A stretch of DNA of 64,000 nucleotides from Chloroflexota bacterium (GTDB taxonomy: Bacteria; Chloroflexota; UBA11872; VXNJ01): positions 864,001 through 928,000 of the forward strand of contig OZ253449.1 in the NCBI GenBank assembly GCA_965261345.1, written 5' to 3'. The notes beneath the pieces were generated by a model that saw only the letters and a program-made list of their open reading frames with translations, searched no databases and was not told the origin of the DNA. How positions within the stretch are numbered: position 1 is the first letter of the stretch; the number at the start of each line of letters is the position of its first letter. A program made the position numbers and the translations under genes. This document shows, one piece after another, positions 1 to 64,000 of the stretch.

Positions 1-227
1 ACCCAATAATTGGAAATTGCGTCACGATCGGCTCGGGCGCCTCGGTCCTGGGACCGGTTACGATCGGCCACAACTCCAAGATCGGGGCGATGGCGCTGGT
101 GGTAGAAGACGTTCCACCGCGTTCTGTCGTGGTCGGTCCGCCGGCAACTTATCTGGTCAAGGAGGGCGTGCGAACGTATGGCCTGCGCATGCGCTCTTCC
201 GGTGTTCCGCCCGAATACCAAATCTAA
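1..227 (+). CDS. cysE: Serine O-acetyltransferase, C-terminal part (5'-truncated by window)
   Basis: Frame 3 (not in the ORF track) reads [48 protein letters not shown]...EYQI*. This shows hexapeptide repeats and the CysE-type C-terminal ...YxI tail. Confidence 0.85.
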
Positions 228-266
228 TTTACGGCCGCGGCGGCGGAATTTAGGGGCATCAGCCCG

Positions 267-2018
267 ATGTTGATGTCACGGTATTTCGGCCGCACCCTGC
301 GCGAGGACCCAGTCGGCGCGACTACCGCGTCGCACCGACTGCTGGTGCGATCGGGAATGATCCAGCAGCTTGGCGCGGGCATTTACTCCTATCTCCCGGC
401 AGCCTATCGGGCGTTGGCCAGGATTGAGCAGATCGTCGCCGAGGAGATGGACCGGATAGATGGTCAGCGCATCGAGATGCCGGTCGTCCACCCCGCCGAT
501 CTTTGGAAGCAGAGTCGGCGCTGGTACGACGTCGGCGATGAGATGGTCCGGTTCCACGATCGCCAAGGTCACGACATGGTGCTGGCCATGACCCACGAGG
601 AAGTCGTTGCCGATCTGGCCGCTGCCCATATTTCCTCCTATCGCGATCTGCCAGTGATGGTGTATCAGATCCAGACCAAATTTCGTGACGAGCCCAGATC
701 GCGGGCCGGCCTAGTGCGAGTGCGCGAATTTGCAATGAAGGATGCCTACAGCCTCCATTGCGACGAGGACCAGATGCGCGCCTACTACGCCCGGGTGGTG
801 GATGCCTACGTGCGGATTTTTCGCCGCTGCGGGCTGGAGGCGGTGGTCGTTGAGTCTTCGACCGGCATGATGGGTGGATCGACCGCACACGAATTCATGC
901 TGCTCGATCCGAGCGGCGAAGATACCGTGCTCGTCTGCCCGGGGTGTGGATATGCCGCCAACCAGGAAGTGGCCCGGGCCCGACCAGCAGCCGCTGGCAA
1001 GGCTGAACCGCTGCCGCTGCACGAAGTGGCCACTCCGGGCGCCCGAACAATCGACCAGGTCGCCCGCTTCCTGGAGATTGACCCGGCCGGGACCGCCAAG
1101 GCGGTCTTTTATCATGCCGGCGGAGAGCTGGTGTTTGCGCTAATCCGCGGTGACCGCGACGTCAACGAGGCCAAGCTGGCCGCCCATCTGCAGTCTGATC
1201 TCAAGCCCGCCGAGAGCGATCTGCTGGAACGGGCCGGGGTCGTGGCCGGATTTGCCTCGCCGGTCGGGCTCTCCGGCCCCAGGGTGGTGGTGGACCGCTC
1301 GGTGGCCGAAACCGCCAACCTGGTCGGTGGCGCCAATCGCCCCGACTATCACCTGGCCAATACCAACTACCCGCGCGACTACGAAGGGGAATTGTGCGAC
1401 ATCAGCCAGGTCATCGGCGGCGACGGTTGTCCGCAATGTGACGACAGCCTGCTGGCGGCACGGGCGGTCGAATTGGGTAACACCTTCCAGCTCGGATACG
1501 GCTATTCACAGAAACGCGGCGCTTTGTACCTTGATCCCGACGGCCAGCAGCGGCCGTTTTTCATGTGCTCGTACGGGATAGGGATCGGCCGCATTCTGGG
1601 GACCGTGATAGAACGTTGGAACGATCGCAACGGAATGATCCTGCCCGCCAGCATCGCGCCCTGGAACGTACACATCGTCCAACTTGGGGAATCCCCCGCA
1701 GTGGCCGCTTGCGCAATCGAGCTGGAGCGGTCGCTTGGCGAATTGGGCCTGCAGGTGCTGCGCGACGACCGGGATCTGAGTGCCGGCGTCAAATTCAACG
1801 ATGCCGACCTGCTGGGACTGCCAATCCGCCTGACCGTATCGACCCGCAACCTCAAGGCCGACCAAGTCGAGCTGAAACTGCGCGATTCGAGTGAACGAGA
1901 GATGTTCGCAATCACCGATGTGGCCGGGGCGACGTTGGACCGACATCACGAGCTACTCTCCCGCACCGATCCGGAGCGGCAGCGCTGGGACCCGCTCGCC
2001 GAAATTGACACCAACTGA
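267..2018 (+). CDS. proS: Proline--tRNA ligase (bacterial type, with INS editing domain)
   Basis: Motifs LAMTHEE, YQIQTKFRDEPRSRAGLVRVREFAMKDAYS, ELGNTFQLG, CSYGIGIGR and GVKFNDADLLG. Confidence 0.97.
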   Translation: MLMSRYFGRTLREDPVGATTASHRLLVRSGMIQQLGAGIYSYLPAAYRALARIEQIVAEEMDRIDGQRIEMPVVHPADLWKQSRRWYDVGDEMVRFHDRQGHDMVLAMTHEEVVADLAAAHISSYRDLPVMVYQIQTKFRDEPRSRAGLVRVREFAMKDAYSLHCDEDQMRAYYARVVDAYVRIFRRCGLEAVVVESSTGMMGGSTAHEFMLLDPSGEDTVLVCPGCGYAANQEVARARPAAAGKAEPLPLHEVATPGARTIDQVARFLEIDPAGTAKAVFYHAGGELVFALIRGDRDVNEAKLAAHLQSDLKPAESDLLERAGVVAGFASPVGLSGPRVVVDRSVAETANLVGGANRPDYHLANTNYPRDYEGELCDISQVIGGDGCPQCDDSLLAARAVELGNTFQLGYGYSQKRGALYLDPDGQQRPFFMCSYGIGIGRILGTVIERWNDRNGMILPASIAPWNVHIVQLGESPAVAACAIELERSLGELGLQVLRDDRDLSAGVKFNDADLLGLPIRLTVSTRNLKADQVELKLRDSSEREMFAITDVAGATLDRHHELLSRTDPERQRWDPLAEIDTN

Positions 2019-3118
2019 ACGCCGACTATTACTGTCCACGCTGTGGACCGGGTCGACCCAACCGATTGGCTCTGTGTGCTGCCTGCGGATTGCTGCTGTC
2101 GCCGGCCCCGGCGGCGAAGATCCCGCTAGCGGAAATCGCCCCGGCGGCGGGCCCGGGCATCTGGGCGTGGTCGGACCTGTTGGGATTTGCTGCCGGCCGC
2201 GACCGGCTAACCCTGGGCGAGGCCAACGCGCCGCTGAAAGCGATTCCGCGCTGGGGTCGGTCGGTCGGATTGCCCCGGTCGGAAACAATGCTTGAATTCC
2301 TCTCGCCCAGCGAGAGTTTCAAGGATCGCGGCGCAGTCCTGGTTGCCGCCCGCCTCGGGGCGGCCGGATTTGACCGCCTGGTTGAGGATTCGTCCGGGAA
2401 TGCCGGGGCGGCGTTGGCCGCCTACTGTGCTGCCGCCGGACTGAACTGTCAGATATTTGCCCCGGCCGACGCCGATCCGCCCAAGCTAGCCCAAATCGCT
2501 GCCTACGGAGCAATCGTTACGCCAACCGGCAGAGCACGCAGCAACGCAGCGGTCGCCGCAAGAGCGGAGGCCGCCCAACCGGGTACGGTGTACGCCTCGC
2601 ATGTCCGCGATCCGGCCTTTCTGCTGGGGATGAAATCATTCCTACTGAGCCTGTGCTTTCAGCGCGATCAGACCCTTCCCGATCACATCGTCTTTCCGAC
2701 CGGCAACGGCGGCCTGTTGCTCGGTACCGCACTGGCGCTGGCCGACATCACCCTGCCCGCAGGGCAAGACAGTCCGCATCTCCATGCGGCCCAGGCCCGA
2801 GCGGTTTCGCCGCTGGCAGATTCCGGGTTCGAACCCCAAGGATCCACCATTGCCAGCGGAATCGCGGTGGCCAATCCGGAACGATTCGAGCAGATTTGTA
2901 CAGCGGTCAAATTGAGCGGCGGCAAAGTCGCAACTGTTACTGATAATCAGATCAGGCGGGCGGGCGCCGATCTGGCCGCAAACGAAGGCATATACGTTGA
3001 ACCGACGGCAGCTGCCGGATTTGCCGCCGCTGCCCAATTGGCGAGTGCTGGCCTGATCGGGTCTGATGAATCGGTGTTGATCCCGGCCACCGGCAGTGGA
3101 TTAAAGTCCTACACATGA
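2015..3118 (+). CDS. Threonine synthase-like PLP-dependent enzyme with N-terminal Zn-ribbon
   Basis: SFKDRG (PLP lysine), DSSGNAG, PTGNGG, EPTAA and TGSGLK. The frame extends upstream of TTG 2066 to CTG 2015, adding YYCPRC...CAAC; an in-frame stop lies at 2006. Confidence 0.85.
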   Translation: MNADYYCPRCGPGRPNRLALCAACGLLLSPAPAAKIPLAEIAPAAGPGIWAWSDLLGFAAGRDRLTLGEANAPLKAIPRWGRSVGLPRSETMLEFLSPSESFKDRGAVLVAARLGAAGFDRLVEDSSGNAGAALAAYCAAAGLNCQIFAPADADPPKLAQIAAYGAIVTPTGRARSNAAVAARAEAAQPGTVYASHVRDPAFLLGMKSFLLSLCFQRDQTLPDHIVFPTGNGGLLLGTALALADITLPAGQDSPHLHAAQARAVSPLADSGFEPQGSTIASGIAVANPERFEQICTAVKLSGGKVATVTDNQIRRAGADLAANEGIYVEPTAAAGFAAAAQLASAGLIGSDESVLIPATGSGLKSYT

Positions 3119-3903
3119 AAACAACGCGCTGGTTATTGCCCCTTCTGCTGGCCCTGACAATCGCCCTCGTTGCCTGCGGCGACCCGGAGCCGGAACCGAT
3201 CTCAGAGCCGGTCGCGGTCGCACCAGTCACCGCGCCAACCGCCGCGCCGACCCCGACCCCGGAGCCGACTCCGGAGCCCTTTACGGCCGCGGGTTACCTG
3301 GCCAAGCTGGCCGACGAGCCGCCTAGTTCGGTCCGCATGCGTACCTTGGTTGAGGACTATGCCGGGGCCCCGGCGGGCATTGCTTTCGCCGTCGAAACCG
3401 TCTCGATTCCGGCTCACACCGGGCGCCAAACCGTAGGCCTGGACGTGATCAGCGAGGGCGAGAAGAAGGCCCGGATCGATCTTCTCCTCGATGGGGACTT
3501 CATCTACATAAACCCGCCTGGCACCGAACGGTGGCTACGCACCCTGCGCGAAACCGAAGGAACCGATGCAACCGCCTCCGAAATACTGCCGATCGCCGAC
3601 CAGACATCCGGGTTCTTTGCCGCACTGCCCGACCCGGCAACCGTCAGCTACGAGGGCGAGAACGACTGTGACGGGGTGCCCTGCCACATTCTGGTCGGCG
3701 AATCAGTCACCCTGGAGGTGCGGGTCGAGGACCTGGTGCCGATCAGGATCGTTTCCGAGTTCAATGACGGGACACCGGTGGTAATCGAAATCGTCGGTTG
3801 GGACGAAGGCTTAGAAATAGAGATCCCAGGGGATTCCCGCGACGTTCCAGCGAGCGCGTTCTGGCAATTGGTAATTACCATCCTTGCCGGTGCGTTTACC
3901 TAG
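3115..3903 (+). CDS. Lipoprotein, probable LolA/LppX-like beta-fold
   Basis: Lipobox LVAC and a PT/PE-rich linker. The C-terminus (CDGVPCHIL..GWDE) is paralogous to the next gene. Confidence 0.7.
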   Translation: MKTTRWLLPLLLALTIALVACGDPEPEPISEPVAVAPVTAPTAAPTPTPEPTPEPFTAAGYLAKLADEPPSSVRMRTLVEDYAGAPAGIAFAVETVSIPAHTGRQTVGLDVISEGEKKARIDLLLDGDFIYINPPGTERWLRTLRETEGTDATASEILPIADQTSGFFAALPDPATVSYEGENDCDGVPCHILVGESVTLEVRVEDLVPIRIVSEFNDGTPVVIEIVGWDEGLEIEIPGDSRDVPASAFWQLVITILAGAFT

Positions 3904-3912
3904 GCGGCCCCA

Positions 3913-4668
3913 CTGACTTGGCGGGCGCGCCGCTGCGTCGCCTACGCCATGCTCATTGTGGTGATCCTGGCCGGTTGTGGCGAGGAGGAATCCGCCCTGC
4001 CCAGCGGGCCGATGGTGAACGCGCCATTTTCGATTCAAAGCTGGATCGAACACTGGGACCTGAACCAACCCCGCTCGGTGCGAATTACCACCAGCATCGA
4101 CGGTGGCTTCCTGCCCGGCGATCTGGGGCTGCAAATCGAGATGGTCGGGAATGCGAATCGCGAATCGGACGATTCGCTGGCGGCCAACCTTCAGATCCTA
4201 GAAGATAGCCGGGTCAAGCAGGAGCTTGAATTCTTCCTGCAGGGCGGTGACCTATACGCGCTGCCCGACGCCGCGCTCGACAACTGGATCGTGGTCAAGG
4301 GATCTGAATCTGAGGATGTGCGCGGTATGTTCGCAGATGCCGAAGACGGACTGGCGCTACTTACCAGATTCGAGCAGCGCAGTGATCTCTCCCATGCCCG
4401 CACCGGCCCGTGCGGAACGGAAGAGTGCCACTATCTGGAAGGGGAGGATATAGCTATCGCGGTGCATTCGGGTCACTGGATTCCGCGCTACGCCCTGCTC
4501 GGCAATTCCGCGGGCGAATCGGGGGAGCCTGCAGCCGAATCACTGCGTTTGGACATCATCGGTTGGGACGAAGAGTTACTGCTCGCGCCCCCAGCCGGCG
4601 CCCGCGAGGTATCCGAAGACGAATTATTCAGTGTTCTGTTCACGCTGTTTGCGATGCAGCTGCTTTAG
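3913..4668 (+). CDS. Lipoprotein, paralog of 3115..3903
   Basis: Lipobox LAGC and CGTEECHYL..GWDE. The basic n-region (TWRARR) is only encoded if the start is CTG 3913; ATG 3949 is the alternative. Confidence 0.7.
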   Translation: MTWRARRCVAYAMLIVVILAGCGEEESALPSGPMVNAPFSIQSWIEHWDLNQPRSVRITTSIDGGFLPGDLGLQIEMVGNANRESDDSLAANLQILEDSRVKQELEFFLQGGDLYALPDAALDNWIVVKGSESEDVRGMFADAEDGLALLTRFEQRSDLSHARTGPCGTEECHYLEGEDIAIAVHSGHWIPRYALLGNSAGESGEPAAESLRLDIIGWDEELLLAPPAGAREVSEDELFSVLFTLFAMQLL

Positions 4669-5490
4669 ATGAATCCACCCGAATCGGCCGGGTTTACCGG
4701 CAGCCAGATCCGCGAGCTGATCCGCGCCGGGTCGTGGAGAGGTCCGACCGCCGGCGCGGCAACACGCTATGTCCAGGCAAATCTGGTCATCGTGGAAACC
4801 ACAATGGCCGATGAGTTCGAGGAGTTCTGCAATGCCAATCCCAAACCGTGCCCATTGCTGGAACGGCTCCCGAACGGGGATCCGCATCCTATCCGGATGG
4901 CCCGCGATTCAAACATCTGCACCGACCTACCACGCTATCGGATATACCGCCGCGGCCGAATGGTTGCCGAAGTCGAAAACATCTCCGAGTACTGGAACAA
5001 GGAGTTGACCGGTTTTCTGACCGGCTGCAGCTTCACTTTCGAGAAGCGTTTGGATGCGGCTGGAATTCCAATACGCCACATTGAATGCGGGACCAATGTG
5101 CCCATGTATGTGACCAACATCGACTGCCAGGCGGTCGGGAGATTGGCCGGCCCGATGGTTGTTTCGATGCGGCCGGTGGCAATGGACCAAGTAGCAAGAG
5201 CGGTGGCGATTACCGCCCAGGTCCCCCAGGTTCATGGTTCTCCGGTCCACAGCGGTGCTCCCGAAGCGATCGGCATCAAGGATCTGGGTCGTCCTGATTG
5301 GGGCGATCCGGTGCCGCTATATGCCGGTGAGATTCCGGTGTTTTGGGCCTGCGGGGTAACCCCTCAGGCGATTGCCCAGTCAGCCAAGCTTCCGCTGATG
5401 ATTACCCATGCGCCCGGCCACATGTACGTCTCGGACTTGCTTGAAGCATATCTGGACAAGGCAATCCCTAGTTCTCGGCAAAGCGGGTAA
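4669..5490 (+). CDS. DUF1445 family putative hydro-lyase (D-glutamate cyclase-like)
   Basis: VQANLVI, NPKPCPLL, TDLPRY, GCSFTFE, NVPMY, PVFWACGVTPQ and ITHAPGHM. Confidence 0.9.
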   Translation: MNPPESAGFTGSQIRELIRAGSWRGPTAGAATRYVQANLVIVETTMADEFEEFCNANPKPCPLLERLPNGDPHPIRMARDSNICTDLPRYRIYRRGRMVAEVENISEYWNKELTGFLTGCSFTFEKRLDAAGIPIRHIECGTNVPMYVTNIDCQAVGRLAGPMVVSMRPVAMDQVARAVAITAQVPQVHGSPVHSGAPEAIGIKDLGRPDWGDPVPLYAGEIPVFWACGVTPQAIAQSAKLPLMITHAPGHMYVSDLLEAYLDKAIPSSRQSG

Positions 5491-5492
5491 AG

Positions 5493-5831
5493 ATGATCAA
5501 CATGATTTCAGGTCAAGTGTTACGAACCGTAACCGAGAAGGTGATGAGCAAGGTCGGTGAGCAGTTGCCGCGCCTATTGGCCGAGTATGCCGGCCCGGTA
5601 ACCAGTGGGGACCCAGCCTCAATTCAACTGGCCGCCGCCCAAACCGAGCGGCAGCGCCTCCGCGAACAACTGAAAGTCGTAAACGGGCGAGTCGATGCGC
5701 TCACCGCGCAGATCGCCGCATTGGAACGGCGTATTGAAAAACGCGATATCTGGTTGTGGGCCCTGGGCGGTGCCTGGATCGTATCGACCGCCGGAATCGC
5801 CCTCTTGGCGATTGCCCCGTATCTGGGGTAG
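5493..5831 (+). CDS. Hypothetical coiled-coil protein with C-terminal TM helix
   Basis: Starts 2 nt after the previous stop; heptad-like middle and hydrophobic C-terminus. Confidence 0.6.
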   Translation: MINMISGQVLRTVTEKVMSKVGEQLPRLLAEYAGPVTSGDPASIQLAAAQTERQRLREQLKVVNGRVDALTAQIAALERRIEKRDIWLWALGGAWIVSTAGIALLAIAPYLG

Positions 5832-5834
5832 CCT

Positions 5835-6455
5835 CTAGACGGCGGCCGCGAACTGCCCGCGGCGCACCCGCCCCGGCTCGGGGACCGAAGCCCCGGAGCG
5901 TTCCAGCAACCCGTTTGACGGGCAAGTTGAGCAGCTCCCACCCCCGCACGCTCCGCTCTGGGTTTGGCGGCGGGCGCCCAGGTTTCGAAGTTGCAGGCCC
6001 ACTCCTGGAAACCGCTTGGACAATTCCTTGCGCAGGCTAAAGCCGGAGTAAGCCTGGTCGCAGCGGAACCGAAACCGCAGCCTTGAACCATCGAAGCTGA
6101 AATCGGCATGCACGGACGAGACTTCCAGCCCCGCTGAAAACGCCGCCCGGAAAAATTCCATGCGGGCGGCAACCTCACCTAATACGTGGCGGTGCAGGCT
6201 GGCCAGGTCCTGCGGGCTGGCAGTTCGCAGGATCCGTCTACCCTGTAGCGGAGTATCTGAAGCGGCTGGGCTGGTAGCCAGCATAACTTTGGCGATTTCG
6301 GGACCCGACGAGGTGCGCACAATCGCCATCGTCCCGACTTCAAGCTCGAAACCGTTGGCATCGCAAAAGAGCAGCCGGCGGCTGCGCCGCAGGCGCACGC
6401 CAGCAACCTTTTGGGAACTAAGCTCGGCCGGGACCGAAGGGACAACGTTTAACAC
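5835..6455 (-). CDS. PSP1/YaaT(RicT)-like protein, short form
   Basis: VAGVRLRR, AIVRTSSGPEIAKV, ILRTASPQD, FSFDGSRLRF and LQLRNLGAR. Likely start is GTG 6455, because the track ORF extends across the tRNA. Confidence 0.7.
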   Translation of the reverse strand: MLNVVPSVPAELSSQKVAGVRLRRSRRLLFCDANGFELEVGTMAIVRTSSGPEIAKVMLATSPAASDTPLQGRRILRTASPQDLASLHRHVLGEVAARMEFFRAAFSAGLEVSSVHADFSFDGSRLRFRFRCDQAYSGFSLRKELSKRFPGVGLQLRNLGARRQTQSGACGGGSCSTCPSNGLLERSGASVPEPGRVRRGQFAAAV

Positions 6456-6517
6456 CGGCGATTTTATTGCGCCGGCCCGACCGTCCGACAGCTGCTTGAT
6501 AATGGAATCTTGCTTGC

Positions 6518-6593
6518 GGGCCCATAGCTCAGTGGTTAGAGCGGCCGGCTCATAACCGGTTGGTCGTTGGTTCGAATCCAACTGGGCCCACCA
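6518..6593 (+). tRNA. tRNA-Ile2 (CAT, lysidine type); alternatively Met
   Basis: Cloverleaf GGGCCCA...TGGGCCC-ACCA with anticodon arm GCCGG-CTCATAA-CCGGT; the body resembles bacterial Ile2 tRNAs. Confidence 0.88.
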
Positions 6594-6864
6594 TGACCTA
6601 CCGAATTCATAACTCGCCCGTTCAGAGCGATTTTGCGACTTCGGCTCCCCTCCTAGGGCTTTGTCCATCCGGCGTGGGTACGGAGTAGGCGATGGCGCCC
6701 CTGCCGGGCTTGGCCATAACCTCCTTGGCGAAGGACCCGACGACGGCTTTGGTCTCGGTCAGTTCGCTGGTTTTGAGGAACTCGCTCATCTCGGCGGCGA
6801 AGGTGGTGGTGGTGTCGGAGCTGGCCAGGACCCGACGCCGCTCCGTCAGCTGGCCTCGCGCTTC
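6594..6864 (-). pseudogene. C-terminal remnant of a large serine recombinase/integrase running into the tRNA 3' end
   Basis: Reads EARGQLTERRRVLASSDTTTTFAAEMSEFLKTSELTETKAVVGSFAKEVMAKPGRGAIAYSVPTP..., then a frameshift, then IALNGRVMNSVGHGGP. This resembles the C-tails of tRNA-targeting serine recombinases (recognised from memory). Confidence 0.6.
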
Positions 6865-6867
6865 TGA

Positions 6868-7548
6868 TTACCACCACCTGCTGGCCTCGCGTACACACTC
6901 TGCCACATGGCTCGCGGCGAAATATCCGGCGTGAGCCAACGTCAATCTGCGACTCCGCCCCGGTCGTCTCTTCGGCCTGCCCGACCATCGGCATCAGCAG
7001 GGCATTGACATTGGCCTGATCCAACACGTCCACGGCGGTGACCAACATGCCGGGTGCCCCTCTTCCGTCTCCATGGGCGGGACCACATCCTGGGCGGTGT
7101 AGCCGGCAACGGTACCCTGTCCGCTCTCCATCAGTCGGAAGTTTGTGTCGCTTCTGACTCCCAAAATCGGCCATCGCTTGCCCCACCGATTCTTCTCAAG
7201 GCCTCCTTGTCGGCCAACTCCTCTGGCAAACGGGCAGCAGAAACGTCTTCTCCCGCTTCGTTTTTCTGTGCCTCAAGGTCGGCTATCACCTTATCCAGGC
7301 GCTCCAACAGCCCTCTCAGTCCTTCGGCATCATTGCTCCTTTTCGCTGAGGCGTTGGCGGCTACCTTCGTGCCATCCACCGCCTGGACCGCCAGATCAGC
7401 CACATCCATGACCACCGGGATGCGCACCGTCCGCTCAAGCAGCTTCCTAATAGCCTGTCGATGGCGTTTGTAGAACCGCCACAGGGTGTTGCGGTCAGGA
7501 TGCTGCCACCCGTGATCAACGACTTTGAGATTTGCCGGTCCCGTTGCC
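6868..7548 (-). pseudogene. IS1182-family transposase fragment (frameshifted, internally deleted)
   Basis: GWQHPDRNTLWRF, AVDGTKVAANAS and LTLAHAGY (degenerate LADAGY). Confidence 0.8.
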
Positions 7549-9180
7549 TTGCCTCACCAAAAAATGTAACCGAAATTTGGGACCGTTTATTTGACTCCGA
7601 TTGGCGCGATTTCACTTACGATTTCGGCGTTCTCAACCGCACCATCAGCACCGTTTACGACCCCGTATACGAGCTCTTTGGCCATAACCGACCGCCATTG
7701 CTTTGAGCCTGCGCTGCAACGTCCGCAGCTGCTTGGGACCGACAGCGTCGGGATGGTTGCGCATGAGTACTTTCAGGATCCCGGTGCCGCTGGCGTCGGG
7801 ATGATCCTGCAGGTAGCTAAGCACCTCGGGCCATATGTGCTCTAGGGGATCTCTACGCGTTCGCCACCAGATACGGCGTTTACGCTTGGGACTCCGGGTG
7901 GGATTGGCATCGCCCTCGCGCCAGAGGTGAGAGAGCCTGGCCAGGAATTGCGACAGATCGTCTCTTTGTACCTTGCTGCGTTCCTTAAGGCGATGCCAAT
8001 GTGGCCAGGGCCGACTGGGCCGCTCGGATCTCGCTAAGGAGCAAGAGCGGATCCAGTTGCAAGCGCGTAGCACGCAATCGCTCCTTGACCTTTTCGGCAA
8101 CAGCGGGATGATCAAGCAGTCGCTGGCAGGGAGTTAAGGGACGGTCGTAGCGCTTCAGGGTCCTGGCCCCGTATCGCTGCTTGGAGATCAGTTTGAAGGA
8201 CGGTTGGAAGAAATTGGTGTAGAGACCAACTAAGGCAAAGAGTCGGGCCAGGGTCTGTCCGGCGATGAATCCGGCAAAGCGTTCGTAGCCGGCAAAGCGC
8301 TCAGATTACGGCGCCGTTCTTCTGTTCGATGAAGGCCTGGTCATTGGAGCGATAGGCACGTGAGCGGGTGAACTCGATTTCACGCTGCTGGCAGTAGTCG
8401 ATAAGAGTCTGGGAGATGAAGGCGCTGTCGTTATCTTTAGTCGTCCGAGCACTGGAATCGGCAACCGCCCGCCTATAACCTCAAGCGCCTCGGTCACCAG
8501 CGTCTGCTCGCGGGCTAGCAGCGGGACTGCTTCAACCCAGCCCGAGGCAACGTCGGTAACTGACAGAGTCTGGATGAAGCTCCCGGCCATGTTGCCACCA
8601 CAATGGGCCACCAGGTCTATTTCCAGGTAACCGGGTTGGGGGCCATGCCAATCGGCAAACGTCCTGATCGGGACCTTGGCGTGATGACGGTTGCGGCGGC
8701 AGGGATTTCGCCGTCGGCTGCTGCCGGCGATCTTGCGCACTGGTTTGAGCATCCGATCGATCGATGCCGGGCTGATTGCGAGCAGCTTGCTTCTAAGGTC
8801 CAGATCAAGCTGCAGGTGGCCATGCCCTTCCAGTGATTCGATCAGGCTGGGCAATATCGCTTGCAATCGTTTGCCGCAGATGCGATCGGCTGCTTCCCTT
8901 AAGGACGATCAAGGAGTCCCTGACGGCCTCGTCGTAGATGCGGTATGAGGACTTGGTGGGCGGTGCCGGATCAGGGCTTGCAGCATTGCCCAGTATTCGG
9001 ATTGCGTATTTGCGGTTGTAGCCGCTAAGGGCTACGAATTCGTCCAGAATCGCGCCCTTGTCGCTCTTGGTCGAGCGCGCATAGCGGTCCTGCAACGCGG
9101 TCAGTATTTCCTTCCGCGCCGCCCGGCTCAGCTTCTTTCCTCGCATCGGTTGCCTCCCTATGGATTTGGGTTACAAATCT
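7549..9180 (-). mobile_element. ISNCY-type (rve/DDE) insertion sequence, decayed; left IR cut by IS110
   Basis: Right IR TTGCCTCACCAAAAAATGTAACCGAAAT starts at 7549. The matching inner half of the left IR, ATTTGGGTTACAAATCT, ends at 9180. Confidence 0.75.
7645..9146 (-). pseudogene. ISNCY-family transposase, several frameshifts
   Basis: Pieces spread over several frames: RYARSTKSDKGAILDEFVALSGYNRKYAIRIL, GYLEIDLVAHCG, WVEAVPLLARE, EFTRSRAYRSNDQAFIEQKN and RTRRDPL...QLRTLQRR. RBS GGAGG lies upstream of 9146. Confidence 0.85.
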
Positions 9181-9299
9181 TGTATGTTGGCAATGGGTAG
9201 TCCGGGTGCAGCGGACCGCACAAATCTCGGTCCGCTTTCGCGGGACCGTTCACTAGCATGGGTCGCCGCACCCGGCTCCCGCGGCCAATTACCCGAACG
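9179..9299 (+). ncRNA. IS110 (IS621-like) left end #1 with bridge RNA; target-binding loop intact, donor loop interrupted by the intron
   Basis: Starts CT|TGTATG. Stem CCGGGTGC/GCACCCGG (9202-9209/9268-9275) encloses guide ACAAATCT (9220-9227), identical to the left flank 9173-9180. Homologous to 11272-11383. Confidence 0.8.
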
Positions 9300-11232
9300 T
9301 TCGCGGTAGGAACACCGGTTACCCGGTGCCCCCCGCACGGATCCCGGCGTGCGCGTTAACGCACCGGGCTCTTAGCTTGAGTGTTTGACGGCAAAACGGT
9401 CGGCGGGCCATGGGTGGAGGATGGAGACGGTTGGGAGATGGGCAGTGCTCAATGCGCGCAGGCGCCCCCATGGGAATCGATCATGCTGCGACCGGCGGCG
9501 CAGGCTGCGTAACCACTGGCGCTCGAGTTCATATTTGAAACTCCTCAGGTACGTGGAGCTGGTTGGGACGGCGTAATAGCCGAGCCAGCCCCGCAGCACC
9601 AACCCGAGCCATTGCCCGGTCTGCGCGGGCGTCGTGCATGCGCATGCGTAGTCGTTCCTTGATCGCCTTCAGGGTGCGTCTGACGCGCTTGGCGATGGGC
9701 TTGCGTCCCAGTCCGAACTTTCCGTTGCTCATCGTCCGGCAGTAATGCGTTAGGCCGAGGAAGTCAAAAGTCTCCGGACGGCTGTCGTTACGCTGGCGGC
9801 GATTCTCGATCGCGTATCTGCCGAACTCGATCAGGCGGGTCTTGTGGGCTGCAAGCTCTAATCCGTACTCTTCTAGCCTGTCTCGCAAATCCTTTGCAAA
9901 TCTGACCGCATCGCTGCGGTACTCAAATCCCAGGACGAAGTCATCGGCATACCTGACGATGTAGACCTCGCCGCTGGCCCTTTTGGGTCGCCATTCCTTG
10001 GCAAACCATGAGTCCAGGACTTTGTGCAGGTACACGTTGGCAAGCAGCGGCGATATCGGCGCCCCTTGCGGTGTTCCCTGCACGCTGTCGGATAGTTCTC
10101 CGGCTTCCATTACTCCGGTGCTCAGCCATTTGCGGATTAGGCGCAGGACGCGGTTGTCTCCGATTCGCTCTCCCAGGAACGAGATGAGTCGCTCGCGGTC
10201 GAGATGGTCGAAGAAGCCTTTTATGTCGGCGTCAAGAATCCAGTTGACTTTTCTCCGTTCGATGGCGTAGGCCAGGGCGTCCAGCGCGTCGTGCGCTGAT
10301 CTTTTTGGCCGGAACCCGTATGCGAACCCGGCGAACTCCGATTCATAGATCGGGTCAAGGATCTGTTGACACACCGCCCGCTGCAGGATCTTGTCCTCTA
10401 TGGATGCGATTCCAAGCGCTCGCTTCCCGCCGTCCGGTTTGGGTATCGCTACCCGCAGGACGGGGGTCGCTCGGTATGCTCCTTTGTGCACGCGGTCTTT
10501 AAGGTCGAGAAGTTTCTCTTCCAGGTTTTCCTCGTACATCCTCCACGTGATCCCGTCGGCGCCGGGAGCGGCATTGGGTTTTAGCCCGTAGAACGCATCC
10601 CTTAGCGCGTCAAGGTCTATGTGGTGTAAGAGCGCGGTGAGTTTTCCCTCTGGGTTCTCTTTGGCGTGTTGCCGTACGCGTTCGGCTCCGGGTGACACGG
10701 GAACCCACCCCTGGGTGTAGTCCGTGCCGGTGCCTGGCGCGTTCCTCTTGCTTGCGGCCCTTTCCTCCGGCGGCTCCGCCGGGGTTTTACGCCCCATTGT
10801 TCGCCGCCTTCGCAGGTACTATGGCCGCATCAGACTTCTGCACATCGTGCATCATCGGCTACGGATACCTCCTTCCCGATGCGGCCCCGGATCTGCGAGT
10901 GAACCGGGGTAATGCGCAGATCTCCCAGTTCCCGGCCCGGGACTTACGTACGTACATGAGTTCTTTGACACCGTCGAGCCCGGCTGACGGCTGGCCATCT
11001 ATTGCCGCCGCCGGTGTTGCCTTCGACAAGATCAAGAGTCTCGGCGCTCGGATCGTCGACAAACCCGATGTTTCGGTGCTCCATAGCTCTGTCCGCACGC
11101 TCCGCTACCGACGCTTCACGGGTAACCTCGCGGTTACCCGCGCACGGCTCGCGGGCTGATGTGGGCTGGCTCTCGCCCTTCATCCCGGGAGACTTTCACT
11201 CCTTGTCCTGGTACCAGTTGGACTGGCTGTTC
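9300..11232 (-). mobile_element. Group II intron (class E-like), about 1.93 kb
   Basis: DV GAGCCCGGTGCGTTAACGCGCACGCCGGGATC and DVI ...CCTACCGCGAA at 9300-9371; 5' domain GGAGTGAAAGTCTCC. EBS1 UGAUCU (11029-11034) is complementary to the exon end AGATCA (11233-11238). Confidence 0.9.
9372..10698 (-). pseudogene. ltrA: Group II intron reverse transcriptase/maturase (no En domain), one frameshift near 9625
   Basis: IPKPDGGKRALGI, YGFRP, DADIKGFFD, GTPQGAPISPLLAN, RYADDF and FDFLG; continues in ORF 9372..9602 (LRGWLGYY...ILHPWP). Confidence 0.9.
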
Positions 11233-11284
11233 TGATCTGTTCGGGCGAGTACTTTCTTTTCGGGCTGTCCCCTTGTATGCAAAT

Positions 11285-11425
11285 GGGAAGTCCCGGGTGC
11301 TAGGGCGCCTGTACCTTGGTCCATTGAGACCGTTTTAAAGCACGCTCGCCGCACCCGGATCTCCCGGCGCATAGACCCCGAACAATTGCTCGGTGGGCTC
11401 TAGACCCCGTATTCGCAAGGAAGGG
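11285..11425 (+). ncRNA. IS110 bridge RNA #2 (target- and donor-binding loops; boundaries approximate)
   Basis: Donor guide ACAATTGCT (11382-11390) equals the right end 12598-12606 at 9/9. GCAAG (11415-11419) pairs with CTTGT. Target guides are CCTGTACCT and AAAG. Confidence 0.8.
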
Positions 11426-11460
11426 CGTAGCGTCGGGAGTAACTATAGGGAGTTTTACAT

Positions 11461-12377
<917 letters not shown>

Positions 12378-12606
12378 ACGCCGGGCAGGTCCGATCGCTC
12401 TTGCGGGCAAGGTCCCTGGCGAAGCCATGCCCGGGATCGGGCTATTGCGGCGATTACGCATCCGGTTATCGCCTGTCGATCGGGCTGCGGTCACTATGAA
12501 CCGCGGTCGGGGCGCTGGATCCCGGGAGACTTTCACTCTATCCTCCCCTTTCTCCTGGACCCCTCTGACCCCACCTCTGCCGGAATTGACAATCAAGACA
12601 ATTGCT

Positions 12607-12876
12607 TTCGTTGGAACCAGATTATTCACATTCCCTCTGGTACCAATGAGGGGGAGCCGGCCAATACCGCCGGAGTTGGGCAACCTCGCCAAGGTGGAAT
12701 CATTGTCCTTCGCTGGAAATCACCTGACCGGGGAGATACCGCCGGAGTTGGGCAATCTTGCCAATCTGGAATCGCTGAATTTCGCCGGTAACCAGTTGAG
12801 CGGGTGCGTACCGGGAAGCTTGCAAGACCAATTGGAATTGGAATCTACCTATCTGGGTGATCTGGAGTTTTGCTGA
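12607..12876 (+). pseudogene. C-terminal remnant of a plant-type LRR protein
   Basis: IPPELGNLAKVESLSFAGNHLTGEIPPELGNLANLESLNFAGNQLSGCVP...LGDLEFC*; no N-terminus is present. Confidence 0.8.
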
Positions 12877-12894
12877 GGTTCTGCCCTCGAAAAC

Positions 12895-13046
12895 GGTTCC
12901 CTCGCATGCGCAGGGATTTACTCACCGCTCGCGGGAAGCGGCCGCTTCTTTTACAACGTTCCCTCGCGCGCGCAGCGGATAGACGCAGCGGCCCGCATTC
13001 ATCCGATATTTGGCGTGGGTTCCGCCGCAAGCGCGGGGGAAGGCCG
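12895..13046 (+). CRISPR. Degenerate orphan type I-E-like mini-array (3 repeats, 2 spacers)
   Basis: GGTTCCCTCGCATGCGCAGGGATTTACTC (12895), CGTTCCCTCGCGCGCGCAGCGGATAGACGC (12957) and GGTTCCGCCGCAAGCGCGGGGGAAGGCCG (13018); period 62/61 nt. No cas genes in the window. Confidence 0.6.
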
Positions 13047-13167
13047 CAATCGATTGAGACAACGCGCGATGAGCGGCTGGATGATAGCCTTTAGAGCCCG
13101 CGCGCCGGCACTGCAATCGGCGACGGGAAACCCAATCGAGTGACGCGGTCAAAAAGAGGCAACTTTC

Positions 13168-13581
13168 ATGCGGAACTTGAAGCTAGTCCTTTTTGCGGTT
13201 TGCATGGCCGTTGCGTTGGCCATCGGCGGCTGCGGCGAAGGCCTGGAGGGTTCGGGTGAACATGGAGGCAGACAAGAGTCGGCCGACGGCGACGAGGAAT
13301 CCGGCACTCAATACGGACTAAACGACGAGTTCGAGCAGATTCGTTCAGGTGCCAGGTTGATGCTCTCTTACGACCAGTCCACCAATGCCTTCACCGGAAT
13401 CGTGGAGAACACGACCGGCAGCACCCTGGGGCAGGTGAGAGTTGAGGTTCATCTCTCCAATGGGATCGAACTGGGCCCGACTACGCCGATCAATCTGGGT
13501 CCCGCCGAGATGGTACCGGTAGAGTTGCCGGCTGGCAACCAACCCTTTGAAACGTGGAGCGCCCACGCTGAAGTCGGTTAG
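13168..13581 (+). CDS. Lipoprotein with small Ig-like (FxLYD-like) domain
   Basis: RBS GAGG, lipobox IGGC and FTGIVENTT...VRVEVHLSNG.ELGP. Confidence 0.7.
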   Translation: MRNLKLVLFAVCMAVALAIGGCGEGLEGSGEHGGRQESADGDEESGTQYGLNDEFEQIRSGARLMLSYDQSTNAFTGIVENTTGSTLGQVRVEVHLSNGIELGPTTPINLGPAEMVPVELPAGNQPFETWSAHAEVG

Positions 13582-13868
13582 GTTGTCACCTGGAAGTACT
13601 TGCATTTGAGGTCACCTAGATGCAGTCAATAGATCGCCGGTTGGCCCCGCCGGGTCACAGCCCGGCCGGTTTTTACACCGCCAATTCCGGCTGCTTCGAT
13701 GCCAATCGCCGAACGAAGCCGCCAATGAGTTCGGTAGCGCCCGATCTGGCCCGCCAGCGCGCTGAATCAATAGGGGACCTCGGCCGGATACCCGCGTCGC
13801 AAGTGACCTAGGTCCGGACCCCAGAATTCGTTGGCGCGGATTTCGGGACAAATTAACTGACCCACTGC

Positions 13869-15470
13869 ATGAGTTCTAACCAACCAACCGTGGGCTCCGA
13901 GCAAAGCCCCAACCGAGGCGAGGAAGGTACCGGTTGGCAGTTTCCAAAGAGCCTCATCCGGTTGCAGGCCCTGGAGCCGTATCTGATCGTCTTCGTGGCC
14001 AGCGCGGTCACCCTGATCATCGAGATCGTGGCCGCCCGGATCCTCGCTCCGCACATCGGCGTCTCGGTGTACACCTGGACCAGCGTCATCGGAGTCATAC
14101 TCGCCGGAATCAGCGCCGGCAATTGGTTGGGCGGAATCCTGGCCGACCGCGCCGCGTCCCGTACCAACCTCGGCCTCATCCTATTGGCGGGCGCCGGAGC
14201 CACTCTGCTGATTCTGCCGGTTGCCCAATTGGCGCCGGGTTGGGTTTCGGCGGTACCGCTGCTGCCACGCATCGTTCTGCTCACAACCATGCTCTTTATG
14301 GCCCCGGCTTTGATCCTGGGGATGGTTTCACCAATGGTCATAAAACTGACCCTGAGCGACCTGGCGGCGGCTGGAAACGTGGTCGGACGGATTTACGCAA
14401 TCTCCACTGCCGGCGCCATCCTGGGGGTATTTTTAACTGGGTTCGTGCTAATCCAAGCATTGGGGTCGCGCGAAACCGTGCTCGCGGTTGCGATTGTTAC
14501 CGCCCTTTTGGCAGTGCTGGCGGGCCGGCTCTGGCGGGCCTTCGCCAAGAGCTCGATCAGCCTACTGATATTGATCGCCTTGGCGATTTTTACCTGGACC
14601 CAGGACCCCCTCGCCTCACTGTGCGTTGCCGAGAGCAATTACTTTTGCATTCGCGTGTCGGAAAAGCAGTTGGAGGACGATTCGACGGTGATGGTCCTAG
14701 CGCTTGACCGGCTAGTTCACAGTTATTCCCGTCCGGAGGACCCGACCTACCTCCACTACGGTTATCAGCATGTATTCGCAAGCGTCGCCGAAATGATCGC
14801 CAATAAAAAGCCGGACTTTAGTTCGCTGTTTATCGGCGGAGGGGGTTACGAACTTCCGCGCTACCTCGACGCAGTTCATCCTCAGAGCTCGATCGACGTC
14901 ATCGAAATCGACCCGGAGGTAACCGCCACCGCGCACCGCTACCTTGGCCTGGACGCGTCAAACCGGGTAATTACCCACAACCGGGACGCCCGCATGGCCC
15001 TGCCGGAAGAATCTGACGGTCATTACGACCTGGTTATCGGCGATGCCTTCAATGACCTATCGGTTCCCTATCACCTCACGACGACCGAGTTCAATCAAGA
15101 GGTCAAGCGCACGCTCAGCGCGGGCGGCGTCTACGCCGTAAACATCGTCGATGCACCGAGTCCGGGCCGATTCCTGCGCGCATTCGTCTATACCCTGCAG
15201 CAATCTTTCGACCATGTGAGTCTGGTCCCCCTATCCAAAGACCTCGGATACAAAAACCGCACGACCACGATTGTCCTGGCGTCCGATCGGCCAATCGGCC
15301 AGGAAGATTTCGATGCCGCCAACAATCGGCTCGGTGCCGAAGAGGATGGCAAGTTGATATCCGCCGACGATCTGGAAACCTGGATGGGGCTTGGGCAGAG
15401 CGTGCTGCTAACTGACAATTACGCGCCGATCGACAACTACTTGGCACCCCTATTTCTCAAGAAATCCTAA
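13869..15470 (+). CDS. Fused MFS-like membrane domain / spermidine synthase-like SAM-dependent transferase
   Basis: TM region (EIVAARILAP, GRIYAISTAGAILG) plus IGGGGY, IEIDP, GDAF and LTDNYAP. Confidence 0.9.
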   Translation: MSSNQPTVGSEQSPNRGEEGTGWQFPKSLIRLQALEPYLIVFVASAVTLIIEIVAARILAPHIGVSVYTWTSVIGVILAGISAGNWLGGILADRAASRTNLGLILLAGAGATLLILPVAQLAPGWVSAVPLLPRIVLLTTMLFMAPALILGMVSPMVIKLTLSDLAAAGNVVGRIYAISTAGAILGVFLTGFVLIQALGSRETVLAVAIVTALLAVLAGRLWRAFAKSSISLLILIALAIFTWTQDPLASLCVAESNYFCIRVSEKQLEDDSTVMVLALDRLVHSYSRPEDPTYLHYGYQHVFASVAEMIANKKPDFSSLFIGGGGYELPRYLDAVHPQSSIDVIEIDPEVTATAHRYLGLDASNRVITHNRDARMALPEESDGHYDLVIGDAFNDLSVPYHLTTTEFNQEVKRTLSAGGVYAVNIVDAPSPGRFLRAFVYTLQQSFDHVSLVPLSKDLGYKNRTTTIVLASDRPIGQEDFDAANNRLGAEEDGKLISADDLETWMGLGQSVLLTDNYAPIDNYLAPLFLKKS

Positions 15471-15494
15471 AAGGGGCGCAACTTCTGGCCCTTT
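15469..15494 (+). terminator. Possible intrinsic terminator
   Basis: AAAAGGGGC...GCCCTTT hairpin directly after the stop codon. Confidence 0.4.
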
Positions 15495-15812
15495 CCTATC
15501 TTTGTGCCTGGGGCGATGCCGCAGATGGCTGGAATACGGCAACTAACCGCTAAACCCCCAACAACCGTCCGTTTCGCGGTCGCGCTTTGCCAGAAGATAC
15601 CGCGCGGGGTCTGGCCGGGTCGGTAGCGACGTAGATCAGGTTCAAATCAATGCAATCGCCGCTCGTTCGGGCGTTAGCGGGTTGACCAACAAAAGCTCAA
15701 AAACTCCGGCGCGCCAAAGGCGGCGCCCGGATTCATCGCCCCAACCAGTCCCCCTCGGCTTCTCGCGACTAAGATCAAAATACAAGCGTCCTTCGGCGGG
15801 AATGATTGCCAA

Positions 15813-17021
15813 TTGGCCCTTGCCCAAAACCTGATCGAGGTTGAAGGACTATGGAAGGTATTCGGCGATCGCCCGGAGCGCGTCTTTGAAGCCGACCACT
15901 CAGGGATGAGCCGGACGGACATCCAGAGCCGACTAAACCTGGTCGTAGCGCTCCGCGATGTTTCATTCAGCGTCGCCCCCGGGGAGACGTTCGTGGTAAT
16001 GGGGCTCTCAGGCAGCGGCAAGTCAACCCTGGTGCGCTGTCTGGTCAGGCTTATTGAAGCTTCGAGGGGCCAGATCCGTTTTGCCGGCGAGAACATATTG
16101 GGGTACTCGCCAAGGGAAATGATGGAGTTTCGGCGCGGCAAGGTCGCCATGGTTTTTCAAAGCTATGGGTTGCTGCCGCACCGGCGGGTAATTGACAACG
16201 TTACGTACGGCCTCGAAATTCGAGGCGTGGAAAAGCGGGCCCGCTATCGGGTGGCGGCGGAAGTAATCGAAACCGTGGGGTTGAAGGGCTGGGAGAACTA
16301 CTTGCCCGGTGAAATGAGCGGCGGAATGCAGCAGCGGGTGGGGATCGCCCGCGCACTGGCGGTAAACCCGGATGTCCTGCTCCTGGACGAACCGTTCAGC
16401 GGGCTCGATCCGCTCATTAGGCGGGAAATGCAGGATGAGTTAGTTGCCCTCCAGGCAGAAATGCAAAAGACGGTTGTATTCATTACCCACGACCTGAACG
16501 AAGCGCTAAAAATCGGTGACCGGATCGCGATCATGCGCGATGGCGAAATTGTCCAGGAGGGTTCTCCGGAGGAAATCGTCACCCTGCCGGCCGACGAATA
16601 CGTGTCCGAATTTGTACAGGATGTCCCACGCGCCAAGGTCATCCAAGTTGGTTCGGTGATGCAGGATCCAAAGTCCGTAGTCGGAGACTGGCAGGGGCCG
16701 CGGGTTGCCCTGCACTTGATGCAGAACCACGGTATCGAGAAGATCCTGGTGGTTGGGCGTGACCGACGCCTCAAGGGCTTGCTCACCAAAGAATTGGCCA
16801 AGACCCTGGCCGCCCGCGAAACCGGCAAATTGGCGGATGGGCGGATCGCGCCGGTGGTCAAAACTCGCCCCGAATCCTATATCGAGGAAATCATACCGAT
16901 GGCGGCCCTAAATGAAGGTCCCATCGCGGTCGTCGACGACCAAGAACGCCTGCTGGGCGAACTTCATCCCGGGACCCTGTTGGCGGGTATGGCGGAAAAC
17001 CAGCTGACCGGTCAGGCCTAG
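15813..17021 (+). CDS. proV: Glycine betaine/proline ABC transporter ATP-binding subunit (with CBS domains)
   Basis: GLSGSGKST, MSGGMQQRVG, LLDEPFSGLDPLIRREMQDEL and C-terminal CBS-like region. Confidence 0.93.
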   Translation: MALAQNLIEVEGLWKVFGDRPERVFEADHSGMSRTDIQSRLNLVVALRDVSFSVAPGETFVVMGLSGSGKSTLVRCLVRLIEASRGQIRFAGENILGYSPREMMEFRRGKVAMVFQSYGLLPHRRVIDNVTYGLEIRGVEKRARYRVAAEVIETVGLKGWENYLPGEMSGGMQQRVGIARALAVNPDVLLLDEPFSGLDPLIRREMQDELVALQAEMQKTVVFITHDLNEALKIGDRIAIMRDGEIVQEGSPEEIVTLPADEYVSEFVQDVPRAKVIQVGSVMQDPKSVVGDWQGPRVALHLMQNHGIEKILVVGRDRRLKGLLTKELAKTLAARETGKLADGRIAPVVKTRPESYIEEIIPMAALNEGPIAVVDDQERLLGELHPGTLLAGMAENQLTGQA

Positions 17022-17025
17022 CGCT

Positions 17026-18102
17026 ATGGGAATGAAAAATCTGATGGGCCAACGAAGTGGGGGCGATAGCGTCACTGAAATCAAATCACGACGACCCGGA
17101 CTGTACGCCAAAGCCCGGGATAATGCGTGGGTGATTGGGGCGGTGGCAATAGTTGTGGTACTCATTGCCAGCCTGCAGCTTTGGGGGCCGCAGGCCCAAT
17201 TCCCGACCACGGTCTCGCGTGAGGTCGCCACCGACGGCTCATTTACGCTCGACCGCAGCGTGCGCGATGTTGCCGGCGATGCGATCGATGACGTCGTCAA
17301 ATGGATCACCAGGGAAGGTTCCTGGCTCTTTAACGGCATCAGCACCGCAATTACCTACGCGTTGATCAATATCGAGAGGGTTCTTAAGTGGCTCCCCTGG
17401 CCAGCGGTCGTATTCGGCCTCGCGCTGCTTTCATATGTGGTTGGGCGGTGGCGGTTTCTCGCGTTTACAACCATCGGCCTCCTCTTCGTCGGGTTCATGG
17501 GTCTGTGGCCCAATACCATCGACACCGTGGCGCTGATGGTGGTGGCGGTGGCCATTGCGGTGGCAATCGGCCTGCCGCTAGGGGTAATTGCGACCCGCAG
17601 CGATCTGGCCGACAAACTGATGCGGCCGGTCCTGGACGGGATGCAGACGATGCCGAGCTTCGTCTATCTTCTTCCAGGAATCCTGTTTTTCGGACTGGGC
17701 AAACCGGCCGGGATTTTCGCCACGATCATCTACGCCGTCCCACCGGTGATCCGGCTGACCAATTTGGGGATTCGCCAGGTCTCACCGGGCACGGTTGAGG
17801 CCGCAAGGTCGTTCGGCGCCTCCCCCTGGCAAATTCTGACCAAGGTGCAGATCCCAATGGCCCTGCCGACGATCATGGCTGGAATCAACCAGACGACAAT
17901 GATGGCCTTGGCGATGGTGACAATCGCCAGTCTGGTGGCCGCCGGCGGGTTGGGCGACAACGTGAATCGGGCGCTGCAAAAGAACGAACCGGGCAACGGC
18001 CTGCTGGCAGGTTTAGCGATCGTTTTTCTAGCCATTTTGATTGATCGGCTCACTCAATCGGTAGCCAACCGCGGGCAGGACGCGATTCGCAGCGTCGGCT
18101 GA
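17026..18102 (+). CDS. proW: Glycine betaine/proline ABC permease
   Basis: LDGMQTMPSFVYL, IRLTNLGIRQV, EAARSFGA and AGINQTTMMALAM. Confidence 0.93.
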   Translation: MGMKNLMGQRSGGDSVTEIKSRRPGLYAKARDNAWVIGAVAIVVVLIASLQLWGPQAQFPTTVSREVATDGSFTLDRSVRDVAGDAIDDVVKWITREGSWLFNGISTAITYALINIERVLKWLPWPAVVFGLALLSYVVGRWRFLAFTTIGLLFVGFMGLWPNTIDTVALMVVAVAIAVAIGLPLGVIATRSDLADKLMRPVLDGMQTMPSFVYLLPGILFFGLGKPAGIFATIIYAVPPVIRLTNLGIRQVSPGTVEAARSFGASPWQILTKVQIPMALPTIMAGINQTTMMALAMVTIASLVAAGGLGDNVNRALQKNEPGNGLLAGLAIVFLAILIDRLTQSVANRGQDAIRSVG

Positions 18103-18436
18103 GACGCTCATTAGAAATCTGATTCGGCGGAAGGCGTCGGTCGATCCGGCGCCACGGCGCCTCAACGGCAGCCTGGCAGATATCGGGCGCACGGTCGCCG
18201 CCCGCGCACAGTTCAATGGTCAGGCCCTACGGACCGGCCCTTGCCCGGCGTGAAGATACCAACCGGGCCGATTGACCTTCCTGCCAAACCCCTATCGCGA
18301 TAACTGACTTATTGGGTTTTCGGGCGAGGAATCGATTGGCCCGCCCAATGTGTTAAAACAACTTAGCAGAAGAAATCCCGCTGGCCCGCTAAACGCCAGC
18401 TTTTAAACGGGTCATATGGATGGCGGATACAACGCG

Positions 18437-19528
18437 GTGAACCTGATCGATACCCTGCGGCGGGCCCTCTCGGCCCGGCTGCCACTTCTAAAGCCCCGGT
18501 CAATTGGCGCTAAGGTCGGGATGGTTATCTTGGCGACCTTGATCGCGGCGATTTTTCCGCTGGCCGCATGTGGTGAAAGCGAAACCGAAGAGTCGAAGCC
18601 AACCATCATATTTAGCGACCTGAATTGGAACAGCGCTCAGATGCAGGACCGGATTGCCCAGTACATCGTGGAAAAAGGGTACGGGTATTCAACCGAACTC
18701 GTCTTCGGTGGCACGCTGGCGTTGTTCCAGGGTCTGCGCCGCGGCGACAGCAACGTAACCCTGGAAATTTGGCTGCCCAACCAGGCTGAAGTCTGGGCAG
18801 AGGCGGTGGAAGCCGGCGAGGTGGTTCCGGTGGGGGCCAGCCTGGGCAATGACTGGCAGTCGGCATTCGTAATTCCGGCCTATCTTCAGGAGCAATACCC
18901 AGATCTGGACAGCGTCGAAGACCTAAAGGATGAGCGGTTCAAGCAGTTATTTGCCACGGTGGAGACGGATGGGCGGGCGCGCCTGGTGTCCTGCGTAATC
19001 GGTTGGTCCTGCGAGGAAGCAAACGCCCAGCAGATTGAGGCATACGGTTTGAGCGATCACGTCCACATCGTCAATCCGGGAGACTCGGCCGCCGCCAACG
19101 CCGACCTGTATCGTGCATACGAAAACCGCGAACCGTGGGTCGGTTACCAATGGGGTACCAACGACCCTAATCAGATCCTCGACCTGGTCCGGCTAGAAGA
19201 ACCCGAATACACCGATTTATGCTGGCTGACCACCAAGGCGTGCGGCTACAAGGAAGCCAACATTATCATCGCCGTGCACCCCGATCTGACGGTTGAAGCC
19301 CCGGACGTGGTGGCGATGCTGCGGGCCTGGAATCTTGGAATTCCCGAGTACCAAAAAGCCCTCGCTTGGATGCTGGACAACCCCGGCGCCGAAATCAACG
19401 ATGCCGCCCTATGGTGGTTGAGCAACAATTCCGACGTTTGGACCAGTTGGGTTACCCCGGAGGCCGCCGAGGCGATCGAGGAAGCACTAGCCAACGACGA
19501 AATCCCGGCCGGTTGGCCAGTGGAGTAG
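18437..19528 (+). CDS. proX: Glycine betaine ABC substrate-binding lipoprotein
   Basis: Lipobox LAAC, SDLNWNSA, EIWLPN and CVIGWSC. Start is uncertain (18416 or 18437). Confidence 0.85.
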   Translation: MNLIDTLRRALSARLPLLKPRSIGAKVGMVILATLIAAIFPLAACGESETEESKPTIIFSDLNWNSAQMQDRIAQYIVEKGYGYSTELVFGGTLALFQGLRRGDSNVTLEIWLPNQAEVWAEAVEAGEVVPVGASLGNDWQSAFVIPAYLQEQYPDLDSVEDLKDERFKQLFATVETDGRARLVSCVIGWSCEEANAQQIEAYGLSDHVHIVNPGDSAAANADLYRAYENREPWVGYQWGTNDPNQILDLVRLEEPEYTDLCWLTTKACGYKEANIIIAVHPDLTVEAPDVVAMLRAWNLGIPEYQKALAWMLDNPGAEINDAALWWLSNNSDVWTSWVTPEAAEAIEEALANDEIPAGWPVE

Positions 19529-19740
19529 GTTTTAGCCGCGCACCGGCCGCGGTACGGACCAATCTGAGGCATTGTTCGACGGCTGCGGGGTATGCACCGT
19601 CGAACAATGCCGGGTGGTAAATCCTCCAGGACCATTCGCGCAGACGACCGAGGCCGGGAGCATTCCGCTACAGTTGGCCGGGCAAGCATCGACTGGCTCT
19701 CCCGCCCGCGCGAAATTCCCTAATATGGATTGCGATATGC

Positions 19741-19815
19741 GGCGGGGTAGCTCAGCGGTAGAGCAGGAGATTCATAAGCTCTTGGCCGTCGGTTCGATTC
19801 CGACCCCCGCTACCA
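19741..19815 (+). tRNA. tRNA-Met (CAT), elongator
   Basis: GGCGGGG...CCCCGCT-ACCA cloverleaf with anticodon loop TTCATAA; position 1-72 is paired. Confidence 0.9.
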
Positions 19816-19870
19816 GCGGGTTGCGGCTCTGGCACGGCCTAAACCGTTGGCCATTGATTTGCAAAATTTA

Positions 19871-19957
19871 GCCGAAGTGGCGGAACTGGCAGACGCGCGG
19901 CGTTCAGGGCGCCGTGCCCGTACGGGCGTGTGGGTTCGAATCCCACCTTCGGCACCA
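19871..19957 (+). tRNA. tRNA-Leu (CAG)
   Basis: Anticodon arm CGGCG-TTCAGGG-CGCCG, long variable arm and CCA end. Confidence 0.95.
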
Positions 19958-19985
19958 ATCACTGCAACGGACAGGGAAGGGCATC

Positions 19986-20306
19986 ATTCAAATTCAATTT
20001 CTCTGGTACCCCGACTGCCCTTCGCACCCGCAGGCGCGGGCGATGCTCGACGAATCACTCGCTGAGCTCGGGTTGAACGCCAGCGTTGAATCCATCTGCA
20101 TTGACAGTTGGGAAGCTGCGCGGTCCCACCAATTTCCGGGATCCCCCACCATCCGCCTCGACGGGGCCGACATCGATCCGGAAGGAGCGGCGCTAATGGG
20201 GGTAGCGCTTACTTGCCGCACCTACCTGCGGGAGGGTTCGGGGTTTTCACCGCTTCCGCTGAAGGGTGATCTGGTCGCGGCCATCAAACGAGCGGCTAAC
20301 CTTTAG
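19986..20306 (+). CDS. Small thioredoxin-like protein (DUF2703/alkylmercury-lyase-associated-like)
   Basis: IQFLWYPDCPSH, FPGSPTIRLDG and TCRTY. RBS GGAAGG at 19975-80 precedes ATC/ATT; the track start lies inside tRNA-Leu. Confidence 0.75.
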   Translation: MQIQFLWYPDCPSHPQARAMLDESLAELGLNASVESICIDSWEAARSHQFPGSPTIRLDGADIDPEGAALMGVALTCRTYLREGSGFSPLPLKGDLVAAIKRAANL

Positions 20307-20360
20307 CCAGGCATCACCAATAATTTTTCTGCGAGTCGCAGATTGCAAAGGTCGTCCACA

Positions 20361-20885
20361 ATGCCACTCCCAATAGGCGCTCCCGCCCCCGATTTCTCCC
20401 TGCCGGCCACCGACGGTTCTATGGTTGGTTTAAACGACCTGGGCAACGGCCCGAAGCTGATCGTTTTTACATGCAACCACTGCCCCTACGCCAAGGCGTG
20501 GGAAGGTCGGCTGATCGACATCGGTAACACCTATGAGGGTCGCATCGGGATGGCGGCCATTTGCGCCAACGACGCCAAAAATTACCCGGCCGACAGTTTC
20601 GAAAAAATGGCTGCGCTGGCCAAGGCCCACAAGTACTCGTTCCCGTACCTGCACGACGGGTCGCAGGCGGTTGCCCGCGCCTATGCCGCCGAGCACACGC
20701 CCGAGGTCTACCTGTTCGACCAGTCCGGCAACCTCGTCTACACCGGTGCCGTCGACGATAGCGTCGAGGCGGCCGACGCCAGCGCCAACCACCTGCGAGA
20801 TGCGATCGAGGCGCTCCTGGCCGGCGCGGCTCCGCCGGTTTCGGCGACCGCTGCGGTCGGTTGCACGATCAAGTGGGCGGCCTAG
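20361..20885 (+). CDS. AhpC/TSA-family thioredoxin-like protein
   Basis: APDFSL, FTCNHCPY, FPYLHD, TPEVYLFD and GCTIKW. Confidence 0.92.
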   Translation: MPLPIGAPAPDFSLPATDGSMVGLNDLGNGPKLIVFTCNHCPYAKAWEGRLIDIGNTYEGRIGMAAICANDAKNYPADSFEKMAALAKAHKYSFPYLHDGSQAVARAYAAEHTPEVYLFDQSGNLVYTGAVDDSVEAADASANHLRDAIEALLAGAAPPVSATAAVGCTIKWAA

Positions 20886-20896
20886 GGCAATCGGAC

Positions 20897-20931
20897 CCCG
20901 GTGGACGCCGCCGGTTTCGGCGCCCACCGGG
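20897..20931. terminator. GC hairpin between convergent genes
   Basis: CCCGGTGG-ACGCCG...CGGCG-CCCACCGGG inverted repeat. Confidence 0.45.
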
Positions 20932-20932
20932 C

Positions 20933-22033
20933 CTAGGTAGGCAAGCGCGGAGCGGATATTTCCAGCTGGTCACGGCCGCCGAGTCCCGGAAACGGATCGG
21001 TTGGCAATTCCTGATACCAGTAGGCGACTGAGGCGATGTCATCTTGTAGCGGCAGGTAACGCCGCTCGCGACGGTTGCGCCAGCCCAGCGCCTGGATGCT
21101 CGCCCGCAAGCGCTCGCCGAAGCGAATCGGGTCCATGACGTGGAATCGGTACATCGCAAATCGCCGGTTCTGGTTGTAGGTGGCGGTCGAATCGTAGACC
21201 ACCCGCATCCCGAGGAACGGCGTCGAATAATCGACGTAACGGCCGTCGACATCCCAGTTGTAGGCACCGCCGAAATAGTCTTCGGTGCCGGTGCCACAGA
21301 TGGTTGGAAATTGGTCGTCGGAATCGATGAAGAACTTGATCTCGCCCTCGCCCCACCAACCATCATCATTGGGCTGCCAGCCGATTGAGCAACCAACAAA
21401 ATGGCCACGCCCGAACACGCCGTCCACAATCGTGTGGTCGCTCATGTATTTGAGGGGGTTGGAGCGACGAAATTGGGCGTGGAAATACGCCGCGTCGGAT
21501 TCAATTTCAGTCAGCGCATAGTTGATCTGGTAGTAGCACGATAACGAATCCGATGAGCGGTTTTCAATCGTGATCCGGGCGTTCGTCCTAAACGGCATCT
21601 CCCAGAAACAATTGACGCCGTTGTTGGGATTTACCGAAACCGGCAACGCGTTTACGGGCGAATACTTCTCCCATGGCTGGGCGAAGAAATCACACACTGG
21701 GGCTTCAACCGAGGGCTGTTCCTGACCGTCCCAGAAAAATCGCAGAATGCACTCGCGCCTAACGATCCGTCCGGCAAACCAAATGCTCTGGACCGCTCCA
21801 GGTCCGGAAATATTGGCCAACTCGAAGGTTTGGCCGGGTGCCAGCGTGACCGCCGGTGCAACCTTCCAGCCACGGCCCAGATCAGTGGCCGCCTCACCGC
21901 CGAAACCATTGGTGGCCATGCCCCCGCGGCCGGGCGCACCATCCGGATTTTCGGCGCTGATTGACCGCGTCTTGGCGTTCGAAAGTCGTGATAGGTTGCC
22001 TAGGTGTAACCCCAGGCCGTTGAAGCCGTTCAT
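20933..22033 (-). CDS. DUF2961 / glycoside hydrolase family 172 protein
   Basis: RSISAENPDG, WEMPF, YFHAQFRR, WWGEGE, GTGTEDYF and DIASVAYWYQ. Confidence 0.92.
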   Translation of the reverse strand: MNGFNGLGLHLGNLSRLSNAKTRSISAENPDGAPGRGGMATNGFGGEAATDLGRGWKVAPAVTLAPGQTFELANISGPGAVQSIWFAGRIVRRECILRFFWDGQEQPSVEAPVCDFFAQPWEKYSPVNALPVSVNPNNGVNCFWEMPFRTNARITIENRSSDSLSCYYQINYALTEIESDAAYFHAQFRRSNPLKYMSDHTIVDGVFGRGHFVGCSIGWQPNDDGWWGEGEIKFFIDSDDQFPTICGTGTEDYFGGAYNWDVDGRYVDYSTPFLGMRVVYDSTATYNQNRRFAMYRFHVMDPIRFGERLRASIQALGWRNRRERRYLPLQDDIASVAYWYQELPTDPFPGLGGRDQLEISAPRLPT

Positions 22034-22119
22034 TGGCGGTTGCGCCTGCCATTAGCTCTGATACTGCCCGCAATAAGACTTTAGGCAAGCTGGCACCCGG
22101 CCCTATGGGCCGTTGGGAG

Positions 22120-22434
22120 TCATGACAGCTTGAGCGCGGTCCCGTAGGCGACGATCTCGGCCGAACCCTGCGAAACACTGGCGGTAATAAAGCGGGTCGC
22201 AACAATGGCATTGGCGCCCCTGGACTCGGCTTCGGCCACCATTCGTCCAACCGCCTGCTCGCGCGCTTCAGCTAGCAGTTTGGTGTATTCGATCACCTCA
22301 CCGCCAACGATATTGCGCAGTCCCGCCACGATATCGCGGCCTACGTTGCGCGCCCGCACGGTGCTTCCGCGCACCAACCCGACGGTTTCAAGGACCTGGC
22401 GCCCCGGCACCGAATCAGTCGTAGTAATAATCAA
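22120..22434 (-). CDS. YbjQ/UPF0145 family protein
   Basis: IITTTD, GLRNIVGGE, GANAIVATRF and AYGTA. Confidence 0.93.
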   Translation of the reverse strand: MIITTTDSVPGRQVLETVGLVRGSTVRARNVGRDIVAGLRNIVGGEVIEYTKLLAEAREQAVGRMVAEAESRGANAIVATRFITASVSQGSAEIVAYGTALKLS

Positions 22435-22682
22435 TTGTCAACTTCCTTAAAGTCTTCCTCGCCGCGCTTGCGGAGCCGATCCAGCAGCAGCGCCAAGGTG
22501 GATAACAGCAACCCGACGATCATCGCCGCGACGCCAACGCGGACCGGCAACGGTACCTTGGGGTCGCCTAGAAATATATCCACCAATTGATAGGCCCAGT
22601 AACCGAGCAACAAGACAACGCCGGCGGCCAAACAAATCAGACCGATCCAGAGTGCCGCTTTAACCGCCAAATCTCGCGTCAA
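22431..22682 (-). CDS. Small two-TM membrane protein coupled to YbjQ
   Basis: Two hydrophobic helices; TTGA overlap with the YbjQ start; RBS GAGG before TTG 22682. Confidence 0.65.
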   Translation of the reverse strand: MTRDLAVKAALWIGLICLAAGVVLLLGYWAYQLVDIFLGDPKVPLPVRVGVAAMIVGLLLSTLALLLDRLRKRGEEDFKEVDN

Positions 22683-22801
22683 TTGCGCCTCACCATCAAA
22701 CCGTATACCAGAAACCGCATAGGGATCTGCAAGCCGATTTTGGCACTCTCCCGGGCCGCACAGAAAAATTCGCAGCCGGTCCACAGTCCTTAAAATGCTG
22801 C

Positions 22802-22874
22802 GGGCCCATAGCTCAGCTGGAAGAGCGCCTCAATGGCATTGAGGAGGCCGTCGGTTCGAGTCCGATTGGGTCCA
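22802..22874 (+). tRNA. tRNA-Ala (GGC), CCA not encoded
   Basis: G3:U70 pair and anticodon loop ATGGCAT; followed by CCG. Confidence 0.93.
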
Positions 22875-23577
22875 CCGGGGCGTTGCCCCCAAAGTCGGCC
22901 CCCTCGGGTGGCCCTCAAGGGTTCATTGGCTCTGTGGGACCGCCGGGCAATGTGGCGGTCGCATCGAGGATTCAAAACCCGCTGGGCTCTACGCCAATTC
23001 ATTGGTGGCGGGCCGGACGAGCCGCCTGGCTCTGCCAATATCGTTGGTGGTTGAGAGTTCGACAAAGTGGCGGTGTTGGAGGATCTGCCCGGAATCACGC
23101 CCCGCCAGCACCATCCACCATACCGGCGCAGTTGGCAATGTGAAATGCCCACTCCAATGTCAGGCCGCGCGTGCAGGACCGCCTCTGCTACGAAATCGAA
23201 AAGTCGGTGCGCGCGCGCTCATACGTAGCGTTCAGGCCGCCCAACTGACACGATGCGGCACTCCGGACTGCCGGATTTTGCAGTGGGCGCGCAGCAGATT
23301 CGATTTCCCAGAAACCGTGATTTGCACGGGTCCGAGTTCGGCTTGGTAAAACTCAAACAAGAGGTCGGTGGCCGCGTTGATCCCCCTCACGTGCATGTTC
23401 ATCCTCAAGTAACCGACATCTGGGTCGGGATCGAGCCGATGGGAGAAGCCAGATGTTGCCGGTCCGCCTCCGGGATTGTCATGCCGGGACCCACCAGCGA
23501 GAATTTCGGAGGACAGTTTGCTTAAACTCACCGATCGCCCGGCAACCACCTAGGCGGATCATTTGGAAGAAGGACCG

Positions 23578-24279
23578 ATGCGACCCAAACGCCTGGCCCT
23601 GATATTTGCAGGTATTGCCCTGGCAGTCGGTCTGGCTGCCTGCGATGGGCAGACCGAAACGCCCGAAATTGATACGGCGCCACCGGCAGCGAGCGTGGCC
23701 ACCCCGGCCGTGCCCGCAGCAACAGTTCCCGCCCCGCCGGCACCGGTCGCACCCGCCCCTGCCTCGGCAGCGACAACCGAGCCGGTTGCGGCTCCGCCCG
23801 CACCCGAAGTTGATCCGGCCGTACCGGCGCCACCGGTCCTGGATGCTCCCGCACCGCCCCCGCCCGAGCAGCCGGCCGAGCCGGGCCCGCTGGATGGCAT
23901 CATGGTGCCCGACCCCTATGATCCCAATGAGGAGGCGTCGATCCTGGCTCGCTACCAAGCAGATAAAGCACGGTTGCCGGCAGTCCTCGCGTCCGGTTCA
24001 CCGGTGTTGTGGGTTACCGATGCAATCTGGTGCTACCTTTGCGAGGCGGTCCGGCCCCACGTCCGCGAAATCATGGACGAATATGCGGGACGGGTCCACG
24101 TTTTGATCATGGATTACGACGATTCCGACTTGGCCGGCTACCGCAGCGATTTCAACGCCGAAAACCACCCCTCGCTGGCGACTTTAGGGGCAAACGGGGT
24201 CTTGGTCCGCTCCCACCAGGGGGTTGCCAACAAAGCCCAGATCGTGGAGATGATCGAGGCGGCGTTGGCCGCCAGCTAA
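23578..24279 (+). CDS. Lipoprotein with Pro/Ala linker and C-terminal thioredoxin domain
   Basis: Lipobox LAAC, WCYLC and cis-Pro HPS. Confidence 0.8.
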   Translation: MRPKRLALIFAGIALAVGLAACDGQTETPEIDTAPPAASVATPAVPAATVPAPPAPVAPAPASAATTEPVAAPPAPEVDPAVPAPPVLDAPAPPPPEQPAEPGPLDGIMVPDPYDPNEEASILARYQADKARLPAVLASGSPVLWVTDAIWCYLCEAVRPHVREIMDEYAGRVHVLIMDYDDSDLAGYRSDFNAENHPSLATLGANGVLVRSHQGVANKAQIVEMIEAALAAS

Positions 24280-24313
24280 TCCGCTCCCGCGACTTTACAA
24301 AAGGCCGGGCCGG

Positions 24314-25486
24314 CTAGCCCAATATCGCGATTCCGGGCAGGGTCTTGCCCTCGAGCATTTCCAGCGCGGCCCCGCCACCAGTAGATACGTGGTCAAACTC
24401 GCGTTCGAGGCCGAGGCCGACGACCGCGGCCACGGAATCGCCACCGCCAACGACTGAATAGGCCTTAGATTGAGCTACCGCCAAGGCGACCCCGTTCGTT
24501 CCGGTCGCAAACGCCGGGACCTCGCTCATCCCCATCGGGCCATTCCAAACCACGCTGCCGGCCAACGCGATCTGCTCAGCGAACGAAGCAATCGTTTTGG
24601 GGCCAATGTCGAGCATCATCTGATCCGGCGGGATTGCGGTCGCCGATACGATCTCGGCCTGGTCGCCAAATTCGGGGCCGGGGGCGATGACCGCGTCCTG
24701 GGTAACCTGCAATTTGATTCCCGCAGCAAGGGCGGCTGCTTCAATCGCCGAAGTTTCCGTCAACAGATCGGGTTCAAGCAGCGATCGGCCGATTTCCAGT
24801 CCCCTGCCGAATAAAAAATTTCCGGCCATGCCGCCGCCTATAAGCAGCGCATCGACTCGATTGAGCAGGCTGCGCAATACCCCGAGCTTGCTGGAAATCT
24901 TGGCGCCGCCAACGATTGCCACCAACGGTCGCGACGGGTCCTGCAGTACCCCGGCGAGTGCCGCGATTTCGCGCTCGACCAAAAATCCCGGGTAGGCCGG
25001 CAGATGGTCGGCTATTCCAACAATCGATGCATGGGCGCGGTGCGAGGCCCCAAATGCGTCATTTACGTACAGATCGCCGGGACCTGACAGGGCTTTGGCA
25101 AAGTGGGGGTCGTTGACGTTTTCACCCGGGTGAAAACGGACATTTTCCGCAAGCACCATCCCTCCTGAAGGCACCTGGGCCAGGGCGCTGGTTACCGAAC
25201 GGCCGATGCAATCATCGGCAAATTGCACCGGACAGCGACAGATTCGAGCCAGTGCCGGGGCTATTGGGGCGAGCGACATTCTTGGATCCGGTCGACCTGC
25301 CGGACGCTTGAAATGTGAATATACGACCACCGCCTTGGCCCTCTCGCGCAGAAATCTAAGCGTTGCAGCAACCGCCTCGATCCGCGTGTTGTCGAGGATC
25401 TTGCCATTCTGTGCGGTGGGGACATTGAGATCGGCCCGGACCAAGACGGTTAGGCCGGCCAGATCGGCCGCCTTGAGGCTACGCAT
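24314..25486 (-). CDS. pgk: Phosphoglycerate kinase
   Basis: VRADLNVP, ENVRF, NDAFGASHRAHAS, WNGPMG and HVSTGGGA. Confidence 0.97.
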   Translation of the reverse strand: MRSLKAADLAGLTVLVRADLNVPTAQNGKILDNTRIEAVAATLRFLRERAKAVVVYSHFKRPAGRPDPRMSLAPIAPALARICRCPVQFADDCIGRSVTSALAQVPSGGMVLAENVRFHPGENVNDPHFAKALSGPGDLYVNDAFGASHRAHASIVGIADHLPAYPGFLVEREIAALAGVLQDPSRPLVAIVGGAKISSKLGVLRSLLNRVDALLIGGGMAGNFLFGRGLEIGRSLLEPDLLTETSAIEAAALAAGIKLQVTQDAVIAPGPEFGDQAEIVSATAIPPDQMMLDIGPKTIASFAEQIALAGSVVWNGPMGMSEVPAFATGTNGVALAVAQSKAYSVVGGGDSVAAVVGLGLEREFDHVSTGGGAALEMLEGKTLPGIAILG

Positions 25487-25526
25487 CCACGCTGGCCCCA
25501 CAGAGTGCGGGGCTAAGGTCCTGAGC

Positions 25527-26540
25527 CTAGCCCGCTACCGCCGCCGGAGAACCGACCAAATTGACCACATCGGCCAGGCGCGAAGCGTAACCCCACTCGT
25601 TGTCGTACCAAGCCGCGACCTTGGCCAAATTACCGCCCACCACCATAGTGCTGGCCGAGTCGACGATTGACGAGTGTTCATCGCCGCGCAGATCGGCCGA
25701 GACCAGCGGCTCGTCGGAGACCGTCAGGATGCCGGCTAGTTCACCGGCGGCGGCCTGGCGCAGGGTATCGTTGATCTCTTCCGAACTGGTATCGCGATCG
25801 AGCACCACCACAAATTCGACGATCGATACGGTGGCGGTCGGGACCCGGTACGCGGCGCCGTCAAGCCGGCCGTTGAGCTCAGGGATCACCTGTCCGATCG
25901 CCCGGGCGGCACCGGTGGCGGCGGGGACGATATTGAACCCGGCGGCACGCGCATCACGCATATCGGAAACCGCCGAATCAACCAGCGACTGCGACGATGT
26001 ATAGGCGTGAACGGTGGTCATTTGGCCTTTGCGGATTCCGAAGTTGTCGTGAATTACCTTCACCGCCGGCGCCAACCCGTTGGTTGTACACGAAGCGTTG
26101 GAGATGATCCGGTGTCGCTCCGGGTCAAATTGCCGATCGTTAACGCCTAGCACCATCATCAGATCAGCGTCGCTCGACGGCGCCGAAATAATCACTCGCC
26201 GGGCGCCGGCCGCTAGATGCTTTTCAGCAAAGGAACGTTTGGTTCCAACCCCGGTGGCCTCGATGACGACATCGACCTCGAGGTCGGCCCAGGGGAGATT
26301 TGTCCATTCGCGCTCGGCAAATATCCGCACCGGCCGATCATCTACCAGCAGGGTCCCGTCTAGTGCCTCGATCGTACCCGGATAGGGACCGTAATTGGTG
26401 TCGTATTTGAGCAAGTGAGCATTGTGGGCGGGGTCGGTCAGGTCATTGATGGCAACGATCTCAGTCGCCGGATAGCGTTGGCGCAGTGATCGGAAGCAGA
26501 GGCGGCCAATCCGGCCAAAACCATTAATGGCAACACGCAT
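25527..26540 (-). CDS. gap: Type I glyceraldehyde-3-phosphate dehydrogenase
   Basis: INGFGRIGR, SNASCTTN and WYDNEWGY. Confidence 0.97.
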   Translation of the reverse strand: MRVAINGFGRIGRLCFRSLRQRYPATEIVAINDLTDPAHNAHLLKYDTNYGPYPGTIEALDGTLLVDDRPVRIFAEREWTNLPWADLEVDVVIEATGVGTKRSFAEKHLAAGARRVIISAPSSDADLMMVLGVNDRQFDPERHRIISNASCTTNGLAPAVKVIHDNFGIRKGQMTTVHAYTSSQSLVDSAVSDMRDARAAGFNIVPAATGAARAIGQVIPELNGRLDGAAYRVPTATVSIVEFVVVLDRDTSSEEINDTLRQAAAGELAGILTVSDEPLVSADLRGDEHSSIVDSASTMVVGGNLAKVAAWYDNEWGYASRLADVVNLVGSPAAVAG

Positions 26541-26710
26541 GCAGACAGGGTCCTAGGTGATGGGGCGAGCGGTGGTTACTGTACCGGTGCGCTGTGTGGC
26601 TCAATGATCGACCGGTGCGGCGGGTTCGCGAGATTGGATTGGGCCGCGGCAAAATTTTAGCTATTTGATGGATTAACGCCGGAGCCAACCCGCATCGCGA
26701 AAGGGATAGA

Positions 26711-28045
26711 TCAAGCCGGCGGGTCGGACGCCCGATGCAGATCGATCACCCGCGGCCGGGTTGATCCAGCCGAACCGTAGTAGATCGACAGTACGGTACT
26801 GGCGAGCCGCTCAGGGTGGTGATGGATCGGCAGTTCGTGGTCAATGATCGCGTCGGTAAATGTCTCGTAGCCGCGGGCTACAAGTTGCGCCTGGTGGCTG
26901 GCTGGAGCCAGCACAAACGAGCGACTGCGGGTCGACCCCGGCAGGCGCGCCGTGGTATCGGCGTTGACCAGTATGTAATCGAACAGATTTGGGCCGACAT
27001 GGTCCTCGATCGCCCGCACGTGGTCGAGGACGTCAAAGCTCTCGGTCTCACCCCGTTCGGTGGTCACGTTGACCACAAAGAGTTTCATCGCCGAGGAATG
27101 GCGGATCGCGGCGGCGATTTCCGGAACTAACAGATTGGGCAGGATCGAAGTGTAGACGCTGCCCGGTCCGATGACTACGATTTCAGCGGCCAGGATCGCA
27201 TTGACGGCATCTTCGTTGGCGATAACCCGCGCGGGGTGCAGGTAGACCCGGCGAATACGGCGGTTGCCAGACCCGATCCGCGATTCACCGATGACGGTGG
27301 TGCCATCCTCCATTTCGGCAGCCAAATGAACGTCGGTGGCCGTGGAGGGGGTAACGTTCCCATGGATCCGCAACACCTCGGTGAGACCCTCCACCCCGCG
27401 CTCGACTCCCCCGGCAATATCGCGCATGGCGGTAATCAATAGATTTCCCAGGCTGTGACCCTGCAGACCGTCACCGCGGCGGAAACGGTAATCGAGCAAT
27501 TTGGTCATCAATGCTTCCGAATCGGCCAGCGAGGCCAGGCAATTGCGCAGATCGCCCGGCGGCACCAGTTGGAATTCCTTGCGCAGGCGGCCGGAGCTGC
27601 CGCCGTCATCGGCGACCGTCACCACCGCCGTGATGTTGGCGGTTTTTTCCTTGAGCCCGCGCAGCAGCACCCCTTGGCCGGTCCCGCCGCCGATGCTCAC
27701 AACGCGCGGACCACGGCGTAGCAGGCGGCCGCGATAGACCATTTCAGCAACGTTTTCGCCCGGGGCGACCACAATTGAAATCACCGAACGAAACAACAGG
27801 AACACGCTGCTGGCCATTACGGTCAATCCGACCGCGCCGACGAATATTTCACGATAAGGGTGCGCCACCCATTGCAGGGTCCCCAAGCCGACCAGGGAGG
27901 AGGTGCTTTCGGGAAAATCAACCGTGCGATAGACGGTGGCCAGGATCATCGCCAGCGCCAGCCCGACCAATACGGTGCCTACCAATATCCCGACCACGTA
28001 GCGCTTAACGCCCATACCGATTCGCAGCCAGCGTGTAGACCGCAT
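26711..28045 (-). CDS. yvcK: Gluconeogenesis factor YvcK/GlmR with N-terminal TM helices
   Basis: GGGTG, VTVADDGGSSGRLR, PPGDLRN, GHSLGNL and GPGSVYTS. Confidence 0.92.
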   Translation of the reverse strand: MRSTRWLRIGMGVKRYVVGILVGTVLVGLALAMILATVYRTVDFPESTSSLVGLGTLQWVAHPYREIFVGAVGLTVMASSVFLLFRSVISIVVAPGENVAEMVYRGRLLRRGPRVVSIGGGTGQGVLLRGLKEKTANITAVVTVADDGGSSGRLRKEFQLVPPGDLRNCLASLADSEALMTKLLDYRFRRGDGLQGHSLGNLLITAMRDIAGGVERGVEGLTEVLRIHGNVTPSTATDVHLAAEMEDGTTVIGESRIGSGNRRIRRVYLHPARVIANEDAVNAILAAEIVVIGPGSVYTSILPNLLVPEIAAAIRHSSAMKLFVVNVTTERGETESFDVLDHVRAIEDHVGPNLFDYILVNADTTARLPGSTRSRSFVLAPASHQAQLVARGYETFTDAIIDHELPIHHHPERLASTVLSIYYGSAGSTRPRVIDLHRASDPPA

Positions 28046-28199
28046 CGCCGGAGACCTCCTTGGTGAAGAACCCGCACGGGAAGTTGTAATCTAAGCCCGG
28101 CAGCCGCCAACCCGCCGCCCCGATTCGGACAACGGCCACAATCTAGAATAGCGACCTTATATTGCCGAATTGTTGCAACCCAATGGGAGCCTGCTGAGG

Positions 28200-28490
28200 A
28201 TGTGGGTCGGAACCCTGCAGTTGAACATGCAACTTCCCGGATGCCAATCGCGCAAGGAGAAGCGCAGCATCGTCCGGTCGCTGGTCGAAAGTTCCCGGGC
28301 CAGATTCAACGTCGCCTGCGCCGAAGTCGGTCATCTCGATCGCCGCGACTCAACTCAGATCGGGGTGGCGGCAGTCGCCAATCAGCGGGCATTCGTTCAG
28401 CAGGTGCTAGAAAAAGTGGAAGCGGCGATGCTGGCCCGCCAGCCCGAGGTCGAAATCGGCAGCCGCGAATGTGAAATATACTCGCTCTAG
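28200..28490 (+). CDS. DUF503 (YlxP-like) protein
   Basis: MWVGTL, SRKEKRSIVRSL, RFNVACAEVG and IGVAAV. Confidence 0.85.
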   Translation: MWVGTLQLNMQLPGCQSRKEKRSIVRSLVESSRARFNVACAEVGHLDRRDSTQIGVAAVANQRAFVQQVLEKVEAAMLARQPEVEIGSRECEIYSL

Positions 28491-28589
28491 CAACTAGACG
28501 GTCCCGCAACGCCAGCTCGCAGCCGGCCCCTTCCCGGCCTATGCATCACACGCAACGGTGACCACCGCGCCAAAACTGGGCAATTGGAC

Positions 28590-28724
28590 ATGAAACGCAC
28601 CTATCAACCCAAAGTGCGACGCCGCAAGCGCCGCCATGGGTTCATGCATCGCATGCGCACCCGCGGAGGGCGAGCAGTAATATGCCGCCGCCGCCGCCGA
28701 GGCCGCCAGCGTTTGGCCGCTTAG
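28590..28724 (+). CDS. rpmH: 50S ribosomal protein L34 (not in ORF track)
   Basis: [44 protein letters not shown]. Confidence 0.96.
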
Positions 28725-28747
28725 CCGCCGGACCGGTATTTTTCAAT

Positions 28748-29092
28748 ATGTCTGACAATCGGACCCCCGTTCCGACCTTGCGGCTGCGCCGCGGCGCCGA
28801 TATCCTGCGGGTACGCGCGCACGGCCTGGTCCACAAGTCGCGGTCCATGCGCGTCTTTGCCACCTCCAATCCGGGTGGTCAGCTGCGGCTCGCCGTTACC
28901 GCCAGCCGCCGGGCTGGAAAAGCGGTGGACCGCAATCGCGCCCGGCGCCGCATCCGGGCCGCTTTCAGACAAGCCCAACTAAGCGTTGGCGCCGAACTTG
29001 ACGTTGTGGCCAACGTGTACCGCCCGGCGCTCTACCAGCCTTGGCCCGGGTTGCTGGCAAACGCCCGCGAAGCACTGTTAAAAGCGTGCTGA
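28748..29092 (+). CDS. rnpA: Ribonuclease P protein component
   Basis: RLAVTASRRAGKAVDRNRARRRIR (RNR motif) and synteny. Confidence 0.9.
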   Translation: MSDNRTPVPTLRLRRGADILRVRAHGLVHKSRSMRVFATSNPGGQLRLAVTASRRAGKAVDRNRARRRIRAAFRQAQLSVGAELDVVANVYRPALYQPWPGLLANAREALLKAC

Positions 29093-29325
29093 TTCAAAGG
29101 GTTCTGCTGGCCTCAATCAAGGCTTACCAGCTCCTGCTATCGCCGCTGCTGGGTTCCAACTGCCGGTTCCTGCCGACCTGTTCGCAGTACGCCGCCGAGG
29201 CAATTTCCCAGCATGGCGCCCGGCGCGGCGTCTGGCTGACAATTACCCGAATCATGCGCTGCCATCCCTTTAGCAGCACCGGCTACGACCCGGTTCCTGG
29301 GCCACAGCCTGGGAAGGAACACTAG
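29086..29325 (+). CDS. yidD: Membrane protein insertion efficiency factor
   Basis: YQLLLSP, CRFLPTCSQY, RCHPF and GYDPVP. Confidence 0.93.
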   Translation: MLIQRVLLASIKAYQLLLSPLLGSNCRFLPTCSQYAAEAISQHGARRGVWLTITRIMRCHPFSSTGYDPVPGPQPGKEH

Positions 29326-30297
29326 ATGCCCGGTTGGCAGGAATTTGTCATTGACCCGCTCACCGTGGGCCTTACCGGATTGGCCGACGCGGTCGGTGGA
29401 TTCGGGGTAGCAATAGTCCTAATGACCCTGGCGATCAGGGTATTGATCTTCCCGCTGTCAGTGCGCGGGATTCGCGCTCAACGCAAGATCCAGGTACTCC
29501 AACCCAAGGTCAACGAAATCAAGATGCGGGCTCGCGGTGATCGTCAAAAAGAGTCACAGTTGACCATGGCCTTATATAAGGAATATGGCGTGAGCCCGCT
29601 ATCTGGATGTTTGCCACTGCTGCTGCAGATGCCGGTCCTGCTGGCCATGTACGGGGCGCTGCTTACGGTTGGCACCTGCATTGGCGCCGACGGGGTGCGC
29701 ATCGAACAGGGGATCATGGGGCTGGGTGCTGATACCTACGCCAATTGCGCCGCTCTCGGGGGAACCGTTCCCCTTGACCAAGACTTCCTCTGGTTCAACT
29801 TGGCCCAGATTGATCGCACTATCGAGTTCTTGTTTCTGCCGCAATGGTGGCCCGCCCCGCTCACCTACATCTCGGTGCTGGCGCTGTTGGGCGGCCTGAC
29901 CTTCTGGCTGCAGACCTTTATGGCCCAGCCGGTCCAGGCCCCGACGGGTCCGCAGGCCACATTCCAAAGGGTGATGCAAATCTACCCGCTGTTCTTCGTA
30001 TTTATCGGTTGGTTCTTTTTCTCCGGCATCCTGCTGTACTGGGTCTTGGCCGGATTTATTCAAATCGCTCAGCAGTTTTTCATCTCTGGCTTAGGCAAGC
30101 TCGAGCCAATGCTCTCGCCCGACCACCAAGAGCTTGCCCAACGCCTGGGCGCCGGTTACTTTGCCGGCTCTCAGCCCCCGCCGCCGCAGGCAACGTCGCT
30201 CCCTAAAGAGACCGAGCAACCGGATTCACCGACGCTGGGGGCCAAAACTGCCAACACTCGCAAAAGACGCAGACGAAGGAGACGCCGTCGTGGATGA
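29326..30297 (+). CDS. yidC: YidC/Oxa1 membrane insertase
   Basis: LQPKVNEI, LYKEYGVSPLSGCLPLLLQMP, FLWFNL and LYW. Confidence 0.93.
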   Translation: MPGWQEFVIDPLTVGLTGLADAVGGFGVAIVLMTLAIRVLIFPLSVRGIRAQRKIQVLQPKVNEIKMRARGDRQKESQLTMALYKEYGVSPLSGCLPLLLQMPVLLAMYGALLTVGTCIGADGVRIEQGIMGLGADTYANCAALGGTVPLDQDFLWFNLAQIDRTIEFLFLPQWWPAPLTYISVLALLGGLTFWLQTFMAQPVQAPTGPQATFQRVMQIYPLFFVFIGWFFFSGILLYWVLAGFIQIAQQFFISGLGKLEPMLSPDHQELAQRLGAGYFAGSQPPPPQATSLPKETEQPDSPTLGAKTANTRKRRRRRRRRRG

Positions 30298-31153
30298 AAT
30301 CGAAGTTAAGGCTTCGACCGTTGAGGCCGCAATTAAACAGGCCCTCGAATCGCTGGGCGCCACACTTGACGAGGTGGACGCACGAATCCTTGATTCGGGA
30401 TCGCCCGGCCGACTGCTCGGCTTTGGCGCCCGCGACGCGAAGGTCCTGGTGACCCGTCGCAAGGTCCCGCTGGTATTCGAGGACGAAACCGAACAAGACG
30501 ACGAAATTGAGGACCGGCCGCCAGGTAGGCGCCGGCGATCGCGCGGTTCGCGCGGGCGCCGGCGGCAACCCTCAGCCGAGCGGGAATCGCAAGACGATGA
30601 GAACGGCGAGCGGCGAGGTCGCCGCCGAACCGCCGAACGGGCCCCACGCAAAGCCCCAAGCGAGCGCCGCGAGCGACCTGAACCTGAACCAATGGATCCC
30701 GAAGCGGTCGAACAGGCGCGCGAGTTTGTGGCCGAGTTTTTGCAACAGATGGGGTTTTCGGCCGAGGTCGAGACCGTCGAAAGTAACCCACCAACTCTAA
30801 ATATCCTCTCGACCGGCGACCAGGACATGGCCGCCTTGATCGGATCGCGCGGAGATACTCTGCGGCAGTTCGGGTTCCTGGTGAGCTCGATGCTGGGACG
30901 CCGGATGGAGCAGGGCGTGCGCTTGGTAATCGACGTTGACAACTACCGCGGTCGCCGCGAGGATTCGATCCGCGAACTTGCAACGGAAGCCGCCGACGCG
31001 GTGCGCGAAACCGGGCGCACCGTGACTCTGCGCGTCATGCCCGGGCACGAACGGCGGATCGTACATCTGGCGCTAGCCGACGACGAGGAAGTTCACACGT
31101 ATTCGATCGGCCAAGTTCGCAACCGACGGGTTGTTATCGCCCTGCGCGAGTAG
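30290..31153 (+). CDS. jag: Jag/KhpB (Jag_N-KH-R3H) RNA-binding protein
   Basis: TVEAAIKQAL, LIGSRGDTL, IDVDNYR and ERRIVH; RBS GAAGGA before GTG 30290. Confidence 0.92.
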   Translation: MDEIEVKASTVEAAIKQALESLGATLDEVDARILDSGSPGRLLGFGARDAKVLVTRRKVPLVFEDETEQDDEIEDRPPGRRRRSRGSRGRRRQPSAERESQDDENGERRGRRRTAERAPRKAPSERRERPEPEPMDPEAVEQAREFVAEFLQQMGFSAEVETVESNPPTLNILSTGDQDMAALIGSRGDTLRQFGFLVSSMLGRRMEQGVRLVIDVDNYRGRREDSIRELATEAADAVRETGRTVTLRVMPGHERRIVHLALADDEEVHTYSIGQVRNRRVVIALRE

Positions 31154-31164
31154 CCGAACCGATC

Positions 31165-32028
31165 ATGAATACGTCCGGACGGCGGCAGACCTACGCGATA
31201 GCTGGCCATGTGGTGCTCGACCGGGTAGCTGACGGCACCCGGGTCGGAGGCACCGTGTCATTTGGCGGGGTTACCGCGGTCAAGCTGGGGGCCAAGGTCA
31301 GGGTTGTCACCGCGGTGGCCGAACGCGACCGCGATCGAATCGCCGTTCGCTACGGAGACGCCGATTTCATCTGGGTGGAAACACCGGTAACCACCATTTA
31401 CGAAAACATCTATCTCCCCGATGGGCGGGTCCAGTATTGCCACGAGTTGGCCAGTCCGGTGGCGGTGGAACTTATCCCGCCCAGTTGGCTGGAATCTGAC
31501 GTCTTCCACCTGGCGCCCCTGACCGACGAGGTGCCGGCCAGTCTGGCGGCGGCGATCGCCGATTCGGCGCTGGTCGGGGTCACCCCGCAAGGATGGCTGC
31601 GGCACCGGGCGGCCGATGGCCTGATTTCGCCCAAGCTGTGGGACGAATGCGAACAGATCCTAAATCGGGCCGACATACTGGTGCTCTCCGAACACGACCC
31701 GCGCGATCGGTACGAGTTGGAACGTTACCTGCGCCCGGTTCGCTACGGGATTGTTACCCGCTCGATCCACGGCGCCGATATCTTCGAATACGGAAAGCAC
31801 CTGGCGCATGTGCCGGCGTTTCCAGCCGAGGAATTGGACCAGACCGGGGCCGGCGATTGCTACGCGGCGGCGGTATTCCTCGAATTTCATCGGAGCGGGG
31901 ACATTGCGCAATCCTGCCGCTTCGCCTCTGCGGCGGCGGCGTTCCAGGTCGAGGGACCAGGGTTGGATGGGATCGTCGGCGAGGCCCGGGTAAGAGCGCG
32001 TATGCGGGGACCAACCCGATCCGGTTAA
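31165..32028 (+). CDS. PfkB-family carbohydrate kinase
   Basis: GGTVSF, TPQGWLR and DQTGAGD. Confidence 0.88.
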   Translation: MNTSGRRQTYAIAGHVVLDRVADGTRVGGTVSFGGVTAVKLGAKVRVVTAVAERDRDRIAVRYGDADFIWVETPVTTIYENIYLPDGRVQYCHELASPVAVELIPPSWLESDVFHLAPLTDEVPASLAAAIADSALVGVTPQGWLRHRAADGLISPKLWDECEQILNRADILVLSEHDPRDRYELERYLRPVRYGIVTRSIHGADIFEYGKHLAHVPAFPAEELDQTGAGDCYAAAVFLEFHRSGDIAQSCRFASAAAAFQVEGPGLDGIVGEARVRARMRGPTRSG

Positions 32029-32840
32029 TCGGCGGGCAATTCCTGGCAATTGGGGCAATAGTGGGTAGCGCGTCCGCCCAGCACAATCCGTTTGATCGCC
32101 TGGCGGCAGCGCGGACACGGCTGCCCGGTCCGGCGAAACGCTTTCAATGAACCTTGAAAGGCGCCTTCTTGGCCGCGCGCATCAGCGTAGATCCCAAAGG
32201 TCGTCCCGCCGAGCGCGATCGCCGCTCTTAGAACCTGGCGCAGCGCCCGGTGCAGAGTTCGCGTCTGCGCGTCGCTTAATCCGGCCGCGGTCGTGCCCGG
32301 ATCTAGTCGCGCCCGCCACAGGGTTTCGTCGGCATAGATATTGCCCACCCCGGCAATTACCTTTTGGTTTAGCAAGGCGGTTTTCAGCGCGACCTGGCGG
32401 CGGTCCAGCCGGCCAGCCAGGTCCTGCGCCCGAAATCGCGGGCTGAGCGGCTCGGGTCCCAGTGCGGCATCGAATTGCGCCAATTGCGCCGGCGAGAGGA
32501 CGCGCATAAGGCCGAAGCGCCGTGGATCGCAAAAGCGAAGTTCTTGGCCGTCGTCCAAACCAATGCGGACCCGCATGAAGCGATCGGCGGGAGAGGCCCG
32601 GTCGCGCAGCAGCAACCGCCCGCTCATCATCAAATGGATCTGCAATGTGCGCCCACCAGCCAATGGCAGATTCACATATTTGCCGCGGCGCTGAGCCGAC
32701 CCGATGCGGCTACCTAGAAGATCAAACGCCTCCAGATGCGATAGTTTGCGATCGAACACGTCGAGCTGCGTGATTCGTCGCCCGACAACTGATGATCGCA
32801 GCCCCCGCACGACCGTCTCTACTTCTGGCAACTCCGGCAT
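32025..32840 (-). CDS. mutM: Formamidopyrimidine-DNA glycosylase
   Basis: MPELPEVE, RRGKY, DPRRFG, GVGNIYADE and the CPRC...CPNCQ zinc finger. Confidence 0.97.
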   Translation of the reverse strand: MPELPEVETVVRGLRSSVVGRRITQLDVFDRKLSHLEAFDLLGSRIGSAQRRGKYVNLPLAGGRTLQIHLMMSGRLLLRDRASPADRFMRVRIGLDDGQELRFCDPRRFGLMRVLSPAQLAQFDAALGPEPLSPRFRAQDLAGRLDRRQVALKTALLNQKVIAGVGNIYADETLWRARLDPGTTAAGLSDAQTRTLHRALRQVLRAAIALGGTTFGIYADARGQEGAFQGSLKAFRRTGQPCPRCRQAIKRIVLGGRATHYCPNCQELPAD

Positions 32841-32919
32841 TTAACGTGCGTCCCGGCAATCGCCACCAGGTCGCAGCCAGCCCCCTAAAAGCCCGGTCAG
32901 GTCCCGGGGGAAGCGCGCA

Positions 32920-33834
32920 ATGCGGTCGCAAAATTCAGTGTCCATTGGTAATTTTGATCGGTCAAATGGCCCAGCGTCGGCTGGCAGAAATGTCGGATGG
33001 GTTGCCGGCGGAAACCAGTCGGCGGTCGTCAATGTGGGCCGACGGCCAACCCGGCGACCAGCACCGATCCGGTGGACTTTAACTCCAGCTTCGCGGCCCA
33101 CGGTAAGGGTCATTGCCAATCGATACGTTGGGGGGCCGGGCCTTGACAACCTCAAACACAACATCCCCGACCTGGAGATCAGTTGGAGCGGAACCGCCCG
33201 CACCGCTGAATTCTTGAGCTACCACGACGCCACCAGGAGTCTGGACCGCTGCGGATACCCGATTTCCGAGGTTCACGTGCTCAAGCCCGGCGGATTGACG
33301 ATGTTCTTTCAGCGTGGCGCGGTTGATTTTCACAATGTCGGGCAGGGTTGGATCCTTAAACGACGGCTGACCTGGGAATATGTTGGCGGAGTTCACAGCG
33401 CGGGCGGCGACCAGGGTACTGAGCCCTATGTACTCAACCCGCACGCGGGGACCGAATCGGGCCCCTGGGGCGACAAGATTTCTGACTACTCGATCGAAGG
33501 CATCAAGGTCGGTTTCGCCGACTTCAACGACCGTCTCGGTGGGCTGATCGCGTTCGGCTACCCGCTCACCGACGCTCATTACAATTTCGCCGTGCCCGGA
33601 TACCTGCACGCTCCCGGAACTACCTTCGGGTTCATTCGCCAGTACTTCCAGGCAGCGATCTTCGAGTACCATCCGGCCAACCAACTCAATAAGGTCATGC
33701 TCACGCTGCTGGGCGACATTCTGCGCCGCATCCTAGTTCCCGATCACGCAATCCATGCGCCCTTCAACGCCAGTGAAGAACTGGTGGTTGGATCGGTTTT
33801 TATCCCCTACAGCCTTACCAATACGGTGGGTTGA
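32920..33834 (+). CDS. Stand-alone Chloroflexi-type surface module (GYP..QYFQ..LLG), no signal peptide
   Basis: About 220 aa are clearly homologous to the C-terminus of 61339..64000 (HNIPDL, GYPISEV, FQRGAVDFH, FIRQYFQAA, LLGD). Confidence 0.7.
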   Translation: MRSQNSVSIGNFDRSNGPASAGRNVGWVAGGNQSAVVNVGRRPTRRPAPIRWTLTPASRPTVRVIANRYVGGPGLDNLKHNIPDLEISWSGTARTAEFLSYHDATRSLDRCGYPISEVHVLKPGGLTMFFQRGAVDFHNVGQGWILKRRLTWEYVGGVHSAGGDQGTEPYVLNPHAGTESGPWGDKISDYSIEGIKVGFADFNDRLGGLIAFGYPLTDAHYNFAVPGYLHAPGTTFGFIRQYFQAAIFEYHPANQLNKVMLTLLGDILRRILVPDHAIHAPFNASEELVVGSVFIPYSLTNTVG

Positions 33835-34177
33835 TTTAGGCGACGGGACGCGCCTCAAACACAACGAAAAACAAATTCGGATCAGATGACGGGCGGGTCT
33901 CCCAGCCCTGCCGGCAATTCCAATACTTGGTTGCAATTCCCATCGCCGCCCCCGGAACACCCCCACAAGGAGGGTAGCTTCCGCCATCGGTACGGTACGG
34001 CCGCTACTTCCAAAAGTTTTTTCAGCAACGCGCATTGACAAGGTCCACGCCCATCAGGTCGGCTCGATGGATATGACTCGTCCCCAGATCCAATCGAGGT
34101 CTTTGGGCGGGCCCGGTTAAAAGCATGGAGCGCCCAACCGTCCCGGAGTTGGCTAAAAACTCCCATATCATAGATTT

Positions 34178-34552
34178 GTGATTACACCTAAAGCGGCCGG
34201 CGGGCAACTCCAACACTTGACCAATTTCCCCAAACAATTGCTCTTTGAACAGATCCGCGACCGCAACGCCCAGGGCGAAGCCGTGGCGATGGCCACGATC
34301 GTGCGCAGCCGCGGTTCAACCCCACAAAAGGTCGGTGCCCGGATGCTGGTATTTGAATCCGGCGCAGGCGCCGGCACCGTAGGTGGTGGGTGCGTGGAGG
34401 CCGGAATCTGGCAGGCCGCGGCCACCGCAATCGCCGATGGGAATCCGCGAATGCTGCGGGTCGATCTGGTTGACGACCTGCGCGGCGAAGGCGACGTCTG
34501 CGGCGGCACGGTGGATGTATTCATCGACCTCTGGTCGCCAGCCGAGCGTTAG
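34178..34552 (+). CDS. XdhC/CoxI family, N-terminal module
   Basis: ATIVRSRGSTP, GTVGGGCVE and CGGTVDVFID. The start may be TTG 34217. Confidence 0.88.
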   Translation: MITPKAAGGQLQHLTNFPKQLLFEQIRDRNAQGEAVAMATIVRSRGSTPQKVGARMLVFESGAGAGTVGGGCVEAGIWQAAATAIADGNPRMLRVDLVDDLRGEGDVCGGTVDVFIDLWSPAER

Positions 34553-34560
34553 TTGAAGGG

Positions 34561-35385
34561 TTGCTAAACCGCCTCATTGCCGCCCGCGATCGGCGTCAGG
34601 GAGGCGTCTGGGCGACGGTAATCGCCTCGCGGGTGAGCGAATTTGCGGTCGGGGTCAAATGGCTGCGATTGGCCGGCGAACCCTCTCCTTTGGAGCCAAC
34701 GTCCGCCCTAAGTAGGGCAATTTCGACCGATCTGGACCAATTGGGCAGTCTTGCCGAGGCCAAATGCATCGCCTATGGTCTGGACGGTCAACACCTAGAG
34801 CGCCCGCGAAACGCGGCCCTGGAAGTTTTTTTTGAACCGCTGGGAATGAGCGACCGGGTGGTGATAGTGGGCGCCGGGCACGTTGCCCAGCCTATCTGCC
34901 AGATCGCCAGCGCGGTCGGATTTGAGGTCACCGTTATCGACGACCGCTCCGACTTTGCCAACCGTGAACGCTTTCCTCAAGCTGAGCACATTCTGGTCGG
35001 CGACATGGCAAAGACGTTGGGTCAACTTCCGATGGACATGGCAACTTATGTCGTCCTGGTCACCCGTGCGCATGCTTTTGACGAGCAGGCGCTGCGGAAA
35101 TTGGCCGGTTCAAAGGTCCCATATGTCGGCATGATCGGCTCCCGTCGGCGGGTGCTCATCGTGTACCGCAATCTGATCGAAGAGGGCATTTCGGCCGAGC
35201 AATTGCGCAACGTTTACGCCCCGATCGGGTTGGACATCGGATCTCGCACGCCCGAGGAAATCGGCCTGGCGGTCGTTGCCGAAATGATCAATGTAAAGCG
35301 TTCCGGGCGTTCCCCTTCACTGCGCCTGGAACAATGGCCGGCGCGCTTGATCGAGAGAGGCCGGCAAGCTGAACAAAATCGCTAA
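34561..35385 (+). CDS. XdhC family, Rossmann C-terminal module
   Basis: GAGHVA, DDR, YVGMIGSRRR and APIGLDIG..TPEEI. Confidence 0.9.
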   Translation: MLNRLIAARDRRQGGVWATVIASRVSEFAVGVKWLRLAGEPSPLEPTSALSRAISTDLDQLGSLAEAKCIAYGLDGQHLERPRNAALEVFFEPLGMSDRVVIVGAGHVAQPICQIASAVGFEVTVIDDRSDFANRERFPQAEHILVGDMAKTLGQLPMDMATYVVLVTRAHAFDEQALRKLAGSKVPYVGMIGSRRRVLIVYRNLIEEGISAEQLRNVYAPIGLDIGSRTPEEIGLAVVAEMINVKRSGRSPSLRLEQWPARLIERGRQAEQNR

Positions 35386-35535
35386 ATCATCAGCGTGCTA
35401 GCCTTCAACGACAACTGGCCGAATCCGCTGACATCAACCCCAGACTGGCGCTAATAAACTGCCCATGGGACGGCGGATTGAGGGGGCCGTGGCCCGCCCC
35501 CACCTTCCCAACTCAAACTGAGGAAACACACTGTA

Positions 35536-37920
35536 ATGAGCGGTTCTTTTGCGCCCCTCGGATGGCTGGTCGGCTCACCGCGGCGGGCGCTGGCGGTGCT
35601 GGGTTTTTGGATTTTGGCCGCGGCCGTCATCGTCTACGTTTCGCCCAGCCTAGGGGCTGTTGTCACCGACGACAGCGCCGACTTTCTTCCGACCGATTCA
35701 ATCGCCCGTAAAGCGTTGATTCTCCAGCAGGAAAAATTTCCCAGTTCCGGCTTGCAGGGCCTGGTGTTGGTGCACCGCCCATCGGGAATCACCGCCGCCG
35801 ATCGCGATTTGGCCGAACGGGTTCGAACCTATCTGGCCGAAGTCCTAACCGAGGGCGACTCTGCCCAGATTCGTGCGGCGATTGACCTGCCGGCAACAGA
35901 CGGCCAGGTGCGCACCCTCTCGATCGTTTCGGATTGGGATATCGACGGCGACATATTGGCGCTCACGCAAGGTGCGCAGGAACTGCGAGCATTTCTGGCC
36001 TCAATCAGGCCCGATGAGGAATTGATCCTCTCCTTTACCGGAGCGGCTGGCATCACCGCCGATTTGGCCAATACCTTCTCGCAATTTGACTTTCGGGTTA
36101 CCTTGCTTACGGTGCTGCTGGTGCTGCTAATCCTGTTGATCGTTTACCGCTCACCGGTAATGCCCCTGCTGGCCCTTCTGGGGGTGGGGTGGAGCCTGCT
36201 GATGGCCCAGTTTCTGGCAGCCTGGGCAGCCGATACATTCGGCCTGCTGATCAACAGCCAAATCACCGCCCTCATGTCGGTACTGGTGTTTGGCGCCGGC
36301 ACCGATTACACCGTATTTGTGGTCGCACGCTATCGCGAGGAGCTGCGCCGCAATGACTCGCGCTGGCTGGCGATGCAGGCCGCGATCACCCGGCTGGGCC
36401 CGGCGATCGCTGCCAGCGGCGGCACCACCGTGATAGTGTTGGCGCTAATGTTGCTGGCATCGTTTGGCACCTTTCGCGGAATGGGGCCGATTCTGGGCTT
36501 GGCGGTGGGATTGACGATCATCACCGGCCTAACCCTGATTCCCGCACTGGTTGTACTGGCCGGTCGATGGATCTTCTGGCCGATCGGCGAGGCAAAGGCG
36601 ACCCGGCCATCCCGTACATGGCAAAAGATTGCCGAACTGGTGACCCGCCACCCCTGGGCCACCCTGCTGGTGAGCGCAGTGCTGCTGATTGTCTTTGCGC
36701 TCGGCAACACTCAACTCAAACAGGATTTCGATACCGTCGGTTCGCTCCCAGAAGATCTGGATTCCAAGATCGGGTTTGACATCCTGGCCAGTTCGGGGGC
36801 CGGCGGATCGAGCAACCCCGCGCAGCTGTTGCTGGAACTGGAGGAGGGATCGATTTATGCCCATCTGCCGGCGGTTGCCCAAATTACCAGCGAACTGGAA
36901 GCCCGTCCGGAAATAGCGTCGGCGCTGGGTCCGACGCGGCCGTTCATCAGCATCCCGCAACGCAGCGGTTCCGAGGTCCAGGCGCTGCTCGACTCGCTGC
37001 CAGCACCGATTTTGCTCAACCTGCTCTCCAATGCGAACGCCCCGGCCCCGGCCGACCCCAGCCGCGCCACGAATGAATTGGCCCAATTGGGGCTCGATCC
37101 ACCGGTCATTGCCGCAATTGGCACGTTGACGGCCGGACAAAGGTTTGTTTCCCAGGATCAAACCACCGCCGTGATCGAAATCCAGTTGGCGGCGAACCCG
37201 ACATCACTCGCGGCGATCAATCAGATCCCGGACCTGCAGGCGGCAATCGACGACATAGTGAGCAGTACATCACTCAATGGCGTCCAGCCCCTGCTCGGCG
37301 GACAGACCGCCACCAGCTTCCACTCGCGCGAAGCCGTCAATCGCGACACCCTGGTAGTGATCCCCTTGGGTTATCTAATGATCTTCATCATCCTGCTGGT
37401 GGTGCTGCGCAGCCTGGTGGCGGCGGCATTTTTAGCCGCGAGCGTTTTCACGTCGCTGCTCGCAGCGATCGGTCTGTCGGTATTCATTTTCGAATTCATT
37501 CTTGGGCACAACGGTTTGGGGTATCAAAACCTGCTCTGGGCCTTCATATTCCTGACCGCCTTGGGGGCCGACTACAACATCCTGCTGATTTCGCGCGTGC
37601 GCGAGGAATGCGTAGCCGCCGACACCGCCGTCGCCACTCGCCGGGCAGTCGCCAGCACCGGCGGGGTAATCACTTCGGCTGGATTGATCTTGACCGGCAC
37701 CTTTCTGGTCTTGACCACCTTTCCGCTGGTTGCGATCGTGCAGATCGGAACAATGGTGGCGGTGGGGATACTAATTGACACGTTCATCGTCCGCACCATG
37801 CTGGTGCCCGCGATCATCTTGGTATTGGGTAAATGGAGTTGGTGGCCTTCTGATCCATCCAACGAATCGGCGCTGCATCCGTCCTCGGCCCCAAGTGCGG
37901 CCACGACCGCTGCTTCCTAA
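35536..37920 (+). CDS. MMPL family RND transporter
   Basis: GAGTDY..VARYREE, GADYNI..SRVREE and TGGVITSAG; 12 predicted TM helices. Confidence 0.92.
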   Translation: MSGSFAPLGWLVGSPRRALAVLGFWILAAAVIVYVSPSLGAVVTDDSADFLPTDSIARKALILQQEKFPSSGLQGLVLVHRPSGITAADRDLAERVRTYLAEVLTEGDSAQIRAAIDLPATDGQVRTLSIVSDWDIDGDILALTQGAQELRAFLASIRPDEELILSFTGAAGITADLANTFSQFDFRVTLLTVLLVLLILLIVYRSPVMPLLALLGVGWSLLMAQFLAAWAADTFGLLINSQITALMSVLVFGAGTDYTVFVVARYREELRRNDSRWLAMQAAITRLGPAIAASGGTTVIVLALMLLASFGTFRGMGPILGLAVGLTIITGLTLIPALVVLAGRWIFWPIGEAKATRPSRTWQKIAELVTRHPWATLLVSAVLLIVFALGNTQLKQDFDTVGSLPEDLDSKIGFDILASSGAGGSSNPAQLLLELEEGSIYAHLPAVAQITSELEARPEIASALGPTRPFISIPQRSGSEVQALLDSLPAPILLNLLSNANAPAPADPSRATNELAQLGLDPPVIAAIGTLTAGQRFVSQDQTTAVIEIQLAANPTSLAAINQIPDLQAAIDDIVSSTSLNGVQPLLGGQTATSFHSREAVNRDTLVVIPLGYLMIFIILLVVLRSLVAAAFLAASVFTSLLAAIGLSVFIFEFILGHNGLGYQNLLWAFIFLTALGADYNILLISRVREECVAADTAVATRRAVASTGGVITSAGLILTGTFLVLTTFPLVAIVQIGTMVAVGILIDTFIVRTMLVPAIILVLGKWSWWPSDPSNESALHPSSAPSAATTAAS

Positions 37921-37962
37921 TATGGGTCCGACCCGCGGCCGAGCGACGCGGGGGCAATTGCG

Positions 37963-40677
37963 ATGAGCGCCCGGCGTCTACCCAAGCTGCTGTTAATCGA
38001 TGCGATGTCGGTGCTTTTTCGCGCCTATCACTCAATTCCCGCCCGATTTGCCACGGTCGATGACCAGGGCAACCGCGAGCCCACCAACGCGGTCTACGGA
38101 TTTTTGGCGCAACTCCTTAACGTGATCGCCGCTTATGACCCCACCCATTTGGCGGTGGCCTTCGATTCCCCCGGTCCAACCTTTCGCCAGGAGATCGATG
38201 CTGCTTACAAGGCCAACCGACAGGCCCCGCCCGACGATTTGATCCCACAATTTGCGCGCGCGCGACAGTTGATCGCCGCTCTGGGGGCGCCCGGTTACGA
38301 AATTGTCGGGTTCGAGGCCGATGACATCTTGGGAACGCTGGCGCAATCTGCAGCCAAGGCCGATTTTCACGTGCGGATTTTTTCCGGCGACCGCGATCTA
38401 TTCCAACTCATCTCCGGCAAGATCAACGTTTTTTATCCACGCCCGCGCGGCCAGCCGTTTCAGGTCTACGACCGGGCGGCGTTTATGAAACGCTGGGGAG
38501 TCGAACCACGCCAGCTGATCGATATAAAGGCCCTGCAGGGCGATTCTTCCGACAATATTCCCGGGGTCCCGGGAATCGGCGAGAAGACCGCAATCTCGCT
38601 CATCCAAACGTACCGGACCCTGGACGGAGTGCTGGCAGCGTTCGAGGACGAGAATCTGTCGCCGCGGGCCAGGCGGGCCCTAGCGAGCCCGGAAAACCGA
38701 CAGTCGGCCCGCATATCGCGCCAACTGGCCACCATTGACACCCAGGTCCCGCTGGAATTTGATCCCGACGCGGCCCGCATCTGGGTCAATCCCGATGCCG
38801 AGCAGCTGCGAAACCTGCTCGATCGGCTCGGGTTCCACAGCATTCGCCAAAGATTGCCGTTTGATCTGGACATGCACGCCGACGGCCAAATCCCGCTATT
38901 TGGCTCGCAGGCCAGTGCCCCGGACTGGCAGGTGGTCGACCACCTGGACCAGGCCCGAGCCTTGGCCGCCACCCTGACTGAGGGCCCGCCCGTCGCGCTG
39001 TTTGGGCTCATCGCCGGCGAGAGCAAATCCCTGCGCTTGCGCTCGCTGGCGATCTGTCAAGGAACGTCGAGCTGGTTTCTGCCAAATCCAAAAGACCTAC
39101 TCGTCGGTCTGTCCGATTGGCTGCAGGATCCGTCGCAGCCCAAATGGGCCTATGCCGGCAAGGAGTTGCTGCGGGCTCTATCCTCCGAGCGAATCGAGCT
39201 TCAGGGCCTTGTCTTCGACGCCGAGATTGCCGCCCATCTGGCCTCAGGCGGCGAGAGCTTTGCCAGTTTGCAACAACTTGTCGCCCGCAATCTTGACCAG
39301 GTCCTGGCCCGGTCAATGCCCGAAACCGATGGGGTGTCCAAACCCGGCGCGATTGGCCCGACCCAGCCCGTGGCCGTGGTCCGCGCCGGGCAGGCGGTCG
39401 CCCGCCTCGGCCAAAAACTATCGGCGGCCATCGCCGATGTCGAATTAAAGCCGGTGTTTGACCGCATTGAAATGCCGCTGGTACCGGTGCTGGCACGTAT
39501 GGAACAGCACGGCGTGGCGATGGACCCGGCGGTGCTATCCAGGCTGGGGGACCAGTACGGCGCCGAATGCGATCAGATCGCCCAGGCAATTTACGAGTTC
39601 GCCGGCGGGGAATTCAACCTCAATTCGACCCGCGCGCTGGGGCAGGTGCTCTACGATCGGCTGGGTCTGCCGGTCCTGGAAAAAACCCGCGGCGGCGCAC
39701 CATCGACCGCCCGGCGCGCACTGGAACGCCTCGACGGCCAACACCCGATCATCGCCCTGATGATGGAGTACCGCGAGCTTTCGACGCTATTGCGCAACTA
39801 CATCGGGCCGCTGCCCGGCCTGGTCGACGGTGGCGGACGCCTTCACCCACGCTTTTCGCAGACATCTTCGGTCACCGGGAGGGTGGGAACCCGCAATCCC
39901 AATTTGCAGGCCACTCCGGTGCGCAGCAAGCGAGGTCAACATATTCGGCAGGCGTTCGGCGCGGCCCCGGGCCGAGTATTAATTTCAGCCGATTACTCGC
40001 AGATCGATCTGCGGGTGCTGGCCCACATCTCCGGCGATCAAAACCTGATTGCCGCCTTCGCCAACGATCTTGACGTGCACACCGCCACTGCGGCGCAACT
40101 TTTCGGGGTCGAACTCGACCAGGTTTCCTACCAGATGCGCGAGCAGGCCAAAACCGTCAATTTCGGTATCGTATACGGCATCACCGCCCACGGCCTGGCC
40201 TGGCGCAGCGAGCTTGACCTACAGGGGTCGGCAGCCCTTATCGATTCCTATTTTGCCCGCTACCCCGGGGTGCACGACTACATGGAAGCAACTCGGACGA
40301 GTGCCCACGAACATGGCCTCACGCGAACCCTGCACGGGCGAATCCGGCGCCATCACGAACTCCAGTCGGCCGGCAGTCGTCGCCAGGCAGCCGAGCGCGA
40401 GGCAATCAACATGCCGATCCAGGGGACGTCGGCCGAGATATTAAAGCTCGCAATGATCGAACTGGACGCCCATATCCGTCGCCACAATATCCCGGCCGCG
40501 ATTACCCTGCAAATTCATGACGAGCTGCTAATAGAAGTGGCAACGGAAGCCTTGGAGGAATTCGCCGGGCAGTTGGCTCAGATCATGAATGGGGTCTGCA
40601 AGCTCAAGGTCCCGCTAAAAACCGACGTCGCCGCCGGGCCAAATTGGGCCGAAACCAAGTCGCTGGAGCTTAGTTAA
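37963..40677 (+). CDS. polA: DNA polymerase I
   Basis: 5'-3' exonuclease (EADD, GDSSDNIPG) and polymerase motifs (NPNLQ, DYSQIDLR, KTVNFGIVYG, QIHDEL). Confidence 0.97.
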   Translation: MSARRLPKLLLIDAMSVLFRAYHSIPARFATVDDQGNREPTNAVYGFLAQLLNVIAAYDPTHLAVAFDSPGPTFRQEIDAAYKANRQAPPDDLIPQFARARQLIAALGAPGYEIVGFEADDILGTLAQSAAKADFHVRIFSGDRDLFQLISGKINVFYPRPRGQPFQVYDRAAFMKRWGVEPRQLIDIKALQGDSSDNIPGVPGIGEKTAISLIQTYRTLDGVLAAFEDENLSPRARRALASPENRQSARISRQLATIDTQVPLEFDPDAARIWVNPDAEQLRNLLDRLGFHSIRQRLPFDLDMHADGQIPLFGSQASAPDWQVVDHLDQARALAATLTEGPPVALFGLIAGESKSLRLRSLAICQGTSSWFLPNPKDLLVGLSDWLQDPSQPKWAYAGKELLRALSSERIELQGLVFDAEIAAHLASGGESFASLQQLVARNLDQVLARSMPETDGVSKPGAIGPTQPVAVVRAGQAVARLGQKLSAAIADVELKPVFDRIEMPLVPVLARMEQHGVAMDPAVLSRLGDQYGAECDQIAQAIYEFAGGEFNLNSTRALGQVLYDRLGLPVLEKTRGGAPSTARRALERLDGQHPIIALMMEYRELSTLLRNYIGPLPGLVDGGGRLHPRFSQTSSVTGRVGTRNPNLQATPVRSKRGQHIRQAFGAAPGRVLISADYSQIDLRVLAHISGDQNLIAAFANDLDVHTATAAQLFGVELDQVSYQMREQAKTVNFGIVYGITAHGLAWRSELDLQGSAALIDSYFARYPGVHDYMEATRTSAHEHGLTRTLHGRIRRHHELQSAGSRRQAAEREAINMPIQGTSAEILKLAMIELDAHIRRHNIPAAITLQIHDELLIEVATEALEEFAGQLAQIMNGVCKLKVPLKTDVAAGPNWAETKSLELS

Positions 40678-41702
40678 AGGTCGACTTTGGCCTCGCTGCC
40701 AGATTCGGCCGAGCGCCAGGCAGCCTCGGTTACTGCAAGGACCCTTAGTGCCGCCTCGGCGTTGGCACGGTTGTGGTCGTTACCCAGCAGGGTATCGATG
40801 AAATTGCGGTCGGGGATGCTGCCGGCCGCAAGTTCCACCGGTCTGACCTCATTCCCAACCGATTCGTAGTCGATTTCAAGCCCATCGGCCAGCGGGGTCT
40901 GGGCGGTCGAACGCATCAAAATCCGGGCATCGGACCCGTAGAACCCGATTTCCTCCCACATGTTCGAGGGAGCGTTACCGATTACCGCCAGGCTGGCCAG
41001 GGCCCCGCCGGCGAACCGAATCGTTAAGGCCGAATTGACGTTCACCTGCTCCCCGAGGTTGGACAGGACGGCGTTCACCGCCACCGGTTTTAGCTGGGAC
41101 GCGTGCAGGACGAAGTCAGTCAAGTGACTGCCCGAGTCCATCAGTTGCCCACCGGCCGAAAAGGTCGGGTCGGTGCGCCAGGACCCCCGCACCCGGGAAA
41201 TCCAACCCTGGCTCTGCCAGGCGGTGATCATTTCTAGATTCCCGAGATTGCCGGCGGCAATTTCGGCGGTCGCAAATTGGTAGTGCGAACGAAGATTGCG
41301 CTGATACGGGATCATCAATTGCAGTCCCGTTTCCTCGCGCCGCGCAATGACCCGACGCGCGGCGGCCACGCTATGGACGAACGGCTTTTCGCACATGACG
41401 TGGCACCCAGCGGCGAATGCATCGAGAATGTGCTGCTCGTGCATCGTATGGGGGGTGGCGATTACCACCGCTTCGGGTGCAATCTCCGCGAGCATCGCCA
41501 GGTAATCGGCAAAGCCGGGAACGCTTTCCAGGTCCGGGGCCAGTTCCCGGGCGGATTTGATCGCCTGATCCTGCGGATCGGCGAATCCGACGATTTCAAC
41601 GTCGCTGTATTGCGCCATGACCGCTATATGGCCGGCGCGCGCCCAGTCGCCACAGCCGATGAATCCAACTCGAACCATCTTTGCCCACCTGTCCGCTTCC
41701 AC
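40674..41702 (-). CDS. Gfo/Idh/MocA oxidoreductase
   Basis: GFIGCG, IATPH, CEKP and GGQLMDSGSH. Confidence 0.92.
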   Translation of the reverse strand: MEADRWAKMVRVGFIGCGDWARAGHIAVMAQYSDVEIVGFADPQDQAIKSARELAPDLESVPGFADYLAMLAEIAPEAVVIATPHTMHEQHILDAFAAGCHVMCEKPFVHSVAAARRVIARREETGLQLMIPYQRNLRSHYQFATAEIAAGNLGNLEMITAWQSQGWISRVRGSWRTDPTFSAGGQLMDSGSHLTDFVLHASQLKPVAVNAVLSNLGEQVNVNSALTIRFAGGALASLAVIGNAPSNMWEEIGFYGSDARILMRSTAQTPLADGLEIDYESVGNEVRPVELAAGSIPDRNFIDTLLGNDHNRANAEAALRVLAVTEAAWRSAESGSEAKVDL

Positions 41703-41776
41703 ACAATCGCGGCAATCTAACCCGCAACCGGGCCTAGCCGCTAATACGTTAATGCAAGATGGGCGGTGATGACAGC

Positions 41777-43237
41777 TTAAATCGCGCCGGCACGGACATC
41801 TATGCTCCGGGCCCGCAACCGCAGGTCGGAGAGCACTTCGCCGCTCACATCAACGAGGGCGCCAACCCCAAGCTGCTCACCGGTGACCGTGGCGGCGGGT
41901 TGACCATCACCGTCAATGAAGATCACCCGGCCATCAATCGTGACGGTTTCGCCGGTATATTCGTCAACGTATCCGGAATATTCGAACGTTGCCAAGGCGA
42001 CCGGCGAGGGGGTGGGAGTGGGAGTGGGAGACGCGGTCGGGGTCGGAGAGGTTGCCGGGGTCGGGGTAGGTGTCGAGGTGGCAGTCGGGGTCGGCGGTCC
42101 GCCCGATTCACCATTACTCGAACCCTGCGTGGACGTAACCCGCAGCAGCCGCGCCGAAACGGTCAGCTCATCGACGGCCTGGCCGATTACGTAGGCCTGG
42201 GCACCAACGATCGGTTCGCCTTCGATGACCAGATCTGGTTGAGTTGCCTGGTCAACGAGTACGGTAACTTCGCCAATTCTTAGAGCGCCGCGCCCGATGG
42301 CGGCTATTGTTCCTTCCAGTTCGACCTCCGGTTCAGCAGTCGGTTCCGGCTCCGGGGTGGGGGTATCCTGCGCCGTCGGGGTTGGGTCAGGGGTCGGAGC
42401 AACCGGCGCGGCGGTGGCGGTGGGAGTCGGGGAAACGGTAGGCGCGGGCGTCGGCTCGGGGGCGGGCACAACCAGCGGATCGGGGGCCGGTTCGGTCGTC
42501 GGTGGGCTTTCCTCTAGGATCGCAGCCAGACTGGGGTTGGCCGGAGCGATGTCGGCGGCGATGGCAGCCAGTTGCTGACCGTGCTGACGCACCCGCACCT
42601 GGTAATTTCTAAACGCATCAAAATAGTCGAATCCGACCGAACCCTGCAGCGAATTGATCGAATCGAGTCCTTCGCGGACCAGCATTCGATAGGAATCTGA
42701 AACCTTAACGATCAGTTCGGGCTCGGCATCCGGCCCGAGAGAAGTCAATTCCGAAATCCGGCGTTCGGCCAATTCAAAATAGCTGGCCGGGCGATTGGCC
42801 TGGGCGGTCAACTGGACGGTGGCGCGTTCGACGGTTAGCTTGTAATCGTAGAGTGGGCTGCCGGGCGGCGCCGCCAGGGCGGCAGCCGAGACGCCCGAGG
42901 CCGCCAGGACCACGAAAACCAGCGAAAGTGCAACGGTAGCCACCCGCGTCTGGGCAAAGGCCACACGAAACCAGGTCAGCAGCCGCCGCAGCGCGGACCG
43001 CTCGCTCCGGCTGCGCCGCAACCGGGTTACCTGCTCTTCAAAGACCCGGCGGCGGCGCATGACCGCGTCCGGCGGCGGATCTGGCGGACGGGCGGCGATC
43101 AGGGCATCGGCAACCAGGAGGTATTCGGAGAGCTCCGCGCCAATTTCCGCGTTCTCGGCCAGCAGCTGCTCGCCGGTTGTGGCTCCGGCGCAATAGGCAT
43201 CGAGCAGAGCGGCAATCTGCGACTCGGCGCGATTCAC
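41777..43237 (-). CDS. Probable anti-sigma factor: TM, DUF5667-like helical domain, PT linkers, two DUF5666-like domains
   Basis: PGSPLYDYKL..E, AERRISEL and two EG.I...IG...V repeats; ATGA overlap with the ECF sigma gene. Confidence 0.75.
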   Translation of the reverse strand: MNRAESQIAALLDAYCAGATTGEQLLAENAEIGAELSEYLLVADALIAARPPDPPPDAVMRRRRVFEEQVTRLRRSRSERSALRRLLTWFRVAFAQTRVATVALSLVFVVLAASGVSAAALAAPPGSPLYDYKLTVERATVQLTAQANRPASYFELAERRISELTSLGPDAEPELIVKVSDSYRMLVREGLDSINSLQGSVGFDYFDAFRNYQVRVRQHGQQLAAIAADIAPANPSLAAILEESPPTTEPAPDPLVVPAPEPTPAPTVSPTPTATAAPVAPTPDPTPTAQDTPTPEPEPTAEPEVELEGTIAAIGRGALRIGEVTVLVDQATQPDLVIEGEPIVGAQAYVIGQAVDELTVSARLLRVTSTQGSSNGESGGPPTPTATSTPTPTPATSPTPTASPTPTPTPSPVALATFEYSGYVDEYTGETVTIDGRVIFIDGDGQPAATVTGEQLGVGALVDVSGEVLSDLRLRARSIDVRAGAI

Positions 43238-43791
43238 TGGTCGAGCTCTTCCACGCGACGGCGCAGGCTGGCGATTGCCCGAAACTGAAGTGCGCGAACC
43301 GCGTTTTCCTGCTTACCGATCATTGCGGCAATCTCGCGATGGGACAAATCCTGCGAGAAACGCAGCGCAATTACCTCGGCCTGCTCGGGGGTTAGCACCT
43401 CAAGTGCCCGCCGCAGGATGTCAGAGGTCGCCACGCGATCGAAATCGTCGTTCTCATACACCAGGTGCCGGGCCTGCGACTCGATGTCATAGGTCAGGTC
43501 CTGGCTGCGCCGAAAGTGGTCGGCGATGGCGTTACGCGCGATCCGAAAAATCCAAGCCCGAAAACCGGCCACCGATTGGTGTCGGTATTTATCGATTGCG
43601 CGCAACGCCTGCATGAATACCTGGCTGGCCAAATCTTCGGCAATATGCCGATTGCCGCCAATCCGGTATTCAATAAACCGGTGTATTTGAGGAAAAAATT
43701 CGTCATAAACATGACCGAACGCATCACGATCTAGCTCGACCGCACGGCGGATCAACTGATCGAGTTCGTCCGGCGTCCTAGCCGAGCTGAT
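43234..43791 (-). CDS. ECF RNA polymerase sigma-70 factor
   Basis: AEDLASQVF, WIFRIARNAIADHFR and LTPEQAEVIALRF...LQFRAI. GGAGG precedes ATC 43791; TTG 43755 is the alternative start. Confidence 0.92.
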   Translation of the reverse strand: MSSARTPDELDQLIRRAVELDRDAFGHVYDEFFPQIHRFIEYRIGGNRHIAEDLASQVFMQALRAIDKYRHQSVAGFRAWIFRIARNAIADHFRRSQDLTYDIESQARHLVYENDDFDRVATSDILRRALEVLTPEQAEVIALRFSQDLSHREIAAMIGKQENAVRALQFRAIASLRRRVEELDQ

Positions 43792-43845
43792 TGGCCCAGC
43801 CCTCCGTCGTACTCGGTATGCAAAACGCCGTGAAAACCGGCATTG

Positions 43846-44952
43846 TTACCATCCGGCCCGGTTTTCCCGAGAATCGCCAATCAAATGCAGGCTCGCGCGC
43901 CGTAACGACGCACGCCACCGGGAACCGACCCGCACACCCATGACCGCGTGGGCGTGCGCGGGCAATTCGATCTCTAGCCGCAGCGGCGAGGGATCTCCAT
44001 CAATTTCCATTTGCAAAGTGTGCAATGAACCGCGTAGCTGGTCACTTATGATTCGCCCCGAAATCAAATTTTCCGGGTTGCGGCTGGGACGGTCACGACG
44101 CAATAGGATGACCGCCTGCGGGCGCACGCATACGCAGACCGGATCCCCGATAGCGAACGGGTAATGATCAGTCTGTAATTCCCATCCGCCGAGCCGCACC
44201 GTCAATCCGCGGGCCGAGGCCGCCACGACCTTAGCGGCGAGCACATTGGCGGTACCGGTCAACAGTGCGGTGCGGCGGGTGACGGGCCGGGCATAGATGT
44301 CATTGGAGGAACCGATCTGCAATATCTCGCCGGCATCGTAGACCGCCATCTGCCCACCCAACATGAACGCCTCGCCCAAATCATGAGTCACGTAGACCAT
44401 GGTCAGCGCGAGCTCCTCGTGCAGCGAAATAAGTTGCTGCAGGATGCGAGAGCGCACCGGCTGGTCAAGCGCGGCAAACGGTTCGTCAAGCAGCAGCAAC
44501 TGGGCGCGCCGCGCGAGCGCCCGGGCAAGCGCCGTGCGCTGTCGTTGGCCACCGGAAAGCGCGCTTGGTCGTCGGTCGGCCAAATCTCCCAGGTCGAGTA
44601 ATTCAAGCATGTTCGAAACCTGCCGCCGGCGCTCCCCGGCAGGTGCGTCCTTTAGGGCGAAACCGATGTTCTGGGCAACCGTCATGTGGGGGAAAAGCGC
44701 GCCGTCCTGGACCAGATATCCGATCTCCCTCCGGTGGGCCGGCACCAGCAGACCGCTGGCGGCATCAAACAACGTCTTGCCGTTGAGCACGATGCTCCCG
44801 TGGTCGGGCTGGCGCAGTCCGGCGATCGCTTCCAGCGTAGTGCTCTTTCCAGAGCCCGAATAACCAAATAGCACCAATGGTTGGGAAGCCACCGAAAACG
44901 CCGCCGCCAGCTGAAAATCCCCGAGCCGCAACCCGATATCCACCGAAAGCAC
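43846..44952 (-). CDS. modC: Molybdate ABC ATP-binding protein
   Basis: GYSGSGKST, LSGGQRQR and C-terminal TOBE domain; operon context. Confidence 0.85.
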   Translation of the reverse strand: MLSVDIGLRLGDFQLAAAFSVASQPLVLFGYSGSGKSTTLEAIAGLRQPDHGSIVLNGKTLFDAASGLLVPAHRREIGYLVQDGALFPHMTVAQNIGFALKDAPAGERRRQVSNMLELLDLGDLADRRPSALSGGQRQRTALARALARRAQLLLLDEPFAALDQPVRSRILQQLISLHEELALTMVYVTHDLGEAFMLGGQMAVYDAGEILQIGSSNDIYARPVTRRTALLTGTANVLAAKVVAASARGLTVRLGGWELQTDHYPFAIGDPVCVCVRPQAVILLRRDRPSRNPENLISGRIISDQLRGSLHTLQMEIDGDPSPLRLEIELPAHAHAVMGVRVGSRWRASLRRASLHLIGDSRENRAGW

Positions 44953-44954
44953 CC

Positions 44955-45743
44955 TCAGCCACTCCGGCTTGCCAGCAGGCGCAAGGCGGTCAGCAGCAGC
45001 ACCGCTACGGCCAAAAGCAGGAGCGACAGGGTCAGGGCCGCGTCCAGATCAGTTTCGAGCAGATTGGCGATCGCCAACGGCAGGGTTTGACTGACCCCGG
45101 GGATATTTCCGGCAAACATCAGGGTTGCCCCGAATTCACCCAGCGACCGCGCCCAGGCCAGGATTGCCCCGGCCAGCAGCCCCGGCAAGGCAAGCGGGAT
45201 CGTAATCTGTCGGAAAACTCTCAATGGGCTGGCCCCCAGCGTCTGGGCAACCCGCTCAAGCCGGCTATCTACCCCATCGAACCCGGCTCTGGCAGCACGA
45301 ACGAACAGGGGCGCCGACACCAGGGTCTGCGCTAATACCACCGCCGCGGTCGAAAATCCCAACCCAAAAGGGGTAAATTGGCCCACCAGTCCCAGGCGTC
45401 CAAAGGCAGCTAACAGGGCCACCCCGGCCACCACCGGTGGAAGCAGAAGCGGCGCATCGACGACCGCTTCGATAAGCGCGATGCCGCGCCAACGGCGCCG
45501 CGAAAGAATCCAGGCCAAGGGCGTGCCCAGGATCACAATGACCGCCAGTGAAACCGTCGAGGTCGCCAGCGAAAGCAGCAAGGCGCCGCGGACCGGCAGC
45601 GACCAGACGTCCAGTTGTCCCAACCCGGCGCTGCCGCGGACAACCAGTCCCAGAAGCGGGAGGAGGAGGAACGCGGTCAACATCAGTGCCGGGGCCAGAA
45701 CCAGTACCGAACCGATGTTTCTACCAGGTTTGGGCAAGGCCAA
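44955..45743 (-). CDS. modB: Molybdate ABC permease
   Basis: PLLLPPVVAG, ARSLGEFGAT and TLPLAI. Confidence 0.88.
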   Translation of the reverse strand: MALPKPGRNIGSVLVLAPALMLTAFLLLPLLGLVVRGSAGLGQLDVWSLPVRGALLLSLATSTVSLAVIVILGTPLAWILSRRRWRGIALIEAVVDAPLLLPPVVAGVALLAAFGRLGLVGQFTPFGLGFSTAAVVLAQTLVSAPLFVRAARAGFDGVDSRLERVAQTLGASPLRVFRQITIPLALPGLLAGAILAWARSLGEFGATLMFAGNIPGVSQTLPLAIANLLETDLDAALTLSLLLLAVAVLLLTALRLLASRSG

Positions 45744-46518
45744 ATCCGGTCAGCACCGATCGGGCCTCCGGGCCGGTCAGGAATTGCAGGTACGGATTGG
45801 CAGCCGGGTTGGGAGATAACGCGGCGGCCCAGTAGCGCACCGATCGCGCGTGCGGCCCGGTCCCTTCCAAGGCGACCAATTGGGGGTTGACGATCAGGTT
45901 GCTAGAGTAAACGAATCCGCCATCGGCCTCGCCCAAGAGAAGCCGCGATTGCACCGCCCGGGCGCTCAGATCGAGCGAGATGGCGTTGGCGTTGATCAAT
46001 GTCTGCAGATTCGGGGGCGATCGGCGGTCGCCCGCCATTGCCGCAAGGGTCGCCCGGGTGGCCTGACCCAGCGGCACCGCCGGTCCGGCCAGGGCCGTGC
46101 GCACGCCGTTCCGGGCCAGGTCAAAGGCGTTTTTGAGTCCGGCCGGATTGCCGGCCGCGGCGGCCGCCACGACCTTGTTGGCGGCAATGATCTGATATTG
46201 CCGTCCGCTGGCCAATGATTCGTTTCCAGGCGGCTCGAGGTTAGCGCTGATAAAAATGTCGGGCCGCGCGCCGAGCTTGACCTGGGCCGCCAGGATCTGC
46301 GATCCGGAATAGCTGGCAACGGCTCGCAACCCCGATCGATCGGCCATCCGGCGATGGATTTCATCTAACCCTGGCTGCAGCGAGGACGCCGCAAAAACCG
46401 TCAATTGGCCCTGGTCGATCGCGCACGCACCCAGCAACCCGGCGGCGGCGATTCCAATCAGCAGGCGCCGTCGACCCGCTACCAGCGCGTCCCGGGAGCA
46501 GCTGCCGCCGCGGGTTAT
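45721..46518 (-). CDS. modA: Molybdate-binding lipoprotein
   Basis: Lipobox LGAC, VFAASSL, SGSQ.LA.Q, DIFISAN and VPLG. Start is uncertain (ATA 46518 overlaps the metK stop). Confidence 0.85.
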
Positions 46519-47714
46519 TTCAGTCTCGCGCTCGCCTGCAGGGCGGCGGTCAGATCGGTCTTTTCCCACGGGAGATCTAGGTCGTTTCGTCCAAAGTGCC
46601 CGTACGCGGCAACCGGGCGGTAGATCGGGCGGCGCAGATTCAGGCCGTCAATGATCTTGCGCGGGCGCAGATCGAAGTGCTCGCGCACCAGTTCGCCCAG
46701 GCAATTGGGATCGACTCCATTGGCGCTGCCAAAGGTCTCCACGTTGACCGAAACCGGATCGGCAACCCCAATGCAGTAGGCAAGCTGAACCTCGGCGCGT
46801 TCGGCCAATCCGGCGGCCACCAGATTTTTGGCAATGTAACGGGACATATAGGCGCCGGAGCGATCGACCTTGCTGGGATCTTTGCCAGAAAAGGCGCCGC
46901 CGCCATGGCGGGCCATTCCGCCGTAGGTGTCGACGATGATCTTGCGACCGGTCAACCCGGCATCAGCGCCAGGGCCGCCAATTACGAAACGGCCGGTCCC
47001 ATTGATCCGGATCTTCGATCGATCGTCGAGCAATCGATCGCCGATTACGGGCCGGATGACTTCTTCGGTGATCTGCTCACACAACCGCGAATCGGATACC
47101 GCATCATCGTGCTGGGCCGCAATCACCACGTTGGCCACCCTCACCGGCCGGCCGCGGTTGTATTCAACGGTTACCTGACTCTTGCCGTCGGGGCGCAGAA
47201 AATCCAGTTGTTTGGATTTGCGAACCTCGGCCAATTTTCGGGTAAGACGATGCGCCAGGGCGATCGGCAGCGGCATGAGTTCGGGTGTTTCGCTGCAGGC
47301 GAACCCGAACATCATCCCCTGGTCGCCGGCCCCCTGGTCATCATCAAGTTCGCGGTTGACTCCGGCGGCAATATCGCTCGATTGCCGGTTGAGCCGGGTA
47401 ATGAAGCGGGCCGATTGCAAATCGAACCCCAGCTGCGGGTCGGTGTAGCCAACGTCGGCAATGACCGACCGCGCGGTAGCACGGGCCAGTTCGTTTAACG
47501 CCTCACCTTCAAGGTCGCAGGTTATTTCTCCAAGCAGGGCTATGACGTCGTTGGAGGCGGCGGTTTCGCAGGCCACCCGGGCATTGCGATCGCGGTCCAG
47601 CAACGCATCGACGATGGCGTCGGAGATTTGGTCGCACAGCTTGTCGGGGTGTCCCTCGGTTACCGATTCGGAGGTGAAAAGCATCCGCTCGGCGGCCAGT
47701 AGATCAACGCTCAT
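46515..47714 (-). CDS. metK: S-adenosylmethionine synthetase
   Basis: [19 protein letters not shown] and GGGAFSGKD. Confidence 0.97.
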
Positions 47715-47730
47715 CTGCTTGTTATCGCTC

Positions 47731-49011
47731 TCATGTCCCCTCTTCCCAAGAACTTGCATAGCGGGTTTGTTCGGACGTCATCGAATCAATTTCTATGCCC
47801 ATGCTTGCCAATTTGAGCCGGGCGATGGATGAATCGATGTCGGCCGGCACTTCATAGACCCGTGGTTCCAGCTGGCCGGACCGTTCCCACATGAACTGCG
47901 CGCTGAGTGCCTGGTTGGCAAAACTCATGTCCATGACCCCTGGCGGGTGGCCCTCGGCGGCGGCCAGGTTTACCAATCGGCCACCGGCCAACAGCCGAAT
48001 CCGGTTGCCATCGGCCATCCGGTATTCGTCTAGCAGCGGCCGCAGGGTCCTTACCGACGTGGCCATTTCGGTTAGCACCGGGATGTTGATCTCAGCGTCA
48101 AAATGGCCGGCATTGGCCAGGATTGCTCCGTCCTTCATGCGCGCAAAGTCCGGCCCGTCGATGACGTTCTTGTTGGAGGTTACGGTCACGAAGAAGTCGC
48201 CCTCGGCGGCAGCCCTGGCCATCGACATGACCTGGTAGCCATCCATTACCGCCTCGAGCGCGCGAGTCGGGTTTACCTCGGTAATGATCACGCTGGCGCC
48301 CATCCCGGCGGCCCGCGCGGCCAGTCCCCTTCCACACCAACCGTAGCCGCAGATTACGAACCGTGAACCGGCGAGGAGCTTGTTGGTGGCCCTCAGAATC
48401 CCGTCGATGGTGGATTGGCCGGTGCCATAGCGGTTGTCAAAAAGATGTTTGGTATCCGCCTCGTTGACCGCCATGATCGGGTAAGCCAACTGGCCGCCGG
48501 CCTCCATTGCCCGCAGGCGCACAACGCCGGTGGTTGTTTCCTCGGTTCCGCCGGCGATGGTGGGAATGAGGTCGCGCCGATTCTTGTGAATCTCTGAAAC
48601 CAGATCGGCCCCATCGTCCATCGTCAGCTGAGGCGAGTAGTCCAAAACGGCGTTGATGTGGCGGTAATAGGTAGCGTTGTCCTCGCCGCGCCGGGCGTAG
48701 ACCGGAATGTGATAGTGCTTGACTAGGGCAGCGGCGGTGGCGTCCTGGGTTGAGAGCGGGTTGGAAGCGCAAAGCGCCACCTTGGCCCCGCCAGCCTTGA
48801 GCGTACGGGCAAGGTTGGCGGTCTCGGTGGTTACGTGCAGGCAGGCAGCCAAGCTAAGACCGGCCAAAGGTTTGGTGGCCGAAAAATCATCTCTAATCTG
48901 GGCCAATACCGGCATTGACGCGTCGGCCCATTCAATTAGATCGCGGCCGGCGTCGGCAAGGGAGACATCGGTTACATCGCAATCTACCGGTGCGGTTTGG
49001 GCGTGTGCCAT
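47731..49011 (-). CDS. ahcY: Adenosylhomocysteinase
   Basis: [29 protein letters not shown] and GHFD. Confidence 0.97.
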
Positions 49012-49032
49012 GGAATTCCTTTTCAGAAACAG

Positions 49033-49905
49033 TTAGCCGCTGGTGGTGGTGGCGCGATCAATCAGGAGACCGTATTTGCGACGCAGCGCGTCATCTAACA
49101 GGTTTGGATCGGATTGAATCGCCCCGGTAAGGGCACTGACCGCGGGACTTGTTTGATTGCCGGCCGGAAGCATGCTAGCAAGATTGACAACCGCCTGCCG
49201 GGCGATTTCCAGATTTGCGGCCATGTTGGCCACGACCATCGCGGCCGAAACCGGCTCGCCTTTCCAAACATCGTAGTCGGTAGAGAGAGCCAGCAGCGCA
49301 TAGGGCAGCTCGGCCTCGCGCGCAAGTTTTGCTTCGGGAACCGCGGTCATGCCAATGATTGAGCCCCCCCAACTGCGGAAGATTGCCGATTCGGCCATCG
49401 TTGAAAACTGCGGCCCCTCGATGCAGACGTAGGCACCGCCGCGGTGAACGGTTGCCCCGGCGGTCGCGGCGGCATCGGCGGCCAACCGCGAAAGGATTGG
49501 GCAGAACGGCTCGGCCATGCCGGCATGTACCACCAATCCGGAATCCTCATAAAAGGTCAGCGACCGTGACCGGGTGCGATCGACCAGCTGATCGGGGACG
49601 ACGATATGGCGCGGTTCGATCGATTCCTTCAGGCTGCCGACGGCCGAAACGGCCAGCAGCCACTTGACTCCCAGCTTCTTGAAGCCCCAGATATTGGCCT
49701 TGGAGTTGAGGTTTGTCGGATTTATCCGATGGCCGCGCCCGTGGCGCGGCAGAAACGCAACCGGGACTCCGTCGAGCTCGCCGACCATATAGGAGTCGCT
49801 CGGCGACCCGAACGGCGTCTCAATCGCCACCTCGCGAAGGTTCGAAACGTTGTCAAAGTCGTAGAAACCGCTGCCGCCAACTACGCCAAAAAAAGCCTCG
49901 CACAT
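49033..49905 (-). CDS. mtnP: S-methyl-5'-thioadenosine phosphorylase
   Basis: GGSGFY, PRHGRGH, EGPQFST, GMT and TDYD. Confidence 0.93.
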   Translation of the reverse strand: MCEAFFGVVGGSGFYDFDNVSNLREVAIETPFGSPSDSYMVGELDGVPVAFLPRHGRGHRINPTNLNSKANIWGFKKLGVKWLLAVSAVGSLKESIEPRHIVVPDQLVDRTRSRSLTFYEDSGLVVHAGMAEPFCPILSRLAADAAATAGATVHRGGAYVCIEGPQFSTMAESAIFRSWGGSIIGMTAVPEAKLAREAELPYALLALSTDYDVWKGEPVSAAMVVANMAANLEIARQAVVNLASMLPAGNQTSPAVSALTGAIQSDPNLLDDALRRKYGLLIDRATTTSG

Positions 49906-50024
49906 GCCAATGGTTCCGGGGTTAGCAACAGAAATTGGGCCGCGGGCAGATTGCGTCGCGCGGGAGCGCGAGGCGGCCATACCGTTACATTATCGCCGGT
50001 GATTCGGCCCCGTTTTTAGCCGAT

Positions 50025-51353
50025 TCAACCAAGGCCCGGAATGTTGGGAATGCGACCCTTGGCCATTTGCCGAAACATTTTGCGCATCGTCGAATACTGG
50101 TTTAGCAGTTGGTTCACATCGCGCGGTAGGGTCCCCGATCCGGCGGCAATCCGGCGGCGGCGCGAGCCGTCAATGATCGACGGGTTGGTGCGTTCGCTCG
50201 CAGTCATGCTCAAGATGATCGCCTTAGCGCGACCAAGCTGGTTGTCTTCCAGAGCGTTTTTCATATCGCCGCGGGCGGCCAACCGCCCCAGGCCGGGGAT
50301 CATCCCCATTACCTGCGAGAGCGATCCCATCTTTTCGATCTGGTCGATCTGTTCGAGGAAATCTGCCAGGTCGAAGCTCGCGGTCCGGATCTTTTTTTCC
50401 AGCCGCGCAGCCGATTCTTCATCAACCTGGGCCTGGGCCTTTTCCACCAGCGTTACGACGTCGCCCATGCCCAATATTCGCGAGGCCAGGCGGTCGGGAT
50501 GAAATCGTTCAAGCGGTTCGATCTTTTCGCCGGAGCCGATGTATTTGATCGGAACCCCGGTAGCGGCGCGGATCGACAGCAGGGCCCCTCCCCGAGCATC
50601 GCCGTCCAGTTTGGTCAGGACCAGCCCGGTGAGTTTTAGGCGCCGGTCGAATTCGGATGCCACGTTGACGGCCTCCTGCCCGGTCATGGCGTCGACCACC
50701 AAAAGAACATCGGTGGGCTTGGTCAGCTTTGCGACCCGTTCGACCTCGTCCATTAGTTCGGTGTCGATCTGGATACGTCCGGCAGTATCGATGATTACAT
50801 CGGAGCAGCCGAGCCGGGATGCTTTTTGCAACCCATTGCGGGCCACGTGCTCGGGCTTTGAGGACACCGTCTCGGCATGGGTGGGAACCCCGATCTGATC
50901 GGCTAGCGTCTTGAGCTGATCGATGGCCGCCGGGCGCTTCAGATCGCAGGCCACGAGTAGCGGCTGGCGGCCACCCTCCTTGATCGCAAGCGCCAGCTTT
51001 GCAGCGCTGGTGGTCTTGCCCGATCCCTGCAACCCGGCGACTAGGATCCGGCGGGTTCCCGCATCGGCGGGAGCCAGTTCGGCAGCGGCCGAACCCAGCA
51101 GCGTAGTTAGCTCGTCGTGGACGATTTTGATGATCTGCTGGCGCGGCGAAACGCTGGCGAGCACCTCACTGCCGACCGCACGCTCGCCGATCGCAGCAAC
51201 AAAGTCGCGCGCCACCGTCAACTGCACATCAGCTTCCAGCAAGGCTACCCGGACCGCGCGCATCGCCGCCTTGATATCGGACTCGCGGATTCGCCCGCGA
51301 CCCGAGACTTTTCGGATCACGGCGTCCAGTCGCTCGGAGAGACGCTCCAACAC
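50025..51353 (-). CDS. ffh: Signal recognition particle protein
   Basis: GLQGSGKTT, DTAGR, TKLDGDARGG and M-domain SRRRRIAAGSG. Confidence 0.97.
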   Translation of the reverse strand: MLERLSERLDAVIRKVSGRGRIRESDIKAAMRAVRVALLEADVQLTVARDFVAAIGERAVGSEVLASVSPRQQIIKIVHDELTTLLGSAAAELAPADAGTRRILVAGLQGSGKTTSAAKLALAIKEGGRQPLLVACDLKRPAAIDQLKTLADQIGVPTHAETVSSKPEHVARNGLQKASRLGCSDVIIDTAGRIQIDTELMDEVERVAKLTKPTDVLLVVDAMTGQEAVNVASEFDRRLKLTGLVLTKLDGDARGGALLSIRAATGVPIKYIGSGEKIEPLERFHPDRLASRILGMGDVVTLVEKAQAQVDEESAARLEKKIRTASFDLADFLEQIDQIEKMGSLSQVMGMIPGLGRLAARGDMKNALEDNQLGRAKAIILSMTASERTNPSIIDGSRRRRIAAGSGTLPRDVNQLLNQYSTMRKMFRQMAKGRIPNIPGLG

Positions 51354-51463
51354 CGACTTATTCCTTCAAGCTAGCTGGCGCCGAGCCCCGGTTCAGCAGC
51401 ACCAGCCCCAGTCTAGGAAAGCCCGGTCGCCGGCCGGGTCCGGCGGGGCTAAAATCCCAATTC

Positions 51464-51540
51464 GGCGCATTCGTCTAGTGGCCCAGGACATCGCCCTCTC
51501 AAGGCGAAGATCGCGGGTTCGAATCCCGCATGCGCTACCA
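51464..51540 (+). tRNA. tRNA-Glu (CTC)
   Basis: Anticodon arm TCGCC-CTCTCAA-GGCGA and CCA end. Confidence 0.95.
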
Positions 51541-51657
51541 GCCGCCCCGCCCCCGGAGTCGCGACTCGGCGGGCGGATGGGCGGAACGCCCCGATCGCGC
51601 GACATTCTTAATCGACCGATTAGATACGCACAACAAGCCGGCAGGAGAACTACGAGA

Positions 51658-52275
51658 ATGGATGCTGCCAAACTGGCCCATAAGCCGGCGACGACCCAGC
51701 GACCTCTGATCGAGGCCATCAGGGTCCGCTGGAGTCCGATCGCTTTCGACCCTGGGCGCGCGATCGAACCGGAGGTCGTGGCCACTATCCTGGAAGCTGC
51801 CCGCTGGGCGCCGTCGTCCTATAACGATCAGCCGTGGCGCTATTTGCTGTTTGACCGGAATGACCCGGCCCGGGCCCGGGCCGAGGCTTGTCTTATGGCC
51901 GGCAACGCCTGGGCACGCCATGCCGGGCTGCTGATCCTGTCGGTGGCCTGCAAAATTTCCGATCGGACATCGCTCCCCAATCGGTTCGCCCTGCATGACA
52001 CCGGAATGGCATCCATGAGCCTCGTGTTGCAGGCTGCCGCACACGGCCTGATCTCACATCAGATGGGCGGCTACGACCGTGAGCAGGCCAGGTCCGAGTT
52101 CGCGATTCCGGACCGGTTTGAACTGGCCTCGATGATCGCGGTCGGCTACCCCGGCGATCCGGCGATGCTGGACTCTCAAGGCCGTGAACGCCAGGCGTCA
52201 ATGCGATCTCGCAAGGACCTGGCCCAGATCGCATTCACCGGCAGCTGGGAGACCGCTTACCCTATCTGCGCGTAG
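51658..52275 (+). CDS. Nitroreductase family protein
   Basis: RWSP.AF, AARWAPSSYNDQPW, HDTG and HQMGG; ATG 51658 follows AGGAG. Confidence 0.92.
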   Translation: MDAAKLAHKPATTQRPLIEAIRVRWSPIAFDPGRAIEPEVVATILEAARWAPSSYNDQPWRYLLFDRNDPARARAEACLMAGNAWARHAGLLILSVACKISDRTSLPNRFALHDTGMASMSLVLQAAAHGLISHQMGGYDREQARSEFAIPDRFELASMIAVGYPGDPAMLDSQGRERQASMRSRKDLAQIAFTGSWETAYPICA

Positions 52276-52298
52276 GTTCCTAGGTTAAGACCGGCCGG

Positions 52299-53039
52299 CT
52301 AACCGGCCGGAAACCAGGTGCGGTCAAAGTCCCCCTGGTCGACCGCCAGTTCGCCAATCGACTCACCGTCAATCGAGATTTGCAAAGCAGAGGCGTTGTC
52401 GGTCCTGAGCCGCGCCGATTCGATTCCCGCCCAGGTGTGGATTTCGCCGGCGGCCACTTCGCTGCTAAATACCGTCTGCCCATCGACGATCGCCTCTACA
52501 AATGCCGCTTCCCGGGCGGCGATCGAGAGCACCACGGTTGCGGTTGGAACGGCCCCTTCGGCCGATTCAAAGGCCGGGGCCACCGGCAGTTGAGTTGGCG
52601 ACGGTGGAACTGTTGGGTCTGAGGGCGTGTCGCTCCCCCGGCCAAGCAAGAGCAGCGCGATCGCGATCAGCCCGAGCGCCAGCACCAAAAGCGCCGGGGT
52701 CACGACCCTTGAACTGGGGCGCCAACCATAGGTTTGCGGGCTCAGGTTGATCGCCTCGACCTGCGTACCGCCCTGGCTTACCAAGGCTTCCAGCGCAGCA
52801 GTCGGATCGGCCTCCAATCCGCGTGCGAAAACGCGGATGTGTCCGACATCGTAGGCGCGATAGGGGGGTGGATGAAATTCGTCGTTCTCAAGCCCGGCAA
52901 TTCGCTCCGGGCGCAGGTGAGTAAGCACCGCCAATTGTTCTAGTGAATAGCCTCGCGCCTGCCGCAGATCACGCAGGATCTGGCCAACCGTGGGCGCGGT
53001 CTCCGGCGGTTGTGGAAGGTCGGGGGAGACGTCAGCCAC
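52299..53039 (-). CDS. RodZ-like protein (HTH - TM - DUF4115)
   Basis: VGQILRDLRQARGYSLEQL..LE, a TM helix and LRTDNASALQISIDG. GTG 53039 overlaps the upstream stop. Confidence 0.8.
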   Translation of the reverse strand: MADVSPDLPQPPETAPTVGQILRDLRQARGYSLEQLAVLTHLRPERIAGLENDEFHPPPYRAYDVGHIRVFARGLEADPTAALEALVSQGGTQVEAINLSPQTYGWRPSSRVVTPALLVLALGLIAIALLLLGRGSDTPSDPTVPPSPTQLPVAPAFESAEGAVPTATVVLSIAAREAAFVEAIVDGQTVFSSEVAAGEIHTWAGIESARLRTDNASALQISIDGESIGELAVDQGDFDRTWFPAG

Positions 53040-54585
53040 GGTCTTCTTCAGCCAGTTCGAACCGGTGGATCGCGAGCAGTTCGACACCCAATCCGGCCAG
53101 GGCGGGATCTTGAGCGGACACGGCGACAACGCTCTCGAGGACCGACTCAATCCCGTCCCGCAGGCGCTCGGTGGCGCCGGCCGGATCGGCATCAAATTCG
53201 GCCATCAAACGGGCCTCCTGCAGGGTTTTGGTGAGCAAATCAGAGCTTGCCTGGGAGGCTATCAATTCCGGGCCCGGTGATCGCAGGGCAGCTTGGGCGT
53301 AGGCCCGCGAATCCTTGATCACGTAGCTAAATTCGGCCGCAACTGTCGCGACGGCATCGTTTTCGGCGGTCCCGATCTCGGCCTGGGCAGAAAGCACATT
53401 ATCGAATCGATTGACATTGAGGCGACGGGTGAAAGGCTGCGGCAGCGCCCAGAACCAACCCGGTCCGTCAACGCTGATCGCCGCATCCGACCCGGCGAAG
53501 TCAACTCCGGTCGTGCGCTGGCGGGTCAAGTCGACGTAGTTTATTGATCCCGGTGGCTGCCAAACACCGTTGGTTCGAACTATTTCGAATTGATCGTCGG
53601 CCAGTCGAAATATGCCCGCCATGCCGAAGAGCACGACGGCGATGACGATTCCACCGATCGGTGCCCCCAGCATCCGAGCCCGGCCGGAGCCGCGGCGCGC
53701 GGCAAGCGGATCGTAGTCGGCCAGGATCGCGTCGATGCGCGGTTGGGTTCGAGCCGAAAGCGCGTTATGAGCCTCGGCGGCAAGAAAGACCCGCCGGGCG
53801 AGATCGCCGTAGCATTCCGCCGCCGGGCCACCCTGGTAGCTGCGCGAGAGCGCCGCCAACCGCTCTAGCACGCTCGACACCCGCCGCGCGTCAGACCGCG
53901 GAATACTTCTACGCCCCCCGACCAGGGACCGGCATTCATTGATAAGATCTGCCGCGGCATCTTGGAATTGAGGATCGAGCGGTCCGGAATCGACAATGTC
54001 CTTCAGGTTGTCGATGGCAAACCGAGGGGCCGGACGTTTCTGTTTAAAATGCCGGCTCAAAAGTGCCGCGCTAGGGATCAAGCAGATGACCGCAGCCAGC
54101 GGTAGGCCGCCCAGGCTGGCCCCGGCCGAGCCGACGAACTCGGCCAGCGGGGCCGCGGCGGTGGACAGGCGGGCCAGTTGCAGCCCGGCCGCCCCCAGCA
54201 GGGAAGCAATCAGAAACGGCGATCCGAGGGCGACGATTAACAGGTACCAGGTCTGGCCATTGCGGCGGCGGCGGGCGGCGGCGGCGGCGGCCCTGATCGC
54301 TCGTTCATGCTCGATCAGGCGAGCCTTGTCGGAGTCAAATTGGCTGCTTTGCAACCCGCGCGACGGCCGGCCGGAGATGAGCGCCTCAAGCACTGCGTTG
54401 CGATTGTGGGCCAACAGCCAACCGGATGCGAGCGGGTTCGGCACCGCCACATAGTCGGCGCCAGGCCGCACGGGCGGCGGCGATTTAGGGGTCGGGTCGT
54501 CGGGTGGTGCAGGGTCGATGCCGATCGGCTCGGCGACCTCTTCTGACTCAACCTCGATTACTTCAAAGTCTTCGCCATCGCGCAT
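53032..54585 (-). CDS. Membrane protein with C-terminal SPFH/HflK-like domain
   Basis: TM followed by GPGWFWALPQPF, FSYVIKD and LGVELLAI; the N-terminal half is unassigned. Confidence 0.6.
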   Translation of the reverse strand: MRDGEDFEVIEVESEEVAEPIGIDPAPPDDPTPKSPPPVRPGADYVAVPNPLASGWLLAHNRNAVLEALISGRPSRGLQSSQFDSDKARLIEHERAIRAAAAAARRRRNGQTWYLLIVALGSPFLIASLLGAAGLQLARLSTAAAPLAEFVGSAGASLGGLPLAAVICLIPSAALLSRHFKQKRPAPRFAIDNLKDIVDSGPLDPQFQDAAADLINECRSLVGGRRSIPRSDARRVSSVLERLAALSRSYQGGPAAECYGDLARRVFLAAEAHNALSARTQPRIDAILADYDPLAARRGSGRARMLGAPIGGIVIAVVLFGMAGIFRLADDQFEIVRTNGVWQPPGSINYVDLTRQRTTGVDFAGSDAAISVDGPGWFWALPQPFTRRLNVNRFDNVLSAQAEIGTAENDAVATVAAEFSYVIKDSRAYAQAALRSPGPELIASQASSDLLTKTLQEARLMAEFDADPAGATERLRDGIESVLESVVAVSAQDPALAGLGVELLAIHRFELAEEDRG

Positions 54586-54587
54586 CT

Positions 54588-55637
54588 TCAGGGCCGATCC
54601 AAGATCCCGCCGGCCGACCCGGCAATCAATGCCGAGACCGCAACCAGCAGAAAGTTGGCGCGTCGCGCCGGATCGTAGGCCGTCGCATAGGCGCTCAATG
54701 CGGCGGCGCCAAGTCGGTGCTGGGCAAATGCCGTCGGGCTAAGATCTTCGGCGGCCGGGGTCAGATCCAGATATACACCGGGTTCGGCCGGGACCAAACC
54801 GCTGGCAAAGGCCGCACGCAATTGCTCGAGGTCCTCGATGAAGTTGACCGCCAGCTCTCCTTCGCACAGCTTTTTGGGGATCACCGAATAACGCCGGCGC
54901 TGGCTTCCAAACCGCAGTTGGGTTGAGAGAAAGCGAGCGATCGACTGCTCACGCCAGCCATCAAGCAGACGGCGCGAGCGGGCGTAACCACGGCGCGCCG
55001 GCGAGCGGAACCAGCCGCCCGCAAAGGCGTTGGCCAGCTCGGTTTCCAGCTGCCCTATCTTCTCCGGCCCCAGTTCGCTCTTTATCGTGGCGAACCCTTC
55101 CTGCCCTCCCATCCCGACGGCGCCTCCGGCATCGCGCAGCGCCAGCAGGCAGTCGGGCCGCGTTGCGGCCAGGTGCGAGGTCAAGGATCGCCACAGACCG
55201 CTTGCCCCGGGCGCCGTCCCGCGGGCGAGCGCCCCGCCCATGTGGGCTCCCGCAACCGGTGTGTTGGACCGCCCCCCGTCCCCCGATTCGACTATCTGGG
55301 TAACGTAGACCCGCACCAGACAGGCGTGCAGCAATCGTTGGCGGTCGGTTGATCCCGATGCCAGAGCCCTGAGCAACCCGCGCGCGGCCACTTTTTCCGA
55401 AACCGTGGGCGCAACCGGGGCGATCTCGATCGCCAGTGAACGGCCCGCCGCGCCGGCGCCGATCGAGTGGACCTGCAGTTGGACTGACAGCCCGGGAAAG
55501 ATCGGGACATTGGCCAAGGTTTCAACCTCAAACGCCGACTCGATTTCGTCGGCTTGCGACCGCCAGGCCGGTTCGGACAGCAACTGCTTGAACAGATCCC
55601 CGTGGACAACCGGAATCCGGAGGTTTCCTTCGACCAT
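54588..55637 (-). CDS. Hypothetical protein with C-terminal TM helix
   Basis: 349 aa, spaced 2-5 nt from its neighbours. Confidence 0.6.
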   Translation of the reverse strand: MVEGNLRIPVVHGDLFKQLLSEPAWRSQADEIESAFEVETLANVPIFPGLSVQLQVHSIGAGAAGRSLAIEIAPVAPTVSEKVAARGLLRALASGSTDRQRLLHACLVRVYVTQIVESGDGGRSNTPVAGAHMGGALARGTAPGASGLWRSLTSHLAATRPDCLLALRDAGGAVGMGGQEGFATIKSELGPEKIGQLETELANAFAGGWFRSPARRGYARSRRLLDGWREQSIARFLSTQLRFGSQRRRYSVIPKKLCEGELAVNFIEDLEQLRAAFASGLVPAEPGVYLDLTPAAEDLSPTAFAQHRLGAAALSAYATAYDPARRANFLLVAVSALIAGSAGGILDRP

Positions 55638-55642
55638 ATCGG

Positions 55643-56374
55643 CTAACCCGAGAGCTGGTCGGTTGGGCCAGCCGGTTCGAAAGCACCTTCAATTACGTCT
55701 TCGGAACCGGGTTGATTGTCGGTTGGCGCCGCGCTCAAATCGGCCTCCAGCAGCGGACGGTCCAACCCGGCCGCCGGGGGTAGCCAGACCCCCGGAAGCT
55801 GGTCCGGTCGCAGACCGTGCGGCCGGGCCGAAACCTGCCAATAGATGGCCTCAGCTTCAGGAAGGGCCAGGCCTTTGGCCATTGCACCAGCGGCCAGATA
55901 GGCAACCCGCTCGTCTGGCTCATCCGCGAACACCTCGGTCAATCTGGCCAACCCAATGTGCGCCGAACGCTCGGCCGGGCGGGGGTCAAGCAGTTGGCGA
56001 TTCCAGATTCTTGGCGGGCAACGGCGCAGGCGCAGCAGGCACTTACCGAGCAACCACAGTCCAGCCAGGGCCGGAATCGCCAGGCCCTGAGCCGAAACGA
56101 TTAGACCCAGGCCAAGCGCCAGGTCGTACCAGTTACGGCCGATCGTCCGGCGGCGGCGGCTGGGTCGCGGTCCCGGTCGATTTGCCAACCAGTTCGCCCG
56201 AATCTGGGTGCGGGCCGCAAGTTCAACTGCCGGCCAGTCAACCCGATCATCGCCGCCAAAGCAGATCCGAACCGTCAGCGGGGTTGGGGCGTCAGCGAGC
56301 AACCGGCGGGAAGCCGATGTCAGGGTGACCCAACTGCCCTGGGCAAGCGGAATCACCAGACAGACGATTTCCAA
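55643..56374 (-). CDS. Hypothetical membrane protein
   Basis: TM hairpin; the start abuts the upstream stop. Confidence 0.6.
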   Translation of the reverse strand: MEIVCLVIPLAQGSWVTLTSASRRLLADAPTPLTVRICFGGDDRVDWPAVELAARTQIRANWLANRPGPRPSRRRRTIGRNWYDLALGLGLIVSAQGLAIPALAGLWLLGKCLLRLRRCPPRIWNRQLLDPRPAERSAHIGLARLTEVFADEPDERVAYLAAGAMAKGLALPEAEAIYWQVSARPHGLRPDQLPGVWLPPAAGLDRPLLEADLSAAPTDNQPGSEDVIEGAFEPAGPTDQLSG

Positions 56375-56965
56375 TTAATCGGCTCGAAACCGCAGCGCCG
56401 GCTGGCCGGAGGAGTTGCGCATGGCCCGGTAAAAAGCGGCCGCTTCCACCCAACCGGCATTTAGCGCAGCATACTCAAAATCAATGGTGTTGGGGGCCTC
56501 CAGGGTTGCCGTCTGCGACCAGATTCGACCGATCCGCTGGACCGCGGCCCCATCCATCCCCGATGTGACGCCCACCACCCGGCCTGGATGCGGTGGGCGC
56601 AACAAAATTCGTGCTATCAACCGCAGGCCGGAGGGCAGAAATGCAAATGCGGTGGCCACAAGCAGCACCGGCAATATCGCTTGCCCCGACTCAACGAAAT
56701 GGTAGGCCAGCAGCGCCAGCAGCGCCAGCTCGGCCAGGGCCACAAGTGCCAGTCCAGCCGCACCGTCGATCCTGGGTGATGGCGCCCTTGCCACCCGATC
56801 GCAAAACTCAGCGCGCAGGCAGTCGACTTCGCCGGGTGAAAGCTGGAATGGCGCGTAAACCTCAAGTCGAATGTCACCGCTGGGCAGCACGGCGGGGCGA
56901 TCGAACATGACCGCCGCGCCGGTTTCGGTCGGCAATACGTAGGCATTGGCAGGATTTGCGGTCAA
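56375..56965 (-). CDS. Hypothetical membrane protein
   Basis: TM hairpin; first gene of the operon divergent from mnmG. Confidence 0.6.
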   Translation of the reverse strand: MTANPANAYVLPTETGAAVMFDRPAVLPSGDIRLEVYAPFQLSPGEVDCLRAEFCDRVARAPSPRIDGAAGLALVALAELALLALLAYHFVESGQAILPVLLVATAFAFLPSGLRLIARILLRPPHPGRVVGVTSGMDGAAVQRIGRIWSQTATLEAPNTIDFEYAALNAGWVEAAAFYRAMRNSSGQPALRFRAD

Positions 56966-57107
56966 GCGCTAATTTCCGTCTTCAATCGTTTCGGAAAACC
57001 TAAAGTGTCCCGCTGCCGAACTACCCGCTAGGAGGAGGGCAAGATAATCATCGTTAGAGAATCGCTCGCAAAAATTCTCGCATCGGCGTTCCAGGTTCAG
57101 GACTCAA

Positions 57108-59054
57108 GTGAAGCTACCGGGCAATTCCCAACCCGATTTCGATGTCATCGTGGTCGGCGGCGGTCATTCCGGCTGCGAGGCGGCATTGGCGGCCGCCCGC
57201 CTGGGTGCGTCCACGGTCCTGGTAACCCAGAATCCCCGCAAGGTTGCAACGATGCCCTGCAACCCTTCGGTTGGCGGACCGGCCAAGGGTCACCTGGTGC
57301 GCGAAATTGACGCCCTGGGTGGGCAGATGGGTCGCAATAGCGATCGTACCCAGCTGCAGATGCGAACCCTCAATACCGGCAAGGGGCCGGCGGTGCGGGC
57401 CCTGCGGGCCCAGTGCGACAAGGCCCTCTATTCGGAGGCGATGGGCCGCGCCTTGCGGGCCTGTCCCGGCCTGACCCTTGACGCCAGCATGGTCGAGCAG
57501 CTCAGCTGGCAGACCGCCGGTCAGGGCGGCTGGCGGGTAAATGGGGTAATCACTGCCACCGGCCGTTTGATATCGGGAAGGTCGGTGGTGATTACGACCG
57601 GCACTTTTCTGCGCGGCCGAATCGTAATGGGTCAACAGGTTTTCCACGCCGGGCGGGCGGGCGAACCAGCCGCATTCGGGATATCTGCCGATCTGGCCGA
57701 ACACGGATTCGAGCTGGGCCGACTAAAAACCGGGACGCCGCCGCGGATTGCGGCCGAGAGCATAGATTTTTCAAAGACCCAAATCCAGCCCGGATCGCCC
57801 GAACCGCTGTATTTTTCATTTCTCGGCGCCGATCGGGATTGCCTGGCGGAAGATCCGTCGCCGGTCTATCCCGGAGTGCGCCGGCATTCCTGGGCGCTGC
57901 AAATGCCCTGTTACGGGGTGCACACCAATCCGGCCACCCATCAGCTCATCGCCGCAAACCTGCATCGCGCACCAATGTACAACGGGACGATCGCCGGGAT
58001 CGGGCCGCGCTACTGTCCCTCAATCGAGGACAAGATCGTCCGGTTCGCCCAGAAATCGTCGCACCAACTGTTCCTCGAACCCGAGGGGTTCGCCTCCGAG
58101 CAGGTTTATGTGCAGGGCGCCAATACTTCACTTCCGGCCGACGTGCAAGACCAGCTGCTGCGCACGATTCCCGCCCTGGCCGGGGTAAAGGTGCTCCGCC
58201 ATGGATACGCCATCGAATACGACTTTGTGCGCCCACACCAGATTCACCCGAGCCTGGCCACCCGATCGACGCGGGGACTTTACCTGGCCGGCCAGATCAA
58301 CGGCACCACCGGCTATGAAGAGGCCGCCGCCCAGGGTCTGCTGGCAGGTGTTAATGCGGCCTTGAGCGCACACGAGAAGGAGCCGTTGACCATCGGGCGT
58401 GACCAGGGCTACATCGGGGTGATGATCGACGATCTGGTCACCAAGGACATTGACGAACCCTACCGACTGCATACCTCGCGGGCCGAATACCGACTGCTGC
58501 TGCGTCAGGACAACGCCGATCGGCGGCTCACTCCGCTGGCCGCCCGCATCGGTCTGGCGAGCCGTGATCGCTTAGACAAATTGGCGATCAAGGAGTCTGC
58601 GATAGCTGCGGCCGAAGGCTGGATGCACGCAGCCCGGATTCGGCCCGAACAAGTAAACGACTATCTGGCCGGGATCGGGTCCGATCCGATCCGCGAGCCG
58701 GTGCCGGCTCGCCGATTGCTGGGACGCAGCCGGGTTCGCCTCAACGATCTGGCCCGCCTGGCCGGCAGGATGCCGTTTGCCGACGCGGCGGCCGAGCAGG
58801 TGGAACTTGCCGCCACCTACGGCGGATATATCAAGCAGCAGATGGCCCAGGTTGCGCGCGTCCAGGCCCAGGAAAACGCAACCCTGCCACAGTGGCTAGA
58901 TTACGGTGAAATTTCTGGTCTCCGGACCGAGGCCCGGCAAAAACTCGAACGCTATCGTCCGGCAACCCTCGGGCAGGCCGGGCGCCTGGCGGGAGTTACC
59001 GCCGCCGACCTGGCAGTACTGCTGGTCATCCTGCGCAGGAGCGAGGCCGCCTAG
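57108..59054 (+). CDS. mnmG: tRNA uridine 5-carboxymethylaminomethyl modification enzyme
   Basis: GGGHSG, CNPSVGG, RLKTGTPPR, GPRYCPSIEDK and AGQINGTTGYEEAAAQG. Confidence 0.97.
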   Translation: MKLPGNSQPDFDVIVVGGGHSGCEAALAAARLGASTVLVTQNPRKVATMPCNPSVGGPAKGHLVREIDALGGQMGRNSDRTQLQMRTLNTGKGPAVRALRAQCDKALYSEAMGRALRACPGLTLDASMVEQLSWQTAGQGGWRVNGVITATGRLISGRSVVITTGTFLRGRIVMGQQVFHAGRAGEPAAFGISADLAEHGFELGRLKTGTPPRIAAESIDFSKTQIQPGSPEPLYFSFLGADRDCLAEDPSPVYPGVRRHSWALQMPCYGVHTNPATHQLIAANLHRAPMYNGTIAGIGPRYCPSIEDKIVRFAQKSSHQLFLEPEGFASEQVYVQGANTSLPADVQDQLLRTIPALAGVKVLRHGYAIEYDFVRPHQIHPSLATRSTRGLYLAGQINGTTGYEEAAAQGLLAGVNAALSAHEKEPLTIGRDQGYIGVMIDDLVTKDIDEPYRLHTSRAEYRLLLRQDNADRRLTPLAARIGLASRDRLDKLAIKESAIAAAEGWMHAARIRPEQVNDYLAGIGSDPIREPVPARRLLGRSRVRLNDLARLAGRMPFADAAAEQVELAATYGGYIKQQMAQVARVQAQENATLPQWLDYGEISGLRTEARQKLERYRPATLGQAGRLAGVTAADLAVLLVILRRSEAA

Positions 59055-59680
59055 GTCGGGCGGTTGTAACCCGGCGTGGCCCGCCGGGTCTGGGCCACAA
59101 AGGCCTGGTTGATCGGGCGCGCCGCAACGATTGCCGGAGAACCGGACGAGAGGTCAAGTAGATAGGCCAGGTGCTCGGGCAGGCCGGCTGAAAGCAGTTT
59201 GATCTGCACCTCCAGCGCCCCGCGGCACCCGAAATCGGCAATGTCTGCGCCCGCGTCCGAAAAGAGACCCACCAGATCCTGGCCGCCCTCAACCTGTCCG
59301 GCCAGAACCAGGCAGACTTGGCCGCCCACTTCCAAATGCACCAGATCGACCAGGCCCTTGTCGTCATCTAGGAAAAGTCCACGCCGTACGTCGCCGACTA
59401 AGTCGGCCCCGCTTTCAGCATCACGGAAGCTGAGCATGGCCTTCAGGTTGGGAAAACCCAACCGCGGGCGCGGGCCGATCGGCAGGCCGAACAAACGCCG
59501 TCGCGCTTGGGCGGTAAACCGGATGCCGGCCAGATCGGCCTTTGCGCTGCCGCCGCCGGGCACTGGGATCTCAACGGCGCCGCCAACAAACGGGGCGACC
59601 GCAACCGTCGCGTAGTTGCCGGCCACCGCCCCGCGCGCCGGCGCGTTGGGGTAGTCGACGGTCAGCTTGCCAAATTCCAC
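59051..59680 (-). CDS. Hypothetical protein
   Basis: Strong RBS (TAAGGAG) before GTG; fills the gap between mnmG and the sulfatase. Confidence 0.65.
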   Translation of the reverse strand: MEFGKLTVDYPNAPARGAVAGNYATVAVAPFVGGAVEIPVPGGGSAKADLAGIRFTAQARRRLFGLPIGPRPRLGFPNLKAMLSFRDAESGADLVGDVRRGLFLDDDKGLVDLVHLEVGGQVCLVLAGQVEGGQDLVGLFSDAGADIADFGCRGALEVQIKLLSAGLPEHLAYLLDLSSGSPAIVAARPINQAFVAQTRRATPGYNRPT

Positions 59681-59844
59681 GACGGCTCCTTATGGTAACT
59701 TTCGTTAGTTTTTCGACGATTATTTGCAGTCGGCGGCCTGCGCCCGGTCCTTTTTCTCCAAAAAACGCTGGCGGCAATCCGGCCCCGTAATATGGATTCT
59801 CGCCTCATTACCTGTTGCCCCGGCAAGCGGAGACAGCCCTGCAA

Positions 59845-61308
59845 ATGCCCAAATCGCGCCCCAACATCCTCTTCGTCATCACCGACCAGCAGCGCTACGA
59901 CACCGTTAATGCGCTCGGTTTTGAATACATGGACACCCCGGTCCAGGATCGACTGGTAAATGAGGGAGTGGCGTTTTCGGGATGCCATGTGAACGCCCCA
60001 TCCTGCGGCCCGTCGCGCGCCTCGCTGTTTAGCGGCCTCTGGCCGCACAACTCGGGAGCGCTAAATAATCAGCAAACCTGGCCTCGGACCTGGGTAAAGG
60101 ATCTGTCCGATTCGGGCTACTACTGCGTCAACGTCGGCAAGATGCACGCCTGGCCGTTCTGGGGCATGCATGGGTTTCACGAACGATTCGTCGTGGAAAA
60201 CAAGCAGCGCCACTATGCCGAACGCCGTTGGACCGGCAATGATCTTACCTATTTCGACGAATGGGACAAGGCGCTCTGGCGGGCAGGGACACGCCGCAAA
60301 GAGTACCACGACCTGATCGAATGGCCCGATATCAAGGGCAAGTTGGGCGCTTACGACTGGTGGGAAGCCGATGAGCTGCATTCCGACGTATTCGTCGGCG
60401 ATATGGCCACACGCTGGCTGGACAATCTCCCCGAGACCGACCAGCCGCTATTCCTTGAAGTCGGATTCCCGGGTCCGCACCCGCCATTTGACCCGATCAA
60501 ACGCTATGCCGATGCGTACAAAGACCGCGACATTCCGATGCTGGAGGTCACCGAGGAGGAGATGGACAACCAACCGGAAGCATTAAAGAAGTTCCGCAAG
60601 ATTCACGAGGAACGCTTCGCCGATTCGATCTATTTCGACCCGCGCGCCTCGCACGAGGAGCGGCAGCGGCAGCGCGCCTATTACATGGCCAACGTGACCA
60701 TGATCGACGAGAAGGTCGGGCAGATCCTGGATGCGATCGAGCAGCGCTGGTCGCTAGCGGACTGGATGATCATATTCACTTCCGACCACGGCGAGCAGCT
60801 TGGCGATCACGGATTGTCAGAAAAATGGGTCATGTACGATCAATCGGTGCGGGTCCCGCTGATCATCAGCGCCCCGGGCCGGATTAAAAGCGGCCGTAAG
60901 GTCGATGATTTGGTGCAGCTGTTCGACATCGGCCCGACGATCCTGGAATTTGCCGGGGTCGAAATACCCGGTCATTTCGAGGCCCAATCGTTAGTCGGAT
61001 TGCTTGAGGGCAGCGAGGGCGCCAGCGGTCGGGAATACGTGTTCTCCGAACACGCCCGCGATCCGATGCTCTCCATGGTCGAGCACGAAATGATGGTGCG
61101 AAATCGCGACTGGAAGCTGGTTGAGTTCCTGGGCGAAGAAGACGGCCAGCTGTACGATCTGGCGGCCGATCCCGATGAGCTGGTAAACCTCTGGCATAAC
61201 GCAGGTCACGCCGCCAAAAAAGCCGAGCTGCGCGAGGTCCTCCACCGGTGGTTCATCCGCTCGACGATCAACGCCACCACGTCACGGGTTCCGGAAATTA
61301 CCAGCTGA
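59845..61308 (+). CDS. Sulfatase (formylglycine-dependent)
   Basis: RPNILFVITDQQR, CGPSR (CxPxR), GKMH, SDHG and RVPLII. Confidence 0.93.
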   Translation: MPKSRPNILFVITDQQRYDTVNALGFEYMDTPVQDRLVNEGVAFSGCHVNAPSCGPSRASLFSGLWPHNSGALNNQQTWPRTWVKDLSDSGYYCVNVGKMHAWPFWGMHGFHERFVVENKQRHYAERRWTGNDLTYFDEWDKALWRAGTRRKEYHDLIEWPDIKGKLGAYDWWEADELHSDVFVGDMATRWLDNLPETDQPLFLEVGFPGPHPPFDPIKRYADAYKDRDIPMLEVTEEEMDNQPEALKKFRKIHEERFADSIYFDPRASHEERQRQRAYYMANVTMIDEKVGQILDAIEQRWSLADWMIIFTSDHGEQLGDHGLSEKWVMYDQSVRVPLIISAPGRIKSGRKVDDLVQLFDIGPTILEFAGVEIPGHFEAQSLVGLLEGSEGASGREYVFSEHARDPMLSMVEHEMMVRNRDWKLVEFLGEEDGQLYDLAADPDELVNLWHNAGHAAKKAELREVLHRWFIRSTINATTSRVPEITS

Positions 61309-61338
61309 GCGGGCACGCCGGCTCCGCACCGCGAGGGC

Positions 61339-64000
61339 CTAGCTAACTAGTGGTGCGCTATAGCTGAACCCGCTAATTAACGGGCGGGCGGCGGCGAATC
61401 CCCGTTGCCGCTCGAAATCGGGAACTAAGAGATTGCGCAGGGTGTCACCCAGCAGGGACAATTTGACCGGCTCTGGATCACCGGGATGAAATTCCATAAC
61501 CGCCGCTTGGAAATACTGCCGGATAAATCCCGCTTGTGTTGCCGGCGCTCGCAGGCGGCCGATAAAGTCGCGGTCGACCCGGGCCTGGGTCTTGGGGAAT
61601 CCGAACGCCGCGACCCCTTCGAACCGGTTGAAAAAGTCGGCGAAGCCGATCTCTATTCCTTCCAAGGAATAGTTGGAGACCTTAAGGTTCCACACCCCGA
61701 TCAATTCACCGGGAGCACTATTAATCAAGTCGATTTCCACCCCCTGGTCAATGCTGTTCGCCAGGCCGCCGCCAACGTAATCCCAGGCAAGTCGCCGTTC
61801 CACCACCCAACCAAGCCCGACGTTGTGGAAGTCAACCACACCGCGTTGGTAGAACTGGGTTAGTGCCCCGTTTTCGAGCACCAGGACCTCGGAGGTGGGG
61901 TAGCCCCAGCGTTCTCTTCCACCGGTGCGGAGGAAGTAATTCTTAAATCCAGCTTCCACCAGGTTGCCATCGATTAGAACCGCCAGGTCGGGCACGTTGT
62001 GCTGGAGGTCCAGATTGCCGGGCGCCTGCTCGAACAGGGGTTGGCCTTGGACCGTGATCGGATAGGGGAAGCGTAGTCGGCTCGAAGGGCTGGTTCCGCC
62101 CGGCGTGGTGGGTCGGCGCGGCGGCGAATAGACCGGCGAGGAGGTGGATATCGTGTGTGTTCGAGGGCGCGAGACATCGCGGATCGTCACCGGGGTCACA
62201 ATGTCATCCTCGCCGGAGATTTTCAAGACCAGATTGAAGTTTTCGTTGTCGCCGTCGCTATCGCCCCCGGCTTCAAACGGCATCTGCACCGCCATCACAA
62301 AACTACCGTGGCCACCAAAAATATTCCTATCCAGAGTGATCGTGGCCGGATTTGGCAGGTCTTCGGATTCGGCCGGCTCGTCGGTTACGCCGGAGGTTGA
62401 AAACTCGATTTCCTCAAATCCGCCATCGACCTGGACATCAAATACCAGGACGTCACTCTCATAGACGGTGTAGGAGGACCGTCCGAATCCCTCTTCCCCT
62501 CTGGGATCGTCGTCTACCCGGACAACTTGCAGATGCTGCAGGTTGCCGCGAACCGCCGAGGTCAGATCGGTCGGCACGAATCCGACACTGGTGTAACGTC
62601 GGCCCGGATTAAAGCGCATGTCGATCATGGTGATACCGTCGCTGGCAACTCCGACATCGCGGAAGGCGTTCGAAGGCAGATCGCGCAATTCATTCCCGCC
62701 CAGGTCAAGAAACTCCAACCCGGTCAATCCTTCCAGATCGGAGTAGAAGATCTCCTCCAGCGGGTCCTCGATATCGCCGGCGTTGGGGTAGATCAAAAGT
62801 TCGGTGATGCGGCCGAGCTGGGCGAGCGAGATATCCGAGCATCTTTCGCCGACTTCCTCCTCCAGCGCCTCAACCACCTGCGGATGGCGGGCGCAGACAT
62901 CAAACTGCGGATTGTCGTTGTCGCGTACATCGATCGTATCGGCCAAAAGGTCCAGGCGGTCCCGGAGATCATCGTCAAAGTCCTCCAGGATTGCACCGCG
63001 ATCGAACAGGTAGTCCAGGTTGAACCCGTCGGACTCAAACATTCCGCTGTTGTCAACCATTTCGATATCCAAGCGCCCGCGGCGATTTTCACCCACCTTG
63101 ATCGCGGTAATTTCGATTTCTTCTTCCTCATCGTCCTCGATCTGGTCGTCCTCCTCGATGATCAGCGGCACCACGTAAATGGTGTCGGAGCTATCGCGCG
63201 AGGATGCAAGGACGTGCACGACGTGTTCGGTGTTGTCGCCATCAACTTGATTGGTAACAGTGATCTCAAATACCACGAAGCGCTCGACCGAGTCGCCGGT
63301 TCCGCGGCTTCCGTCGTATTCGTTACCGCCCTGCTGGTATTGGGAGCAAGTACCGGTGAAGATGTCAATATCGGCGCAGTCGACGCCCAGCGTGACCGGG
63401 GCGGCCAGGCCGCTCGGCCGGTTTCCAAACTGGAACGTAAGGTAGAGGATTTCGCCCTCGCCGATTGCCGACGGTAGGTTGCCGAGCCCGGTTTCGTCAG
63501 ATTCCCGGCCATCCAGCAACAGCGTTAACGAGTAGCCGGAATCTTGGCTTAGTGTCGACGGGTTCCCAGACAAGACCTCGGCGAGTTTGCTGTCTTTACT
63601 GGAAATCGCCCGGCGCAGATCGATTTCCGAGGCGCTCACGCTGGTGCCCCTAAGGTCGAGCCGGGCACCCCGAGTTAGATGATCGAGCGATCCAGGATCG
63701 GGGTCGAATACCCCCGATATCCGCCGGTCGGAAAAATCCAGTTCGATCCAAGTCACTCCATCGTCGAAATGGCCTTCGGCGTCTGCGCAGGTTGAAACTG
63801 TCAAATCCTTGGCCTCGTAGGCAGCGGTAAGGGCCCGCTGGACGTAGTCCTCAAAATCGCAGAATGCCGCGGTAGTCTGCCGGGCCGCCGTTTCCGGGGC
63901 GGCCGATGCCGCTCCCACCGGTCCCTGCCCGATGCCGGTAAGGTACATCGCCAGGCCAAGCAGCAAAACCGCAAGGGCGACCGGGGCAAAATCCCGAAAT
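61339..64000 (-). CDS. Large secreted LRR/Calx-beta-like protein with C-terminal Chloroflexi surface module (start beyond window)
   Basis: Signal-like N-terminus still open at the window edge; VCARHPQV..C LRR cap; LEGLTGLEFLDLGGNELRDLPSNAF; acidic beta-domains; GYPTSEV...QYFQAA...LLGD. Confidence 0.8.
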   Translation of the reverse strand, partial: FRDFAPVALAVLLLGLAMYLTGIGQGPVGAASAAPETAARQTTAAFCDFEDYVQRALTAAYEAKDLTVSTCADAEGHFDDGVTWIELDFSDRRISGVFDPDPGSLDHLTRGARLDLRGTSVSASEIDLRRAISSKDSKLAEVLSGNPSTLSQDSGYSLTLLLDGRESDETGLGNLPSAIGEGEILYLTFQFGNRPSGLAAPVTLGVDCADIDIFTGTCSQYQQGGNEYDGSRGTGDSVERFVVFEITVTNQVDGDNTEHVVHVLASSRDSSDTIYVVPLIIEEDDQIEDDEEEEIEITAIKVGENRRGRLDIEMVDNSGMFESDGFNLDYLFDRGAILEDFDDDLRDRLDLLADTIDVRDNDNPQFDVCARHPQVVEALEEEVGERCSDISLAQLGRITELLIYPNAGDIEDPLEEIFYSDLEGLTGLEFLDLGGNELRDLPSNAFRDVGVASDGITMIDMRFNPGRRYTSVGFVPTDLTSAVRGNLQHLQVVRVDDDPRGEEGFGRSSYTVYESDVLVFDVQVDGGFEEIEFSTSGVTDEPAESEDLPNPATITLDRNIFGGHGSFVMAVQMPFEAGGDSDGDNENFNLVLKISGEDDIVTPVTIRDVSRPRTHTISTSSPVYSPPRRPTTPGGTSPSSRLRFPYPITVQGQPLFEQAPGNLDLQHNVPDLAVLIDGNLVEAGFKNYFLRTGGRERWGYPTSEVLVLENGALTQFYQRGVVDFHNVGLGWVVERRLAWDYVGGGLANSIDQGVEIDLINSAPGELIGVWNLKVSNYSLEGIEIGFADFFNRFEGVAAFGFPKTQARVDRDFIGRLRAPATQAGFIRQYFQAAVMEFHPGDPEPVKLSLLGDTLRNLLVPDFERQRGFAAARPLISGFSYSAPLVS

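Follow-up and report, generated by a model that had tools for sequence, protein, structure and literature searches.

An IS110-group remnant whose guides match an inner repeat at the end of another insertion sequence

The window, a stretch of 64,000 nucleotides, contains several mobile elements lodged in and against one another. A degenerate copy of one insertion sequence (the host IS) is joined to the beginning of an IS110-family element (IS110A), which is cut by a group II intron; behind the intron lie two pieces of an IS3-like element, separated by a second IS110-family element (IS110B). The features are as follows.

7540–9180, minus strand: degenerate copy of the host IS, a rve-type DDE insertion sequence of about 1.69 kb, with the outer 49 nt missing at the 9180 side
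7540–7575, minus strand: far-end inverted repeat of the host IS, reading ATTTCGGTTACATTTTTTGGTGAGGCAA
9164–9180, plus strand: left half of the inner inverted-repeat-like sequence of the host IS, ATTTGGGTTACAAATCT, holding the left target and the CT core (9179–9180)
9181–9299, plus strand: 5′ remnant of IS110A, comprising the left end, the whole target-binding loop and the first part of the donor-binding loop
9202–9275, plus strand: target-binding loop, with outer stem 9202–9209/9268–9275, second stem 9211–9217/9260–9266 and inner hairpin 9228–9235/9240–9248
9220–9227, plus strand: left target guide ACAAATCT, 6 nt plus the CT core
9250–9256, plus strand: right target guide TCACTAG, the reverse complement of CTAGTGA
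9292–9299, plus strand: CCCGAACG, a conserved lead-in followed by the left donor guide's first 3 nt, at which the intron cuts in
9300–11232, minus strand: group II intron with a reverse transcriptase/maturase reading frame at 9529–10797 (RF02005, TIGR04416, Pfam RVT_1)
11233–11271, minus strand: 5′ part of the IS3-like element (leader and first orfA codons), the usual 5′ exon of the intron
11272–12606, plus strand: IS110B, degenerate in this copy and carrying a bridge RNA of its own; CT cores bound it, and it lies within the left end of the IS3-like element
12607–12658, minus strand: outer left terminus, parted by IS110B from the rest of the IS3-like element

The host IS is present in about ten copies in the genome at 88–90% identity. 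Intact copies encode a 518-aa protein with a Pfam rve domain, and the window copy is broken into reading frames of 121, 200, 106 and 162 aa. The sequence-only reading had called this element ISNCY, and the label is unproven: Pfam rve, at 37 bits, was the only assignment obtained, no ISNCY model matched at E ≤ 0.001, the 518-aa transposase scored far below the NCBIfam cut-offs (41 bits against 224 for IS481 and 25 against 160 for IS3), and a cluster look-up (35 and 29 members) returned no names. Since ISNCY is a catch-all for unclassified insertion sequences, the label is empty rather than wrong. The far end reads on the minus strand as it had been given. At the opposite end, intact copies continue after the CT with AGTGAGGCAACGG, followed by a second repeat and the terminus ...GTCAATGCGC. 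This end carries two tandem inverted-repeat-like sequences. The insertion lies in the inner of them, at a distance of 49 nt from the tip and 32 nt upstream of the transposase ATG. The inner repeat is the true counterpart of the far-end inverted repeat, because GTGAGGCAACGG is common to both. The site is not the extreme terminus, and the outer repeat remains intact after insertion. A scan of the cut-off 49 nt found 0 promoter-like sites, and the idea that the insertion severs a host-IS promoter was abandoned as unsupported. The insertion may disable the host IS, or carry a cost for it.

Positions 9181–9299 hold the opening 119 nt of an IS110-family element and occur in single copy in the genome. 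They align with the left ends of IS110B, of a further lineage, IS110C, and of relatives in the genus; the left ends within this genome stand upstream of IS110-family transposase genes. By blastn the left end of IS110A is about 68% identical to that of IS110B over 106 nt, and 84% identical to that of IS110C over 31 nt only. In the covariance check that had been proposed for this segment, Rfam gave no bridge-RNA family among its matches across 7000–13500 (E ≤ 1), the sole overlap with the remnant being a sub-threshold match to sX15 on the minus strand (9188–9336), which scored 29.5 bits where the gathering score is 55. A home-made leave-one-out model (R1), built from eight relatives with the 9181–9299 sequence left out, matched 9179–9303 at 119.2 bits (E = 2.5e-29) with 22/22 pairs standard. 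No IS110-family recombinase gene (DEDD, PF01548, plus Transposase_20, PF02371) lies 3′ of the remnant in the window, where the intron begins at 9300. The core dinucleotide is CT both at the left junction and at two right junctions found elsewhere in the genome, where it precedes AGTGAGG and AATGAGG, and there are no terminal inverted repeats, a combination that marks the IS110 group. The feature is the remnant of an IS110-group member and not a complete member. A reading of 9161–9299 as a complete or active element was rejected, and so was a riboswitch or terminator reading, because the family model accounts for the fold.

The stretch folds into a stem, an internal loop and a hairpin (−57.7 kcal/mol, z = −3.8), with a stability that none of 200 shuffles attained. 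Across nine relatives, 87.3% of the pair cells are standard against 27–42% with the partners slid, a control that is flattered by the derivation of the structure from the IS110A sequence itself. Nine pairs have changed on both sides, a count reached by 0/500 shuffles.

In bridge RNAs, according to Durrant et al. 2024 (PMC11208160), the left target guide has the same sense as the left flank, the right target guide is the reverse complement of the core plus the right flank, and the core is contained in both. The two guides of IS110A follow this scheme. As the sequence-only reading had noticed, ACAAATCT stands both at 9173–9180, as left flank plus core, and at 9220–9227, an 8/8 agreement. This 8-mer occurs at an ordinary frequency in the genome, at about 55 sites when both strands are counted, and chance would therefore not be expected to place a second copy 40 nt away. 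The right guide, TCACTAG, was likewise located correctly at 9250–9256. In the alignment, both guides share their columns with the flank-matching positions of other IS110 lineages from the genome and genus. When the left guides of nine distinct elements were compared with their own flanks, 34/54 non-core letters agreed, against a mean of 1.79/6 for non-self pairs, and the observed total was reached in 0/100,000 permutations, even with two elements (L003 and L009) matching at just 1/6. The right-guide columns match the right flanks at 5–7/7 in IS110B, 5–6/7 in IS110C and 7/7 in one relative (L008); agreement within the family is imperfect, being partial in L002 and absent in L006 and L010.

The right flank is missing from the window locus, and the sequence-only reading had predicted from the guide that it should be CTAGTGA. 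This heptamer is present in 7/10 other host-IS copy ends and at the junction at genome position 1299112, where it matches the guide at 7/7. The remaining ends comprise two with CT|TGTGA or CT|TGTGC and one that is scarred. The seven ends read ...GGTTACAAATCT|AGTGAGGCA, which is the continuation that had been expected of intact inverted repeats. The perfect 13-mer target, ACAAATCTAGTGA, has seven matches in the 2.39-Mb genome, and 7/7 lie in the host IS; of two matches with one mismatch, one lies in a host-IS copy and the other in what appears by eye to be a degenerate related end. Because the composite 13-mer is confined to host-IS copies, IS110A was in all likelihood programmed for a multi-copy site in another mobile element, and the proposal that it specifically targets host-IS ends is supported.

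The statement that the right flank has been deleted holds for the window locus but not for the genome, which retains it elsewhere. The only other pieces of IS110A in the genome are two right halves, and both stand in host-IS ends, as the original proposal implied. The right half at genome position 1299112 (minus strand) ends ...TTGACTTTTGACACGGTTG-CT|AGTGAGGCAACGG...GCGC, the joined sequence before the junction being ...GGTTG-CT|; the one at 1602251 (plus strand) ends CT|AATGAGGCAACGG, with the junction CT|AATGAGG, and shows one mismatch to the right guide (AATGA, not AGTGA). Both meet the outer 49 nt of the host IS at an identical CT and with one orientation, and different flanks follow beyond it. 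They are 97–98% identical to each other and retain a C-terminal coding piece of 34 aa, 64.7% identical to aa 285–318 of the IS110B protein. No other IS110 3′ ends of the genome lack a 5′ partner, and among the 5′ ends only 9181–9299 lacks a 3′ one. The donor-binding loop is severed after CCCGAACG at 9299, where relatives continue ...CCCGAAC-GGTTGC..., and the overlap between the left donor guide and ACGGTTGCT, the right end with which the element finishes at the other loci, comes to only 3 nt (ACG); at the corresponding position IS110B has ACAATTGCT, equal to its own right end at 9/9. From the junction logic, this 3-nt overlap and exclusion, the 5′ remnant and the two 3′ remnants would probably represent one element type.

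Scars were also found at the exact site, where three host-IS copies, one of them in another species, hold 13–16 nt of the IS110A left end; they span two host-IS sublineages and a second species of the genus. The left junction, both right junctions and all three scars share the same CT, position and orientation across loci. They need not be independent insertions: with the outer repeat still intact, an occupied host IS could itself have been copied. No intact IS110A copy was found in the genome, and a search of 20 relatives by junction patterns yielded only the scar in G002 for the left pattern and nothing for the right one. An exact 21-mer from the guide hairpin had 0 matches in genome contigs and 0 in metagenome contigs. 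A right-end 21-mer matched a Chloroflexota MAG (L016) and two metagenome contigs (L017 and L018), but these matches belong to other IS110 elements with the flanks CT|ACTACCG and CT|CAGCC and are uninformative on the target of IS110A. Public runs from four studies contained empty targets, in the form of the loose ends AGTGAGGCAA... and AATGAGGCAACGG behind 9180. Their contigs extend 17–30 letters on the IS side of the left junction, which is below the 31-letter rule, and were not counted as bridging it. An 814-nt contig from another study (X8) spans 9299/9300, and some public-run contigs continue past 9299 into non-intron sequence.

The window copy of IS110A is dead, cut at 9299/9300 within the donor guide by the antisense group II intron. 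The intron scores 141.9 bits on RF02005 (gathering score 49), and its reading frame scores 316 bits on TIGR04416 (cut-off 300). It has nine copies in the genome, from whose alignment the boundaries were taken; an Rfam match to an L20 leader within it is at chance level. The IS3-like 5′ flank also adjoins three other intron copies and is found uninterrupted in the IS3-like copy at genome positions 1600700–1600800. Because the other flank of the intron here is IS3-like, a later rearrangement is implied. In the order of events that we infer, this rearrangement, probably recombination between intron copies, would have cost the locus its transposase gene and right end, along with the host IS's outer 49 nt. 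IS110B, behind it, has 7–8 copies in the genome, and the intact ones encode a 315-aa protein (NF033542, 231 bits against a cut-off of 140).

A computed junction of the right end with the left end produced TTGACT, a 17-nt spacer and TATGTT, which resembles a sigma-70-type promoter but is a consensus match only, between ends taken from different loci; no such promoter pair is present in the integrated state. A promoter reconstituted on the excised circle is described in Durrant et al. 2024 (PMC11208160), and the bridge RNA of IS110A would be transcribed from a promoter formed on the excised circle.

IS110A resembles IS621 and other IS110-group bridge-RNA elements, described by Durrant et al. 2024 (PMC11208160) and by Hiraizumi et al. 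2024 (PMC11208158), in having a non-coding RNA in the left end, with the left guide 5′ and the right guide 3′ in an internal loop and a hairpin between them, a CT core in both guides (the left end begins CT|TGTAT), no terminal inverted repeats, no duplication beyond the core and a predicted promoter at the right-end/left-end junction. It differs in its natural target, which is a REP element for IS621 and the end of another insertion sequence here, and the window copy, unlike IS621, is without donor-binding loop, recombinase gene and right end. The aiming of one insertion sequence at the end of another is already known as a kind. IS1383 is reported to integrate specifically in the inverted repeats of IS1384 in Pseudomonas putida H (Mueller, Lauf and Hermann 2001, as cited in PMC11208160), and it is, like IS110A, an IS110-family element aimed at the inverted repeat of another IS. 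The host phylum (the one named close record here is from Chloroflexota) and the target IS are different; in IS110A the guide–target pairing can be read directly, and the site is the inner tandem repeat rather than, going by the title of that paper, the inverted repeat as such. [quoted passage not shown] In the IS1111 group, however, the guide (seekRNA) is described as lying downstream of the transposase gene, with subterminal inverted repeats (PMC11187229), whereas the guide RNA of IS110A lies upstream, in IS110-group style. Within the present genome, IS110B and IS110C share the left-end architecture and the guide columns of IS110A, and their guides also match their own flanks; unlike IS110A, both are full length and present in several copies each. 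Their targets differ from that of IS110A: IS110C sits in orfB of an IS3-like element, and IS110B occupies both the IS3-like left end and a position upstream of a different DEDD transposase gene.

Combined with the above analysis, IS110A is best understood as a bridge-RNA (IS110-group) remnant that would have been integrated by RNA-guided recombination, through a recombinase now gone, at the CT core in the inner inverted-repeat-like sequence of a rve-type DDE insertion sequence, with guides programmed for a multi-copy site in another mobile element; we put the probability of this reading at about 0.88. A single lucky insertion without specialisation, of which the junctions and scars are copies spread through the host IS, so that a "multi-copy safe site" is an over-reading, would be a surprising outcome. 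In its favour, a match between any IS110 copy and its own flank is given by construction, the right halves are nearly identical, a composite with an intact outer repeat could still move, all carriers are degenerate and no active copy is known. Nevertheless, the guides fix the target whatever the number of events, with all seven perfect 13-mers in the host IS. The right junctions differ in sequence (AGTGA/TTTGGGTTAC against AATGA/TTTCGATTAC) as well as in their outside flanks, the scars lie in two sublineages and a second species, and one low-depth contig carries a variant right guide that matches a variant target. It is very improbable that the orphan loop is still used, with a transcript from the host-IS side serving the recombinase of IS110B or IS110C in trans and steering these donors into host-IS ends: the loop at 9202–9275 is intact with stems resembling those of IS110B and IS110C, and Hiraizumi et al. 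2024 (PMC11208158) suggest that the target- and donor-binding loops of one synaptic complex come from two bridge-RNA molecules, but no IS110B or IS110C copy occupies a ACAAATCT/CTAGTGA site, the flanks of both follow their own guides, and the integrated state offers no upstream promoter pair. A chance match or by-product, for example a short direct repeat left by another process, with 9181–9299 no bridge-RNA remnant at all, has in its favour the lack of an Rfam family at threshold and of a transposase gene after the remnant in the window, and is scarcely credible against the 119-bit match to a relatives-only model, the family-wide covariation of left guide and flank, the structure conserved across relatives and a blind right-flank prediction borne out in 7/10 ends and at two right junctions.

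Under the reading of IS110A as a guided remnant, we raise tentatively, and with more doubt than belief, an arms race between the two insertion sequences that could be read from sequence, through scarring on the one hand and a guide following its target on the other. Positions 9–16 of the IS110A left end, GGCAATGG, are a near copy of GGCAACGG in the right flank of the target. A deletion between these two would expel the invader and leave a 13–16-nt scar, CT|TGTATGTTGGCAATGG; the scar would destroy the right-guide match, so that scarred host-IS ends could not be re-invaded. As for the guide, one contig (X8, depth 3.86×) carries T9254A, which changes the right guide to TCACAAG, the reverse complement of CTTGTGA, and the host-IS copy at genome position 938576 has the corresponding variant target, CT|TGTGAGG. 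Two nearby changes in the same contig shift the bulge and keep the inner hairpin. The variant guide appears to track the variant target CT|TGTGA. On a wider view, in this 2.39-Mb genome the group II introns and each of the IS110 lineages are lodged within other mobile elements, which may mean that such elements persist in a small genome chiefly as parasites of one another.

The known mechanism of bridge-RNA elements is unchanged by this case. It offers a clean natural example of the bridge-RNA code, in which both guides of a 119-nt relic are legible and correctly predict a flank no longer present there, and in annotation orphan IS110 left ends could be used for inferring lost neighbours and past rearrangements. 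It adds a further case of one insertion sequence aimed at another, which joins IS1383 in IS1384 from a distant phylum. The scars, together with the possible guide/target co-variant, may provide material on the co-evolution of RNA-guided transposons and their mobile targets.

The guides retained in the 5′ remnant of IS110A, an IS110-family element, are programmed for the inner repeat at one end of the host IS, the insertion sequence that carries it; this reading is supported, with corrections to its original form. The region is organised as follows.

7540-9180, minus strand: window copy of the host IS
9181-9299: 5′ remnant of IS110A
9300-11232, minus strand: group II intron, one of 9 genome copies
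11233-11271: start of an IS3-like element, forming the intron 5′ flank
11272-12606: IS110B, a second, degenerate bridge-RNA element (flanks 11233-11271 and 12607-12658)

At the left junction (...GGATTTGGGTTACAAATCT/TGTATGTTGGCAATGGGTAGTCCGGGTGCAGCGGACCGCACAAATCTCGG..., the slash marking the boundary), the left flank with its CT core (9173-9180) and the left target guide (LTG, 9220-9227) both read ACAAATCT, and the right target guide (RTG, 9250-9256) reads TCACTAG, as the sequence-only reading stated. Durrant et al. 2024 (PMC11208160) includes the core in both target guides, so the LTG is expected to repeat the left flank together with the core, and the RTG to be the reverse complement of the core followed by the right flank.

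The host IS (~1.69 kb) has about 10 genome copies, and intact ones encode a 518-aa rve-domain transposase; the ISNCY family label given to it earlier is unproven. Its far end reads ATTTCGGTTACATTTTTTGGTGAGGCAA on the minus strand at 7540-7575, as previously stated. Seven of the 10 other ends examined read ...GGGTTACAAATCT/AGTGAGGCAACGGCCCTGTTTGGGTTACAAAAACAGTGAGTCAATGCGC before diverging, so that CTAGTGA, which the RTG predicts as right flank, does exist in uninterrupted copies; two have CT/TGTGAGG or CT/TGTGCGG, and one has CT/TGTATGTTGGCAACGG. The target-side end carries two tandem IR-like repeats, of which the inner shares GTGAGGCAACGG with the single far-end IR, and the insertion point is separated from the terminus by 49 nt and lies 32 nt upstream of the ATG. 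Hence the proposed aim at the terminal IR was right about the host-IS end, but the site is the inner repeat and not the tip. The 13-mer ACAAATCTAGTGA has seven genome sites, all in the host IS; of its two 1-mismatch sites, one is a host-IS copy and the other, by eye, a degenerate related end, and 10 of the 11 2-mismatch sites appear unrelated to the host IS. The host IS itself usually lies in a repeated sequence, TGATCnnCGACAnnTAnTnTGnCCGG / IS / CCGGCCAGAATAACTGTCGCTG (e.g. window 7514-7539, genome 257729-257750), which may be a palindromic repeat or belong to the end of some further element.

The identity of the remnant rests on homology and fold. A genomic IS110-family protein (PF01548 and PF02371; 231 bits on NF033542) recovered several lineages by tblastn: IS110B (7-8 copies), IS110C (3 copies) and two singletons. 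When the ~260 nt preceding each gene were aligned to 9100-9305, 9181-9299 proved homologous to IS110 left ends, the closest (72-76% identity) coming from other species of the same genus. The predicted fold comprises an outer stem, second stem, internal loop and hairpin (-57.7 kcal/mol, z = -3.8). Among 9 distinct aligned elements, standard pairs filled 87.3% of pair cells versus 27-42% in slid controls, a comparison favouring this fold because it was derived from the IS110A sequence itself; both-side changes occurred at 9 pairs, reached by none of 500 shuffles. The covariance check proposed earlier, made with a model built from eight relatives only and excluding 9181-9299, matched 9179-9303 over the full model length (119.2 bits, E 2.5e-29, zero non-standard pairs). 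No Rfam family matched 9181-9299; a sub-threshold hit to sX15, a Xanthomonadaceae sRNA (9188-9336, minus strand, 29.5 bits, E 0.063), falls exactly on the target-binding loop; sX15 as a family may itself derive from the left end of an IS110 element, read on the opposite strand.

The bridge-RNA guide code holds for this IS110 clade, with some noise, as the flank comparisons across lineages indicate. In the LTG columns, IS110B has CTGTACCT (flanks ...CCTGTACCT in most copies), IS110C has ACCCCGCT (flanks ...ACCCCCGCT and similar), and a fourth lineage has GCAATCCCCT with an identical flank; genus relatives obey the rule to differing extents. Over nine elements, 34 of 54 non-core letters matched the own flank (non-self mean 1.79 of 6), a total reached by 0 of 100,000 permutations, with agreement of only 1/6 at loci L003 and L009. 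In the RTG columns, IS110B has TTTAAAG (right flanks CTTTAAA, CTTTTAA, CTTTTTA and CTTTAGG), IS110C has GCCGTAG (CTACGGT, CTATGGC and CTACATC), and locus L008 has AAATCAG, matching CTGATTT at 7/7; L002 matched partially, and L006 and L010 did not match. At L009 (G006:C1:2427977-2431075, in a relative's genome), an IS110-type left end and target-binding loop of ~100 nt occurs at least twice in tandem at about 1400-1700, and the guide columns disagree with the flank.

The window IS110B has frameshifts as well as 15 inserted nt within the 3′ non-coding region (about 12528-12542). It occupies the IS3-like element's left end at GCTGTCCC-CT-TTCGTTGG, a site that the IS110B guides (CTGTACCT and CTTTAAA) match imperfectly; most other copies occupy CCTGTACCT/.../CTTTAAA-like sites a short way upstream of a gene for another DEDD-type transposase. 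The IS110C guides (ACCCCGCT and GCCGTAG) match an orfB site of an IS3-like element, ...CACCCCCG-CT-ATGGCTACAAG, coding HPRYGYKRI and present in about eight IS3-like copies, so that another of the genome's IS110 lineages (C1 1301497-1302900, 147412 and 818346) is also aimed at a mobile element.

The window copy of IS110A is dead. The intron's 3′ flank is the IS110A remnant and its 5′ flank the IS3-like end, itself split by IS110B; its usual home is GAACAGATCA/TCAACAAGC in orfA of the IS3-like element. Since the flanks belong to two different elements, the mismatch suggests that intron copies recombined with each other once one had inserted into IS110A, an order of events that we infer. An assembly artefact at 9299/9300 is ruled out by a contig of 814 nt, assembled in another study, which bridges the junction with 45 and 500 letters on its two sides. 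Alignment with the eight other copies places the intron start at GAACAGCC..., departing from the usual GUGYG, and its end at ...CCTACCGCGAA. Copies lie either in sense orientation within the IS3-like element's orfA or, in three cases, antisense near codon 284 of IS110-family genes, and several have mismatched flanks, as if recombined among themselves.

A search with the outer repeat found a right junction, ...TTGACTTTTGACACGGTTG-CT/AGTGAGGCAACGG...GCGC, at genome 1299112 (minus strand), with the following upstream.

3′ non-coding region
final ~40 codons from a gene of IS110 type (34 aligned aa, 64.7% identical to IS110B)
5′ stump left by a group II intron that lies antisense near codon 284, a placement shared with one IS110B and one IS110C copy
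unrelated IS cutting the intron stump

A second right half (genome 1600583-1602251), 97-98% identical to the first and split by an IS3-like element, terminates at CT/AATGAGGCAACGG within a diverged remnant whose outside flank is different. These two are the only IS110 3′ ends in the genome lacking a 5′ partner, and the sole 5′ end lacking a 3′ partner is 9181-9299; the 3 donor-guide nt kept before the cut (CCCGAACG/) agree with their right end, ACGGTTGCT. We infer that they represent one element type; similarity to relatives is not decisive on this. Joined by script, the right and left ends, from different loci, give TTGACT, 17 nt, TATGTT, which fits the promoter that Durrant 2024 (PMC11208160) describes as forming on the excised circle. 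A 21-nt right end, TTGACTTTTGACACGGTTGCT, is identical among IS110 elements of quite different organisms (L016, L017 and L018) despite their different targets; the donor end is therefore far more conserved than the guides.

Three host-IS ends carry letters derived from the IS110A left end at exactly the target site.

Genome 185838: CT/TGTATGTTGGCAA/CGG, 13 nt match
Genome 655912, minus strand: CT/TGCATGTTGCCAATGG/CCCTG, 14/16 match
G002, another species (L019): CT/TGTATGTTGGCAATGG/GCCCG, 16/16 match

Similar words occur at left-end positions 9-16 (GGCAATGG) and in the right flank (GGCAACGG), and deletion between these near-copies, the probable origin of the scars, would yield exactly these products. 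All three carriers are degenerate, and the RTG match is lost in scarred ends.

Contigs from four public runs of four studies were compared over window 8700-9800. In three runs the empty target behind 9180 reads AGTGAGGCAA..., and in the fourth it reads AATGAGGCAACGG; left-junction contigs extend just 17-30 letters into the IS, below the 31-letter bridging rule. Some contigs continue past 9299 into sequence unlike the intron (e.g. GATGCCCGGGGCCGATAGG...), and therefore uninterrupted relatives exist in other samples. One contig from run X8 (depth 3.86) differs at 9230, 9231, 9238 and 9254. The first two changes, by our reading, preserve the hairpin via a shifted bulge; that at 9254 turns the RTG into TCACAAG, the complement of CTTGTGA, the variant target at genome 938576, and would be natural guide-target covariation, seen in this single low-depth contig.

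IS110A shares its architecture and code with IS621-type bridge-RNA elements. IS1383 reportedly targets the IRs of IS1384, and IS4321/IS5075 are said to insert in Tn21-family IRs. A literature search for bridge-RNA-era accounts of IS110 elements lying inside other IS gave no specific result, and similar cases may already be among the natural targets that Durrant et al. and Siddiquee et al. list. Targeting of another element's repeats by IS110-family IS is already in print, and IS110A is a further case, in which insertion would have the putative effect of disabling the host IS.
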